Shown here piece by piece: positions 1 to 64,000 of a stretch of DNA of 64,000 nt. Within the stretch, counting starts at the first letter, position 1. The number at the start of each line of letters is the position of its first letter. The notes under the pieces are model-generated. The model saw only the letters and a list, made by a program, of their open reading frames with translations. It did no database searches and was not told the DNA's origin. The stretch lies in assembly GCF_000143415.4 (NCBI RefSeq), contig NW_003314261.1, positions 5,606,360 through 5,670,359 on the forward strand. Reading direction: 5' to 3'. The stretch comes from Selaginella moellendorffii (Eukaryota; Plantae; Lycopodiophyta). Made by a program: the position numbers and the translations under genes.

Positions 1-3000
1 CCAAAACTTCGACAATGGAGAAGAGCTTTCCTGTGTGTACTGTAAGAACGACAGCGTCTTGTAGCGCGCCGGGACTCACAGGGCCACTAGCTGTGTAAAT
101 AAGACCGGTATCGGGTCTCTCCATACAGACCTCGGTCTTGTTCAGCTCGGAGCACAGACTTGGTAGCAACTTGGCAGCGTCTGCACAGCGTGTTACGATG
201 TTCCAGTCGATATCACAGCTCCCATCAAGAATAGGTAGCAACAAGTACGTCTCCGACCACAATTCATTCGCTTTCTCAGTGGAGGAAAGCAAGCACGTTG
301 CCAGTGTCCTGTCGTTCTTATCCTCCCGAAACACCAACCTGCTGAACGCTCCGTTAAACATGATCTCTTGATAAGCTTTCGCTGCAGCAAGCTGGTGACA
401 GCAACAATATAACATCAATAGTAAACAAACAAAGCAAGGCATGATCCCATACCTGGACAGAGTCTACCCGACGTTGCCCAGCAGAGGAAAGTTTCGCTTT
501 CACAGCTCTGTTCTTGGTGAGATAGAGATTAACTTCAATATTCCCGACGTCGTCGTCAAGGGCGGCATCAAATAAAAGACCAAAATTTGTATACGTTGAG
601 CCATTCTCCTCCGGATGGAATATGAGAGCATAGATATGCAAAACTATGTCCGTCGAGGTCGTTATCCATTGTCTCTGGTAAGTAGTGGACTTGATAGACG
701 GAAATAGCTCCTTGAGCTTCGTAGAGCCTGCCTTCACAAGAACCAGGTAAGTAAAGTAAAGAAACACATAAGAACCAGAGTACCTAGTCCCGGACCCTCC
801 GAAGCCATCTTTTCTTCGCGGACCTCAGGTGGATGTCGTTCGCCTAGTGCCCCCAAAGCGTCCAGCTGCCGGCATGCCTCAAGACATGCTACCTTCTTCG
901 CAAGCTGCTTGTTTCGCTTTGGAAGCCCTGTGAGTACATGAAGAGGGGCATTCGGAGGAAACGTTATTGTACACGAGAACAACTCCTCGTTATCAGATTC
1001 ACATTTAGTGACTTCGATTTCTGGTTTGGGATTGTAGAATCTGCAATAAAAGTTTGTCAATCTATAACGTTTAGATATCAATACTCTCAGACCTGTCCCC
1101 TGGGAGTTGGCTGCAGTATCTGTAGATAAAAGATACTGCACCATCGGTGCTAATGCATGCTCCAGAGGTCGTGTAGAAGAAGTCCAAGTCCGCGTCGATC
1201 AATGGCGTTATTTCAATAGTTTTGCTCATTCGGGATAATGCTTCGGCCCTCATAAGCTCCTCACTGTTTACCAGTTCCATCAGCAGGCTCTCCTGCTCCA
1301 GGTTACCCCTGATAATGTACGGTGAGAACTTTGCATATTAAAAAAAGAACATCAAACCTTTCAAGAAGAAACATATAGGTTGCGTCTCGTTTCCGTCCCC
1401 GGCCACGCGACTGAATAAAGCTCCTTAGGGTGCGACAAATATCAAACCTCACGACGCAATTGCACGACTGCACGTCGAGACCCTCCTCGGCAACTGATGT
1501 GCAGATTAACACATTCAACTGCTTACAAAAATGAGAACGCATGAAAAGAAAGATCGCTCCTTACCTCCCCACTTTTGAAAGCCTTCACTGTTTCTACATG
1601 CTTCGTGGTGTTGCCATCGGCAGTCACCCCTACAATGTAGCCAGTGCGGCAAAAATCGATAGCTTTAAAGGTGCTCAGGAGCCTGGCAAGCACCTGTGTC
1701 ACGACCACTCTCTCAACAAAAATCATGCATCGAAAAGGCTCAACATTTCTGCCAGAACCAAACAAACAAAAAATCAAACCATTGTATAAACGCTGGCCAA
1801 ATGTCTACCTGTATCTCACTAGAATTTTGAGTAATGCTTTAACTTTTGAAGTTATTAACCCAGAATTGACAGCCTTTTTGGCATCCTCGGGGCTTGATAT
1901 GCTGCTGACGGAGTCTAGGACAGGAAGTCAGTTAAAATTGCTGAAAGACATCTCACAAACCTCCAGGCACAAAACTCTTCAAGATGTTGTAAGCTTCTTT
2001 CAAAAACCTTTGTTCGTCATTCTTATCCTCATTCTCCACTGAGGGTTTCGTACCCTCTGGATCAATTTTTAGAAGTACCTCAACAGCCTGCAACACATAA
2101 GTGAGACCAAAACAGCTAAAAAATGTAGTTTTTTCACCAGGACGGCGCTCCACAAACCAAGGTCGAGAAGGCAGCTTGTGATCGCATTATATAGGTTTGA
2201 AAACTTGGAACGTTTTTTATTTTCGTCGCTTAACTGACATGTGCCGACACAGCTGCTTTGCTGATACTGCAATAACCACGTAAAACACAGACAGATAGAC
2301 AATGACATTTACCTTGTCTAACAAATCAGTGAGGCATCTGCGCAATTCTTTAAAACAATGGTGAGCTTTGTCGTAGTATAAGTTTCGGTAAAAAGGAGTT
2401 GGCACTTTCTCTTCAAGCTCTGCTCGAGATGTTATTGTGTAAATCTAGAAAAGCCAGCACTTAGTTTGAAATTAAAACACGCAAAAAATATATTACCTTG
2501 GAGTCTAAAAGGCTCTCAAGATCTCTCATCTCCTTGCAAAGCTTCCCATCCTCACAGGTAGAGACTACGTAGATCACGTTAGAGAGATTTGTAAAAGCTC
2601 ACTGTTGTACCTTTCGTTGCGACGAGAGATCCAGTCATTCCAAAAATTCTCGGTTTAAGTTTCGACGTCGAAGTATGATAGTAAGTCTGGAAACAAAACA
2701 GCGAGTAAGAATCCAGGAGAGAGCACGAGGCATACCTTCATGACCGAAGCATATGGATGGTTATTTTGAGCCCTGTGGCACTCGTCAAAAATCAAAACTT
2801 CGATCATTTCCATTCTGATTGCCGATAGCTGGAGCGAGTTAAACAGAACTTGCGCGGTCATCACTAACACCTGAAAAGAGAATTTCGATCGACAAGGCCA
2901 CAAGAGCTGGCAACGCCAGTACCTGATGCGAATCAATCTCCTCGCTCCATTTTCTAACGTCCCAAGTATCCATCTGGCCGCCATGATAAATCCCCACCTT

Positions 3001-3523
3001 TAAACGTGTGCTTGACGATATAACGTTCGCTTGCTGCAAGAACAATGAGGTGAGGCCACACCACCGAAGATAGCAAAAGACACTAAAGAGTTACACTACC
3101 TGATCAGCAAGAGCCACAGTCGGAGTGAGAAAAACACCGATGCGCTTCTCCTCGGGCATCGAGAGACGATCCGCTAGCTTATTGAAGAGCATCGCGGCAA
3201 TGTGTGTCTTCCCAGCCCCGGTCTCAAGGAAAACAATTGTGTTCTCCTTCAAAACTTTCTCAAGAACTTCCAGCTGATAGCTGCCATGCAATGCACAGAA
3301 AACGAACAATGTGAGCGAAACTACTCGCGCTCAAGAGCAGCGCTCACCTCCTCGGCTCAAAATCCACCACAGCAGGCCTTGCAACTTGAGCAGCTGGAGC
3401 AGCGATTATCTCGCATTTCTCAGTGACTTCGATCTTCGATTTCTTAGCCTTGGATGCCTGCTTCTCCGCCTTGCGCTTCTTACTCTTGAGAACCAGCGGA
3501 TCATCTTCATCAGGAATTTCCAT
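1..3523 (-). CDS. DCL: Dicer-like RNase III, 5' part (DExD/H helicase, helicase-C, DUF283 dsRBD-like, start of platform); runs off the window edge; divergent, tentatively DCL3-like
   Basis: Multi-exon. ATG at 3523 ([23 protein letters not shown]|[29 protein letters not shown]). Motifs [37 protein letters not shown] and DUF283-like [34 protein letters not shown]. Confidence 0.92.
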
Positions 3524-3636
3524 CGCTTCCTGGCCTGCCCGGAGTGCGAGCTAATGATAATTTTTCAGGGGAAAATCGACCATGACCTAGTCTAGCCCAG
3601 AACGTAGTGGAATATTCTCCCGGAACCTTCTCTTGA

Positions 3637-5384
3637 TTAAAACACCAGTACTTGCTTTGGTACGCTCCCTTCTTTCCCCAGTGCCTTTCTCAAGGCTCTC
3701 TCGAAGTCCTCAAAACCAATCTTTTCAGTGCTGCCAGGAAGGAGAAAGAGAGCCTAGAAATTAGCAACAAGGAAGAAAGAAAGCTTACACGTATTTAAGC
3801 CTTCCTGCTTGGACAAGCTCGATCAAACTCGACGCCATCGCCACCATCTCCTCTCTCTTGTGTTCCTGGATCCATTTCTGGAGCCAAAATCCACGAAGCC
3901 GAATATCCTGAGTGACTCGAAACTTGGTTAGTTTTTTGCGAGCACAAAAACTTTTCATTCTTTTCTCCCGTACCTTGAAGATGAATGCTGTCGTCGATAC
4001 TATGACTGGTTTCTTTGACATTCCACCATACGTGACCATTGTACCGCTGGGCCTGGAATTGTTTGGTATTTGGTTAGGACTGGAAAACCAGATTTTTACG
4101 TACGCCAGGAGCTTTAAGACGGCACCGGCAGATGCTCCACCGATGCAGTTGAGTCCCAGCTTTGGAGTCCCGCGATTAGCCTGTTTCCTCGAACTGCTTA
4201 GAGCAATGTCTTAAGAAAGTGATAGCATGCTTACCAAGATGTCCTTGGAGCCGGGAGAATCGAACTGGCTGTCTAACACGACCTCGGTGGCGCCCAGATT
4301 CATCAGCTTTTCTTTTGCTTCTTCGATTCCCGGTCTAAAACCAAAAGAAAAATAAAGAGAAGGAACACGCATGAAAGTACGCATTGTGTTATGAAGAGTG
4401 ATGAAGTTGCACGAACCTGTCACGAACGATATTTATTGTTTGTAGACCTTTCGCATGAGCAATCTGTATCACGCACTGCCCGACCATGCTCGTGGCTCCA
4501 TTTTGCACCACGACGTCCCCTGGAGCGCATAAACCATTTGAACTACCAATACAATCAGTATTTTTAGTTTCAACAAAAAACACGATCGATCTTACCTGGT
4601 TCTAGAGCAGAAAAGTCCTCGAGCATTCTGAAAGCCGTGCACGGATTGACGGAGATGGTTGCCAGGTATTCGATCGGAACATCGTCCGGAACTTTACACC
4701 AGGAAGTTTCTTCCTTGAGTACATGAGTGCTCCAAGTTCCTACAAGCGAGACTCACGAGTAAAGCTGTGGAAACACAAGACAAAAGGTCTCTACCGACAC
4801 CGGAGTACGTTGGAATCACCCAGTCACCAACACGTAAATTTTCAACGTCCGATCCAACCAGCTCAACTTTTCCAACACCTTCTCCACCAGCAATTGCCGG
4901 TGGTGTAGGCCGCATTGGGTAAACTCCTGGAACAAAAAGCACAGGAAAAAAAAAAAAGACAATGAATCGAAGGCGGGAAAAAGCTGGAAACATGAAAATT
5001 CCATAAACCTGGGAATGAAAGCGAAAGAGAAGCGATAGATGATACGCTCTCGTCAAGAGAAGAAAAAATTCCTCTAAGCTTACTTGCCAGAAATTCCATA
5101 CCTTCGATTCTATTGATGTCCGATGGATTGATTGGCGCCGCAAGCATCTTCACACACACCTCCCGGCGATCGAGAGCACGCCCTGGAACATCCACAATCC
5201 TGGCGCCATAGCGAACAAAAATATTGCTCATCAAACAGACCGATCGAATCAATGCCTACTTGAGAACTTCATCGGGAGATCCATGGCGCTCATACACGGC
5301 AGCTCTTGCTGGCGGCGAGAAAGGAGCCGAGGAGAAGCCGCGAGTGCGAACAATCCTTGTCACATTCTTCCCGCGCCACACCAT
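3637..5384 (-). CDS. MECR: Mitochondrial trans-2-enoyl-CoA/ACP reductase (MECR/Etr1, MDR family)
   Basis: Spliced. Presequence-like N-terminus, then [16 protein letters not shown]|[41 protein letters not shown], ending KQVLVF*. Confidence 0.92.
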
Positions 5385-5595
5385 AGCTACTAAAACCCTA
5401 AGAGAAAGGGTTTAAACGAGATAGACCTTAGTTGAAGCAAGCAAATGATAGATTTTAGATGGTTTCTCAATACAAGAACTTATGCAAATAATTTTCTTTT
5501 CTTTTCCCGCAATATGTGTAGTGGTGAGGAGTGGAACTCTTTGCTCTTGTTGTCAGCATATCAATCATTAGTGTCACCGAAACTCCATCGAAATA

Positions 5596-7154
5596 TCACT
5601 TGGACGCCGCTGGCGAAGATCTGGAGCTCACTTTGGACGGGCCATTCGCCAAGATCTTCGCTCCCTCGGGAGAGTTGATATCCGACCAAGCATCGATCCA
5701 TTGCACCATGGCATCCGCGAGCTTGGCGAAGTAAGGATCCACGCCGTTAAGCTTGTCCTTGACTTGCTTGGCGAGCTCGATGTAGCAGTGCTCCACAGTG
5801 GTGCACTCCTTTGGGAGGCTCACCTTCTGGAAGAAGGGGATGATCTCCTCCTGCCAGAAGATCCCCTTGTACTCCTTCTTGAGGTTGACGAAGGGATTGC
5901 TCGCCTTGCTGTGCCAAATGTAAGGCAGGCCGGTCTTGACACCATAGCCAAGATGATCACAGATCACCTGTGTAAAAAGCAGAAAAATGCGGTAAAGCTC
6001 TTCGATCTGCCTAACTCAAGGACAAAAAGAGATTTTTTGCATACCTTGGCACACCATCCGGCCCACATATCGTCGTAGCGACCAATTGGCTGGCCGTCAC
6101 CCATGAGACCGAAGTACATAGCCGGCCCAATGAGCTCCCGGTTGAATCCCAAATTCATCCCACACATTGGAAACAAAGTTCCCTTGGGAATCGTCATCAC
6201 AGCGTCCACGTATCTGTAAAGCGGATCTTACATCAGTGACAACGATACGGAAAGGAAAGAACAGATCGCGATCAGAAAAAAAGCTACCTTGTGTTCCTTT
6301 CAGCTGGCTTTACTAGCTGCGTAGGAGCATCGTAATCCGGAATGTTGAGCCAGAGGCCGTGGGAGATGGCCGTCGTCACCCCCTCGCGAAGGCTGAAAGG
6401 ATAGCCTCGGACGAAATCGGTGCCTTCGCGGTATGGATCATACAACGTGTTGAAGAAGTACGGCGTCGAAGGGCTCAGCAAATTCTTGATGTGCTGCTCC
6501 AGAGCGTTGATATCCTTGCCGGAAGGATCCTTGGCAACCTGGGAAACATCAGATCTCACCGAGTTAGCTCCAAAAAGAGATTCTGTCTACCAGCAAGGCA
6601 CCAACAAACCAAAAAACTCGACTGTGCACCTAACTTAGCTGCAAGGAAAAATGCAGGAAGCCCGGATCTAGACAGCCACCAAACAGATCTAAGACTAAAG
6701 CGCTCAAGTGACCCCATCGACAGATCTATGGCACAGCCACCGAGATCTGAAAACTAATCCCAATTCTCATCAGCAGCATTGCCGAGGAGTCGTAAGATCT
6801 CAAAAACCAAGAAGGATAAAAAGACCAAAACTGGAAGAGTGAAGAGATCCAACTTACAAAACAATCGTCATCAATGGTGTAGATGTACTTCTTCTTGGAA
6901 ACCATGAAGCCAAAGCAGCGGCAGGCGCTATCCTTGAAGGAGATGCACGAAGCCTTGGCGCCCAGGACGCGATTGATGTCATTGCGGTTGTAGAGCTCGT
7001 AATCGAAGCCCTCGGGCACCTTGATCGTCTTGCTGGGATCCCCGTCCTGGACGATGATCAGATGGTAGGGCTGGAAGAAGGGCCGCCACATCTCCAGGAA
7101 ATCCAGGTTTCGGATCGTGGGGATGACGATGTCGAGCTCATCCTTGAGCGCCAT
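5596..7154 (-). CDS. RGP: Reversibly glycosylated polypeptide / UDP-arabinopyranose mutase (GT75)
   Basis: [79 protein letters not shown]; 4 exons. Confidence 0.96.
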
Positions 7155-7701
7155 GGCCGCCTCTGCCGCTGCCGCTGCCGCCGCCTGCTCAATCGATCGA
7201 TCCGGCGCGAGAAGTCGCCGCCAAGAGAGCGCAGATCTGGGAGGGAGAGGAATAAATGACCTAGGTAGCAGTGGGGACGAATTCGGCTGCTCCCTCCTCA
7301 GATTCTATTTACTCGGCTAAAAATGTTGACCGGCATATTCCAAGAGCATCCGATCGGGGGATATTCTCGCCGTATGCCAGTCACAGGTAGAAGGAAGGAG
7401 TTGCGAGGACCGATCGTGTTGTGCCAGTTCAATGCTGGAAGCGTGTGTTGTTGTTTAGCTACTTATTTTAGGGTTCTTGGACAGCGAGACAGGCGAAATT
7501 TTCTTCTTCGGTCGTTTGATCCGGACAGGGGAATGGGGCCACCACAGGAAGCGCGTTGCGGCACGCCAGCGTGCGGGCAAAGGCGGACGTCCTCATCGCG
7601 CGGTTCCGCGATTGGTCGATCGATCGATTCTTGATTTTGATTGTGCTCTGTCTCCCTAGGGCTTATGGCGGCTTGTTAGGGCTCGTCGGCTCTCTCTCGC
7701 A

Positions 7702-9154
7702 ATGGCGGCAGCTCCAGCGCTGCTCGTCTTCCTCCTCGTCTTTGCCGGATCGCTCTCGACCGCGCGAGCGATTTACTGCGGCGACGATGATTGCTACGAT
7801 CTCCTCGGGTAAGCATAATGTAGTAGGATCAGATCCATCCATAGTGGTTTTTCTTTCTTCTTTCGTTTGTTACAACGAAATTCTTTTCTTTCAGTGTAAC
7901 ACAGGCTGCTACTGGAGCCGAGATCAAGAAGGCTTACTACAAGCTCTCACTCAAATAGTAGGTGTGCTTCTCCGGTTTTTTCTTTTCAGCAGAGTTTCGG
8001 CTAACGCCACGCATTCCCGCAGTCATCCTGATAAGAATCCAGATCCAGATGCAAAGAAGCTCTTTGTGAAGATTGCCACTGCGTATGAGGTATGCCATGG
8101 TCGTGTTTCTGTTGTTTTCTCAAGCTGCGAACTTTTCTTTCAGATACTCAAAGACGATGTCAAGCGAGAGCAATACGATTACGCTATCGCGCATCCTGAA
8201 CAGGTGAATCTCTTACGTTTTTCTCTTGAACTTCCATGAACGAACTGCTGCCATTTACTGTGACAGTTTTTCTACAACACTGCTCGCTACTATCAAGCAT
8301 ACTATGGACCTCAAGCGGTAAGGCAATCTAATCACTTTCTTTTGTCAAATTGTGTCAACGGAAACACTTTTGTCAGGACCTGAGAATCGTCTTCGCCGGC
8401 CTACTTGTGATTTTGTCGGTCTTCCAGTATGGAAACCAGTGGACTAGGTACAAACAGGTATCTAAAAACTCGATTCTTTTGTTTCTTTCTCTTAGTGGGG
8501 GCTGTGCGGAGTAGATGATGGAACTTGTGAAGCAAACTCCAGCCTACAAAAACCGGTTGAAAGCATTGGAGCTGGAAAGAGGTGGCAGCACGAACAATAA
8601 GAAGAAAAGCAGCAAAACAAAGAGGTAACACATGCAGACACTTACGATATGCGTGGGCAAACTTGCGTTGTTTTTCTTTCCAGGGAGGATGCATCGAAGG
8701 AGATTAGTGAATCCCTGGAGCTGCACGTTGAAGGCATCGAGAGGCCATCTGTCTGGACATTGATTGCCGTTCGCTTCCTTCTGCTTCCTTACGCCTGCGG
8801 AAAGGTTTTTCTCCTCTTTTTTTCTGATTTGTTCTCTGACAAAACAAGCTGTTCGTTTGCAGTTGGCACTGTGGCAACTGCGATGGCTGTGGAGATATCA
8901 AGTGAAAAAGCTGGATCTTGCCTGGGACGACGCTGCATATCTCACCCGGCGCAGCCTAGGAATGCATTCAAAGGCCTGGAACAGCATGAGTAAGCCAGGC
9001 AAAACCGCCCTTTTATCATTTCTTTTGACCATTTCTCGCTGTATTTCCAGACGAACTCTCCAAGGAACAGCTCGTCTCGAAGCACTTGTGGATACGAGAA
9101 AACATGGAAGAATTTAGAACCGAAACGAGGAGAGAGTCAAGGCGCAGGCGATGA
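7702..9154 (+). CDS. ER-type DnaJ protein, DNAJC25-like
   Basis: Signal peptide MAAAPALLVFLLVFAGSLSTARA, then IYCGDDDCYDLLG, HPDKNPDP J-domain and transmembrane segments; TGA at 9152-9154. Confidence 0.88.
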
Positions 9155-9518
9155 CAAATCTCTTTTGTTTTCGTCGATAAGAGCGTTGTTTTGTTTTGTT
9201 TATCAAGATTCTTGACGTTGATCGACAAAAGATGCGAAAGAAGAGAGAGACCTTAAAACAATGTTATTAACAGCAGAGAAAAGCCACACAACTCCAATTA
9301 ATAGATTTAAAAAGAAGTAAAGAAAAATAAAAATGTGCCTAGCAGAAGGGGGACGAGGAAGGGAGAAACCACCCTACGATGAATAAATACTCCACCACTT
9401 TTGGACGGGTAAACCTGTGTGTAATGTGATGATGAGACGATGATCTTGTAGAAGCCGAGCACTGATCTTTCTCCTTTTCCCTGTTTTTCTTTGTTCGAAT
9501 TCCTGTGTTCTTCGCCTT

Positions 9519-10157
9519 TCAGATCTTGTCGATCTTGTCCGCCTTCACCACCGGGTTCGCCTTTGCAATCGCGTCCCTCCCCACGGACTTGTAGTCGTAT
9601 GTGCAATTGTGCTTGTCCGAGTAGCGATGGAGAGCGCAGTAGACGTTGCCGCAGCGGCAATTGAATCCCGTCAATCCCACCCTCTTGTTGCAAGCATTGC
9701 AGCGATTCGGCGGTCGCGAGCCGGATGCCTCCGGGGAAGTCACCAAGGCATCAGCCACGCCGTCACCGGACGAGGGATTCATCTCGGAAGAAGTAGTCAC
9801 AGCCTCTGGTAAAACGATCTGCTCGTCCAGTGCCACGCCTTGATCCATGCCAGTAGCGTTGGCGGTGGCGGTGGTGGCGGCGGCGATGGTGGCGGCGGTG
9901 GTGGCGGCGGCGGCTGTAGCGGCGGAAGAATTGTTGTTGGCGTTGGTGTTGTTGATGAGGAGCGGTAGCTGCTCTAGCGCGTTCTTGGCGGTGGACACCT
10001 TGGCCTGTGACAGAACCACGTCCCGGTAGCACTTGGAGCACAGATTCATCGTCGCCTTGCTGCCAAAGAAGCCGCAATTGTTGGCGCACAGAATCGGGCC
10101 CTCGGGTGGCTGGCACCCCGTCTCGTCCTGGTCACACTTCCAGCTCTCCTGTGCCAT
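9519..10157 (-). CDS. SAP: A20/AN1 zinc-finger stress-associated protein
   Basis: MAQESWK..LCANNCGFFGS..NLCSKCY (A20) and NRCNACNKRVGLTGFNCRCGNVYCALHRYSDKHNC (AN1); single coding exon. Confidence 0.96.
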   Translation of the reverse strand: MAQESWKCDQDETGCQPPEGPILCANNCGFFGSKATMNLCSKCYRDVVLSQAKVSTAKNALEQLPLLINNTNANNNSSAATAAAATTAATIAAATTATANATGMDQGVALDEQIVLPEAVTTSSEMNPSSGDGVADALVTSPEASGSRPPNRCNACNKRVGLTGFNCRCGNVYCALHRYSDKHNCTYDYKSVGRDAIAKANPVVKADKIDKI

Positions 10158-10917
10158 CGATCCCACAGGGAAGGAAGCGCTGCTGCTTCTGCTACCACTG
10201 CTACTGCTGCTGCTGCTGTTCCATCCCTCGATCCAGTTGAAGCTACCACCAATCAATTCTCCTCTCGACGTCTCACTCCCAATTCACGAGGTCGAATGCG
10301 TGGGACATCGCTGCGGCGAATGCGTGGGTTAGTTCCAAGGAACCTTTGAGCTCCACACAGCAAGGAAAAAGAGGAAAAAACAACAAAGAACAAAAAAAAA
10401 CCTAAGCACCACAAACAGTTACCAAAAAAATGCAAGACAAAGCGGTGCAATCCACCTCGCAATTCACAAATCTCTGGGACTGGAGCGGCGAGTACCTGGC
10501 GCGGATCTCTCGGGCGGCGCCGCGGCGGAATGGATCGCTGGCGCGCCGCTGGTGGGGGCGCGACTGGAAGAATCCTCTGGCGCCAGAGCAATCTCCAAAC
10601 CCTAGGGCGCGGGCGCGCGCGCTGGCGACGACGACGAGGAAACCCTTGCCCTTGCCCTGGCTATGGCGAATGGAGACGCAAACAAGTAGCCAAGCATATA
10701 TGAAAGAAAGCAGTCTTTTTAGAGGGGAGGGGCATTCTTTCAATACGTGGCATGGGCGGCCATGCTGACTCAGCATGCTCGATCGGAGGGGCGCCGATTC
10801 CTGACCGTTGGATCGTCCGGCATATTCCGCTTGGCTGTGCCGTCAGTTATCCTGACGGAATGTTCGTCTCCCTATTTAGGGCTTTTGGTTGTGGCTAGGG
10901 TTCCTCCGAGCTAGGTC

Positions 10918-12472
10918 ATGGCGGCGGTGCGGCGCGGCGGGAACGAAGATGGCGACCAGCACGTCGTCTTCGAGACGAGCGCCGGCGTCGAGGCGATCAC
11001 GCAGTTTGAGAAGATGGGGATCAACGAGAGCCTTCTCAGAGGTGTGTTTGAGTATGGATTCGAGCGGCCGTCGGCGATCCAGCAGAGGGCGCTCATTCCG
11101 ATCATGAGGGGCCGGGATGTCATAGCTCAAGCGCAATCCGGCACAGGCAAGACATCCATGATCGGCATTGCGGTGAATCAGCTCATTGACACTAGCGTGA
11201 GAGAGTAAGCTCTTTTTTCGCTTTTCTTGCGGGCAAGAGCTAAAAAATCCGATTTTTTCAGGGTCCAAGCGCTAGTTCTCTCGCCGACACGCGAGCTTGC
11301 CGACCAGACTGCCAAGGTCGTTCTAACACTGGGCAGCCACATGAACGTTCAAGCTCATACGTGTATCGGCGGTAAGAGTTTTAGCGAAGACATTAGAAAG
11401 CTCGAGCACGGAGTTCATGTCGTGTCTGGAACCCCGGGTCGTGTCTACGACATGCTCAAGCGCCGGACTTTCAGGACGAGACACGTCAAGATTTTAGTTC
11501 TGGTGCGTAAGTTTCTCTTTTCTTATTTATGGGTCTCATGCTTTTTGTGCTGCTTTCCAGGACGAATCAGATGAAATGCTCAGCAGGGGATTCAAAGAGC
11601 AAATCATCGATTGCTATCGCTACTTACCTCCGGATCTACAAGTTTGTATTTTTTCCTTTTTCGTCCATTTAGTTGGCGTGCTAATCGCTTTTTCCTGCGC
11701 ACAGGTGGTCCTTGTTTCCGCTACTCTACCGCATGAGATTCTTGAGATGACCAACAAGTTCATGACTGATCCTGTTCGCATCCTTGTCAAACGTGATGAG
11801 TTGACGCTAGAGGTGAGCCCGATTGCGAAAGTCCAGATATTTATTCATGGCATCTTGCGCAGGGAATCAAGCAGTTCTTCGTGGCTGTCGAGAAGGAGGA
11901 GTGGAAGTTTGACACGCTGTGCGACCTCTACGACACACTCACCATTACCCAGGCCGTGATCTTTTGCAACACGAAAAGGAAGGTGGAGTGGCTGTCGGAG
12001 AAGATGCGGAGCAGCAACTTTACCGTGTCGTCGATGCACGGAGAGATGCCGCAGAAAGAAAGGGATACCATCATGAAGGAGTTTCGTGAGGGACAAACGC
12101 GGGTGCTCATCACAACCGATGTCTGGGCTCGGGGTCTGGATGTACAACAGGTATGCGTGTGTTCTTCGAGTCTTTCTTTCGTTTCCTCTATGGGATTTAA
12201 CTTCTTTTCGTTTCCCAGGTCTCTCTGGTGATCAACTACGATCTTCCAAACAGCCGAGAGTTGTACATTCACAGGATTGGACGCTCTGGACGGTTCGGCA
12301 GAAAGGTAGTTTTACACAGGCCAAAGATTACAGATCATTACTCACACCATTGTTGCAGGGAGTAGCGATCAATTTCGTGAAGAACGATGACATTCGAATC
12401 CTCCGAGATATCGAGCAATACTACAGCACACAAGTCGATGAAATGCCAATGAATGTGGCCGACTTGATATGA
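10918..12472 (+). CDS. EIF4A3: DEAD-box RNA helicase eIF4A-III (exon junction complex core)
   Basis: [58 protein letters not shown]-terminal [10 protein letters not shown]. Confidence 0.96.
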
Positions 12473-12619
12473 GCGAGGCGAAAGAAGCTTACACTACTTT
12501 AACAAACTGGGCTTCCTCTCTTTTGTAATTTTACTGTGAAGAATTTTGTACTAGTTAGAGCTAAAGAAAATTTTGGAAAGGCTTTGTGTGTGGCCGTTAA
12601 GGCGCTAGGGTTTGTGGGA

Positions 12620-14597
12620 ATGGCGACCTCGCCCGCGCTATCCAGGGGGCGCAAGACGCCATCGCCAACGCACGACAACGAACCGCCCCTCGGCGACATC
12701 ATCGTGCTCAAGGAGCCCGTCTATCGGCTGCAATGCGTGGAGGAGGAGGCGGCGCACGCCATGGAGATGGGGGATTACGACAAGGCTCTCTATCTTCGAA
12801 TGCAGGTGAGAATCCTCCTTGCGCCGCCCGGGAGGGGTGTAATCTCGCGGTTCCAGGGCGTGGCGCTCGCGAAATTGTGCTTGGGGGATCCGACGACGGT
12901 GCTGGTGGAGTCGGAGGATTTGCTGGCCAAGGCGCACCTTAATCTGAGCAGCACTTACCTTGAGATGGTACCTTCCATCTGAAAATTCAAAAGAACAAAT
13001 AATCCACTCCATGCGATCTTTGTAAGTGGATTGCTTCTTGGACAAATCGCTGATGCTTGCGTTTTCGTGTGAAGCCAGACGTATTCAGATCAAGCTTGCT
13101 GGCATGCACAGAAGGTAACGATCGTGGGCATGTTTCACATGTTCACATGTTTTTTTCTTCTGTTTTCCAGGCAATGGAGCTTTGTGATCCCAGAAGAGGT
13201 GGCGAATCATCTAGCAATCTGCTCGTTCTAGCTCTTCTCGGGCTTGCCAAAGGACTCTTACAAAGTATGTATGGTGCTACTCACAACGTTTCGGAAATGT
13301 GATGCTTGCAGTGCAGAAGGAGATCTCAATTGCATCAACTATCTTCAAAGGGCGCTCGTTGTCAACCAAGATCTTCATGGAGAGGAGGTCTCAAAAGCCA
13401 AGCTTCTCATGTTTAAGTTTCTGCAACTCTCTGCATTTTACAGGATGTTTCAAATGCCGCGATTCATGAAGCTTACGGTGACTACTACATTTACCAAGGA
13501 GAAAGTAGAGATGGAGGTCCCGCCAGGAAGTCGCCCCAACCGCGGGATGAATCCGGCGTGGTCATGAGCGTCATCGATTACGAGCGCAATGAGTTCGAGA
13601 AGGCCATCGAGGAGTATCACAAGGTGGCTATCAAGCTCGTCTCCGGGTTCTCATTAATTAAGGCCTTTCCAACTTGTGTTTTGGCTAGAGGCAAGGGAGC
13701 TCGTCCAAAACGATACTGATGGTCCTCCAGTTCCTGCCGAAGAGCAACCTCCAAAGCTTTCTCTGGCGTCAATCTTCACCAAGATAGCCAGGGTAACGAG
13801 CCCTTCAAAGTCTCTGTGCGCATCCTGGTGTGTATTCAGGTGCCACTGGCATGTGACAGACTCGCGGGAAACAGACGAGGCACGAGGATGCCGTCGAGTG
13901 CTACCAGAAAGCTCTTGCAATCTACACTTCTTGCGCATTTCCGAACGAGCCAGCAATCGCACAACTTAACTACGAGCTTGGCTTCACGTATCACAAAGTC
14001 AAGGTAAGCACGGCAGATTGATTCTCAATTTTTCTTCCTCGACTGTGCAGAAGTACGAAGAAGCCTTGAAAGTCCTCAAAAAGGCTGCACAGTTTTGCGA
14101 GCAACAGCACGACACGGGCGGAGAGCACCCGCTAACGCTGCAAGTTATGAAGCAGCAAGGGATCACCCTCTACGACATGGGCGATTTGCAGCCAGCGCTC
14201 CAGACGTTTGAGGAGCTGGTGCAAATGCAGCGGACGCAGCACGGCGGTGGCAGCGTCATCGTTGCCGAGGTATCCATTTTTTCTCCAGGGGATGATGATG
14301 CTCTTGTTTACTTCTTGACACTCACTGCTCTATGCTTGGCAGACGCTCAAGTACTTGGGAGACGTAAGCATCGCCATGAAGAGCCCGGGAGAAGCGTGCA
14401 GCTACTACAACCGCGCGCTGAAGATCCTGCGCAAGAGGCTGGGATCGCACGACGAGACGGTGAGGCAACTGGTGAGCTACATCAAGCAACTCAACCTCGA
14501 GTCTGGAGGTGGCGGCGGCGGTGGAGGAGGAGGAACGCAGAGGCTGCAAGAGGCGTACAGGCCAGCCGGGCCTGCGATTCCAGAGGGACCCGAATAA
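12620..14597 (+). CDS. Tetratricopeptide-repeat protein, TTC23/TTC23L-like
   Basis: Multi-exon helical TPR repeats (YEEALKVLKKA..HPLTLQVM; LGDVSIAMKSPGEACSYYNRAL). The N-terminal ALAKLCLGD..LAKAHLNLSSTYL..QACWHAQKA resembles TTC23 as recalled. Confidence 0.7.
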
Positions 14598-14769
14598 AAA
14601 ATAAATCGACTTTAGTTTATCATGAGAATATCTAGTATATTCTACAGCAAAACCGATAGATTAGGGCTCTATAACGAAATATTGCTGCTAGAGTATATTC
14701 TACGAATATTTACTGGCATTAATTTCATGATTTAATTTAATTTCAGCGAAGAACCCTAGTTCTTCTGCG

Positions 14770-15732
14770 ATGGGAGCATTTCCCGCTTGGAGCGCTTGCC
14801 GGCGAAGATTCTCGCCCGATGACGCCTTCTTCAATGCAGGGAATGTGGAGCGAGAGCTTCAGGCGAAGCAGGTGATCTCGAAATCTCTTGCCCTTGCTCG
14901 ATCGCTGGCCCGTTTCGTCCGCGCTTCTTTCTTCCCTAGGTCTCGCTCAATATTTCCGAGGAGGAGAGAGCATACATTGGTCGGATCGAGGACGAAGACT
15001 GCTGGTATGTATGGTGTGATCGAATTTGTGGCAGCATTTTGATTCTTTCTTCTTCTCGTTGCTCGATCCATCCGTCCAGGCTCGTGAATTGCTCCATCGC
15101 TGGCTGTGGCGCTCAGCTGCGAGGCGTGGAAGAGCTGGAAAACCACCACCTCATTCGCCACACGGCGGTGTGCTCGGTTTGCTCCTCGTGCTTCCCAACA
15201 AAGCGGCTCCTCAGTCTACACATTTCCGAAACTCATGACTCTTTCTTCAAAGCCAAAGTGGCTCGAAATCATCCCATGGTAAGCTCAAGCTCGATCAAAC
15301 TTTTAGTTCCTTCTTTCACGCAAGTTCTTATAAGCTTTCGATTCTCTTCTTCTTTCAGTTCTAATGCATTGTTTTTTTTCCTTTCCCCAGTACGAGTGCC
15401 TTGTGGAAGGATGCCCCGGCGTGTTCTTCTCGGACAAATCTCGGAAGCAGCACCTGGTAGACAAGCACAAGTTCCCGTCCAGCTTCCACTTCCACAAGAG
15501 CACCAAGAATCATCCATCGCAGAAGCAGCGGCAGCGTTTCAAGGCCAAGAGCTACATGGACTCGGCTCCAAAGCCTGAGGAAGCGGCCATGAGTGTGGAT
15601 GTGGACGAGCTCTCCAGCGCCATCTCCAAGCTCACCACTGCTGCCGAGAGCGATCACGTCCCCCAAAGCATCAGCTTTGGACGAAAGCGCGGCGGTCTCG
15701 TCACTCGTCACTCTCGCCATCCTAGAAACTAG
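14770..15732 (+). CDS. C2H2 zinc-finger protein, ZNF511-like
   Basis: RRFSPDDAFFNAGNVERE; CSIAGC..HHLIRH; CSVC..LHISETHDSFF; YECLVEGC..RKQHLVDKHKFP; PQSISFGR. Confidence 0.88.
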
Positions 15733-15861
15733 TGCAAGATCATGGACCATTTCGATGATACGAATTTTTCCTCCATTCTCGAAAGGTACGGTTGTATATT
15801 TCTTTTGATAAGATAGACGAAGTATCAAAATTTTCAATACCCTTGAAAATTTTCGCAAGCG

Positions 15862-15935
15862 TGTCTGAGCCCAGGGTCGAACTGGGGACCTCTAGTGTGT
15901 AAGACTAGCATGATAACCAACTACACCACCCAGAC
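15862..15935 (-). tRNA. tRNA-Val(TAC)
   Basis: Reverse complement GTCTGGGTGGTGTAGTTGGTTATCATGCTAGTCT-TAC-ACACTAGAGGTCCCCAGTTCGACCCTGGGCTCAGACA folds into a full cloverleaf; T4 terminator just downstream. Confidence 0.93.
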
Positions 15936-15983
15936 TTAATTAGCGGTATTTACATGAATATACTAATTATTTTAATAATCACG

Positions 15984-16615
15984 TCACTCGTCTCCATCAC
16001 TCCCTAAAACTTCTTCGTCGCGGAGCTCATGGCCTTCCCCACCAGCGATCATCTTCCTAGAAGTCATCAAACACGAAAAAAAGAACCAAATCGAATCGAA
16101 TCGAATCGATCAAGCATCAGTTCACCTCTCGAGAATGAACTTGCCCTCCTTGTACTTTTGATCGTTCACCTGGGCAGTCACCTGCAAAGATCTCACTCAC
16201 AGTTCTTCCCAAACTTGCCACTCTTTTCTTCGCTGATTGATTACTTACATATTTCCAGCCCAAGATCTTCCGGCAGCAAATGCAATAGATGTCCGCGACC
16301 GTGTGCAATCCAGTTGTCATCTGTCGCTCTTCGAGCTTTCCAATCCCCACATTCACCCTGAAGAAAAAAAATCCATGAGAAAGAGCTCAAACTTCCAAAA
16401 ACTCTCTCTATCGTCTTACACTGTCTTGAAAAGATAGGCCGTCCCATGGCGGCAGTGGAAATTCTGCAAGAAACAAGGAACACGGATAATCTGAAAGAAT
16501 TTGAGGAGATCGAGGATGCCTTTGCCATGAGATCGCCGGGCGTCGCGAGATGGCTGTGGCAAATGCGGCAGCTGTAGATTTTGCCATCGAGGTGGATCAA
16601 GCACAGCCTTCCCAT
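15984..16615 (-). CDS. Yippee-like (YPEL) zinc-binding protein
   Basis: [64 protein letters not shown]. Confidence 0.93.
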
Positions 16616-16768
16616 GGCCTTAAACCCTTGGATGGCCTCACCTTGCGCAAGAAATTCACGATCAGTGAAGAAATGAGTGATCGATTGACCGAGCTCGAGA
16701 AGCCTTTCACTAATCCTAGACCTCCATAGCCACAATGACCTAAAACTCTGTTACTAGGGCTCTAGGTA

Positions 16769-18208
16769 ATGTTGCCAAGTTCTTCAGTCCCTCAGGTAGA
16801 TCCTGGGAAGGAGGAGGAGGCGCAGCTGCTGGAATCCTCGAAATATCATAGATCCGACGCCAATGGAGCAGCGCCGGCGCAATTCGGCGCTCCCGGCAAT
16901 GGATCCGCGACGGGCTACTCGATCCTGGAAATATCCACAGGTGAACGGCAATCCAGCAGCAGTAGCTCGGGATCTGGCGTCGCTGGCGCCGTTTTCAACC
17001 TCGCGACGTCGATCATCGGCGCGGGGATCATGGCGCTGCCAGCGACGATGAGAGTTTTGGGGGTTCCGCTGGGCGTGGCGATGATCCTGGCGATGGGCGT
17101 GCTCTCAGAGATTAGCTTGGAGATTGTGGTGAGGTTCTCGACGCAACTCAAGGCCTGGAGCTATGGTGAGATGGTAGGCGCGGCGTGTGGACGAGCAGGG
17201 AAGCTCGTCTCGCAGGTGTGTATCATAGTCAACAACAGTGGCATTCTCATCGTTTACTTGATCATCATAGGTGATGTTCTCTCGGGATCTTCCAGTGGCT
17301 CTTCCCACCACCCGGGCCTCCTCAAGAGCTTGGACAGAAGATTGGTGCTCCTCGCCACCATGTTGCTCGTCCTAGCGCCGCTCTCGTCGCTGAAGCGCAT
17401 CGATTCACTCCGCTTCTCCTCCGCGGCTTCGGTAGCTCTAGCGGTGGTGTTCGTCATCCTCAGCTCCGGGGTGGCGGTGGTGAAAGGGATCCAGGGAAAG
17501 CTCACGACTCCGCGGTCACTTCCGTCGCTGGCATCCAGGAAATCGGTGCTGGAGCTCCTCACCGTTGTCCCGATCATGACCAACGCATTCATCTGCCACT
17601 TCAACATCCAGCCGATCTACTGCGAGCTCAAGAACAGGTCTGCGGCTAGGATGAACAAAGTTGGCCGGATCTCCACGCTCCTGTGCATGAGCGTCTACAT
17701 CGCCACCGCGCTGTCGGGCTACCTCCTCTTTGGCGAGTCCACGGCCTCGGACATCCTCTCCAACTTCGACCACGACCTGGGGATCGCGGACAGCACGCTC
17801 ATCAACGACGTCATTCGCATCGGCTACGTCCTCCATCTCATGCTCGTCTTCCCGGTGATCCACTTCTCCCTCCGGCAAAACGTAGACGCGATCCTCTTCC
17901 CGGATCCAAAGCAGCAGCTCGCCGACAGCACGGTCAGGTTCTGGGCTCTCACGGCGTCGCTGCTCGCGATCGTGTTTGTGGGATCGGCCTTCATCCCAAA
18001 CATCTGGATCGCGTTCCAGTTCACGGGGGCCACCGCGGGGCTGTCTCTGGGATTTATGTTCCCGGCGCTGGTGGCGTTGAGGTTGAGCAAGGCGAGGGAG
18101 AAGGGATTGGAGTGTCTGGCGTGGACAATGCTTGTCCTTGCTGGGGTGGCCAGCTTCCTTGGACTGACGACCAACATTTACAATGTTGTGACGCACCATG
18201 TGGATTGA
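16769..18208 (+). CDS. Amino acid transporter, AAAP/AVT6 (SLC38-like)
   Basis: Intronless 479 aa. GAVFNLATSIIGAGIMALP, AFICHFNIQPIY, many transmembrane segments. Confidence 0.93.
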   Translation: MLPSSSVPQVDPGKEEEAQLLESSKYHRSDANGAAPAQFGAPGNGSATGYSILEISTGERQSSSSSSGSGVAGAVFNLATSIIGAGIMALPATMRVLGVPLGVAMILAMGVLSEISLEIVVRFSTQLKAWSYGEMVGAACGRAGKLVSQVCIIVNNSGILIVYLIIIGDVLSGSSSGSSHHPGLLKSLDRRLVLLATMLLVLAPLSSLKRIDSLRFSSAASVALAVVFVILSSGVAVVKGIQGKLTTPRSLPSLASRKSVLELLTVVPIMTNAFICHFNIQPIYCELKNRSAARMNKVGRISTLLCMSVYIATALSGYLLFGESTASDILSNFDHDLGIADSTLINDVIRIGYVLHLMLVFPVIHFSLRQNVDAILFPDPKQQLADSTVRFWALTASLLAIVFVGSAFIPNIWIAFQFTGATAGLSLGFMFPALVALRLSKAREKGLECLAWTMLVLAGVASFLGLTTNIYNVVTHHVD

Positions 18209-18528
18209 TTCAAAACAATATAAACGGATATACTGTCAACGTTGGAAGATTCTTATCTTGTATAACCCAACAATGAACATTAGAATTCTTTGATGAATGC
18301 AAGCCTAGGCAGATGACCAAGATCATCTCAGGAGGATCAGCTCCGGAGTACCTCTTTTTCGATGGGATCAAGACCTCTCACTATCCTTTTTGACGACAGA
18401 CCATCAGCGTCTATTGATCATCCGCTGGATCGCAAAGCTGCCTCTCAGGATCATTGTCACCAACATCTTCACGGTCAATGGCCTGGGATACAAGCTCTAT
18501 CTATGTCAATGATTAACCATTAATATAA

Positions 18529-18601
18529 GCCGGCCTAGCTCAGCTGGTAGAGCGCAAGGCTCTTAACCTTGTGGTCGTGGGTTCGATCCCCACGGCCGGC
18601 G
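18529..18601 (+). tRNA. tRNA-Lys(CTT)
   Basis: GCCGGCC-TA-GCTCAGCTGGTAGAGC-G-CAAGG-CT-CTT-AA-CCTTG-TGGTC-GTGGGTTCGATCCCCAC-GGCCGGC-G; complete cloverleaf. Confidence 0.96.
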
Positions 18602-18744
18602 AAACTGAGCGATGAATCTGTCGTGAGCTTTCAGGTGGATATCATCTGCAAGCAATCCAGCGGTCCTTCCCCGCAAAATGTTGACCGCTTGACCATTGGC
18701 TAGGGTGGTTTGACCAAGGATATGCTACGCCGATTCTTTGCCCT

Positions 18745-18791
18745 ATCCCACATGCCGAGGCGTGGAATAAAGGCACAAGAGCAGTATATAA
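18745..18791 (+). promoter_or_regulatory. Plant snRNA promoter: USE plus TATA (Pol II-type position)
   Basis: ATCCCACATGC at about -70 (consensus RTCCCACATCG) and TATATAA at about -30 relative to the U1 start. Confidence 0.8.
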
Positions 18792-18814
18792 GCCAGGGCC
18801 TGGGGAAGTGATCC

Positions 18815-18976
18815 ATACTTACCTGGACGGGGTTTATTGGTGATCATGAAGGCCAATGGCCTAGGTTCGGCCTTCCCATTGCACTCTGGCTTGGCCGGCC
18901 TACCATCTTCCCAAAGTGGAGGAGTGGACGTCGTAATTTGTGGAAGTTGAGGGCTCGCGTACGCGCGGCCCTCTCC
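18815..18976 (+). ncRNA. U1: U1 spliceosomal snRNA
   Basis: 5' ATACTTACCTGG; SL1 loop GATCATGAAG; SL2 loop ATTGCACT; Sm site AATTTGTGG at about 18935; terminal GC-rich hairpin. Confidence 0.95.
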
Positions 18977-19390
18977 AAATTCTATAATTAATAAGTTGAT
19001 TCTCTAGTATCCTCGTGCTCCGTAAACCCCTAAAACCCCTTCGTTTTGTTCTGTTGGCATCGGCTTCAAAGAAGAGATTTGAGCACAACTTTGGAGAATT
19101 GATAGATAGGTCCGCGACGCAAAAATCATGGAGTGGATCGCGATCCGAGCATGAAACTTGCAGAGAAGAACAAGGCTGGAAAGCAAAACAATGCTGCCAT
19201 TTTGTTGCCGATCACCGATCACCTTTACTGCCATTCACTGCGAGTTAACAAGTAGGTCGAAAGGTCGCCGCCATGCAAATCGAAAGTATTTCTAAGATGA
19301 AAGTGGACTAGATACCATTTGAAGAATTTATAATATGTATTATTGTTCTACAATGAATCTAATCACGACCTTACCGTGTCTCGGATGAAT

Positions 19391-20032
19391 TCAGCGATGG
19401 GAACAAACTCTTCGACAAGCCTGTTCGTCCAGCCGAAATGCCTTTTGGAGAACTTCTTCCGCGACACCACTCCCGAACATGGACGGGGCTATGGTCTGAA
19501 ACCCGGGCTTCTCGCTGTTTAGCACTGCAAAAGCCGACGCTGGACCCTCTCCCACATTGAGCTGCCAGTGGATGAGACCCCTCGGGAAGATCATCACCTC
19601 GCCCTTGGAGTAAACTCTCGCAAACGCCCTGTTGGCTGTGTCGATGAATCCAGCGTACAAGCGACCCCGGGTGATGTAGACGAACTCGGAGGCGCGAGGA
19701 TGCGTGTGAGGCGGGATGAGGCCACCCTCCACAAAGTCGAGCCGAGCAAACGCGAAGCCCTGCGTGTGGAGTCCCGGGAAAGTCTCGACGAAGGCTGGAG
19801 TGACGCTGGTGCCCGAGGGGCCCAGGCTGGGGTCGGCAGGAGTGAGCAAGCCGCTGAAGACGAAGTCGTCGATCGTCACGTTGGCATACGGCTTGCAGGG
19901 ATACTCGTTGAGCTGCGGATAGTCGAGGTCCGCTACACAAAAGTCCCGGACAGGATCGGGATTGGAAGACAAAACTTGTAGAGTAGACATAGATGCGTAC
20001 AAGACTGCAAAACAAAACAAGAACGTCGCCAT
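19391..20032 (-). CDS. Germin-like protein (cupin)
   Basis: Signal peptide, DPVRDFCVAD, GGLIPPHTHPRASE, GEVMIFPRGLIHWQLNVG; intronless. Confidence 0.95.
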   Translation of the reverse strand: MATFLFCFAVLYASMSTLQVLSSNPDPVRDFCVADLDYPQLNEYPCKPYANVTIDDFVFSGLLTPADPSLGPSGTSVTPAFVETFPGLHTQGFAFARLDFVEGGLIPPHTHPRASEFVYITRGRLYAGFIDTANRAFARVYSKGEVMIFPRGLIHWQLNVGEGPASAFAVLNSEKPGFQTIAPSMFGSGVAEEVLQKAFRLDEQACRRVCSHR

Positions 20033-21005
20033 ATGGCTATGTCGCTGGATTTGGAGGGAATCAAACTACATACCTTTGCAAGGTCCAAGGTCCAGAATAT
20101 AATGCAGCTTCGAAAAACAGACGTGCTGCCACGTTGCTCCCAACTTTAGCGAGTGGATGATAGCATGCAAACGTTGTAACTAAGCTCTTTTTTGCTTTCC
20201 CATTGGCCTTTAACTTCTGCCTCGCTGCAAAGAGGCCAAGGATCTCTTGGTGAGTATGCCTGGAGTTGCATGGGCAACATTTCTTAAATAAACAGAAAGG
20301 AAAGAGATCTTGAAGATGGTGTTGCAGCATTGACTGCAACCGCAAAGGATGGAACAATTATTGATTGTTGATGTGTGACTTGCTTGATTTTCTCATATGA
20401 AGTTTGAGCATTCTTCTTGGACTTGATCTTGTTGGCATTGTTGCTGCTACTCCTCCATCCAAAGCAGTTGATGAGCTTGTTGGAACTGAGATCCTGTTGA
20501 TTGCCCTTCATATCCACAGCATGAACTTGAGCCGTGGGTTTCCAAATTACAAAATTTTTATATCCCGGCTTTGTATAAAACGTTCCGTGCAAACCAAACA
20601 ATTGAGTCCTCGACATGCAAACGTGACTAAATATATCTTGAAAGTTGTCCCTGTCCCTGGAGATCACTGCGCACCGTTGCGAGAACCCAAGTTCTGGGAA
20701 AAGCATCCAACATTTAAGATATCTTGATAACAGTTTTGGTCAAAATCACGTTGTTGCTTGACTGCGCATGAAAAAATGACCTCTGAATCAAGAAGCGAGT
20801 GAATCATCTACTACGACTTCTATGATGATACCATATACGATTTTCTGGATTCCGCAATCCAGAAATTCTGAATTTCTGGATTCTGGATTCAGAACCTGCA
20901 ACAGTGCAACAGCTGGATTGCACGAGTGTGATCCTCCCACCAGCATTTTTTTTTCCGTATCTCAAAAATACTTTGGATTACTAGTTTTTACATGGCTGAA
21001 AAGAA

Positions 21006-21974
21006 CTACATTGAGCATGGATATGTCTGCCTTACAAATTTCATGTTTCCCAACTTGTAGGGAACATTTGACAAGAATTTGATGGGCTTGTTGCAGACAC
21101 GTCCAGAAACCCTCACCCATTTCACTCCAGAAAATCGCTCATTTTCAATATTCCAGTCAAACTGGCACTTTGAAACCGTCCTGTGACAACCATATGCATG
21201 TAGCTCGTTATCTTTTACCACCACCAACTGCTTTATTGGCTCTCCATCCAGCTTGCCAGATAAACACTCCCAAGAAGCAGTATCCTCATTCCAAAAGTAA
21301 AGCCAATTTCCACCACTGTCTTTGAACCATTCCATTTTCACCAATAATACCTTGTGTAAAACTGCCATCGCTGGCATTATGCCACTCTCAACCACACTGG
21401 TGGTAAAAGGTTGTCTCCAAACCCTTCCACAACTATTCAAATCCAAAAATCTACATTCCAAATTCACTGTTTTCACTATTTTGAAAGTTATATGCTCAAA
21501 AACACCCACAATTCCATCTTGAAACACAAGCAGTTTCTCAAGTCTGCAATTGCTAGGGAATTCTGCTAAAATACTCCACTCCTTTGCACCTAAATCATAT
21601 TTTCTTAGTGCCTTGCCATCTATTGCTACATAGAGGCAACCTCTAAGGTACACCATTTGGGGATTGCTTGAAAAGGTGGTGGTGCAAAGATCCCTCGTAA
21701 TTTGCATGCAGCTCCTCTCAGAAAAGTTAACAAGATGAGCTTGCCCAAGCTCTCGAGAGTACATGATCACAAACCCCTCGATACAACACACGACTTCCCA
21801 CGGTTTACCACCACCAATTGGGCATGGAAGTGCCTTGATCCCTAATATTTCATAAGGCAATTCTACCATCTTGTCCAACACTTCATTCCACTCTATAGAC
21901 ACGTCTTGCAAGCCTTGTCGAGTGCCCTTCTCCGCCCTTGACAAAATCACCGTCCATATCTCCTCTGGTACCAT
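21006..21974 (-). CDS. Divergent F-box-like protein with beta-propeller-like C-terminus
   Basis: Intronless. N-terminal MVPEEIWTVILSR..VSIEWN (F-box pattern); later CCIEGFVIM, VYLRGCLYV, YDLGAKEWSIL. Confidence 0.6.
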   Translation of the reverse strand: MVPEEIWTVILSRAEKGTRQGLQDVSIEWNEVLDKMVELPYEILGIKALPCPIGGGKPWEVVCCIEGFVIMYSRELGQAHLVNFSERSCMQITRDLCTTTFSSNPQMVYLRGCLYVAIDGKALRKYDLGAKEWSILAEFPSNCRLEKLLVFQDGIVGVFEHITFKIVKTVNLECRFLDLNSCGRVWRQPFTTSVVESGIMPAMAVLHKVLLVKMEWFKDSGGNWLYFWNEDTASWECLSGKLDGEPIKQLVVVKDNELHAYGCHRTVSKCQFDWNIENERFSGVKWVRVSGRVCNKPIKFLSNVPYKLGNMKFVRQTYPCSM

Positions 21975-22175
21975 TTGCAAAAGGTCAATAAACCCTAAAC
22001 ATTGGCTCTATCTTTATACTGATTGTTTAACTAGCCGTTATCTTCTGTGACTAGGCTGTTATAATTCATACGTGGCGCTGGTGTGGATGCCAGATAAGGC
22101 TTGTGTGCCACGTCGGCATGACATTAGGGCAAGGTCGTAGCTATGGATGAGAGCTAGAGAGGAGAGCTCCAGGGC

Positions 22176-24825
22176 ATGGCGCAGGAGATTGTGGAGGTCG
22201 TGACGGAGGCTGTGCCAGTTCAAGAGCAGGTCACGGTGAATGGCGAGCTCTGCCGCTCCAAGGAAGATCAAGAGCCGGTCAAGAACGACGTCTACACGGC
22301 GGCGGCTTACGGCGATCTGGACAAGCTGCGGCGCCTGGTAGAACAGGATGGATGCTCCGTCTCGGCGCCCGATCACGGCGGATATTTCGCTCTACAGTGG
22401 AGCGCTCTCAACAATCGCGTCGCGGCTGCTCAATATCTCATCGAGGTGAGTGGAGATTTCGCCTGCAATCGCTCGATCTGGCTTGTTTTCGCGCAGCACG
22501 GTGCGTCGGTGGATGCCACGGATGCGGCGGGGCAAACCGCGTTACACTGGGCTGCTGTCCGAGGATCCATTCACGTCTCGGAGCTTCTTCTCCAGAATGG
22601 AGCCAAGCTCGAGGGTGCTGACAATTACGGCTACAGGGTATTTCTTTCACTCTTTGTTTCTTCCATTTTTCTCTCTCGGAGATTGCTCTATCGAGTTAGC
22701 TGCTGTGGCGTGATCTTTCTTACGCTTGATGTGTACGATGAATGCAGCCAAGCCATGTCTCTGCTCAATACGGACAGACTGCTCTCTTGTACCATTTGAT
22801 TTCAAAGTGGGGTGCTGAGGTTGATGCCACCGACAAGGATGGAAGAAGTCCCTTGCATTGGTAAGTTGCGATACTTCTTTCTCTTTTTTTCAGCTGAGTT
22901 TTGTTCTTGGTTTTCCAGGGCCTCGTACAAAGGCTTTCCAGATAGCATACGTCTCCTACTTTTTATGGATGCTTTCGTTCGGCGCCAGGACAAAGAAGGT
23001 GGATGTTATAAGCAGCCGCCTGTTTTTCTTTAGTAACAGTTTGGCTACTTTCGAGTAGGATGCACCCCGCTACACTGGGCGGCCATTCGAGGCAACTTGG
23101 AGGCTTGCACTGTTCTTGTCCAAGCTGGAACCAAAGAAGATTTGACAATCACGGAAGGAAGTGGCTGTACTCCTGCTCAACTTGCTGCTGACAAGGGACA
23201 CAGGCACGTTGCTTTGTTTTTGGTGAGCTAGCTCTTTGTTCTTCCTTTTCCGATTCTTTGCTTCTTTCTAACCTGGTTTTTGCTCACAGTCAAATGCGAG
23301 GAGGATATTCAATCACCATTGGGATTCCAAGGGCGTAATGGGACGAGTTTCAAGGCTGGGACTTGCGCCATTTCTCTGGCTGCTGGTCACCGTCTTGCTC
23401 ATCACCTACATCAACTCTGTAATAACCTGTAAGTCTGCCTCTTACCGTCTTCCAGTTTTGATCTTGTATTAACTCCGGCTTCTGCAGCTTCGACGTTGTT
23501 GACTGTACAAGGTATCGCGGGTGCTTGGGCGTGGTTTGCGGTTTTCGTTGTTACTGGAGGTCTTGTGTTTCTCTATCGCTGTACCAGGTATTACTTTCTC
23601 TGATCCTAGATAATTCTACCGTTTCGATTTTGTATTGCAGCAAAGACCCTGGATATGTTAGCAAAAAGCGTGGCGATGATCCATTTGGAAAGCACATGAC
23701 TGTAAGTATTTGGATTATCTCGCGACATTTTCAGCTCTTCTTTTGACGTATACTCTGTTGTCCAGGATTCTCTACTGAAAAGCGATTTGAATACATCCGC
23801 GCTTTGGGCTGGCTTTTGGTCGCAGCTTTGTCCAACTTGTAAGGTAGACTAATTTTTGCTTTCATCTTTTAGTCGTTGTGAGCAAATTTTTATTGCAGAT
23901 AGTGAGGCCTGTAAGATCCAAGCACTGTTCGATTTGCAACCGCTGTGTAGAGCAGTTCGATCACCATTGTCCTTGGATATCAAACTGTGTTGGGAAGGTA
24001 AGCTTACAGCACTTCTACCAGAAGTATCAACTCTTGTTCCTACACGGCAGAGAAACAAATGGGATTTCTTCCTCTTTTTGTGTTGTGAAACCACCGGTAT
24101 GATTGTTGCTGGTGCGGTGACCGTGCACAGTAAGTTGATTTTGTTCCCGGTTACTTGCGCCTCCTCTAACACAGCACTCGGCAGGACTAAAAACAGATCC
24201 AAATGCTCCGTCCACTCCAGGAGACTGGTTACGGCACGTAGCATCCCACCACGTAGGTGCTCTATCTTTCGTTCTTGCAGATTTCTTTCTTTTTTTCGGA
24301 GTGGCGATCTTTACGGGAATACAAGCCGCTCAGGTATAAAAGCTATCTCAGCTCTTCGTCACGCCAACCTGTACTTGATCTTCTGTTTCACAGATTGCGA
24401 GGAACATCACGACCAACGAGATGGCAAATGCGGCCCGATATGTATACCTTAGAGGACCCGACGGCCTGTTCTTCAATCCTTACGACCACGGGTTTTGGAA
24501 GAACTGCAGCAATTTCCTGCTCTTGGGCTACAACGAAGACATCGAGCAGGCTTGGCAGCAAAACGAGTCGGATCCAGCAGCAGCCGCCGCGGTGGCGGCA
24601 ACAATCGAGATGGCTGAACAAACACCAGGAATTCTAAGCTCGGGAGGAGGTCATGCCACTCGCTGCTCGCACAACCATCATCACCACCATCACCATCAAA
24701 ACCAGCAAAACCAGCAGCAGCAATTGAAAAATGAGCAGCAGCAGGATTACAGGAATGGACAAGGGAACTCGAGCAGCGCTCCTGCCGGCCTGGGCATTGG
24801 ACTGCCGAGCAGATTGCGAGCTTAA
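22176..24825 (+). CDS. Ankyrin-repeat DHHC protein S-acyltransferase (TIP1/PAT24/Akr1-like)
   Basis: Ankyrin repeats ([30 protein letters not shown]); [31 protein letters not shown]; NITTNEMAN; NPYDHG. Confidence 0.95.
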
Positions 24826-25702
24826 AGAAAACAATTAATTTATTTTTCTTATAGAATTTTTACCTGTTATTTTGTGCTACGTAATATGAGATTGATTGAT
24901 TCAAATATTTGGTGGATGAAAATGTTTGTAAATGTATTGAATAGTTTATAAAATAAAGAGAAAACGTTAGTAGACTTTAAAGTTCAGTTTAATTTTGATT
25001 GCTTCTAAAGATATTAAAAATATTAATAATATGTATAAAAAAGTTTGATATACCACCAATACTATTATAAATTATATTATAATGGTAAAATAAAATATTT
25101 ATTGCATAAGTGAAAATATAATTCAAATTGAACTTTGTTGATTTTAACAAAATAAAGAGAATTTACTTTATTATATTTTATTCTTTATTTAAATATTTTT
25201 TTAAAATTAATAATTCACAAATATATAAAATATTAAGTCATATGGACATGAAGTTTTTAATAGCTGTTATTTATTTTAGTGATTTTAATAATTAATTATG
25301 AAATTATTAATTATTTTGAAAATTATTGAAACTTGATTGAGTTTGTAAATGTCAAATAATTGCTTTAATTAGCTTTAGGCAAGGACCAACTAAAGAATTA
25401 TATAGGTGCAACAAGAAAGATAAAAAATATTTCTTTCAAAAAAATATTCATTCATAATTAAAAATATTCATTAATTTATTTTAATGGTTTTTTTATTAAC
25501 TTCAAAACTACTTTTTAATAATATATATTTTAAAAGTTAAAAACCATATAAAAACTTAAACACTCCACTTAATCTATTGCATCATATCCGAATACATGTT
25601 ATGTTATGAAAGGTATCCCCATCTCATGCAAAGAAAAACTCAAAGAGTATCTTTTAACAAAAAATTTAACATATATTATTTTGAAATAAATCTTAAACTA
25701 TA

Positions 25703-25705
<3 letters not shown>

Positions 25706-25745
<40 letters not shown>
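25706..25745. repeat. (AT)n microsatellite inside an AT-rich intergenic island
   Basis: About 20 perfect AT units. Confidence 0.95.
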
Positions 25746-25747
<2 letters not shown>

Positions 25748-27148
25748 AACTTAATTCCTACTTTTTTAACCATTTTTCATAATAAATATTTTTTAAAAAC
25801 TTATTTTATGTCATTTACACAAACCAATAATAATTTCATTTGCATTCAGAGCAAATTAAACATTTAAATATTTTAATACTAAATTATATAAATTAAAAGC
25901 CTGTAAAATTTTGGATACTTCTAAAATCTAAATCTATATCATAATTTGTATTTATTCATTTCCTCAATAATTGTGTTTCACATAATACTAGATAAAACTT
26001 ATATGCTCTTTTTTATTAGAGCAGAAGGTATTATTATTTTCTTTATAATATATTAAATTATTAATTTTTTATTAAAATATTTTAAGTTTTAAACTGTAAA
26101 TATAGGGATGAAGCTTTGTAAAATTATTAAGTGAAAGGTGTTATGAAATAATCAAAATAATTTGTTATGTTTTACATGTAGCAAAGCTTGGTTTGCTTAA
26201 TAGTAATGTTATTCTTACTTATTAATCCAATTGATCAAATAAAATTTTATAATTATAAACATGTTTATATTTCATAAACACAAGATTAAGTTTATTGCAT
26301 ATCAACCATTAGATGGTAGAATAAAAAAGAATATACAAACAAGTGTTATAAATTAAAAATACAAGATGAGTCTAAATGAAGAACAACCGTTAAATAGTAG
26401 AATATCCTAGAATATCAAAGTATATTCTAGGTATGTTCACTACAGTCCCTGCTTAAGTAAACCAATTATTGTTTTCACTTAATAACAACTGTCTTTCATA
26501 AAGATGCTAAAAATTTGAATATAAGGGACAATTCATTAGGCTAGTTTGAAAAAAAAAGTAAACATATATACTTGATTTAAAAATCTCTACCAAGATATAT
26601 TCTCTTACAAAGCTGTATGTAAAATTAAATATACATAAAACTACTCTCTAATTATTTTGCTAATTAGAGCCCAATGGCATTATGTTGATAAAAAAATCTT
26701 AATAATCTACCATTCTCATCTACACAAGCTCCGTATCCAGTTGCACAGCCATTTTTGGTGAAAATGACAACTAAAGTTACTTTTGTGATCTTAAAGTCAA
26801 TGAAGATAGCCTTTGCATAAGATTTTATAACACACAATTATCACTTAGAAATTGAGGCTTCCAAGGAGCATAAGATCCTAGAGAGTGTTTTGGCATTTTC
26901 CTGTTATCATCACCTCTCTTCAACTACGCATAATGTTCGTGATCTTCGAGAGTTGAAGTGATTTTGTCATGCTTGACAATAGCAATGACAATACGGTTTG
27001 ATTGATTGTTGTAGGACATTCCTCCGTACATTTGATTTAGACCCGTGGATTCGGAGAATCTTAACTCACGGCCCCACTGACGCGTGTCAGTCACAAAACC
27101 CTGTTTTATTTTTTTCAGTGTGAGCGAGAGGAGGTAGGGAAGAAGAGA

Positions 27149-28407
27149 ATGCTGCTGCGCTTCCGCCTTCGCTCCTCGGCGCTTGGACGATCTCTCCGGC
27201 CCGGGTAAGTAATCTCTTCCAGCGAGCGCTCGATCGATCGATTGATCGGCAGCATGCAAGAGGAAAGAAAATGCCGGTCGATCGATCGAAATATGTGGAA
27301 ATGTAGCAAAGCTTACGCTTTCTTCTTGGCAGGGGTAGCATCGCTGGGTGCGTCTCGCCAGTCGAAGAGCCTCCGCTTCTTCGCTGGATCGCTGGCGGTG
27401 GGATCAGGCTCAAAGGCACTGCGGCCGGGGCGAAGAATGCGGGTAAGAAACCCATCGCTGCCGCTAGCGCGAAGGAGAAGCTCACGGCGACGAAAGTCCA
27501 GGCCCTGGAGTGGGATGGAGAGAGCGTTCTTTGCGACTGTGGAAAGCCCGCGGTTCTCAAGATGAGCAAAGTGAAGAATCCCGGCCTCCGCTACCTTTGC
27601 TGCGCCGAGTCCGTCCCTTGGTTCCTCTTCATCAAGCTGGACGCCGCCCAGAAGAGCAAGCAGCGATGCAAGTTCTTCAGGTGTGATCTAGTTTCTCTCT
27701 CGTTTTCACGTTGGGTTTCCTCCTCGATGATCAGTCGAACGTTTTCGTTTTGTTTTCACAGTTGGATCGACCAGCCTGCCGAGGAAGAGAAGAAAGCTCC
27801 TAGCGGCAAGAAGAGCAAAGCAGCAACATCGGGCGCTAGTTCTGGTGGTAAAGCACAGGCGAAGGAGAAACCGGAAGGAGCTAGCAATGCCGGCAAGGCC
27901 AAGACATCAAGGGCCGTGAAGAAGCCAGGTCCGGACGAGCCCGTGGCCGCTGCCAAGAAAGCAACCGTGAAGAAGGCATTGCCTGTCAAGGATCAAGTTT
28001 CATCGAAGACAGTGGCGACGAAGCCACCCGCTGGAGCAAACAAGAAGAAGGCAGCAGCAACCAAACAGGAGGACAAAGCTGCTGTGGCGAATGCTCCGGC
28101 TGCCGAGAAGACTGTGAAGGAAGCCGCAAAGAGGAAGACGAAGACGGTGGCACCATCGCCGCCAGAGAAGAACGAGGCTGCCGGGGGGGCGGAGAACGTT
28201 GGAGCAGCGGTGAAGAAGACGAGATCAAAGAAGAACGCGGGGGTGAGCGATGCAATCCAAGGAGCACAGAAGAATGACAGTGCCACGGATGGAGCAGCGA
28301 CGAAGAACACCAGATCAAAGAAGAACGCAGGACTGAGCGATGCAATTCAAGGAGAAAAGAAGAGTGGCAGCGCTCCGGATGGAAGTGGAGCGATCCCCAA
28401 GGTTTAG
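27149..28407 (+). CDS. GRF zinc-finger protein with Lys/Ala-rich histone-H1-like tail and putative organellar presequence
   Basis: Exon 1 27149-27204 splices in frame to 27333; CDCGKPAVLKMSKVKNPGLRYLCC..CKFF|SWID; K/A/P-rich tail. Confidence 0.7.
28201..28380 (+). repeat. 90-bp coding tandem duplication (2 copies)
   Basis: GAAVKKTRSKKNAGVSDAIQG.. versus GAATKNTRSKKNAGLSDAIQG.. Confidence 0.9.
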
Positions 28408-28456
28408 GAACCACCAGTGACGCTGATCTGATAGTCATGTAGAAAAATGCGAGCGA

Positions 28457-31399
28457 TTATTTTGATGATCTCAAGACCTTTGTTTTTGTCACCTTTCTTC
28501 CTTCTTTGCCAAATATAATATTTTGACCCACCTTTTTAACTTCATCGGGTCTTAACCTCTTGTGGAGCACCGAGAGGGAGCAGTGGAAGAGCTTTTCCAG
28601 CTCCTCCAGCGTCTCCTCCGCCGATTCCAAAAGATCGACTTCTCCGCGTTCCAGAGCGATGCCAAACTCGGTCTCCGAGCTCAGCTGGAAAATCCTTGCT
28701 TTGCAGTGAGCGACCTCCAAAGATTTGGAGATGGAAGGTGACAGTTCTAGCACCACCTGTGGGAAGAGAAAAGCTTTGATCAAGAGAAACAAATCTAGAC
28801 GGGGTTGCTTACGCTCAGAGCCTTTGTAACAATGCGAGCTCCAGCATCCGAATCAGAAGCATCGTCACGTTTGGATGGTTCGAGTGGCCACAACGCTGCA
28901 GCAAACGCAACACCACTCCCTGCAGATCATACACGCTCAACAAGAGAAAGAGGCAGGGAAATGATACTAACCAGCTATAAGTCCTTTCGCTATAGAAGAA
29001 TTTATGGCTGTTGCTGCTTTTTGCATACGTCCCACCCTCTCATGGAAGTGATCGCGAGTAGCACCGCTAACCTGCGAACTAACAATCAGCACTGCTCGAG
29101 AAAACTCATCTTACCCGCAACTCCAAAACACTGCTCAGGGGCTGATTCTCCGAGACATTACCCGACCGGTAAACAATCACCTCATTCCTGCACATTACAA
29201 GCTGCAAGAAGGCTCAAGCATGTAGAAACTTATAAAAACTGCGAGCTTGATATATTACCTTGTTAGCTCTCCCGCGACAGCTGATAAAATCCGCTTTTTG
29301 ATTATCCACAAGCTTCCAGCAACAACAAATGCAAGTGAGGAAAGGAAAATGAGCAAACGAGACGTCGTTTTACCTCAACACCCAAATAAGTCCGTAAAGC
29401 ATTCAAGCTCTCGTTGCGCACTTTCAGAATCGCAATGTTAGACTGCAACAATCACGATGCTCATCTCAAGATTTATTCGCAAAAGCCACACTTACCTTTA
29501 CATTCTTGAGCATGTGCCCTTTATCCACATTCTTTGCAAAAACTACAAGCCGTGCGTACGCCTGAAAAAACATAGCATAAAGCCTGTTCAAAACGGAACA
29601 ATAGAGCCTTACACCCTGAAAGAGTTTGTGCCAAAAACGGTCTAAGGTAGACGTGTCATTGCACAGCAGAACCGTGTAGTCTTGTGTGACTACCATCTCT
29701 TGATTAAAACTCTTGAGTACTCGCTCAACAGAGATCACCAACGCGTCGAAGCATTCTACAGCATCGTCCTCCGCTATATCATTCTATGCAAAAGAATCCA
29801 AACAGGATAACTGATAGAAAGGAGGACAAGAAAAAAAAACAAATTCTTACATCAACTATGATGTGACGAATTGAGGTTCCAATCTTGACTCTGGCCTGAT
29901 CATCCAGAAGCTCTAGAAATTCCTCTCCCCCGTACAAACGGCCAAGCTGATGATCAAGTAAATCAAACCTGGAGAGAGTAAGCGAACTGTATAAGCTGTA
30001 TTACCGTCAGGAAATGAGATGCAGTGGATGGTACTCTCGCCATTTCCCTCAAACATCCTCGCACTGTCTCGATCGAATCTATGAATCCGTGCCTGAAGCC
30101 GTCTGCTGGAACCCGTGTCATAGCCTCCATGTCAGCGACTGCAGCAGCTATAACATTCTCGGAGTAGGAACCTGCACAATCGTGTATAGCAAAAATACCA
30201 ACATAAGGCACAAGCTTACATGCTAAACTCCGTGCCTGAGAATTTGTGAATGCACTATGCCCAGAACAAAGTTAGCAAGAGACACAGCCGCAAAATAATG
30301 CTGACCTCTCGAACTGAAGACATCTATTGATTTCCTCGTCGTGCTGGCGTTTGAATACCATTCGTAACTTCTGTGCTGTCCATCCATCTTTGCACACTCT
30401 GTCGCCGCAGGCGAGCCGGAGCAGTCCCTCGCAGAGAACCAATGATCCGTCCAGAAGCTTTCCGTCCAAGCCGCTACCATTCCAGAGAAAAACTTCACGC
30501 GCATTCCAGATGTTCGACACCACGTACTTCCCGGCTTTCACTCCGCTAATGTTTCCCTTGTCCGTCAGTAACTTGTTCACGTTCTCTAAGCGATCCTGCA
30601 GATTCTCCTCAGTCCAAGGCCGAGTTTTCGCGAAATAGCCAACGCGATCCGGATCCTTCTTCCTGATCCACTCGGCCCGAAGCTTCTGTTGCTTAGCGAA
30701 GGACGCGAAACCGTCGATGCAGCCGGACGGGTTGACAGAGATGACTCCGTAAGGGTCGAGGACGGACAGCCGCCACCTTGTTGCATCGATGGCAATAAGA
30801 TAGACGGGCCTCGGGGAGAAACCATTTTGCAGATTCTCCAGGCAAAGCTGGTTGCCGTAGGAAGCCAGCTCCATGCGCGTCTTCACGTTCCAATCCTTGA
30901 CACTGTCCGTCTTACAGTCGATGACCGCGTCGTAACGAACATTCTCGGGTGGTATGGTGTCAAAAACCTCGTTGGCGAGTGCCTCCTTGTCCGGGTTGTC
31001 CCAGAAGATCTCATCGTGCTCGCCCTTGAATTCTTCCAGCGCCTTCTTCGAGATTGTCCGCAGCACGAAGTCAGCAGCTAGGCCTGAGTATCCTGGCTCC
31101 AGTCGAAAAAGAAAAGCGCCATCTTGGATCCTGCTTTTAACATGCACCAGGCTTGGAAAGATTTGCTGGAACATAGCTCGGTAGTTGGATTCTTGGAAGG
31201 ATGGGAATGCGGAATGGAGGCAGCGGAGTGGGCCGAAAACCGCGAAAGCCCTGACACAGCGGGGATCCATGACGGAGGAGAACTTGTCCATGGGGTTGCC
31301 GCTCTGCCAGGACCTCTGCGTCATGAACGGGAAGACCTTCAAACTCGAAGGATTTGGTATGCTGCCACCTCTTCCCCCTGTGTCGCCCTCACTATCCAT
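28457..31399 (-). CDS. Chimeric protein: PD-(D/E)XK nuclease-like N-terminal domain plus degenerate GroEL/Cpn60-like domain
   Basis: Exons 31399-30306, 30254-30220, 30171-30005 and 29946-29851, plus further short exons to the stop at 28457, join in frame through GT-AG introns. Nuclease motifs E70, AD110, D161-C-K163, ELASY. Cpn60-like segments VNKLL..GVKAGKYVV and LRVSGAT..KGLIAGSGVAF. Confidence 0.7.
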
Positions 31400-31794
31400 T
31401 CCTAATATACCCTAATGAAACGGGCAAATAAAGGTTGGAGAGTCAAGGTTGTATTGAATGATAAAGGTTGAGGTTTATAAGCCCTTCCTAAAAATTTTTA
31501 TTGCAGTGCAAACTTTGGATTGACGCTCTTCTTTTTCAGGCAAATCTAACTGGTCATGGGAGGAAATCAAATGCCGTTCGCAAGTGAGTGAGAGAGGCCT
31601 GCTTTGCAGAGATAACGGTTGCGTATCGGAAAAGACTAAGTAATGGAAAACATATAGTAATAGATACCATGTATATATCTATATGAAAACAAGGTGGGAA
31701 AACAGGATCGCAACACTACCAACGCCTTGTCTCTCTCAAAATTCTCGGTGAAGTTCTTAGCAGACTTGGCTTTTAAAAAGTTAGGAAATATATC

Positions 31795-34700
31795 TCAGTT
31801 GATTTTGGGCTTTAATCTTCTCGGCCACAATGCATACCGCAGCATGACAGCCACCATCGCAAGCCCAAAACAGGCAAACAGCTCCGTTGGAACATGAAGG
31901 TGTCCGTGTTGGGTACAATGTAAGGGGTGCAGCGCGGTGATTATCGCATCTGTTTGCTGTGTTAATCTGAGAATACCACCATTGTAACTTAGTCTATAGA
32001 AGATGGTTTCAATGAATTTCTACCTCTCAGACGCATGTCTCAGTGATGAGAGTGACCGAACAGCGTCGTCGAATCTTGCTTTCCCAACGTTGATAGAAAT
32101 CTGGAATGATTTGGGAGCGGGCGTCAGCTGGCTAGTTCTATAACTGTAAAAGATTCAAGTGACTCACTTGTCTCCATATGCCCACAACTGAATTGTATTC
32201 TTGCAGTAACTGACGCTCCATCGACTTAAATGGTCTGAACACTCTCTCGTCTGCAAAAGTAGAACCTCTTAAGCACCTGTGGAAGCAACTAAACAGAAGA
32301 CTTGTCTTACGGGTTGGCTCTTTGGACAGTCGTTCAAACACCGCGTTCATCTCTTGCACCGATTCGTCCAGAGCGGAGACGATGTAACTTCTGGCTATTG
32401 CGTCCGTGTGGAGAGACGATATCGTGTAGCCGCTTGAGGTGCCAGAAAATGGATGGTTTCCAGCGGACCACGTCCAGTCCTAGCCGGAGCAAGATCAGTT
32501 TTAAGGTATCACGAAACCAGGGAGGTTCTCACCTCGTCGGCATTATCGTGTGCATGGCTATAAGTCAGGTGTGTTGGCATCAAGCCGGACAAGTGCTCCG
32601 CGACGGCAGCAACGGCGGCTTTGATAGGTGAGCTGGAGCGATGATATAAAACATATCTATAGCTAGATGTAAGCACGAACTTACCTTGCATCCCAATCGA
32701 TTGATTTGCCATTGCATTGTAGGTGGCTTGGCCACGATGATTGAGCAGACTGCATAACAATAACCATATCCGGAAGTGCCTTTGCCAAATAGTGCTTGTC
32801 AATAAACACAGACTCATCCGATCTGATGAACCAGAACACTGGCACTTCCAGCGTCGACTTCGGAACTGAAAACAACAAACCGAGCGAATCGAGTGAAAAG
32901 AACGTAAGAACTGTGCTACCTGATCTCGGACTTCTGGCGGTTAACTGTTGGAGCTGGTGTTGGAGAATGATCGAGTCTAGATAGTTACGAGTTGATTGGC
33001 TGTGTGCGCCATTCATTTGCAAGACAGGTATAACCGCGGCACGGCGCGCAACTGAGAATGCCATTGCCAGGGCCGGATCCTCAGAAAGTCCTATCCTGAA
33101 ACGTTCAGAGTTTCAGTAGAACGTCAAACAAGTAAAACACTTCTTACAAGTGAACATTGTATTGGAATGTCTGGGACGGAAGTCTGAGTGTTGAAATCGC
33201 ATCCTTTACTTGGGAAATGTCTAAAGGCAGCAAACCGATATGTCTAGTTCTCTGAAAAAGAAAAAAAAAACAAGTAGCCCGAGCAATGAAATAGAGCCAA
33301 GTGAGAACCCATACCTCTTCAGTGATTACGTATATTTGAATAGAAACTTTATCATAGTAATGGAATGCTCCTTCTGCTGTAGAAGGGGTGATTACATGTT
33401 TCATACCCGCTGTTAGCGTTGCGCCGAGATGAGCAAGAAAAGAATCCCTGGCAACAGAGAAGTTTTGTACGTGCTGCAAAAGCGTGATGTAAGAAGAATT
33501 GCGGATTCAATATGCAATACCTCGTGGATGTCTCCAAATAGATTCCATTTTTCTACACGTTGCAACACTGCTAGGGCCTTTTTTTGATGCTCTTCGTCAT
33601 GACTTTGAGATCGCAACGAATCTAACTCGTCTTTAAGATCGTCCATCCTCTCTTGCAATTCTAAACAACACATCATAGATTAGAAACTAGTAACCAAAAC
33701 TATAAATAAGTTTATTCACCTTGGCATAAAGCGATTTTTATCTTCCGGCCCCGGCAATGCTTTTCTGCGAACATGTCATAAACATCAACTTCCGNNNNNN
33801 NNNNNNNNNNNNNNNNNNNNNNNNNNNNNNNNNNNNNNNNNNNNNNNNNNNNNNNNNNNNNNNNNNNNNNNNNNNNNNNNNNNNNNNNNNNNNNNNNNNN
33901 NNNNNNNNNNNNNNNNNNNNNNNNNNNNNNNNNNNNNNNNNNNNNNNNNNNNNNNNNNNNNNCGTTAGAAGTTCTCTAAGAATCATATCTGATCATTACC
34001 TTCACCGTTGACCGCTAAACTACCGAAGAGCTTCTCTACGGACGGCAAGCTCCCAACCGTACGCACGCCTACGCCACCAACTGTTGGTCCCCAATGGAAT
34101 GGACCGGCCGTCAAGTCTATGAATGCCCATCTAAAACAAAAGGGAAAGATATTTCAGCACGTTAAGTCGACAGGTAGCACTCTTACCGCCCTTGACCAGT
34201 CCACGTATCAACGAGGCATTCTTCTACCGTCTTGAATGCGTCTGGGTTTTTCAATGTTCTTTTCAAAGAAAAGGCTAAGTCATGGTTTGATTCCGAGAGA
34301 ACCTGCCGAGTTCTGTTAATAACAGTGTGGTAAGAAAACAGGGACGTAAGCAGCTTACCTGCTGAGTTTTCATAAACAACAACTCTTCTGAGGTTTTTGA
34401 TTTCATTGACGCCTCGATTGACTTGAGTGCATCTGTATACTTCTGAGTCCATTGTTTCTGCCAATGGACGAGGATGTTAGCATTTAAATTAAGAATACAA
34501 CGTTACCATGTCCATGTGTTGAGAGGATGTCCAAGAGAACTTCTGCCTTGGATGTTTTTCATGTGAAGGTTTTCTTAACTTCTCGATGTCTGTCAGCACA
34601 GGTTTCAGGATTTCGTCTGAAGTACAAGACAGAAACTAACCTAGTGGATTCCGCTGCTTTGTTGTCTTCAACGACTTCAAGTTGGAATTCTGAAAACAAG

Positions 34701-36014
34701 AGCATCAGAAAAGCAAACGACCAAGGCGGAACTTACTTTAGCAACAAGTTTTAATTCCGAAATGGACAGCCCGCGCCTAAAACATATCTGATTATCGAAT
34801 TTACCAACCAGCTAAAACTATTACCTGTAGCCGTAAGTCTTTCTGCTCTCGTCACGCTTAGGGTTCAGAACATAGATGTTATATGCATCTTCCAATTGCA
34901 AATAGTGCGTTAAGCTCTCGAATAAGTATGACATGCTATCCATGTCCACTTGCCAAGTAACTTCAGAATCTGGCCTGCCAAAACGAACAGTAATCTAATG
35001 CAAAATATGACAATGGAGAACCTTGAGTCACTGGTATCTTCCCTCCGGGAGAGAACTTTGATGGCGTACTCAAAAAGCTTAGTTACTTCAGTTCCCATAT
35101 CGATAGTATGCACGGAATAGCTGGATTAAAGAAGGGAGTTATGAACAAACAGCTCAAGCAAAAAAATGACCGACCTTAGTCTCTCATCTCACAATATACT
35201 TACTTGTAGTGCGTATAGCTAACAAGAGGGAGGTGCGGCCTCGGGGTACCATCAGCTCCGACCTTATAAAAGGGTGTAAGATCGTCACCGAGTTGAGGTA
35301 TCCGCGTGTGTTCCAAAACATGATCAATGTTTGTAAACCAGCGCTCCATCTCGTCCTCTCGCAGCTTCACATCTGTAAAACCACGCGAGTTTAAAATAAC
35401 GTACTCAAAGCCTGCTGTCGATTACCATGGTTTCCATGGCCGTCAAAGCCGATGAAGACGAAGGTAATTGGAACAGGTAGATAGATCGCATCGATTTCAG
35501 TCATGTTTAGATACTTGGCAATTCTTCCTACAAGAACACGTATGCGCAAAACGTAAGAACAGAGAGTTTTTCCACTTCTTTTTACCGGAGCCAGTGAAAT
35601 TTGCAAGAGCTTTCTTGCTCAAATCGTGGGACTCGAATCGCTCGAAGTCGTCATAGCCTGCAGTTATCCATAAGAACCAATACACGAACAACAAACATGG
35701 ATATTTCTTACTTCTCCACATCAGAGTGTCGGTCCAGAACTTTTTGGAGCGCGCCATGTCGAAAAGAGAGAGCACCGAAGTCTTGGATTTGAACCTAGAG
35801 GATGTGGTATACACTGCTTGACCCGAAACATCCTGGATCACAGCAAAGAAGATGGAGTGAATCGAGATTTAAGCAGCATTTTCCTCCAAATTCTATGTTC
35901 TTCGCTGGCCCTACTCTAGATTCGACATACCTCGGGAGCGCAGAGCAGAATGCCGAGGAGGAGGCCGATCAAAGCGCGCATCCACGCAGCGCCATAGCGG
36001 CGATCCAGCGCCAT
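31795..36014 (-). CDS. KNS3/SPOT1 (At5g58100-family) secretory-pathway membrane protein homolog
   Basis: Signal peptide; SVLSLF..KKFW, IAKYLNMTEIDAIYLPVPITFVFIGFDGHGN, ERWFTNIDHVLEHTRIP; C-terminal TM plus PRRLKPKIN*; many exons; spans an assembly gap. Confidence 0.82.
33795..33962. other. Assembly gap (N run)
   Basis: 168 N bases inside the KNS3-like gene. Confidence 1.
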
Positions 36015-36099
36015 CGCCGTCAGAGCCGAGCCAGCATCGGATCGATCGAGAGAAGAATTAGGGTTTTAGAAAAGTAGAAAATATTTCGCTCTTTTGGTA

Positions 36100-37184
36100 T
36101 TAGTGGTGTAGCTTGGAGAGAAGATACAAACAACACGATGACAAGAGGATGGACGTGGAGAAGAAGAGAAGCTCCATGCTGGAAGTCACTGGAATTTTCT
36201 TCGACTTCTCAAACATCCCAACGAGCAGCACCATTACTATAACATGCCCGAGCTTTGTCTTGAGCTCGTCCAAGGATCGAATTTCCAGCCACTTTGGACG
36301 CTCCTGGAAAAGAACAATAAACATTTAGTAGGGGAAGAAGAACATAGTTCTATGTTCTTCTTCTTAGTTCATAGAAGCACTTACTCGCAATCTAAAGAGA
36401 CCAAATAAGTTGGATCCACAAACGGTAGTCCTCGAGCCTTCCATACAGTAGCCTCCGGGAACATCCAAGCTCGCAACGAAGAGTTCATACAATCCCATTC
36501 CAAAGATGAGCATCACTGTTCCAACCAGATAGACATCTACGAGAAAAAAAGCAGAAAAAATGAATATTGTTTTCTTGGATGGATGATCTAGAACTCTTAC
36601 CGACAGCTTCTACGAGCAGCAGTATGACTTTTCCAGATCCAACACCGGAATGGCAATTCTGGAAGTACTCGATGAACGATTTGGCGATGTAAGTGGATCC
36701 CTGTGACAAAGATTTATTTTGTGACAAAGATTGCTATTTCGAAGAGAAAACTTTACCTTAACGAAGCAAAGAAGAGCTCCAGCGAGTGATCCAAACACTG
36801 CAAACAGCGTGAAAAATCGACAATTGAAGATCATCTGATAACACAAAGGTTGTAAGTTTCAAGTGATTCTCTAGATAGAAAAACTTCCACTCTTACTCTT
36901 TCCAAGTGTTCCTCCACATTCTTGCTGTTATCACTGATGAGCTGCTGCTTTTGATCCGCTGTTGCCGACACCGATCCATTACCACACGAGAAATTGTAAG
37001 AAGGATCGTGATGGAGCTGCTGCGCCGAGATTAAAAGCCTCTGCGCTCCATTCCTTCCAAAATCCCTTCTATTGTTGATTCTACAATCGACTACGATCAC
37101 TGGCCTTCGATGAATCGTTCCACACTTTTGTGTTTTAATCAATCGTTTCAAAGGAAGAACAAAAGACGCACTGGCAGACGCCAT
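36100..37184 (-). CDS. UPF0114 domain membrane protein, probably plastid-targeted
   Basis: FNCRFFTLFAVFGSLAGALLCFVKG, LVEAVDVYLVGTVMLIFGMGLYELF, SLDELKTKLGHVIVMVLLV. Confidence 0.9.
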
Positions 37185-37216
37185 GGAATCAACTCCACAC
37201 AAAGCTTTTCAATACT

Positions 37217-37277
37217 GCCACGTCGGATAGATTCTCCTGGCGGACAGCCCACCACGTGGATTCCCACACTGACGTGG
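37217..37277. promoter_or_regulatory. ACGT-core (G-box/ABRE-like) cluster in a bidirectional promoter
   Basis: GCCACGTC at 37217, CACGTG at 37253 and TGACGTGG at 37270, between divergent ATGs at 37184 and 37353. Confidence 0.55.
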
Positions 37278-37352
37278 ACAGTTTTTGCCGTTGGTACGAG
37301 AGTGGGATATTCTCCTAATATTTGTAGGGGATCTTTACTCCAGTTTTAACCT

Positions 37353-38352
37353 ATGGCGGCAGCGTTCTCTCTCTCTTCGACCGCCCTGCGCGTCAGCCTC
37401 CGGCGATGGCGTCCCAATGGCGCCACGATTAAATCCGCTAGGAGCAGCAAGAATGTGTTGTTGCGGCCAAGGATCGCGCAATGGCGAGCTCTCGGCGGCA
37501 GTGCGGTGCCGGGATGGAATGCCAAGGAATCGCCCTACGATGTTCTTGGTAAGATTAAGATTTTGGTGGATCAGATCGTTCTTTCTCACACCTGATGTTG
37601 CTATCGAGGCGTGGAAAGAGATTGCAATGAAGAAGGAATCAAGTCTGCCTATCGCCGCTTGGCGAAGCTCTATCATCCAGACGGTACGAGCTTGTTTAGA
37701 TCTTTCTTGTCAGGACGCTTAGCTTTATCTTTCTCAGTGTACAGTGGAGATACCCAGCTACTGGAAGATGAAACCGTGGAGGGAAGATTTATAAAAATCC
37801 AGGCCGCGTACGAGCTCCTCACAAATCAAGAAGCTCGTCGGAGCTACGACTATGACAACAGAAGTGATCCCATGAAGGTTCTTAGTTTTTCTCTTCTCGG
37901 TGTTCTTTTCTTCTTTCTAATCGCTGGAACTTGGAACAGGCGTCCAAGGCTTGGATGGAATGGTTTATCAAGAAGAAGCAAGCATATGAGCAGCGAGGAG
38001 ATCTGGCTGTGACTTTGTGGGCACAGCAGCAGCAAAGAGAGATGAATCTCAAAGCCCGTCAGCTTGCACGACACAAGGTGAAAAGTTCTCGGACACTGCT
38101 TTGCTTGTTCATACGGATAGATGTTTTCTTTCTGAAGCTCAGATGGATCCGGAGGAGGAGAAGCGGATAATCGCGAAAGAGAAGCAAGCCTCCACGATCA
38201 ACTTCGAGACCACTCTCAAGCGGCATACTTTGGTGCTGAAGAAACGAGACATCGAGAGGCGACGAAGCGAAGAAGAGGCTGCCAAGAACAAGCTTGTGCA
38301 GCAACTTCTCGCGTCCGAGGGCCTCGAGCTAGATGATGGAAAAGAAGATTAG
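37353..38352 (+). CDS. DnaJ-domain (type III J) protein with transit-peptide-like N-terminus
   Basis: SPYDVLG..IKSAYRRLAKLYHPD..FIKIQAAYELL; plant-type C-terminal ASKAWMEW..TLKRHTLVLKKRD. Confidence 0.9.
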
Positions 38353-38417
38353 TTTTACTCTCTACCAGGTACCTTCGCGCCATTTAAATCTTTAAACTTT
38401 GGAGCTCGCAGGATGCC

Positions 38418-40226
38418 ATGGGATCGCTCCAATCGCAGTCGCCATGGGCCGATCTCGCCAAGCAAGTCACTCGTCACAGGAAACTCAGCGAACCCGAGCG
38501 CGAATCCAAGCGTCGAGACGGCAATTCCACCCATTTCTTCGCGGACCAGCTCAAGTCGTGCAAGAGCCTCACGAAGGGTCGTCAAATCCACACCCAGATC
38601 CTCGAGACAAAGCACTACCGCAACATCTTCCTCGCCAATCTGGTGATCGAGATGTACGGCAAGTGTGGCAGCGCCGAGGAGGCGCTGCGAGTGTTCAAGG
38701 ATCTGAGCGAACCCAACATATTTTCCTGGAACATCCTTCTCGCGGCGTTGTCACGCAATGGCGAGATCGATCGCGCCAGGATGGCGTTCGAGAAGATGCC
38801 GGTGAGAGACGCGGTGTCGTGGAATGCGATGATCGCAACATATGCCCAGATCGGGCATCTGGAGAAAGCCAAGAACTTCTTTGATCGGATGCCCAAGAAG
38901 AACTCCATCTCCTGGAACTCGCTGATCATGGCGTACGCGCATAGTGGATTCGTGGGCGAAGCGCGAAATCTTCTCTTCGCGATGCCGCAATGGGATCCAG
39001 TGTCGTGGACAACGGTGATCGCAGCGTATGCCGCCGTGGGGGATAGCAAGGAGGCCGTGATCCTCTTCCGGATGATGGATCTCGAGGGGATTCCCGCGGA
39101 TGGAGTGGCGTTCGCGGCGGTGCTGGATGCGTGCGCGAGCCACGCGACGCTGTCCGACGGCGCGGCGATCCACGCGAGCATCCTCGAGAGTGGATTCGCG
39201 ATCAGCACGGTGGTTTCCACCGGATTGGTGAACATGTATGGGAAGTGCGGCAGGCTGCGCGAGGCGAGGGCGATCTTCGATGCGATCGCGTTCCGGGAGA
39301 GGGATCTGGTGCTGTGGACGTCGATGATCGCGGCGTACGCGCAGTGGGGGCGCGGCGAGGCCGCGATCGAGGCGTTCCAGAGCATGCTCTTGGACGGGAT
39401 CGTGGCGGACGAGGTGGTGTTCATCAGCGTTCTCTGCGCTTGCAGCCACGCCGGGCTGCTGGAGCTGGGCTGCCAGTACTTTGCGTCGATCGAGCCGGAC
39501 TATCGGGTAGCGATCGGCGTCCACCACTACGCCTGCGCGATCGATCTCTTGGGAAAGGCTGGCTGGCTGGACGAGGCCGAGAGCTTGATCGAGAGGATGC
39601 CGTTTGATCCGGACGGCGCTTGCTGGACGGCGCTTCTGGCAGCGTGCAAGCTTCACAAGGATGGCGATCGTGCGGAGAGGGCGAGCGAGCGGGCGATGGC
39701 ACTGGATCCCGAGAGCGCCGCTCCCTACGCGCTGCTGGTGAAGATCCAGGGTGGCGGCGAGGCCTCCGAGCAGACGACGCGGCGGCGATTGGAGCGAGGG
39801 GTGCGCAAGCTCGTCCCGGGGTGTAGCTCCATCGTGGTGAGGGATCGGGTGCACGAGTTCACGGCCGGGGCGATGGATCATCCCCGCGCGGCGGAGATCT
39901 ACGAGGAGCTGGAGCGTTTGAGGGCCCCCCTGGCGGAGGCGGGCTACGTTCCGGACACCGGAGTGGTGATCCAGGCGGTGGACGAGCGCGAGAAGGAGCG
40001 GATCGTGCTCGCGCACAGCGAGAAACTGGCAGTGGCGTTTGGGCTGCTCGCGACGCCCGCGAATTCGCCGCTGCGCGTTGTCAACAATCTCCGGATGTGC
40101 TCCGATTGCCACTCCGCCATGAAATTCATCGCGTCCATCACCCGGCGCGAGATTGTGGTGCGCGATCTTATTCGTTTCCACCGCTTTGACGAGCAAGGGC
40201 GTTGTTCTTGCGGGGATTACTGGTGA
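38418..40226 (+). CDS. PLS-class PPR protein with E and DYW deaminase domains (organellar C-to-U editing factor type)
   Basis: Intronless 602 aa; PLS repeats, PG box PGCSSI, HSEKLA, CSDCH, terminal CSCGDYW. Confidence 0.96.
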   Translation: MGSLQSQSPWADLAKQVTRHRKLSEPERESKRRDGNSTHFFADQLKSCKSLTKGRQIHTQILETKHYRNIFLANLVIEMYGKCGSAEEALRVFKDLSEPNIFSWNILLAALSRNGEIDRARMAFEKMPVRDAVSWNAMIATYAQIGHLEKAKNFFDRMPKKNSISWNSLIMAYAHSGFVGEARNLLFAMPQWDPVSWTTVIAAYAAVGDSKEAVILFRMMDLEGIPADGVAFAAVLDACASHATLSDGAAIHASILESGFAISTVVSTGLVNMYGKCGRLREARAIFDAIAFRERDLVLWTSMIAAYAQWGRGEAAIEAFQSMLLDGIVADEVVFISVLCACSHAGLLELGCQYFASIEPDYRVAIGVHHYACAIDLLGKAGWLDEAESLIERMPFDPDGACWTALLAACKLHKDGDRAERASERAMALDPESAAPYALLVKIQGGGEASEQTTRRRLERGVRKLVPGCSSIVVRDRVHEFTAGAMDHPRAAEIYEELERLRAPLAEAGYVPDTGVVIQAVDEREKERIVLAHSEKLAVAFGLLATPANSPLRVVNNLRMCSDCHSAMKFIASITRREIVVRDLIRFHRFDEQGRCSCGDYW

Positions 40227-40380
40227 GTCAACGAGTCAACGGGTAAATTCTAGGGCAGCCGAATTTCTAGGGCAATGGAATGGTCACCGTTAGATATTTT
40301 TGGGGGCGATTCTTTTCTTCCCTCGCATGCTTGCGTCTCATATTTGCTTGCCCTTTCTACCCTAGCTCGAGCTTCCAGCT

Positions 40381-41844
<1,464 letters not shown>

Positions 41845-42147
41845 GAGAGCTCCATAGCTCATATCAATGTAAATACATTAACTATTATCTATCTAAACCA
41901 CCAGGATAAAACACGGAATGGATATTCTTCTCATGTCCGTACTGCCCTTTTTAATGCCTTTCCAAAGCCTAAGACATTTTTTTGTTGGTTTTTTGGTTAT
42001 GGTGTTGCGGCGAGTGGAAATTTCGAGACGATAGATCTGTGAAGGTACGTGATCCCTAGCGGCGCCATGGCGGAGCTCCGCGAAACCCCTTCCTTGATCT
42101 TCGCCATGGCTGATAGATTCTTTCCCAGGTATTGTCGATGGTAGTGG

Positions 42148-45103
42148 ATGACGACCGTCTTAGGTGATGCCGACGGCGCCGGAGGAGAACGCATCCATAG
42201 CCAGGTAAGATTGCGCTCTTCCTCGCGCTGGCTCGCTCGCGTTCCTCGGGGCTAGGGCAGAAGGATTGATCCCCCTTTTCTTGTAGGTTATCGAGCTAGA
42301 GAAGCAGCTGAGAGCCAAGAGCAAGGAAAAGAAGGATGTGCGCAGCTTGAGGGCCAAATTCCGCGAGAAGAGCGTGGCGATCATATTGGGAGACCCCGAG
42401 TTTGCCGAGAAGCGCGACATCGGGGCGTCGCTATGGCACCTCGTCTTCTACAACGTGATAGAGGAGTTTCGGGGCAGGATTCGCGCTGCCGCCTCCGCTG
42501 CCGCCGGGGGAAAGGCAGTGAATCTCCGCAAGCTCTTGGGTGACTTTCGTGAGTTCATCGCCGACGCCACGAAGTTCTACTGTGGCCTCGTCTTGAAGAT
42601 CAAGAAAAAGTATGGCTTGGCACAGGAAGGCCTTGAAGGTGGCGACTCCGACGCTCTGGGGGTAGATAGTAAGAGGCTGACTTACTTCCGGAGGTCTTGC
42701 TATAGGATCTTTATACATCTGGGTGATCTCGCTCGCTACAAGGAGCAGAATCCCGACAGTGAGAACTACTCGCCGGATTGGAAGCTACCAGCTAGTTATT
42801 ATTTCAAGGCTGTGAAGCTATGGCCGGCTACTGGGCATCCTCATAACCAGGTACGTTATGGACTTCCTGATATTAAAGCTGGCTCCTTTCTCATTCCCCT
42901 TGGTTTTTTTTGTCTTTTTGCAGCTCGCTGTTTTAGCAACTTACTCGCACAATGACTTCCTTGCCGTGTATCACTACTTTAGGAGCCTTGCAGTCGATGA
43001 CCCCTTCGTTACGGCGAGAGATAACCTGGTTCTTCTTTTTGAAAGGGTACGGCTTTTTTTTCTTGTCTGCCGTTGCATTTTGTTGACGTGTTGCTTGTCA
43101 CAGAATCGTCAGCAGTATAGTGAGCTATTAGAGAAGAAACGCTCTTTGGATGTCCATAAAAAAAAGCCCGCGAAGGAGCACACGAAAGACGCTGAGAAGA
43201 AGCATTCTGGTGACGACGAAACCGAACTATTGCGAACCTTCTTTATCCGTTTCGTGCGGCTGAATGGAATACTTTTCACCAGAACAAGGTACCACTTTTA
43301 TTTGTTCCTCCAACGCTGTGCTAATGCTAGTTTTCCTTTACCAGCCTTGAAACGTTCTCTGAAGTCTATCAAGAAAGCGTTCGCGACTTGGAGAAATTAC
43401 TGGCTCTGGACGTTTCAACTCTGGAAGGACTATTTTCACCCGAGCTACGGAAAAACTCAGACGTTTCTGGGTTGGCGCTCGTGGTACTTCAACTTGTCAC
43501 AGTCCTCGTATATTCCGTCCCGAGTGGGAGTTCTCGCAGCAGCTACGCAGACGTTCTTCAGCACTCGACTATGTCCAGGCACGCACTCGCGGCAGCTTTC
43601 AAGATTGTGGGGTGCTTCATGTCATCTTGCACGAAGTTCAAGGATATAGGCGAAAGTCCTTTTATGCCAGCATGCCTGGTTTTCTTAGAATGGCTGGCCT
43701 ACAAGCAGGAGTGGGCGATTGGTAGAACGGTAGAAGATGACAAACAGTACGGTGCACAGGGTTTTTTCTGGAAGGAAGCCTTGGCTCTGCTCAACACGGT
43801 CTGTGAGGCTGAAAGTTGGGATGGGGTTGCAGATGAAGCTAGTCCGACTGCCTTATGGGAAGACCATGAGCTGAGGGGTTTCACTCCATTACTTTCGGCA
43901 CAGCTCAGACTAGAGTATGACAATAAGCAGCCTGAAGAAGCGGCGGCTTTGCGACTGCGAAGGCTTTTGTCTGCGGGGAAGTCTATTGCAGAGCTAGTGG
44001 ATGCTAGTGATACCGGTGCAGGCCTCGCCTTCGACAAAGACATGGTTAGATTTTTCTTAGCAGGGAACCACATGGACAGGAGGTCTAGAGAAAAGGTGGT
44101 GCGGAAAGTGCCAGAGCAGGCAGCTAAACAGGAGAAACAGGAGCCTTCCGGACAAATGCTAGTTACTGAACCACCCGCATCAGCTTCCAGCGTTCCTGTC
44201 AATGAAGATGAAGACGACGAAGTTATAGTTTTCAAGCCTGCGGTCAAGGTTGCCCCTCCAGTTCTCACCGATAGGAATGATGGTATGGTCCAGGCAGGGA
44301 CGGTTACACCGCAGGTCCGGGACGATCTGGTGCCGCCGTTGGTTCGAGGCGATCAACTGGTGCCTCAAATCCCGGAAGACTTTCCCGCGCCTCCAATCCC
44401 TGACGACTTCGCTGCGCCACCACAAGCTCGGGATGATTTCACCGCCACCGCCCAGCTACGGGACGACTTTGCGGCGCTCGGTCGAGAGGAACAAGCTCGT
44501 GACGACTTCGCTGCGCAGCCCCCGCAAGCTCGAGACGACTTTATGGCACGGCAGGAGTTCGTGTCACAACAAGCTCGGGAGGAGCTTGCGGCGCTCGTCC
44601 GAGACGACTTCGCGGCGCGAGCAAAGCTGAACAGCGTGCGGCCTCCGCCGGGCTTCGGGCCAATACCGCAGAGGGCCGTCTCAAAGTGGAACGAAGGCTA
44701 TCGGAGTCCTGCTCCTCAGTCGTTATTCGGGACAAATTTCGGCATATGGTCGAACAACATTCCAGTGCCGAAGAGCACAGCGTATCCTTTTCCCGGCATG
44801 GGAATGCGAACGCTCCAGCAGATCGAGCAGCAGCAGCAGCAACAGGCGATTCCAATGCCGCCTTTCCAGCCACCGCAACCTTTGTATAACTCTTGGAAGA
44901 TTAGCGATACGAATGCCCTCGAGCTCCAGCTCCAGCAGCTCCACCACCAGCAGCAGGAGCAACACCAGCTGCATTTGCAACTGCAGCAGCAACTCCAGCA
45001 GCAGCCCCCGCAGCCTCCGCAACCTCAGCATCCGCCGCCGCCGCCGCAGCACCAGCAAGCAGCCTTTCGACCATACTGTCCGCATGATCCGTTCGTCTCA
45101 TAA
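42148..45103 (+). CDS. SMG7: SMG7-like NMD factor (EST1/14-3-3-like TPR domain plus low-complexity C-terminus)
   Basis: LWHLVFYNVIEEFR, IHLGDLARYKE, WPATGHPHNQLAVLA, YFRSLAV..PFVTARDNL, ALWEDHELRGFTPL, DEVIVFKP, RPPPGFGP. Confidence 0.88.
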
Positions 45104-45460
45104 ACGTAAGCTCTTATCACCTTTTCTGGCGCGTTTGTTCTGACTGTGTGATCTCACAGGTCGAAGATGATTGTGCGCACGAGCTTCCAGATGCGTGGCA
45201 TCTCAAAAGCTGTATGAGATCCAACTCGCCATCTACGCAGGAGAACAAGGTAAAAAATGAAGAAAAACTCGATCAGTTTTTGTTCCTCATTAGTTTGCTT
45301 TTCTTCCATGCAGACGTTCCAAAGTTCTCACAATCGATTTGCAACACTAGACCCATGGTGGAAACTCTTAATTTGTTTCCAACCAAAGACATTCAATTTC
45401 TTCTCTAAATTTACAACACTACCTTAGAATAAACTCGATATTTGCTTACTTTGCATGCGT

Positions 45461-47016
45461 TTAGAAGAAGTCTCGATCTGGAAGAACGAGTGGAGCTATG
45501 AGCGACCAAATGTATAGCGCTGCTGTGAACCACATTGTGCCAATCCGGACCCATACCGAAGGCCAGCTAATGTCGATAGCATCCTTGTCTCCGGGATTTC
45601 CCCATCCGGTGAGCAACATAGCCAAGTACATGCTCGCAAGAGCAAAGACGAGATAAAAGAACGAGTAGACATACGTGACAGGATAGTGCTGGGACGATTT
45701 CTTTGCTTCGTGGAAGTTGTGCTCAGATCCAGTGCCACTTAGTTTATGGCTGTTTTCAAGATCTCTCCTCGAGAGCAAAGGTTGCAAAGGAGCATCTGGA
45801 AGAAGAATTAAGTAGAACAACTCACAAAGTTGCTGTATCGTTACCTTCCTCACGAGGAGCTGGCGGTGACAGGAAAGTGGTCGAAGAGCCTGCTCGAGCC
45901 GCGGAGTATATCACGGAGATAAGCGTGGTGGCCATTCCCATGACAAGCGTGTTTGTAGAAACCACCTCTGCGTGCTTGAGCACTCCGATGCACTCGTAGT
46001 CTCGTGGCTCGCTTGACAATGCACTGTAGCATAAGTACACGCAGTAGAGCGCTATCACTGAAGCAGGCAGCAGGCTCCCATTCACCTAGAACAAAAAAAC
46101 CATCCTTCACACTCAGCAGAAAAAACGCTAGCTTACCTGAGGATGCACAGAAATAGCAGCGAAAGCGATGCCAAGAGATAGTGAGGTCGTGATAAAGAAG
46201 AGATTGAGCTCGCAATCTTGATAAGCAGGATTGAACCACTTATACAGGTACCCTGAGAAAACAAAGGTCGTGATGTAGCACACAAAGGACACAGCAAGCA
46301 AGGCGTTATACCTGTGAAGTGTGAATCTTGTTATATGTATGAGGAAAAGAAACTAGGAAGAACACTACCAGAACTGACTCTCTTTGGCAATCCACGCAAC
46401 ATTCCAGTTGTATGTGAAATCCAAAAGCACGACCATCTGGACCAGGAGAAACAAGCCAGACCCAAACCTCGAGAGCTTTCCTGCCAGAAGAACAAAAACT
46501 ATGGTTGTAAATCCAAGAGAAAGAAACACTAGATTTACCATAAGCATCTACGATGTCGTTGGGAAGAAGGATGAGGCAAAGCACAGTGAGACCAGACCAG
46601 ATGATAAGCTTGATCATCCAGTTGCCACGATGCCAAAAGTCCCTGTGATCGCTTTGGTACTTAACTCCAAACATAAGCAGCGCCATTCCAATGAAGAACA
46701 AGAAACTCCCAAAGCACACGCGTAGAACAGCTTGTGTGGCAAACCAATCCTTGCCAGGCGAGTAAGGGAAGTGATTGATCCCTGCCACAAGCGAAAAAAG
46801 AATAAATGGTGTTGCAAATCGCAAGAACTTACACGGGATTTTCTCCAGGATTGGCCATGCGTGGTCGCGCAGCATCCATGCGAGCAGTAAGGAGAGCGTG
46901 TGGAGGCCGCAATACGCGATTCTTGCTGATCGGCGAGAGATGCTGCTCGCTAATCCCTTACAAGCCTGGCAAGCGCAAGCCGCAGAGCAGGACGCTAGAC
47001 AGGATGTCCCCCACAT
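45461..47016 (-). CDS. Serine incorporator (SERINC/TMS membrane protein)
   Basis: SCLASCSAACAC..RSARIAY, NGSLLPASVIALY..YSALSSEP, YSFFYLVFALASMYLAMLLTGW, WSLIAPLVLPDRDF. Confidence 0.94.
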
Positions 47017-47119
47017 CGCTCGCTGGATCGAGAGAAGCAAAGCCCTAGAATTTGATTACATTGTCCCTCGCTTTAGGGCTTATGCAAATGCCAAGTGTCT
47101 CCTCGCTTCTGGCGCTCAA

Positions 47120-47760
47120 GGAATGCGGCAGCGCGCGTCTGCGATCCAATCCAATGCGCTGGAATCTGGGACAGGAGTGCGAGAGCTTGAGAAGGAGCTG
47201 CTTAGAGAAGGGGGCGGAAATCCATTGCCTTGCTGCGAAGAATGGATTGGAAGAAGATATCTACGTGGCGAGTAGCTTGGTGGATATGTACGTCGAGTGC
47301 GGGAGCTTGGTGGATGCTCTTCGGGTTTTCCGCGGGATTCCAGCAACAATGTGGTCTCGTGGACTGCCATGGTTTTCGGCTACGTGCAAAACGGGGAGTT
47401 CACGATTGAGTTGGAGCTTTTTGCCAGATGCAGTGATCTGGGAGATCAAACTTTTGTCTGCGATCAAGGCGTGCAGTGGCTTAGCAGCGAAAGAAGAAGC
47501 CCGAAAGAGAAAAGGTTGCAAGGTGGTAGTGAAGGAAAGATCATTGGAGAAAGGAAGAGTGATCCACGCTCAAGGCAGCCAGCTGTGGATACGACGGAGT
47601 TATATTCGTCTCGAGCAGCTTGGTGGAGATCTATCACGAAGTGTGGTGGATGCCTGTTGAGTCTTTGAAGGGATTCCACATAACAATGGACGGCAATCAG
47701 GAAACCAATGGTCATTTTGGAACTCTTTGTGTTGATGCAGCAAGAAGGTTGTTTGAGAAC
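47120..47760 (+). pseudogene. Frameshifted PLS-type PPR gene fragment
   Basis: PPR pieces in shifting frames (DIYVASSLVDMYVECGSLVDALRVF / NVVSWTAMVFGYVQNGE / LEKGRVIH). Confidence 0.75.
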
Positions 47761-48477
47761 TTTTCACCTTCTGTCGGACAGCTAAGGGAAGAAAGGTTTT
47801 TTATTTTTAGAAATGAATCAAAATGCAAGTTAAACCTAATTAAATCCAAAATGTTGGCAAGGTAACATCATGAACAACGAGTTTTCAAACATGAAAACAT
47901 CAACAACATCGGCACAACCAATGACCCCGACCACAAACTCACGGCCCGGCTGGTGCTCAAACGTCTTCTCCACGCAGATCTGCGTCGGAGCAAGCCACAC
48001 TAGAACCCCATCCATGAGATACAAAGTCCCCATGAAGCTACCAGCGACATCTTGACTGGAAGAACTTGTGAGATGATGGCGCGGTACCCGTAGATGATCT
48101 TGCTCGTGGCCGGATCGCACAGCGCATCAGCCTACTCCTCCTCGGACATATGCTCCTGCACGACCTGGATCAGCTGCAGTAGAACCACCTGATGGGTGTC
48201 ACACAGCATAGCCTCATAGCTCAGCCTGCCATACCACATCACCTCTCTTGGGCCGCCCTTCTGGAGCAGCTCTTTGTCCAGCAGCACCTTGCAGACGCAC
48301 TCTGGGAGATGGAGCTCGTCGCAAAGATACCCAAAGGTCCTCTGGTGGAGATCGCTGCCCTGGTGCATCCTGTGTTGGGAAGCACAACGTCCATGTCACT
48401 AGCCACATCACATATCCTCACCAACCGTCAAGAGTAGCCACATCCTTTTATATATAACCACCAAAATTGTAGTGCAC

Positions 48478-51460
48478 GTGGTTTTGACCCTTTATCCTAT
48501 GGTGATTGACCATAGGATAATACCTAAACCCTCTTTGTGCCACGTGACAGATGCCATGTGTCCAAAGGACAGTGGTGTGGAACTTGAGTTTTAGGGCTTT
48601 GGGCCACTGAACAAAGGAACGGTGCTAAACTCCCAAGCATGGTGTCAGGGAGTGACGGAACCGAACCATGGAGCAACTCTTGAGTATATAACCCAAGGAG
48701 CGAAGGGACAAGGGCACGTAACCAGCATCCCAATGCTAGGTCTAGCACGCAAAACAGAGCCAAATGGAGTCTGGCACTATTTCAACATACTGGTGGCCTA
48801 AGGCAAGGATATGGGTATTCCACCAGCTAGCATGGAATGGAACTTGGGCTTAGACCCAAGCCGGACGTAGAATATAGACAGGCACCCAAGTAAGAGCTAG
48901 ATTGTGCCTCAGATTGGTCAATCATGCCCGACCTACCCACTATCCCTATTATACATTTGGACCCCCCCCCCCCCCCCCCCACCTTGAGGAACACACACTT
49001 TGGGCTTTCACCCCAAGCCTCCCTTAGTATCAGGAGTTAGTCTCTGGGACAAGCTTGAAACTTATTAAATATGGAATGGCGCTAGAACGCGAATTTGGAC
49101 AAAGGACAAACACCATTGTGTTCAGGCCAATCTCTACATTCCGTAGATATGCCAAATGAGCAAATCTAGACACTTTCCATAAATAGTATTTAGGACCGGA
49201 AGGAGACTAACACAAAGGGCATGATAGCAAAGGTGTTTGGCAGACACGGTAAGCTATCATCTAGCGATATTAAGGGATCAATCTCAATATCAAGGGGGTT
49301 CTTGATACTAGCAAGTGCAAGCCAATGATAGGAGTTTCTCAAACCGGGCCGAGTATGCTCAGCAAGAAATACATAAGAGTTCCTACCTTATGTTTATTCG
49401 ATTTAAGTACATAGTCATTGACCAGTTTCTCAACTAGCTCAAGTGGGAACTAATAATGGGTCTAGCAATACCAACCTCCTGCCGTCGTGGTAGTAAAAAA
49501 AAAATATCCGAAAGAACTAGCCGACAGGTAACTTTTGATACCTAAAGTCACATTCGCGACAGTCTCCTAGGGAAGATCGACGTCCTCATCAATGCATACT
49601 CGAGTCTAGAATACTGCCAAGGAAACAACTCCAGAAAAAGTTCACAATATTCATACTATATGAGAAATGCACCGACTTAAATGAGTTAGGGGGTAACCTC
49701 TTTGTCTAACGCAGATGCACTACCAACTCAGACACCTTTCGGCCGTCGTCGACAAGGAAATGACCAACGGAGTCAGCCACCCTTGCTGCTTTGGGTGTCA
49801 CCCAACTACAAAAGTGTGATACGCCCCTGCCCGCAGGTGGCATAGAGAGAGAAGCTAGAGGCCCCAACCCTCTTGAGCAAAGAAACCAAACCCATCGGTA
49901 AGGTTTAGATAGACTACTGTAAACAGGCAGTCAGAGTTCTTTACATGGTCATGCCCTTTCAACGGAATAAAGAACATCGACAAAGAGGCGGGTTATGTGA
50001 CCAGTCGACAGTAGCTACCCCATGACTAGAGATTTCACCATGCACATGAAGTGCCGAAGCCAGTCTGCCTAGACTGGCCCAAAGTCAAAGATCAATATAT
50101 ATGGACGATATCAAAGTCATAAACAATGATATCTTAGAGATTTAATTATCAGTGAATAGAACACAAAAGTATTCCAAGTAAATTATCATCCGATAAACAA
50201 GTATTATAGTATAGGAACCACCAAGATCACTATCATTGAAAAACATAGGATTCATCATCCAACAAAGTTCAATAGCTAGTATATCATTAAGTAAACTCAA
50301 TGATGAAATTTAACTACCGAAAATGGTAGATAGCATGCCAAACAACTCACAAAACACAACTTAAAGAACACAAAGTATCATTAACTAACAAGCACAATGC
50401 TCACGAATGTATCACCCGAAGGAAATAACATCATAATTTATGAGAACTAACTCGAGCAACAATCAACAAAACAAAATGAATGTTGCAAAGCAAATAAACA
50501 CTTAGTCATGTCAACCATCACATTAGCTAATTTGAATAGATCCCGGTCAACAATACGAAGGAACTCAAGTTGCCTTATCAAGCGTTAGCAACATCCTGCT
50601 AATGTCTCAAACTCAATAGACCAATCCAGAGCAAACCACAAAGAACATGTGGTATTGTGAAAAGCCATATGCCATCAAAGAAAATAACTAACCATCATGA
50701 AAGATCATCAATCATCCTATCAATAGAGAAATGCATAATCGTCATCGAAGAAAGAATCCACCATCCCGAAGAATGACAAATCATTCTAGATCAACGATAA
50801 TCAAGCAAAACCTTTGACAAGGATAATTAACTATCCTAGATGATAGTCAATCATCACTAATGATTATTAGATGCAAAAGCTAACTTCAACATCGAAGCTA
50901 ATGAGCCAAAATGCCTTCCCCAACAACTTCAAACAAATGGAACAATGAGTATAAAAACTCAAGGAACCGAAAGTTCAAAGAAATCTATAGCCAAGTGTTA
51001 TTTAACAATGATCACGAGTCTCGCATGAACTAATTTCAATGCTAAAAAAGAATTCATGGTACAACCCACAATATTCTCCTCAACACATCCATAAGTTAAA
51101 CTTCATAATGCAAAGCTAATGAAGAGCATATCTGCATCAACCCAAAAGCTAAGCACAATAAAGTTATGCTCAACAAGTGATTATCAAATCGATCCTCCAT
51201 GAATCCATCTTTAGTAAGATGTAACTCACTTTATAACAAGCTGTGAGACACAAAATCCCTAGGCCCCAAAGTGGAGCCGAAAGGGTGCCACGTGGTAGTG
51301 GCCGAAGTGAAAGCCAACGAGCGTAACACGATTGGATTGAAAGCTCCGACTTGAAAGGTTGAGAGCGGGAGTGGAACTCCCAACAAAGTGCTCGAGGAAC
51401 AAGCACGAAGCGAGCAATAAGCGAGGCTCCAAAAAAGGACCCAAGTTGAAGTCCGAGGTG
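48478..51460 (-). mobile_element. Ty3/gypsy element A: 3' LTR (about 48478-48970), poly-G PPT and long 3' non-coding region; related to element B
   Basis: Starts TGTAGTGCAC (compare TGTAGCGCAC at 63847). 48760-49290 aligns with 53175-53568 and 49290-50080 with 57743-58540. Interrupted at 51461. Confidence 0.72.
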
Positions 51461-53056
51461 TGTTAGGAATCCCCCAATTCATACCACATTCTTGAATCTC
51501 ACTGGATTCCTGACCTGCAGACCACATTCCTGATTCTCGAGACACTTCCCTATTCCTGACTCTCGAGACTCTTCCCTATTCCTGACTCTCTGATTTCCCG
51601 TACGATTCTTGAGTCTTGAGCCACATTCCTGATGATGATGTGGCGCCTCCTCGACCTCAGCTATATTTAGGCCGTCCTCAATCCAAGAGTGGTGGAGCTT
51701 CATCAACCTATAGTATATATAGGTTAGCTTTATTCCATTTCTCCACAATCTAAATCAACACCAGTCTAAGGCATCTTCTTTGTTTCCACTAGCTTTTCTC
51801 TTTGTCTTTTGCATTTTCCAGTCTTGATCTTGTTGGGGGTCTTGACAATTTGATTCAGATTGTGTTTTTTCAATTTTTTTTCATTTAGCTTGTTTTGATT
51901 GTTTGACTGCCTTTGCCTTTTTTCTTTCTTTCTGCCGATGGAGTCTCAAGCCATCCTGATTTCTTTGCCGAAGTCCTTGCAAAAATCCAATCTGAGAATA
52001 CCGAGCTGAAGGCGACCCTTCTTCGCATGCAGCAAGAGCTTGCTTCACTTTCAGCTCAAGGATCCAGCAAAGTTCCTGAACCGAAGGTGAGTTTCCCGGC
52101 GAAATTTTTAGGCAAGCGTTCGGAGCTTCACGGATTCCTGAACCAGATGGAGCTAATCTTCGCATTTCAACATCGGCGGTACCCCACTCCCGAGTCTCAA
52201 ATCGGCGCGATTGGGACATTGCTTGAAGGTGCAGCTTTGTCATGGTTTTCTCCTCTTTTGGAGAAGAGCATGAAAGGGGTCATGGTTCTGGAGCTGATGG
52301 ATCTTCAATTGTTCAAAAAGAAGCTTGAAGCATGTTTTGGCGAAATGGATCAGGTTTGGGCTGCTACCACAAAGATGAGACATCTCTCTCAGGGGTCTCG
52401 TCCTACCTCAATCTATGCTGCAGAGTTCCAACTCCTTGCCTTGGACACTCAGTGGGATGAGCGGGCCCTGATTAACCAATTTCGTTTCAGCCTCAACAAC
52501 GGTGTCAAGGATTTGTTGCTCACCATGGAAGATCCTAAGGACCTATCGGATGCCATCAACAAAGCTGTTCAATGTGATTGTCTCTTTGAGCATCGTCAGG
52601 AAAGTCGCTGTGCCACTGTTTTTCCGTCCAAGACTCAAGAATCCCAGCTTGAGTCTTCGGGGCATACTCCTGAACCTACTGCTCCGGTCCCGATGGATAT
52701 TTCTGGTACTCCCCGACTCATCAAAGGGAAGTTGAGTCCTGCTGAGAAGCAACGTCGAATATCTCATAATCTTTGCCTCTATTGTGCTGATCCTAATCAC
52801 AAAGTAGCTATGTGTCCCAAGAAGCCTCCCCGACTACTCGAGTTCACTCTGCCTCAAAATCCACCTTTGTTGCAGTCGGGAAACGACCCTGTCCAAACAG
52901 AGTAGGAGCTGTCTATTTGGACTCCCCATATAAAAATCACTTTTCTTCTTTATTAAGCTCCTCACCACCTTTCATCAAAGCCACCACCAATTCCCGCAAC
53001 TTTCGCGTCCCATGTCTCCTTTCTTTCATCGGACAATTAGGACTCAAGGCTCTGGC
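51461..53056 (+). mobile_element. Ty3/gypsy element C (Tf1/sushi-type, Tcn1-like): 5' LTR 51461-51847, self-priming PBS, gag, start of pol
   Basis: LTR TGTTAGGAATCCCCCAA..TTGGGGGTCTTGACA with inverted ends; no tRNA-type PBS; gag ORF follows; cut by element B at 53057. Confidence 0.85.
51913..52905 (+). CDS. gag: Retrotransposon Gag (sushi/PEG10-like capsid plus CCHC knuckle); start codon not resolved
   Basis: PEPKVSFPAKFLGKRSELHGFLNQM..LLEGAALSWF..LSQGSRPTSIYAAEF..PMDI..CLYCADPNHKVAMCP. Confidence 0.88.
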   Translation: MPFFFLSADGVSSHPDFFAEVLAKIQSENTELKATLLRMQQELASLSAQGSSKVPEPKVSFPAKFLGKRSELHGFLNQMELIFAFQHRRYPTPESQIGAIGTLLEGAALSWFSPLLEKSMKGVMVLELMDLQLFKKKLEACFGEMDQVWAATTKMRHLSQGSRPTSIYAAEFQLLALDTQWDERALINQFRFSLNNGVKDLLLTMEDPKDLSDAINKAVQCDCLFEHRQESRCATVFPSKTQESQLESSGHTPEPTAPVPMDISGTPRLIKGKLSPAEKQRRISHNLCLYCADPNHKVAMCPKKPPRLLEFTLPQNPPLLQSGNDPVQTE

Positions 53057-55190
53057 TATAGTGCACCTGAATTTGGAGCCAAACTCCAAGCCTGTTGCAC
53101 TACAAACGAGGGTCTGGTACAATCCCACGAGCACTAGCTCCCTGTATCCAGCATCTGCATGCAAAATGGTGTCAGACGGAGTCTGGCACAATTTTGGCAT
53201 ACTGGTGGCCTAATGCGAGGAGGAGGGTACTCCACCGACTAGAGTAGCATGGAGCTTGGGCTTAGACCCAAGCCAGACGCAGAACAAGGAGCGACACAGC
53301 CTAGTGGGAGCCAAACTAATGTCTCAGGTGGTCGGACATGCATTCCAACCACTATCCCTACTATACATTTGGAACCCCCCACAGCCCCCCCCCTCTTGAG
53401 GGACACACGCTTTGGGCTTTCACCCCAAGCCTCCCTTAGTACCAAGTTAGTCTCTGGGACAAGTCTGAAACTTACTAAATATGGGACCGAAATGAGACCA
53501 ACACTAAGGGCATGATAGCGAGGGTGTTTGGCAGACACGGTAAGCTATCATCCGGCGATATTGAGGGAAAGCTCTATTTCGTTAAAGTGGGATTTATTCA
53601 GTAAAATAGGACTAGGTACAAATTTTCAAGTATTTGAAAATGACGTGAAATTATATGTTTTTTGTCCAGGGGCTAGACATATCTGGGGCATGGTGACTAG
53701 CGCGGTGACTTTGTGTCCAGACTGAGTCCATCTGGTTGTATAATAAATCTCATTGTCAAGGTGAACAAGCCGAATCTGAAGCTAAAGAAGAGCGATGGCA
53801 TGCGCGCACACACTATTTGTTTGTTCATTGAGCGTGTGGTGAGCTTTCCAAGATGAACGTCATTCCTATTAGCCAGATATATAACTTAATGGTAAGAACA
53901 TTTAGATATTATTCAATGTTATCTTTTTCTAACGAATCTAATTGTGAAGGTGTAGCAAGAGGCATTGCTAGTCTGGAGAAGTCATTTAACTCATTTGACC
54001 CTTAGTGTATTTTCATGAAACTAAATAACATTCATATTATTAAGGAATTTCTCTAGTACCTTTTTTTTACGACATAGAGGCTTGCATTTCTTTCAAAGGT
54101 GATTTAGTAAAAGGCCTGAGGGCACATGCCATTCTATTTCTCAGACCGGTATTAAGATATACTAGTGCAAAGGGAAAAAGGTATTTGGTGATCAAGTAAA
54201 TGGCATGAGGGCACACGCCATTATAAGCCTAAGCGCTAGTGGACACCTCCTTTTTGGTACTCTCAACAGTACTATCATCCTTCTTTGGGTCAGTTGTTTT
54301 GCTTTGGATTGTTGTCTCTGACGTTACTGGGGCGTTCTCGATAGTTGTTAATGTTGCCGTTTGTTTAGAAAAATGATCACCTGGAGTATAGTACGGGGAG
54401 TTTGGAAGACTTATATATTCTACATCTTCACCTATCTCCTTCTCCGTCTCCTTTTCTGCCTCACTTACAGATTTTGTGCTTACGCTCTTCACCCTAAAAT
54501 ATGGAGTTCGTTGTGTTATAAAAGGAAACCAACACACACGCTGCAAGGGAATGATGGTACATAAAGCACGTAAGCCCACAATATGGGTTTATGTGCCATT
54601 AATATGGGCCACACGCCATATTATTAGATTTATGCACGTGTGATTGGTAAATGCATATGTCACATCATCTTTGTTTTACCTCACACACTATATCAGGCCT
54701 AATGAACCATATCACATGTGCGCACATGCTATATATATGGAGAAGTATTATGCAAGGATAGAAAAATTCAATGCATGATTGTGGAGAGCAATGGCATGAA
54801 GCCACATGCTAAATAACATTTTAGAGAAAGAATTAAAATAGAAACATGCAAACAGTACTGAGTGGACCAAGACTTAGAAGTGCACAATTGAATGAGGTAT
54901 TTCTAATAAATATTTCACTCACCTCATATAGGAATGGCTACCACTCTCAAATGGCATATCGCCTCATGCCATCACCTCGCAATTTGTTATAACAATCCGA
55001 TGAATTCATATTCGGCTTGTTCACCTTGAACTTTAAGTAAGATTTGCTAGAACAACTAAGAATTTATACTTGTTATTTGTATCATCTCACCTAGGAATGG
55101 CGTAAGGCCACATGCCATCACACCTCCTCTGATTCAGATTCGGATTGTTCACCTTGAAATAAAATACATTAGAAACTTAGTAAAGGAATA

Positions 55191-55952
55191 TTAATGAATC
55201 TCACCTTGAACCCGGGTTATGAATGCTCTTGCTGCATCTCTTGCATGGTCTGGCAAGGTGATGGTGGCACTTTGCTTCCGCATCCAACCATGCACAACAT
55301 TATCCACCGATATGCTTATGCTGGGATCCCTTGGATTCAGCACCCATCTCTTTTCTAGGCAATCCTTCGTATATCCGGAACTTGGCTTGAACCACTCCAC
55401 AGTTACATTGAAGGAGTTAGTTTCCGCATCCTCCTCTGCATCAGTGATGCAGCGCCCCACCCATATCATTTGTTTTTTATTACTGGGTCTGACAAGCACG
55501 ACCATTCCTTTGCAGACCTGTACTGGATTGAATGCTGAATCCGGCTTCTTGTTCCTCGGCCCACAATAGTGATCCTCAACATCGTTATCTGTCACTGCAT
55601 TTCCAGAGGACATTGTTCCGCTACTATCTGGTGCTCTGGGTTCTGGCCAAAAGGACTCTTCCAATTCTTCATATACAACCGGCCCATTTTGGATAGCAGA
55701 TATAATCTTCTCCCAGTATTCGAGCAAAGGCTTGCACCTCTGAAAATAGGATTCTCCACCAAACACCAACCCCCTCTTCCAGAAGGCAATATGCTGTCTA
55801 ATCCCGGCCACTATACTTTCCTGGTCTTTGAGTCCATCCGGGTGCATCGGCCGTGGGGAACCCTGAGGAATCATAGGTTCCCCAGTTATGGGATCTCTCT
55901 TGAAGAGTTCAATGCCGTCCACTGGCAGCCACACTGTGTCCCATTCTCTCAT
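55191..55952 (-). pseudogene. Probable C-terminal fragment of a Sola-like transposase
   Basis: WLPVDGIELFK..P.G.P..HIAFWK..YWE..FWP..YCGPRN..FNP..VLVRP..WVGR resembles C-termini of bryophyte Sola-like transposases as recalled; no DDD core visible. Confidence 0.5.
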
Positions 55953-56411
55953 CCAACTGACAGTGACGTATCCAACTCATCCAACGTATCCAACTGACGG
56001 TGACCAGGTGCCATTGGACCCGCATGAGGCCACCCCAGCCGCCGAGCCGGTCGTATCCTCATTTCCAACAGACTCAACGTATGCCCAATCGTCTGATTAC
56101 GTGCCATTGGAACCTCCCTACACCCCCCCTGCTGCCTATTCGGTCATGTCCACTTTGCCAACGGAGGCACCAGTTGAAATGGCGTGTGATCACACGCCAT
56201 CGGAACCACCCCATGCCACTGTTGAGCTAGTTGTACCAGAGTCTACAGCTGAAATGGCATGTGCCCACACGCCATCGGATGCAATTGACCCCACATTGTA
56301 GAGGAGAGTATTTCCGCCCTTCACATTTCCTCGACCAAAACCCTCTCAACGACCATCGGGAGCACCATTCGCTAATATTGTAGATGGTAAAATTGACTTG
56401 TACCATTTTTT

Positions 56412-57296
56412 ATGCTGATGCATTTCATTTCAGAGTCACGGCGAAGGTACTGTATCGTTTTTGATCTAAACGGTGTCCTTTTCTCCCATGAGCGTGGCTC
56501 GTCCTCGAATGTCACTACACCATCCAAAGCCTGCGGTCGCAAGTTGGTCAAAAGAGACAGATTCACATTAATCACATGGGAGAAACTACGGGATCTAATA
56601 ATGACCATGCGACACTTAAAACAGAGGGCCGGGTTCAATTTGCAATTGGGAGTTTGGATATCTATGATGCGCCACAATGCATTAACGTTGCTACAGATGA
56701 TGCACGATCAGACGCGAGTAATATTACCATTTGACTTTCTCCTAACGTAGGAGGATTGCTTGACTATGGTCCATGTGAGGGGTAGCAAGCCCATCTTCGT
56801 CAAGCCAGAGGCTGTAGTGATGAACCGGACTGCTAGGTCAAGTGAAATCCTCATCATCGATGACTCGCCGACTAAAACTGCAGCGAACACGCACACATAT
56901 GCAGTGCACCCCATCTCTTGCAGTATGGAAACTAGGGAGAAGAAACTATATGTTTTGGGGGACCTTGCAAAACGGCTTGGAGCGATGGTGATAGAGAACC
57001 GGCTAGTCCAGGAGGTGGCTGCAGAAATCAACCAAATGGCAGATGGAACGGTATATCAGAAGCCATTTGATCGGACAGACACCAGTCATCATTTATGGCA
57101 TGTATATTGTCTAGCCAAGCACTATCCACATCTCCATAATCTGCTCAACCGGATGGGTTCTTCGACCACTGAACATGAGCGTGGACGTATTAGAGAAGAG
57201 ATGGCATTACTATTGGGTTTAAATCCTGATAGTGTGGAGAGTGATGAAATTCCAAGATTATTGTATAAGCGTTGGAGGGAAAAAATAACAGTCTGA
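56412..57296 (+). pseudogene. HAD-superfamily FCP1/NIF-like phosphatase domain carried inside the DNA transposon; one in-frame TAG
   Basis: Motif I IVFDLNGVL, LGVWISMM, motif IV ILIIDDSPTK; two same-frame ORFs separated by TAG at 56748-56750. Confidence 0.65.
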
Positions 57297-58625
57297 GATG
57301 GCATGTATTTATTTAAAAATGTAACTTATTATGGCATGGGGTTCCATGCCATTGTATTAATATTAAAAGACAATTCTTTGAGAGGATTTGCATTATACTA
57401 AAAGTGTTACAGCATGTTATTGGAAGTCTACGAAGTTGTTTTATTAATAAAGGGAAAGTAAAGATTGAATGGGGACTTGGGCTCCACCTAGACTTGGAGC
57501 AACTGAGCCAATATTAAAAGGATGGAAAGAAATTGGATGACGATGACAAGGAGAAGAGAGAGGTGAAGCAGTGGCAGGGGGAGGAGAAATGATTGAGTAG
57601 ACATTTCCTTGTTTAAAATAAAATGGCATGTGCCTCAATGCAGTTGAATTTTGTTATATTTATATACTATATAAAGGTTTGGAAACCTTATTTTACAAGT
57701 GGGATAATGACAATTCCCACTTTAACGAAATAGAGCTTGGGACTAATCTCAATACGCGAGGGTTCTTGTCACTAGCCAGTGCAAGACATAACGAGACGGG
57801 AACTCCTTACTGGGCTAAGTATGCTTAATTAATAGCACATAGGAATTCCGTCCTTATGCTCGTCTGGTCTAAGTACACTCGAAATGCTTAGTTAACTCCA
57901 CTAGCACAAGAGGGGCTACTAAAGGGATCCAACTGTACCGATCTCTTGCCGTCATGGCAGTAAGGAAAGAGTGTCTGTAAGGACTGGTCGATAAATATCT
58001 TTCGATACCTGAAGTCACATTCGCGACACCCTCCCCCCCTTGGGGAAGATCGACGTCCTCGTTGATGCATACCCGAGTCTAGCAAACCGTCAAGGAAACA
58101 ACTCCGAAAGTTAACAAAAAGCACACTATGTGGGAAACACACCGACTTAAATGAGTTATGGAACGACCTCTTCCTCTACGTCCAAAGACGTTAAGACTCA
58201 GACACCCTCCAGCCATCACCGACAAGGAAATGACTAACAAAGTTAGCCACCCTTGTTGCTCGGCTTACAAAGGAATGATATATCCCTGCCCGCAGGAGCA
58301 TAGGGAGAAGGCCAGAGGCCCAACTGCCCCTGAGCAAGAAATCAACCCCGTCGGGAAAATTTAGACAACTATTATAAACTGGCAGATTAAGTTGTTTACA
58401 CGACCACGCCCCTTTTCAAAAATGAGTCATCGAGAGAGAGGCGGGGACTTGTGATCAGTCTATAATAGGTATCCCCATGGTTATGGATTGGACCCATGCA
58501 CCAAAATGCCGAAGTCAGCCTGCCAAAACTGACCCAAGTACTATCGAATGAAAATGACACTTTAATTTATAAAAATATATGTGTTTTATTGATTTGCAAG
58601 ATTTATTACAAGATTTTTACAAAAG

Positions 58626-61600
58626 CTAATCTTTATTACTATTCTCATACTCCGTGACAAGCTCACAAGCATGGACAAGATTACTAAGAGGCTCCCAAGT
58701 TGATTCATAAGTTGGGTAACCTTTCCACTTAACAAGATATTCCTTCACACGAGCCCGTCTCCGGATCCGGGAATCCAAGATAGTTTCCACTTTGTATTCA
58801 GGTTCACCGTCCACAACGTCTGGTGGCAGACGAATCTCCCTTTGACGTGCAACATCCATAGTGTAAGGAGCTAATAGATTGGCATGAAATACATTATGAA
58901 CATTGTACATCTCCGCAGGTAGATCCAACCAATAGGATACATCACCAATGCGTTTTAGCACCCGATAGGGTCCAACATATCTCAGCAAGAGCTTCCGAGA
59001 TAAAGATCCCTTAATATTCAAGTTCCGGGAAGATAGCCACACCTGATCTCCCACTTGATAGGATACATCCCGATGATGCTGATCCTTATCACATTGATAC
59101 CTATCCTGAGCTTTGCCCATCGCCTCGGTAGCTTTAGACCAACCTTGGCGTAGCTGCTCCACATAAGTTTCAACGGCTGGGACCAATACTTTGGTCATTG
59201 GTTTTGGTATAACAATCTGTTGAGGAACCCTACAAGCATTCCCTTGCAACATCTCCCATGGAGAATAGCCTATAGTGCTGTGAAATGTGTTGTTATAACA
59301 GATTTCTGCTGTGTCTAAATGCTCAACCCAATCGTGTTGATCCGCCGCGACATAGTACCACAGATAATCCTCAACTTGAGCATTCACGTGTTTGGTCTGC
59401 CCATCAGTTTGAGGACGATAAGCTGTACTAAACTTTAACTTGGTACCAAACAAGTGGAACAGCGTGCCCCAAAACTTCCCCGTAAACCTCAAATCCCTAT
59501 TTGAGATTATCTCTTCAGGAGACCATGAACTCGCACTACTTTATGGAAAAAGAGCTTTGCTACTTGTGTCACATTCACTATTCCCACAGTTGGAATGAAG
59601 TGTGCAATCTTTAACAACCGATCCACAACCACCATCAAAGTATCATAACCCTTAGACTTCGGCAAGCAAGTGATGAATGTAAGCTCCTGAGTTTGGACTT
59701 CCCGGGAGGTCACCCAGCCCAGTACTATTCTAACCCAAGGACGCTTAACTCCAACTATCCCAAGACCCTTAACCGATTGGAAAAGGGGGTGCACTCTTGT
59801 TCATGGGCCCTTTCCCTCTATATTTGAACCCCATGGATCATCTCTCAAGTCGTTCTCTTTGGTTGCTTACAATCCACCACGCTTCCCTGCAAGTTCACGC
59901 CCTCGTGAACGGAAGCTGAGAGCCGCAGCTCTCCCGAGAGCCCCGCTCTCTTGACACCCTACCCCTCGGGTCGAGCCCAGCGGGAGCAAACTGGACTAGC
60001 CAGATGTCAATCAACATGTGGTGTGATTCCCTTAGCCAACCAACAGAGTCGGACCCGAGACCTCTCCGATACCAAATGTAAGCTCCTGAGTTTGGACTTC
60101 CCGGGAGGTCACCCAGCCCAGTACTATTCTAACCCAAGGACGCTTAACTCCAACTATCCCAAGACCCTTAACCGATTGGAAAAGGGGGTGCACTCTTGTT
60201 CATGGGCCCTTTCCCTCTATATTTGAACCCCATGGATCATCTCTCAAGTTGTTCTCTTTGGTTGCTTACAATGAAATCAAGTGTCACACTTTGAAATGGT
60301 TATGCTGGTGCTGGAATGGACTACAACTTTCCAGCCTGTTTCTCAACTCTGTGCTTACATTGTTGGCATATAGGGCAAGAACGGACATAATTTGCTACAT
60401 CACCTTCCATATCAGACCAGAAAAATCCCTTTTTCAATGAAGCTAGAGTCTTTCGCTTCCCACCATGTCCCGCTGCCGGAACATCATGTTGTTCCCGCAG
60501 AAATAACTACTGCAAATCCTTAGAGGGAAGATACAATCTTTCTTGCTTATAAAATATAAGCCCATCCCAAACTGAGAAGTGAAGCTTCGCATTAGTGCGA
60601 CTAACAACTTTTGCTGCTTCTCTACTAGGGCTCTGCTTCAACAACCCTACACAGCATAAGATTGCCTTCGCCAATGGATCACTTCCATACAAAGCCCGAA
60701 AGTCCTCCAACCAGTTCAAACTGATTGCCGACATTGCCCGGAATTGAGCTTGACGACTCAACGCATCCGGAACAATATTGTCTTTACCAAGGTTATATAT
60801 AATTTCAATATCATTTATAGCAAACTTCTCTTGCCAACGAGCCTGCTTCGGCATAAATTTAGGCTACTTAGCAAAGTAGCTCAGTGTGTTACTATCTGTA
60901 TAAACTTTGGTGTGTCCACCCAAATAGTGTATCTAGTGTTCCAGGGCTGACACTATAGCAAACATCTCTTTCTCATGTGTTGGCCATCTTTGTTGGGTTT
61001 CATCCAATTTCTTGGAATAGAATGCAATGGGACAACCATGTCGGCTTAGCATGACACCAACCGCTTTGTCACAATCTTGTTGTAACACGGCACCAATAGC
61101 ATATCCAGATGCATCACAATGCACTTCAAAGGGTTTATCAAGATCTAGAATCCTAAGAACATGAACCATAGTCAAATTCTCCTTCAACCATACAAAAGCA
61201 CGTTGGCAAGCTGGTGTCCAATGAAATGGAATACTACTCTTCGTCAACTCTGTCAACGAAAGAGCAATTCTTGCAAAATTGCGGAAAAACTTGCGATAAT
61301 ATCCCGCCAAACCGAGAAAGGAATGAACATCTGATACAGTGGTTGGGACTTCCCAAGACTTCACCACTTCCACCTTCTTTGGATCGACCTCAATCATGCC
61401 ACCACCAACTATATGACCGAGAAAGTTTACGTGTAATTGACCAAAAGTGCATTTACTTTCCTTAGCATACAATTTGTGTTCACGCAACTTCTGAAACACT
61501 AGCTCCAAGTGTTTCAAATCATCCTCCAACGTTTCATTGAAGACTAGAACATCGTCGATATAAAGGACAACAAATATGTCCAAATAATCTCTGAATATTC

Positions 61601-63700
61601 TATCTATCATAATGCTGAATGTTGCCAGAGCATTGCATAACCCGAACGGCATGACAAGGAACTAATAAGATCCATACCAAGTCTTAAAGGCTGTCTATTC
61701 CACATCCTGATCTGCCACCCGTATCTGATGATACCCGGACTACAAATCAAGTCGCGTAAAATACTTAGCCTTTAAGAGTTGGTCAAACAAGTCCTCAATG
61801 TGAGGCAAAGGATAACTGTTTTTAACCATGATCTTGTTGAGTACCTGATAGTCAATACACATCCTCATGGTTCCATCCTTTTTTATAACAAAAAGTTCAG
61901 ACGATACAGAGCCTTTGTAGGTGGTTTAGAACCCGGAATAACCTCAATCCGATGATCAACCTCACGGCTAGGAGGTAGCCCTGGCAGTAAATCCTTTGGA
62001 AAGATATCATGATTCCTCGCTAACAACTCTAATATCTTCTTTGGTACAGGATCAACTCTGTCATCGATTCGAACTAAGTCACCAATACCCTCAGCTTCCA
62101 TCACTTGAACCCAAAAGGTCCAACATCCCTTCTTAGCTACTTTTTGAGCGGCCCTCATAGTCAGGAACTTAGCATCCCAATCCTTTAAGGAATGCTTTTG
62201 CAACTGGAAGGACACATCAGGACATCCTTCTGACTTTAATGTGATACGACTTTGTCCAGCACCATAAATCCCTTTTATATACTTGTTGAAGAAATCCATA
62301 CCAAACACTATATGAAAATCTGGTATCTTCAACACTACCAGGTCCACTCTTTCTTTCCACTTGGATATCTTTATTGGAACATCACTCACAAACTTTTTGG
62401 CTACTTGCCCACCTTCCGCAAACTAGAAGTGCATAGGCGACATTTGCTCAGCATTCAATCCTAACAACTTAACTAAGTCTTCAGATATCACACTGTGCGT
62501 AGCTTCTGTGTCAATCATCACTCGGATTCAGTGTCCACAGACAAAGCCTACCAGATACATCAACGGATCAGTATTTGCATTGACTGCAAGAAAAGCTTGA
62601 GGAAAGCAACGAAAGTTACTCACCTCTTCTTCCTCATAGTCTGCATTGACCAACTTGTCAACCCTTTCGGCTTCACCACCACCATCTTCCCTCATGACAT
62701 TAACACAAGACCTTGTCTTATGCTTGTTAAGACATTCCAAGGACCTGTGTCCCAACTCTCAACAATGGAAGTAATGACCCACACTACCCGTTCTGCTAGG
62801 AGCAGGTTTTGCAAGTTGCTGCTACTTGTACCCACCAGGAGGAGGAACAAAGGGCCTAGGACCAGAAGAAGCTGCTAGTGGTCTCCAACCACCACCACCT
62901 TTGTTAACCATTGCTTGTGAGCCTCCAGGGTAGAACTTTCTTTCCACCCTCTGTTTCTGTCACCTTGTTTATTCCTAGAATTCCTATTCTTATTTGAGTT
63001 ACCACCATACAGTTGCTAATATTGTTCCATGAGCGAGTGACTAAAGGTAACTTGCTGCATTGCCTCCTTACACTCCAGGTACGTCTTCAGCTTAAACTTC
63101 AAAATCTCATTGTGAGAAAGTGAACTTAAACCTTCCAGGAAATAACTTCAAGCATCTTCATCACTCATATTTGCAATCATAATGGGCTTCTGAGCAAACG
63201 CATTTAACGTAATGCATGAGGTCCCCTCTACGTCTGCCGCTATGAAATAGTTTTCCATATCACAGACCCAGTCTTCCAAAACCTGATAGTCCCGCATGCC
63301 TATGAAATTGGGTGGTTTCGGGGGTTTGAACTTTGAAACTCGTGCAACCGGGGGTGGCTGCAGAACTTCATCATCCTCAAAACTTGAAGAGGAGTCCGGT
63401 TGCTTAGGCTTAGCTAGTTTAGCTGCCTCGGCTTCTTTCTTCCTTTTCTTGTTCTCCTTCTTCAATTTGTGAATCTCCGTTCACAAATTCTCGATCTCAA
63501 CTTCCTGAGCCGTATGCTGCAGTGTTGTAGTATCTGGCTCTTCCTCTTCTGACTCAGCCTTTGTCTCTTCTGCACCATCTCTAGTAAGAGTTTCCTCCTC
63601 TCGATTCACCCATCTAGAGGTTTCAGCGTCATCAGCACGGTTCTTCTTCACCATCCTACTAGCTGCATGTATGCCCTTTATCAGTAATTGAACATGCATA
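58626..63700 (-). pseudogene. Disrupted gag-pol of element B (Gag, protease, RT, RNase H, integrase, chromodomain)
   Basis: Multiple stops and frameshifts; chromodomain YKVETILDSR..EYLVKWKGYPTYESTWEP; integrase split by the TRIM. Confidence 0.92.
59678..60270 (-). mobile_element. Cassandra-type TRIM (5S rRNA-derived internal promoter in the LTRs)
   Basis: 194-bp LTRs at 59678-59871 and 60077-60270 (1 mismatch), TG..CA ends, 5-bp TSD ATGAA, PBS TGGTATCGGAG, PPT-like ..GTGGTGGAT. 5S-like AGTTAAGCGTCCTTGGGTTAGAATAGTACTGGGCTGGGTGACCTCCCGGGAAGTCC in each LTR. Confidence 0.95.
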
Positions 63701-64000
63701 CAACGTTCTTACCGAATGGTGCAATCCAACTAACTCTACACATGTCGCTTCGGATCTACTAAAAAAGTCTCTGCGTATGCAACTTGAGTCAGAAAATCCG
63801 ACAAAAGTTGGATAGAAATCACTGAGACTATTTCTCTAATACCAAATGTAGCGCACCTGAATTTGGAGCCGAACTCCAAGCCTATTGCGCTACAAACGAG
63901 GGTCCAGTACAATCCCATGAGCACCATCTCCCTGTATCTAGCACTTGCACGCAAAATGGTGTCAAATGGAGTCTGGCACAATTTTGGCATACCAGTGGCC

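Follow-up and report, generated by a model that had tools for sequence, protein, structure and literature searches.

Crinkler-type effectors, one of the closest described parallels to the locus reported here, carry an N-terminal Ubl header or a secretion module, and combine a restriction endonuclease (REase) domain with a P-loop NTPase or a kinase (PMC5289972). The locus lies in a 64,000-nucleotide window that matches Selaginella moellendorffii scaffold GL377565.1 letter for letter. An earlier note on this window proposed that an intronless PD-(D/E)XK nuclease module had been fused to an intron-rich paralogue of the chaperonin Cpn60. An intronless module with a nuclease-like motif and a Cpn60-like part were seen in our analysis, whereas the fusion transcript was unsupported by RNA. 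We tentatively favour, at somewhat under an even chance, one lineage-specific chimeric S. moellendorffii gene that joins the module to a Cpn60-derived domain and is already annotated, with errors.

The existing database entry is SELMODRAFT_402960, a hypothetical protein of 670 aa (EFJ38778.1, UniProt D8QNL1). A paper search found no publication naming its locus tag or accessions, and an exact look-up in public assemblies returned no record of the product of the 375-aa open reading frame (ORF) that forms its first part. The annotated model agrees with the 11-exon model reconstructed here in its first junction (30305/30255) and in the N-terminal 364 residues. Beyond this point it removes 48 nt of exon 2, omits exon 3, cuts exon 4 by an internal intron, skips exon 10, and has the wrong reading frame in the last exon. 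At three downstream places it disagrees with spliced RNA contigs from sequencing run X1. Several exons of the public gene model are thus in error, and the model is open to correction; its fusion looks like the output of automatic gene modelling.

The ORF listing placed the 375-aa ORF at 30272-31399 on the minus strand, where it had been described before, and all features given below lie on the same strand. Exon 1 (30306-31399) is the intronless body of this ORF, which supplies residues 1-364 of the fused reading and encodes a rare lycophyte/fern module. After a putative intron 1 of 51 nt (30255-30305) come ten short exons, and the 11-exon model encodes 797 aa with no internal stop, up to a stop codon at 28457. 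The chain of in-frame short exons claimed earlier was thus found open to its end, and four of its ten introns (30004-29947, 29850-29784, 29114-29072, and 28971-28920) were confirmed by spliced X1 contigs. Exon 2 (30005-30254), in which Cpn60 homology begins at about GroEL residue 65, has its 3' end confirmed by the X1 joint 30005/29946, and contains the candidate in-frame 48-nt intron (30219-30172, T content 42%) that the annotated model removes. Both joints flanking exon 3 (29851-29946) are present in X1 contigs, and exon 4 (29613-29783) is covered without a break from 29662 to 29783 by a contig that includes the joint to 29851. Exons 5 (29496-29561, the region of GroEL 'PLLIIAEDVE'), 6 (29374-29442), and 7 (29259-29312) were assigned by in-phase reconstruction and hhalign. 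Exon 8 (29115-29201) was reconstructed in phase, and an X1 contig covers 29113-29196 with a joint to ~29070. Exon 9 (28972-29071) holds the best-conserved Cpn60 stretch (GroEL ~378-414), with both flanking introns in an X1 contig; exon 10 (28813-28919, GroEL ~413-448) is reached by a contig covering 28878-28921. Exon 11 (28457-28756, GroEL ~449-537), which ends in a TAA stop at 28457-28459, has no RNA cover, and was placed by in-phase reconstruction and hhalign. The corrected 797-aa protein was analysed by local scripts, and the library searches used the ORF, the annotated model, and pieces. The sequence anatomy and the splicing of the Cpn60-like exons are taken as shown.

Several comparisons established the ancestry of the downstream part. 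Exons 2-11 were collinear with GroEL 65-537 in hhalign (probability 72%, E 3.5e-5, 388 columns). A 5-sequence GroEL HMM gave 25.3 bits, compared with at most 17.7 in 1000 shuffles. Among the six-frame fragments of the whole window (n=2782), the two best were the adjacent, collinear exons 9 (top) and 10 (second). The strongest GroEL match was the equatorial stretch 378-449, and pairwise significance against GroEL was confined to the last third, with z of 4-7.6. The best pairwise z was obtained with an alphaproteobacterial GroEL (7.6), followed by E. coli (4.8) and a cyanobacterium (3.9), a ranking that hints at the mitochondrial HSP60 lineage. Among the protein-language-model neighbours of this part, 99 of the 100 listed were Cpn60_TCP1 clusters. 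Pfam and NCBIfam searches at E<=10 gave no curated profile match with SELMODRAFT_402960, its residues 365-610, or eight exon pieces. A word-indexed homologue search with the Cpn60-like region returned no orthologue but itself. A degenerate derivative of a group I chaperonin (Cpn60/GroEL) in exons 2-11 is supported by these comparisons.

The Cpn60-like part starts at exon 2, ORF residues 255-364 belonging to the module, and so lacks about 64 mature N-terminal residues and any transit peptide. The proposal that the nuclease had taken the place of a transit peptide thus falls short, since the ~64 mature residues are missing too. No six-frame fragment of the window matched HMM positions 1-64, the region of T30-P33, K51, and D52. 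In exon 2 the nucleotide-binding GDGTTT (D87, T89-T91) has degenerated to AGSYSEN, and in exon 9 the position of catalytic D398 is occupied by K, with GSG in place of GGG at 414-416. Deletions occur around APGFGD and GroEL 345-372. Judged by the loss of residues 1-64, GDGTTT, and D398, together with these deletions, the domain cannot work as an ATP-driven foldase or folding cage, and would serve at most as a scaffold, oligomerisation, or binding domain. An open frame maintained across ten introns at ~22% identity to GroEL argues that this part is, or formerly was, translated.

The N-terminal module is rare. Only three relatives of the ORF, SELMODRAFT_402960 included, were found among 1.84 billion representatives, and the module homologues outside S. 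moellendorffii are one fern protein and the protein encoded by one transcript contig. ORF residues 155-354 aligned with the transcript-encoded homologue at a BLASTP E of 9e-15, with VIDCK placed against IIESK. The ORF is intact, and its identity to the module relatives is 26-29%. A word-indexed search with the ORF alone found no homologues, one with a 3-sequence module profile recovered only SELMODRAFT_402960 and the transcript-encoded homologue, and profile scans of metagenome and viral contigs found no relatives. No publication was found on the sequencing run behind the transcript-encoded homologue. ORF residues 255-364 are conserved in both homologues, neither of which has a chaperonin part; past the shared region, the transcript-encoded protein runs on for ~25 residues and the fern model for ~65. 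No Cpn60-like sequence was present within 10 kb downstream of the fern locus. The module has no introns in Selaginella, and in the fern no interruption falls within the matched stretch; neither terminal repeats nor target-site duplications were found around the Selaginella ORF. The fern copy appears frameshifted.

Motifs in the module include (D/E)xK at D161/K163, (Q/E)xxxY at E176-Y180, and a conserved EGLLR near residue 324. In the alignment of the ORF with the transcript-encoded homologue, a hydrophobic strand that ends in (D/E)xK is followed, about 14 residues on, by the (Q/E)xxxY helix and then by another hydrophobic strand. Of the proposed PD-(D/E)XK signature, D161/K163 and E176-Y180 are aligned, while the upstream acidic residues, E70 and D110, lie outside any significant alignment. 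No nuclease fold was recovered by profile or structure. The ORF, SELMODRAFT_402960, both homologues, and the exon pieces gave no relevant match to nuclease families in Pfam, NCBIfam, PADLOC, or PDB, and Pfam detected no NTPase or kinase domain. AlphaFold2 models of the module built from 3-sequence alignments were of low confidence, with pLDDT of 34.8 when the Selaginella sequence stood first and 41.1 when the transcript-encoded homologue did; Foldseek matches to the former carry no meaning. The structural neighbours of an ESM Atlas model (pLDDT 0.42) were enriched in HSDR_N and PDDEXK_12, and also included HSDR_N_2 and DUF7149, at TM of 0.36-0.44. The feature neighbours of the transcript-encoded homologue include an HSDR_N cluster at 0.89. 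On the aligned (D/E)xK and (Q/E)xxxY motifs, and on these weak language-model and structure leads, the module may adopt a PD-(D/E)XK nuclease-like fold.

We then consider how the two parts meet. The 51-nt segment between them (GTCAGC...CTAAC...ATAG) is bounded by GT at 30305/30304 and AG at 30256/30255, and it holds a CTAAC at 30275-30271 and the TAA of the ORF at 30272-30274. The donor, the CTAAC, and the acceptor were all as the earlier note had given them, and SELMODRAFT_402960 uses the same junction. The ORF and exon 2 share a reading frame, and once the segment is excised, the ORF continues in frame into the ten downstream exons. The stop of the ORF lies 11 codons past the putative donor and 17 nt from the exon-2 acceptor. 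The T content of the segment is 41%, compared with 34-54% in local introns and 22% in the ORF, and within the final 530 nt of the ORF no GT scores better than its donor. By hhalign, Cpn60 homology begins with residue 2 of exon 2, immediately past the acceptor. The only in-frame start upstream of exon 2 is that of the ORF, and the next in-frame ATG comes ~42 codons into exon 2. Two other starts for the Cpn60-like part were rejected: reading from ATG 30323 through the same donor hits a stop codon, and the ATG created by the 48-nt intron of exon 2 is out of frame.

On the preferred reading, an intronless gene for the ~360-aa rare lycophyte/fern module immediately precedes an HSP60/Cpn60 paralogue that is 5'-truncated and rich in introns, the two in the same frame and split by a single TAA within a T-rich GT..AG segment of 51 nt. 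Retention of this segment would give a stand-alone 375-aa protein, and its removal, probably inefficient, would give the 797-aa protein. The splice signals at this place are the weakest in the gene, with a donor score of 5.6 versus 5.8-10.8 elsewhere and an acceptor score of 0.9 versus 6.8-13.2, the lowest among the eleven junction pairs. Three RNA-seq runs of ~9 million reads each yielded zero reads over 28480-31570, with both neighbouring genes covered. The X1 contigs, at a depth of 3, fall on three stretches within the Cpn60-like exons and leave the 1.1-kb ORF uncovered. The spliced RNA across 30306/30254 that the earlier note looked to was thus not found, and neither these runs nor the X1 contigs contain a read or contig over the ORF or the junction. 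The missing link between exon 1 and the later exons, which the note would have taken as refutation, does not yet count as such solely because the ORF has no reads whatever. Expression of the locus is very low or condition-specific. Because the three runs have no reads at the locus, the junction lacks RNA, its splice sites are the weakest, and the ORF has its own stop, the fusion is unproven; an in-frame fusion is possible from the sequence, and this headline claim stands on prediction, with no basis in RNA.

The chief competitor, to which we assign roughly a one-in-three likelihood, is that the locus makes two separate products and that the fusion is a gene-prediction artefact. There would then be a stand-alone 375-aa protein and a 5'-truncated Cpn60-like paralogue transcribed from inside or just behind the ORF; if translated, the latter would start at the internal ATG 30130 and have ~390 aa. 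The absence of a chaperonin part from the module relatives, with the transcript-encoded one stopping soon past the shared region, agrees with this explanation, as do the weak junction signals and the restriction of RNA contigs to the Cpn60-like exons. The T-rich 51 nt are equally compatible with a 3' UTR. However, the 17 nt between the ORF stop and the exon-2 acceptor leave no room for a separate promoter or first exon outside the ORF. Moreover, exon 2 begins with ~40 codons that are free of stops in the frame of the ORF and align with GroEL 65-105, yet have no start codon of their own. Gaps in contig coverage at such low depth prove nothing.

It is less likely, and in our view improbable, that decay has reduced one half or both to relics; an HSP60 duplicate, and perhaps the module gene too, would then be dying, with transcription as mere background and no function at the protein level. 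The lack of reads in the three deep runs, with depth-3 contigs only elsewhere, would be expected of relics, and so would the loss of all ATPase residues and of the N-terminal 64 residues, the lack of detectable orthologues of the Cpn60-like part, and the apparent frameshift in the fern. However, 797 open codons and ten intact GT-AG introns, four of them spliced, at ~22% identity are hard to obtain by neutral decay, and the ORF has stayed intact at its 26-29% identity to relatives. The earlier view of a full-length Cpn60 starting at ORF residue ~255, with the module replacing the transit peptide alone, draws on a short look-alike of the GroEL N-terminus (VNKLL...GKYVV) and on a matching length (543 aa from residue 255 to the end versus 548 aa in GroEL), but is very improbable, since the collinearity that holds for exons 2-11 breaks down for residues 255-364 (hhalign probability 0.9%, local alignments at scattered, inconsistent GroEL positions), these residues are shared with the two chaperonin-free proteins, and the whole window has no match to GroEL 1-64.

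If the fusion predicted on the preferred reading is real, it would represent a rare reuse of a group I chaperonin as a non-catalytic domain. It would also be the first case seen of such a chaperonin linked with a nuclease-like module, and the host is an early vascular plant, in which immune and cell-death machinery is poorly known. A further step, which we regard as a long shot, is that the 797-aa protein is made under an unsampled condition, and that its ATPase-dead HSP60 scaffold, forming rings or binding clients, gates or concentrates a PD-(D/E)XK nuclease. Such a protein would be a nuclease specific to lycophytes and controlled by its oligomeric state, serving defence or cell death. To our knowledge, an HSP60-derived scaffold gating a PD-(D/E)XK nuclease is undescribed in any organism. 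Without the fusion, the locus would still offer a plant gene family of great rarity that has a nuclease-like motif and look-alikes in fungi, and an HSP60 paralogue, spliced and ATPase-dead, whose reading frame has been preserved.

Set against known systems, the module finds its nearest language-model neighbours in fungal hypothetical clusters, at 0.84-0.79 for the ORF and 0.95-0.94 for the transcript-encoded homologue (86 of the 100 listed). Some of these clusters contain DUF6826 or the N-terminal part of Pkinase_fungal (FunK1) proteins. This fungal likeness is one of embedding similarity alone, with no alignment or E-value behind it, and HMMER and Pfam show no connection. The module resembles the PD-(D/E)XK families (HSDR_N, HSDR_N_2, PDDEXK_12, and the C-terminal REase of Crinklers) in the aligned (D/E)xK and (Q/E)xxxY motifs, but it has no profile match to them, and the annotated frame of the fern copy lacks the lysine of (D/E)xK. 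Compared with Cpn60/HSP60/GroEL (PF00118), the Selaginella part falls under every curated threshold and is without residues 1-64, GDGTTT, and D398, whereas its exons 2-11 keep the equatorial-intermediate-apical-intermediate-equatorial order of that family.

The 375-aa open reading frame (ORF) described in the earlier note is present at 30272-31399 (minus strand). A GT at 30305, a CTAAC at 30275-30271 and an AG at 30256/30255 enclose, as proposed there, a 51-nt segment, which contains the ORF's own TAA. The next open stretch lies in the ORF's frame, with only that stop between the two. The claimed in-frame chain of short exons down to 28457 was rebuilt as 11 exons (2394 nt, 797 codons) with zero internal stops, and its ten introns, 43-67 nt long, are all GT..AG. 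The surrounding DNA is intron-rich, as in a eukaryote. The locus lies on scaffold GL377565.1 (GCA_000143415.2), which is 100% identical over 15 kb around the gene, and is annotated as hypothetical protein SELMODRAFT_402960 (EFJ38778.1, UniProt D8QNL1, 670 aa). The joined protein already exists in databases as an automatic prediction; a literature search found no paper mentioning SELMODRAFT_402960.

Expression was examined in three raw RNA-seq runs, sampled at ~9.2 million reads each, and in contigs assembled from a fourth run, X1. The raw runs gave zero reads over 28480-31570, and both neighbouring genes were covered in the same data. The X1 contigs, with a low depth of ~3 over the exons downstream of the ORF, contain four joints with CT..AC ends, which are GT..AG on the minus strand (introns 30004-29947, 29850-29784, 29114-29072 and 28971-28920). 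Therefore, these exons are transcribed and spliced. At three places the contigs favour the rebuilt 797-codon model over the one in the database: the latter omits exon 29946-29851, puts an intron within 29662-29783, where a contig runs unbroken, and omits exon 28919-28813, which leaves its last exon out of frame. No read or contig in the four runs covers the ORF or the 30306/30254 junction. Expression in the sampled material is very low, which fits a condition-specific or a dying gene. The database model also uses a candidate in-frame 48-nt intron within exon 2 (30172-30219, minus strand; GTAAGC...TGTGCAG, 42% T), whose excision drops a 'DCAG' stretch aligned to GroEL 'DAAG', just before the degenerated GDGTTT loop; RNA coverage of this segment is zero, so the retained and removed forms are both possible. 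The convergent neighbour at 27562-28407 (plus strand) encodes a lysine/alanine-rich protein (open frame 281 aa, annotated model 349 aa) with two 90-nt tandem copies of 83% identity at 28200-28379. All four runs show its expression; its reads differ from the assembly by several SNPs and extend to ~28470, touching the 3' end of the last exon.

We then investigated the ancestry of the downstream exons. Pfam and NCBIfam profiles matched nothing in the database model, its residues 365-610 or the exon pieces, and phmmer against the PDB reached Cpn60 only at E 0.6. Because curated profiles miss this half, we combined the GroEL genes of five bacteria (E. coli, Trichormus, Sinorhizobium, Azospirillum and Ralstonia) into a profile. 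Against it the spliced C-terminal part (433 aa) scored 25.3 bits, compared with 17.7 for the best of 1000 shuffles, and hhalign placed query residues 2-412 onto GroEL 65-537 (388 columns, probability 72%, E 3.5e-5). In an unbiased six-frame scan of the whole 64 kb (2782 fragments), the two top fragments were adjacent exons in the correct order, 29110-28970 (profile 380-414) and 28926-28798 (413-448). Protein-language-model neighbours of residues 365-610 belonged to Cpn60_TCP1 clusters in 99 of 100 cases. These results support the group I chaperonin origin that had been claimed. In pairwise comparison with GroELs significance was confined to the last third (z up to 7.6); an alphaproteobacterial sequence scored highest, which hints at the mitochondrial HSP60 lineage. 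A homologue search detected no relatives of the Cpn60-like part itself.

The extent proposed earlier was wrong. Chaperonin homology had been said to begin near ORF residue 255, and hhalign of residues 255-364 with the GroEL profile gave a probability of 0.9%, their best local alignments being scattered over GroEL positions. Since this stretch is unmatched and is clearly conserved in the ORF's two relatives, which both lack a chaperonin part, and since no fragment of the window matched GroEL 1-64 in the six-frame scan, the alignments place the start of the Cpn60-like part at exon 2, without ~64 mature N-terminal residues. The absent residues include part of the nucleotide pocket. Degeneracy was borne out: AGSYSEN replaces the GDGTTT loop, K stands at the D398 position and GSG in place of GGG, with deletions around APGFGD and GroEL 345-372. 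Judged from these replacements, the domain is predicted to be one that cannot hydrolyse ATP.

Whether the locus makes one protein or two was weighed next. Our tentative reading is a fusion protein made by splicing, probably inefficient. Cpn60 homology opens with residue 2 of exon 2, right after the acceptor, and with a mere 17 nt between the ORF stop and this acceptor, a separate first exon would have to lie within the ORF. Exon 2 is open in the ORF's frame though it has no in-frame ATG for ~42 codons; at ~22% GroEL identity, a 433-codon frame intact across ten introns implies translation and hence the need for a start. No other GT in the final 530 nt of the ORF scores as well as the donor, and the T content of the 51 nt is 41%, compared with 34-54% in local introns and 22% in the ORF, although a T-rich segment suits a 3' UTR equally well. 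Two separate products are a lesser but serious possibility: the ORF ends at its own stop, its relatives lack a chaperonin part, and the X1 contigs reach parts of the Cpn60-like exons and none of the 1.1-kb ORF. The donor (GTCAGC) and acceptor also score lowest among the gene's junctions, at 5.6 and 0.9 against 5.8-10.8 and 6.8-13.2, with a matrix trained on only nine sites. That the halves are relics is unlikely given so intact a frame. Read-through from the upstream gene (31795-36014, minus strand), which encodes an 887-aa DUF7906 protein and whose transcript coverage falls to zero at ~31690, was excluded as the cause of the locus, ~300 nt being uncovered before the ORF's ATG.

A HMMER search of the ORF against 1.84 billion representative proteins gave three matches: the model of this Selaginella locus, a 289-aa model of the fern Adiantum capillus-veneris (KAI5063774.1, E 2.7e-12) and a 417-aa protein (E 2.6e-5). 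The last is intact at 439-1692 of a 1971-nt Logan contig of SRR8210169, most likely a transcript, since the ORF is uninterrupted and flanked. BLASTP aligned it with the Selaginella ORF across residues 155-354 (E 9e-15), and it terminates ~25 residues beyond the shared region. The fern locus (CM043961.1; 9575-10651 of the extracted stretch) encodes the N-terminal part of the module in a different frame, immediately before the annotated start; the fern protein is probably frameshifted, decayed or mis-modelled. At the (D/E)xK position its annotated frame lacks the lysine. No Cpn60-like sequence lies within 10 kb downstream of the fern module, and nowhere else among the relatives found is the module joined to a chaperonin. 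The module gene is intronless in Selaginella, and the matched fern stretch is uninterrupted. A three-sequence profile added no relatives in a word-indexed protein search, metagenome contigs or viral contigs; the module is therefore very rare. The nearest language-model neighbours of the 417-aa protein are large unnamed basidiomycete clusters (0.94-0.95). Fungi may be a reservoir of the module, or the contig may itself be fungal; transfer between fungi and an early vascular plant is an idea worth testing.

The sequence observation is real and beyond chance. An HSP60 paralogue would have lost its 5' exons, and the intronless gene of the module would have been gained upstream of it. If translated, the Cpn60-derived domain would have only a structural, oligomerising or binding role, and the module, if a nuclease, would be the effector. 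For the claimed PD-(D/E)XK fold, part of the motif succession is seen in an alignment: BLASTP paired the ORF's VIDCK with IIESK in the 417-aa protein, and ~14 residues further on (E/Q)xxxY lies in a helix that is followed by a hydrophobic strand. The upstream acidic residues fall outside every significant alignment, and profile libraries gave no match to the module. Neighbours of its ESM Atlas model (pLDDT 0.42) include HSDR_N, HSDR_N_2, PDDEXK_12 and DUF7149 clusters at TM scores <0.45, and feature neighbours of the 417-aa protein include an HSDR_N cluster (0.89). Two AlphaFold2 runs on the three-sequence alignment gave pLDDT 34.8 and 41.1. A nuclease-like fold is thus a putative assignment, evenly balanced, and serves as a lead only. 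In a PD-(D/E)XK core, the motif order of the alignment would correspond to strand 3, helix 2 and strand 4; in Crinkler effectors, REase modules are coupled to kinases or NTPases (PMC5289972).
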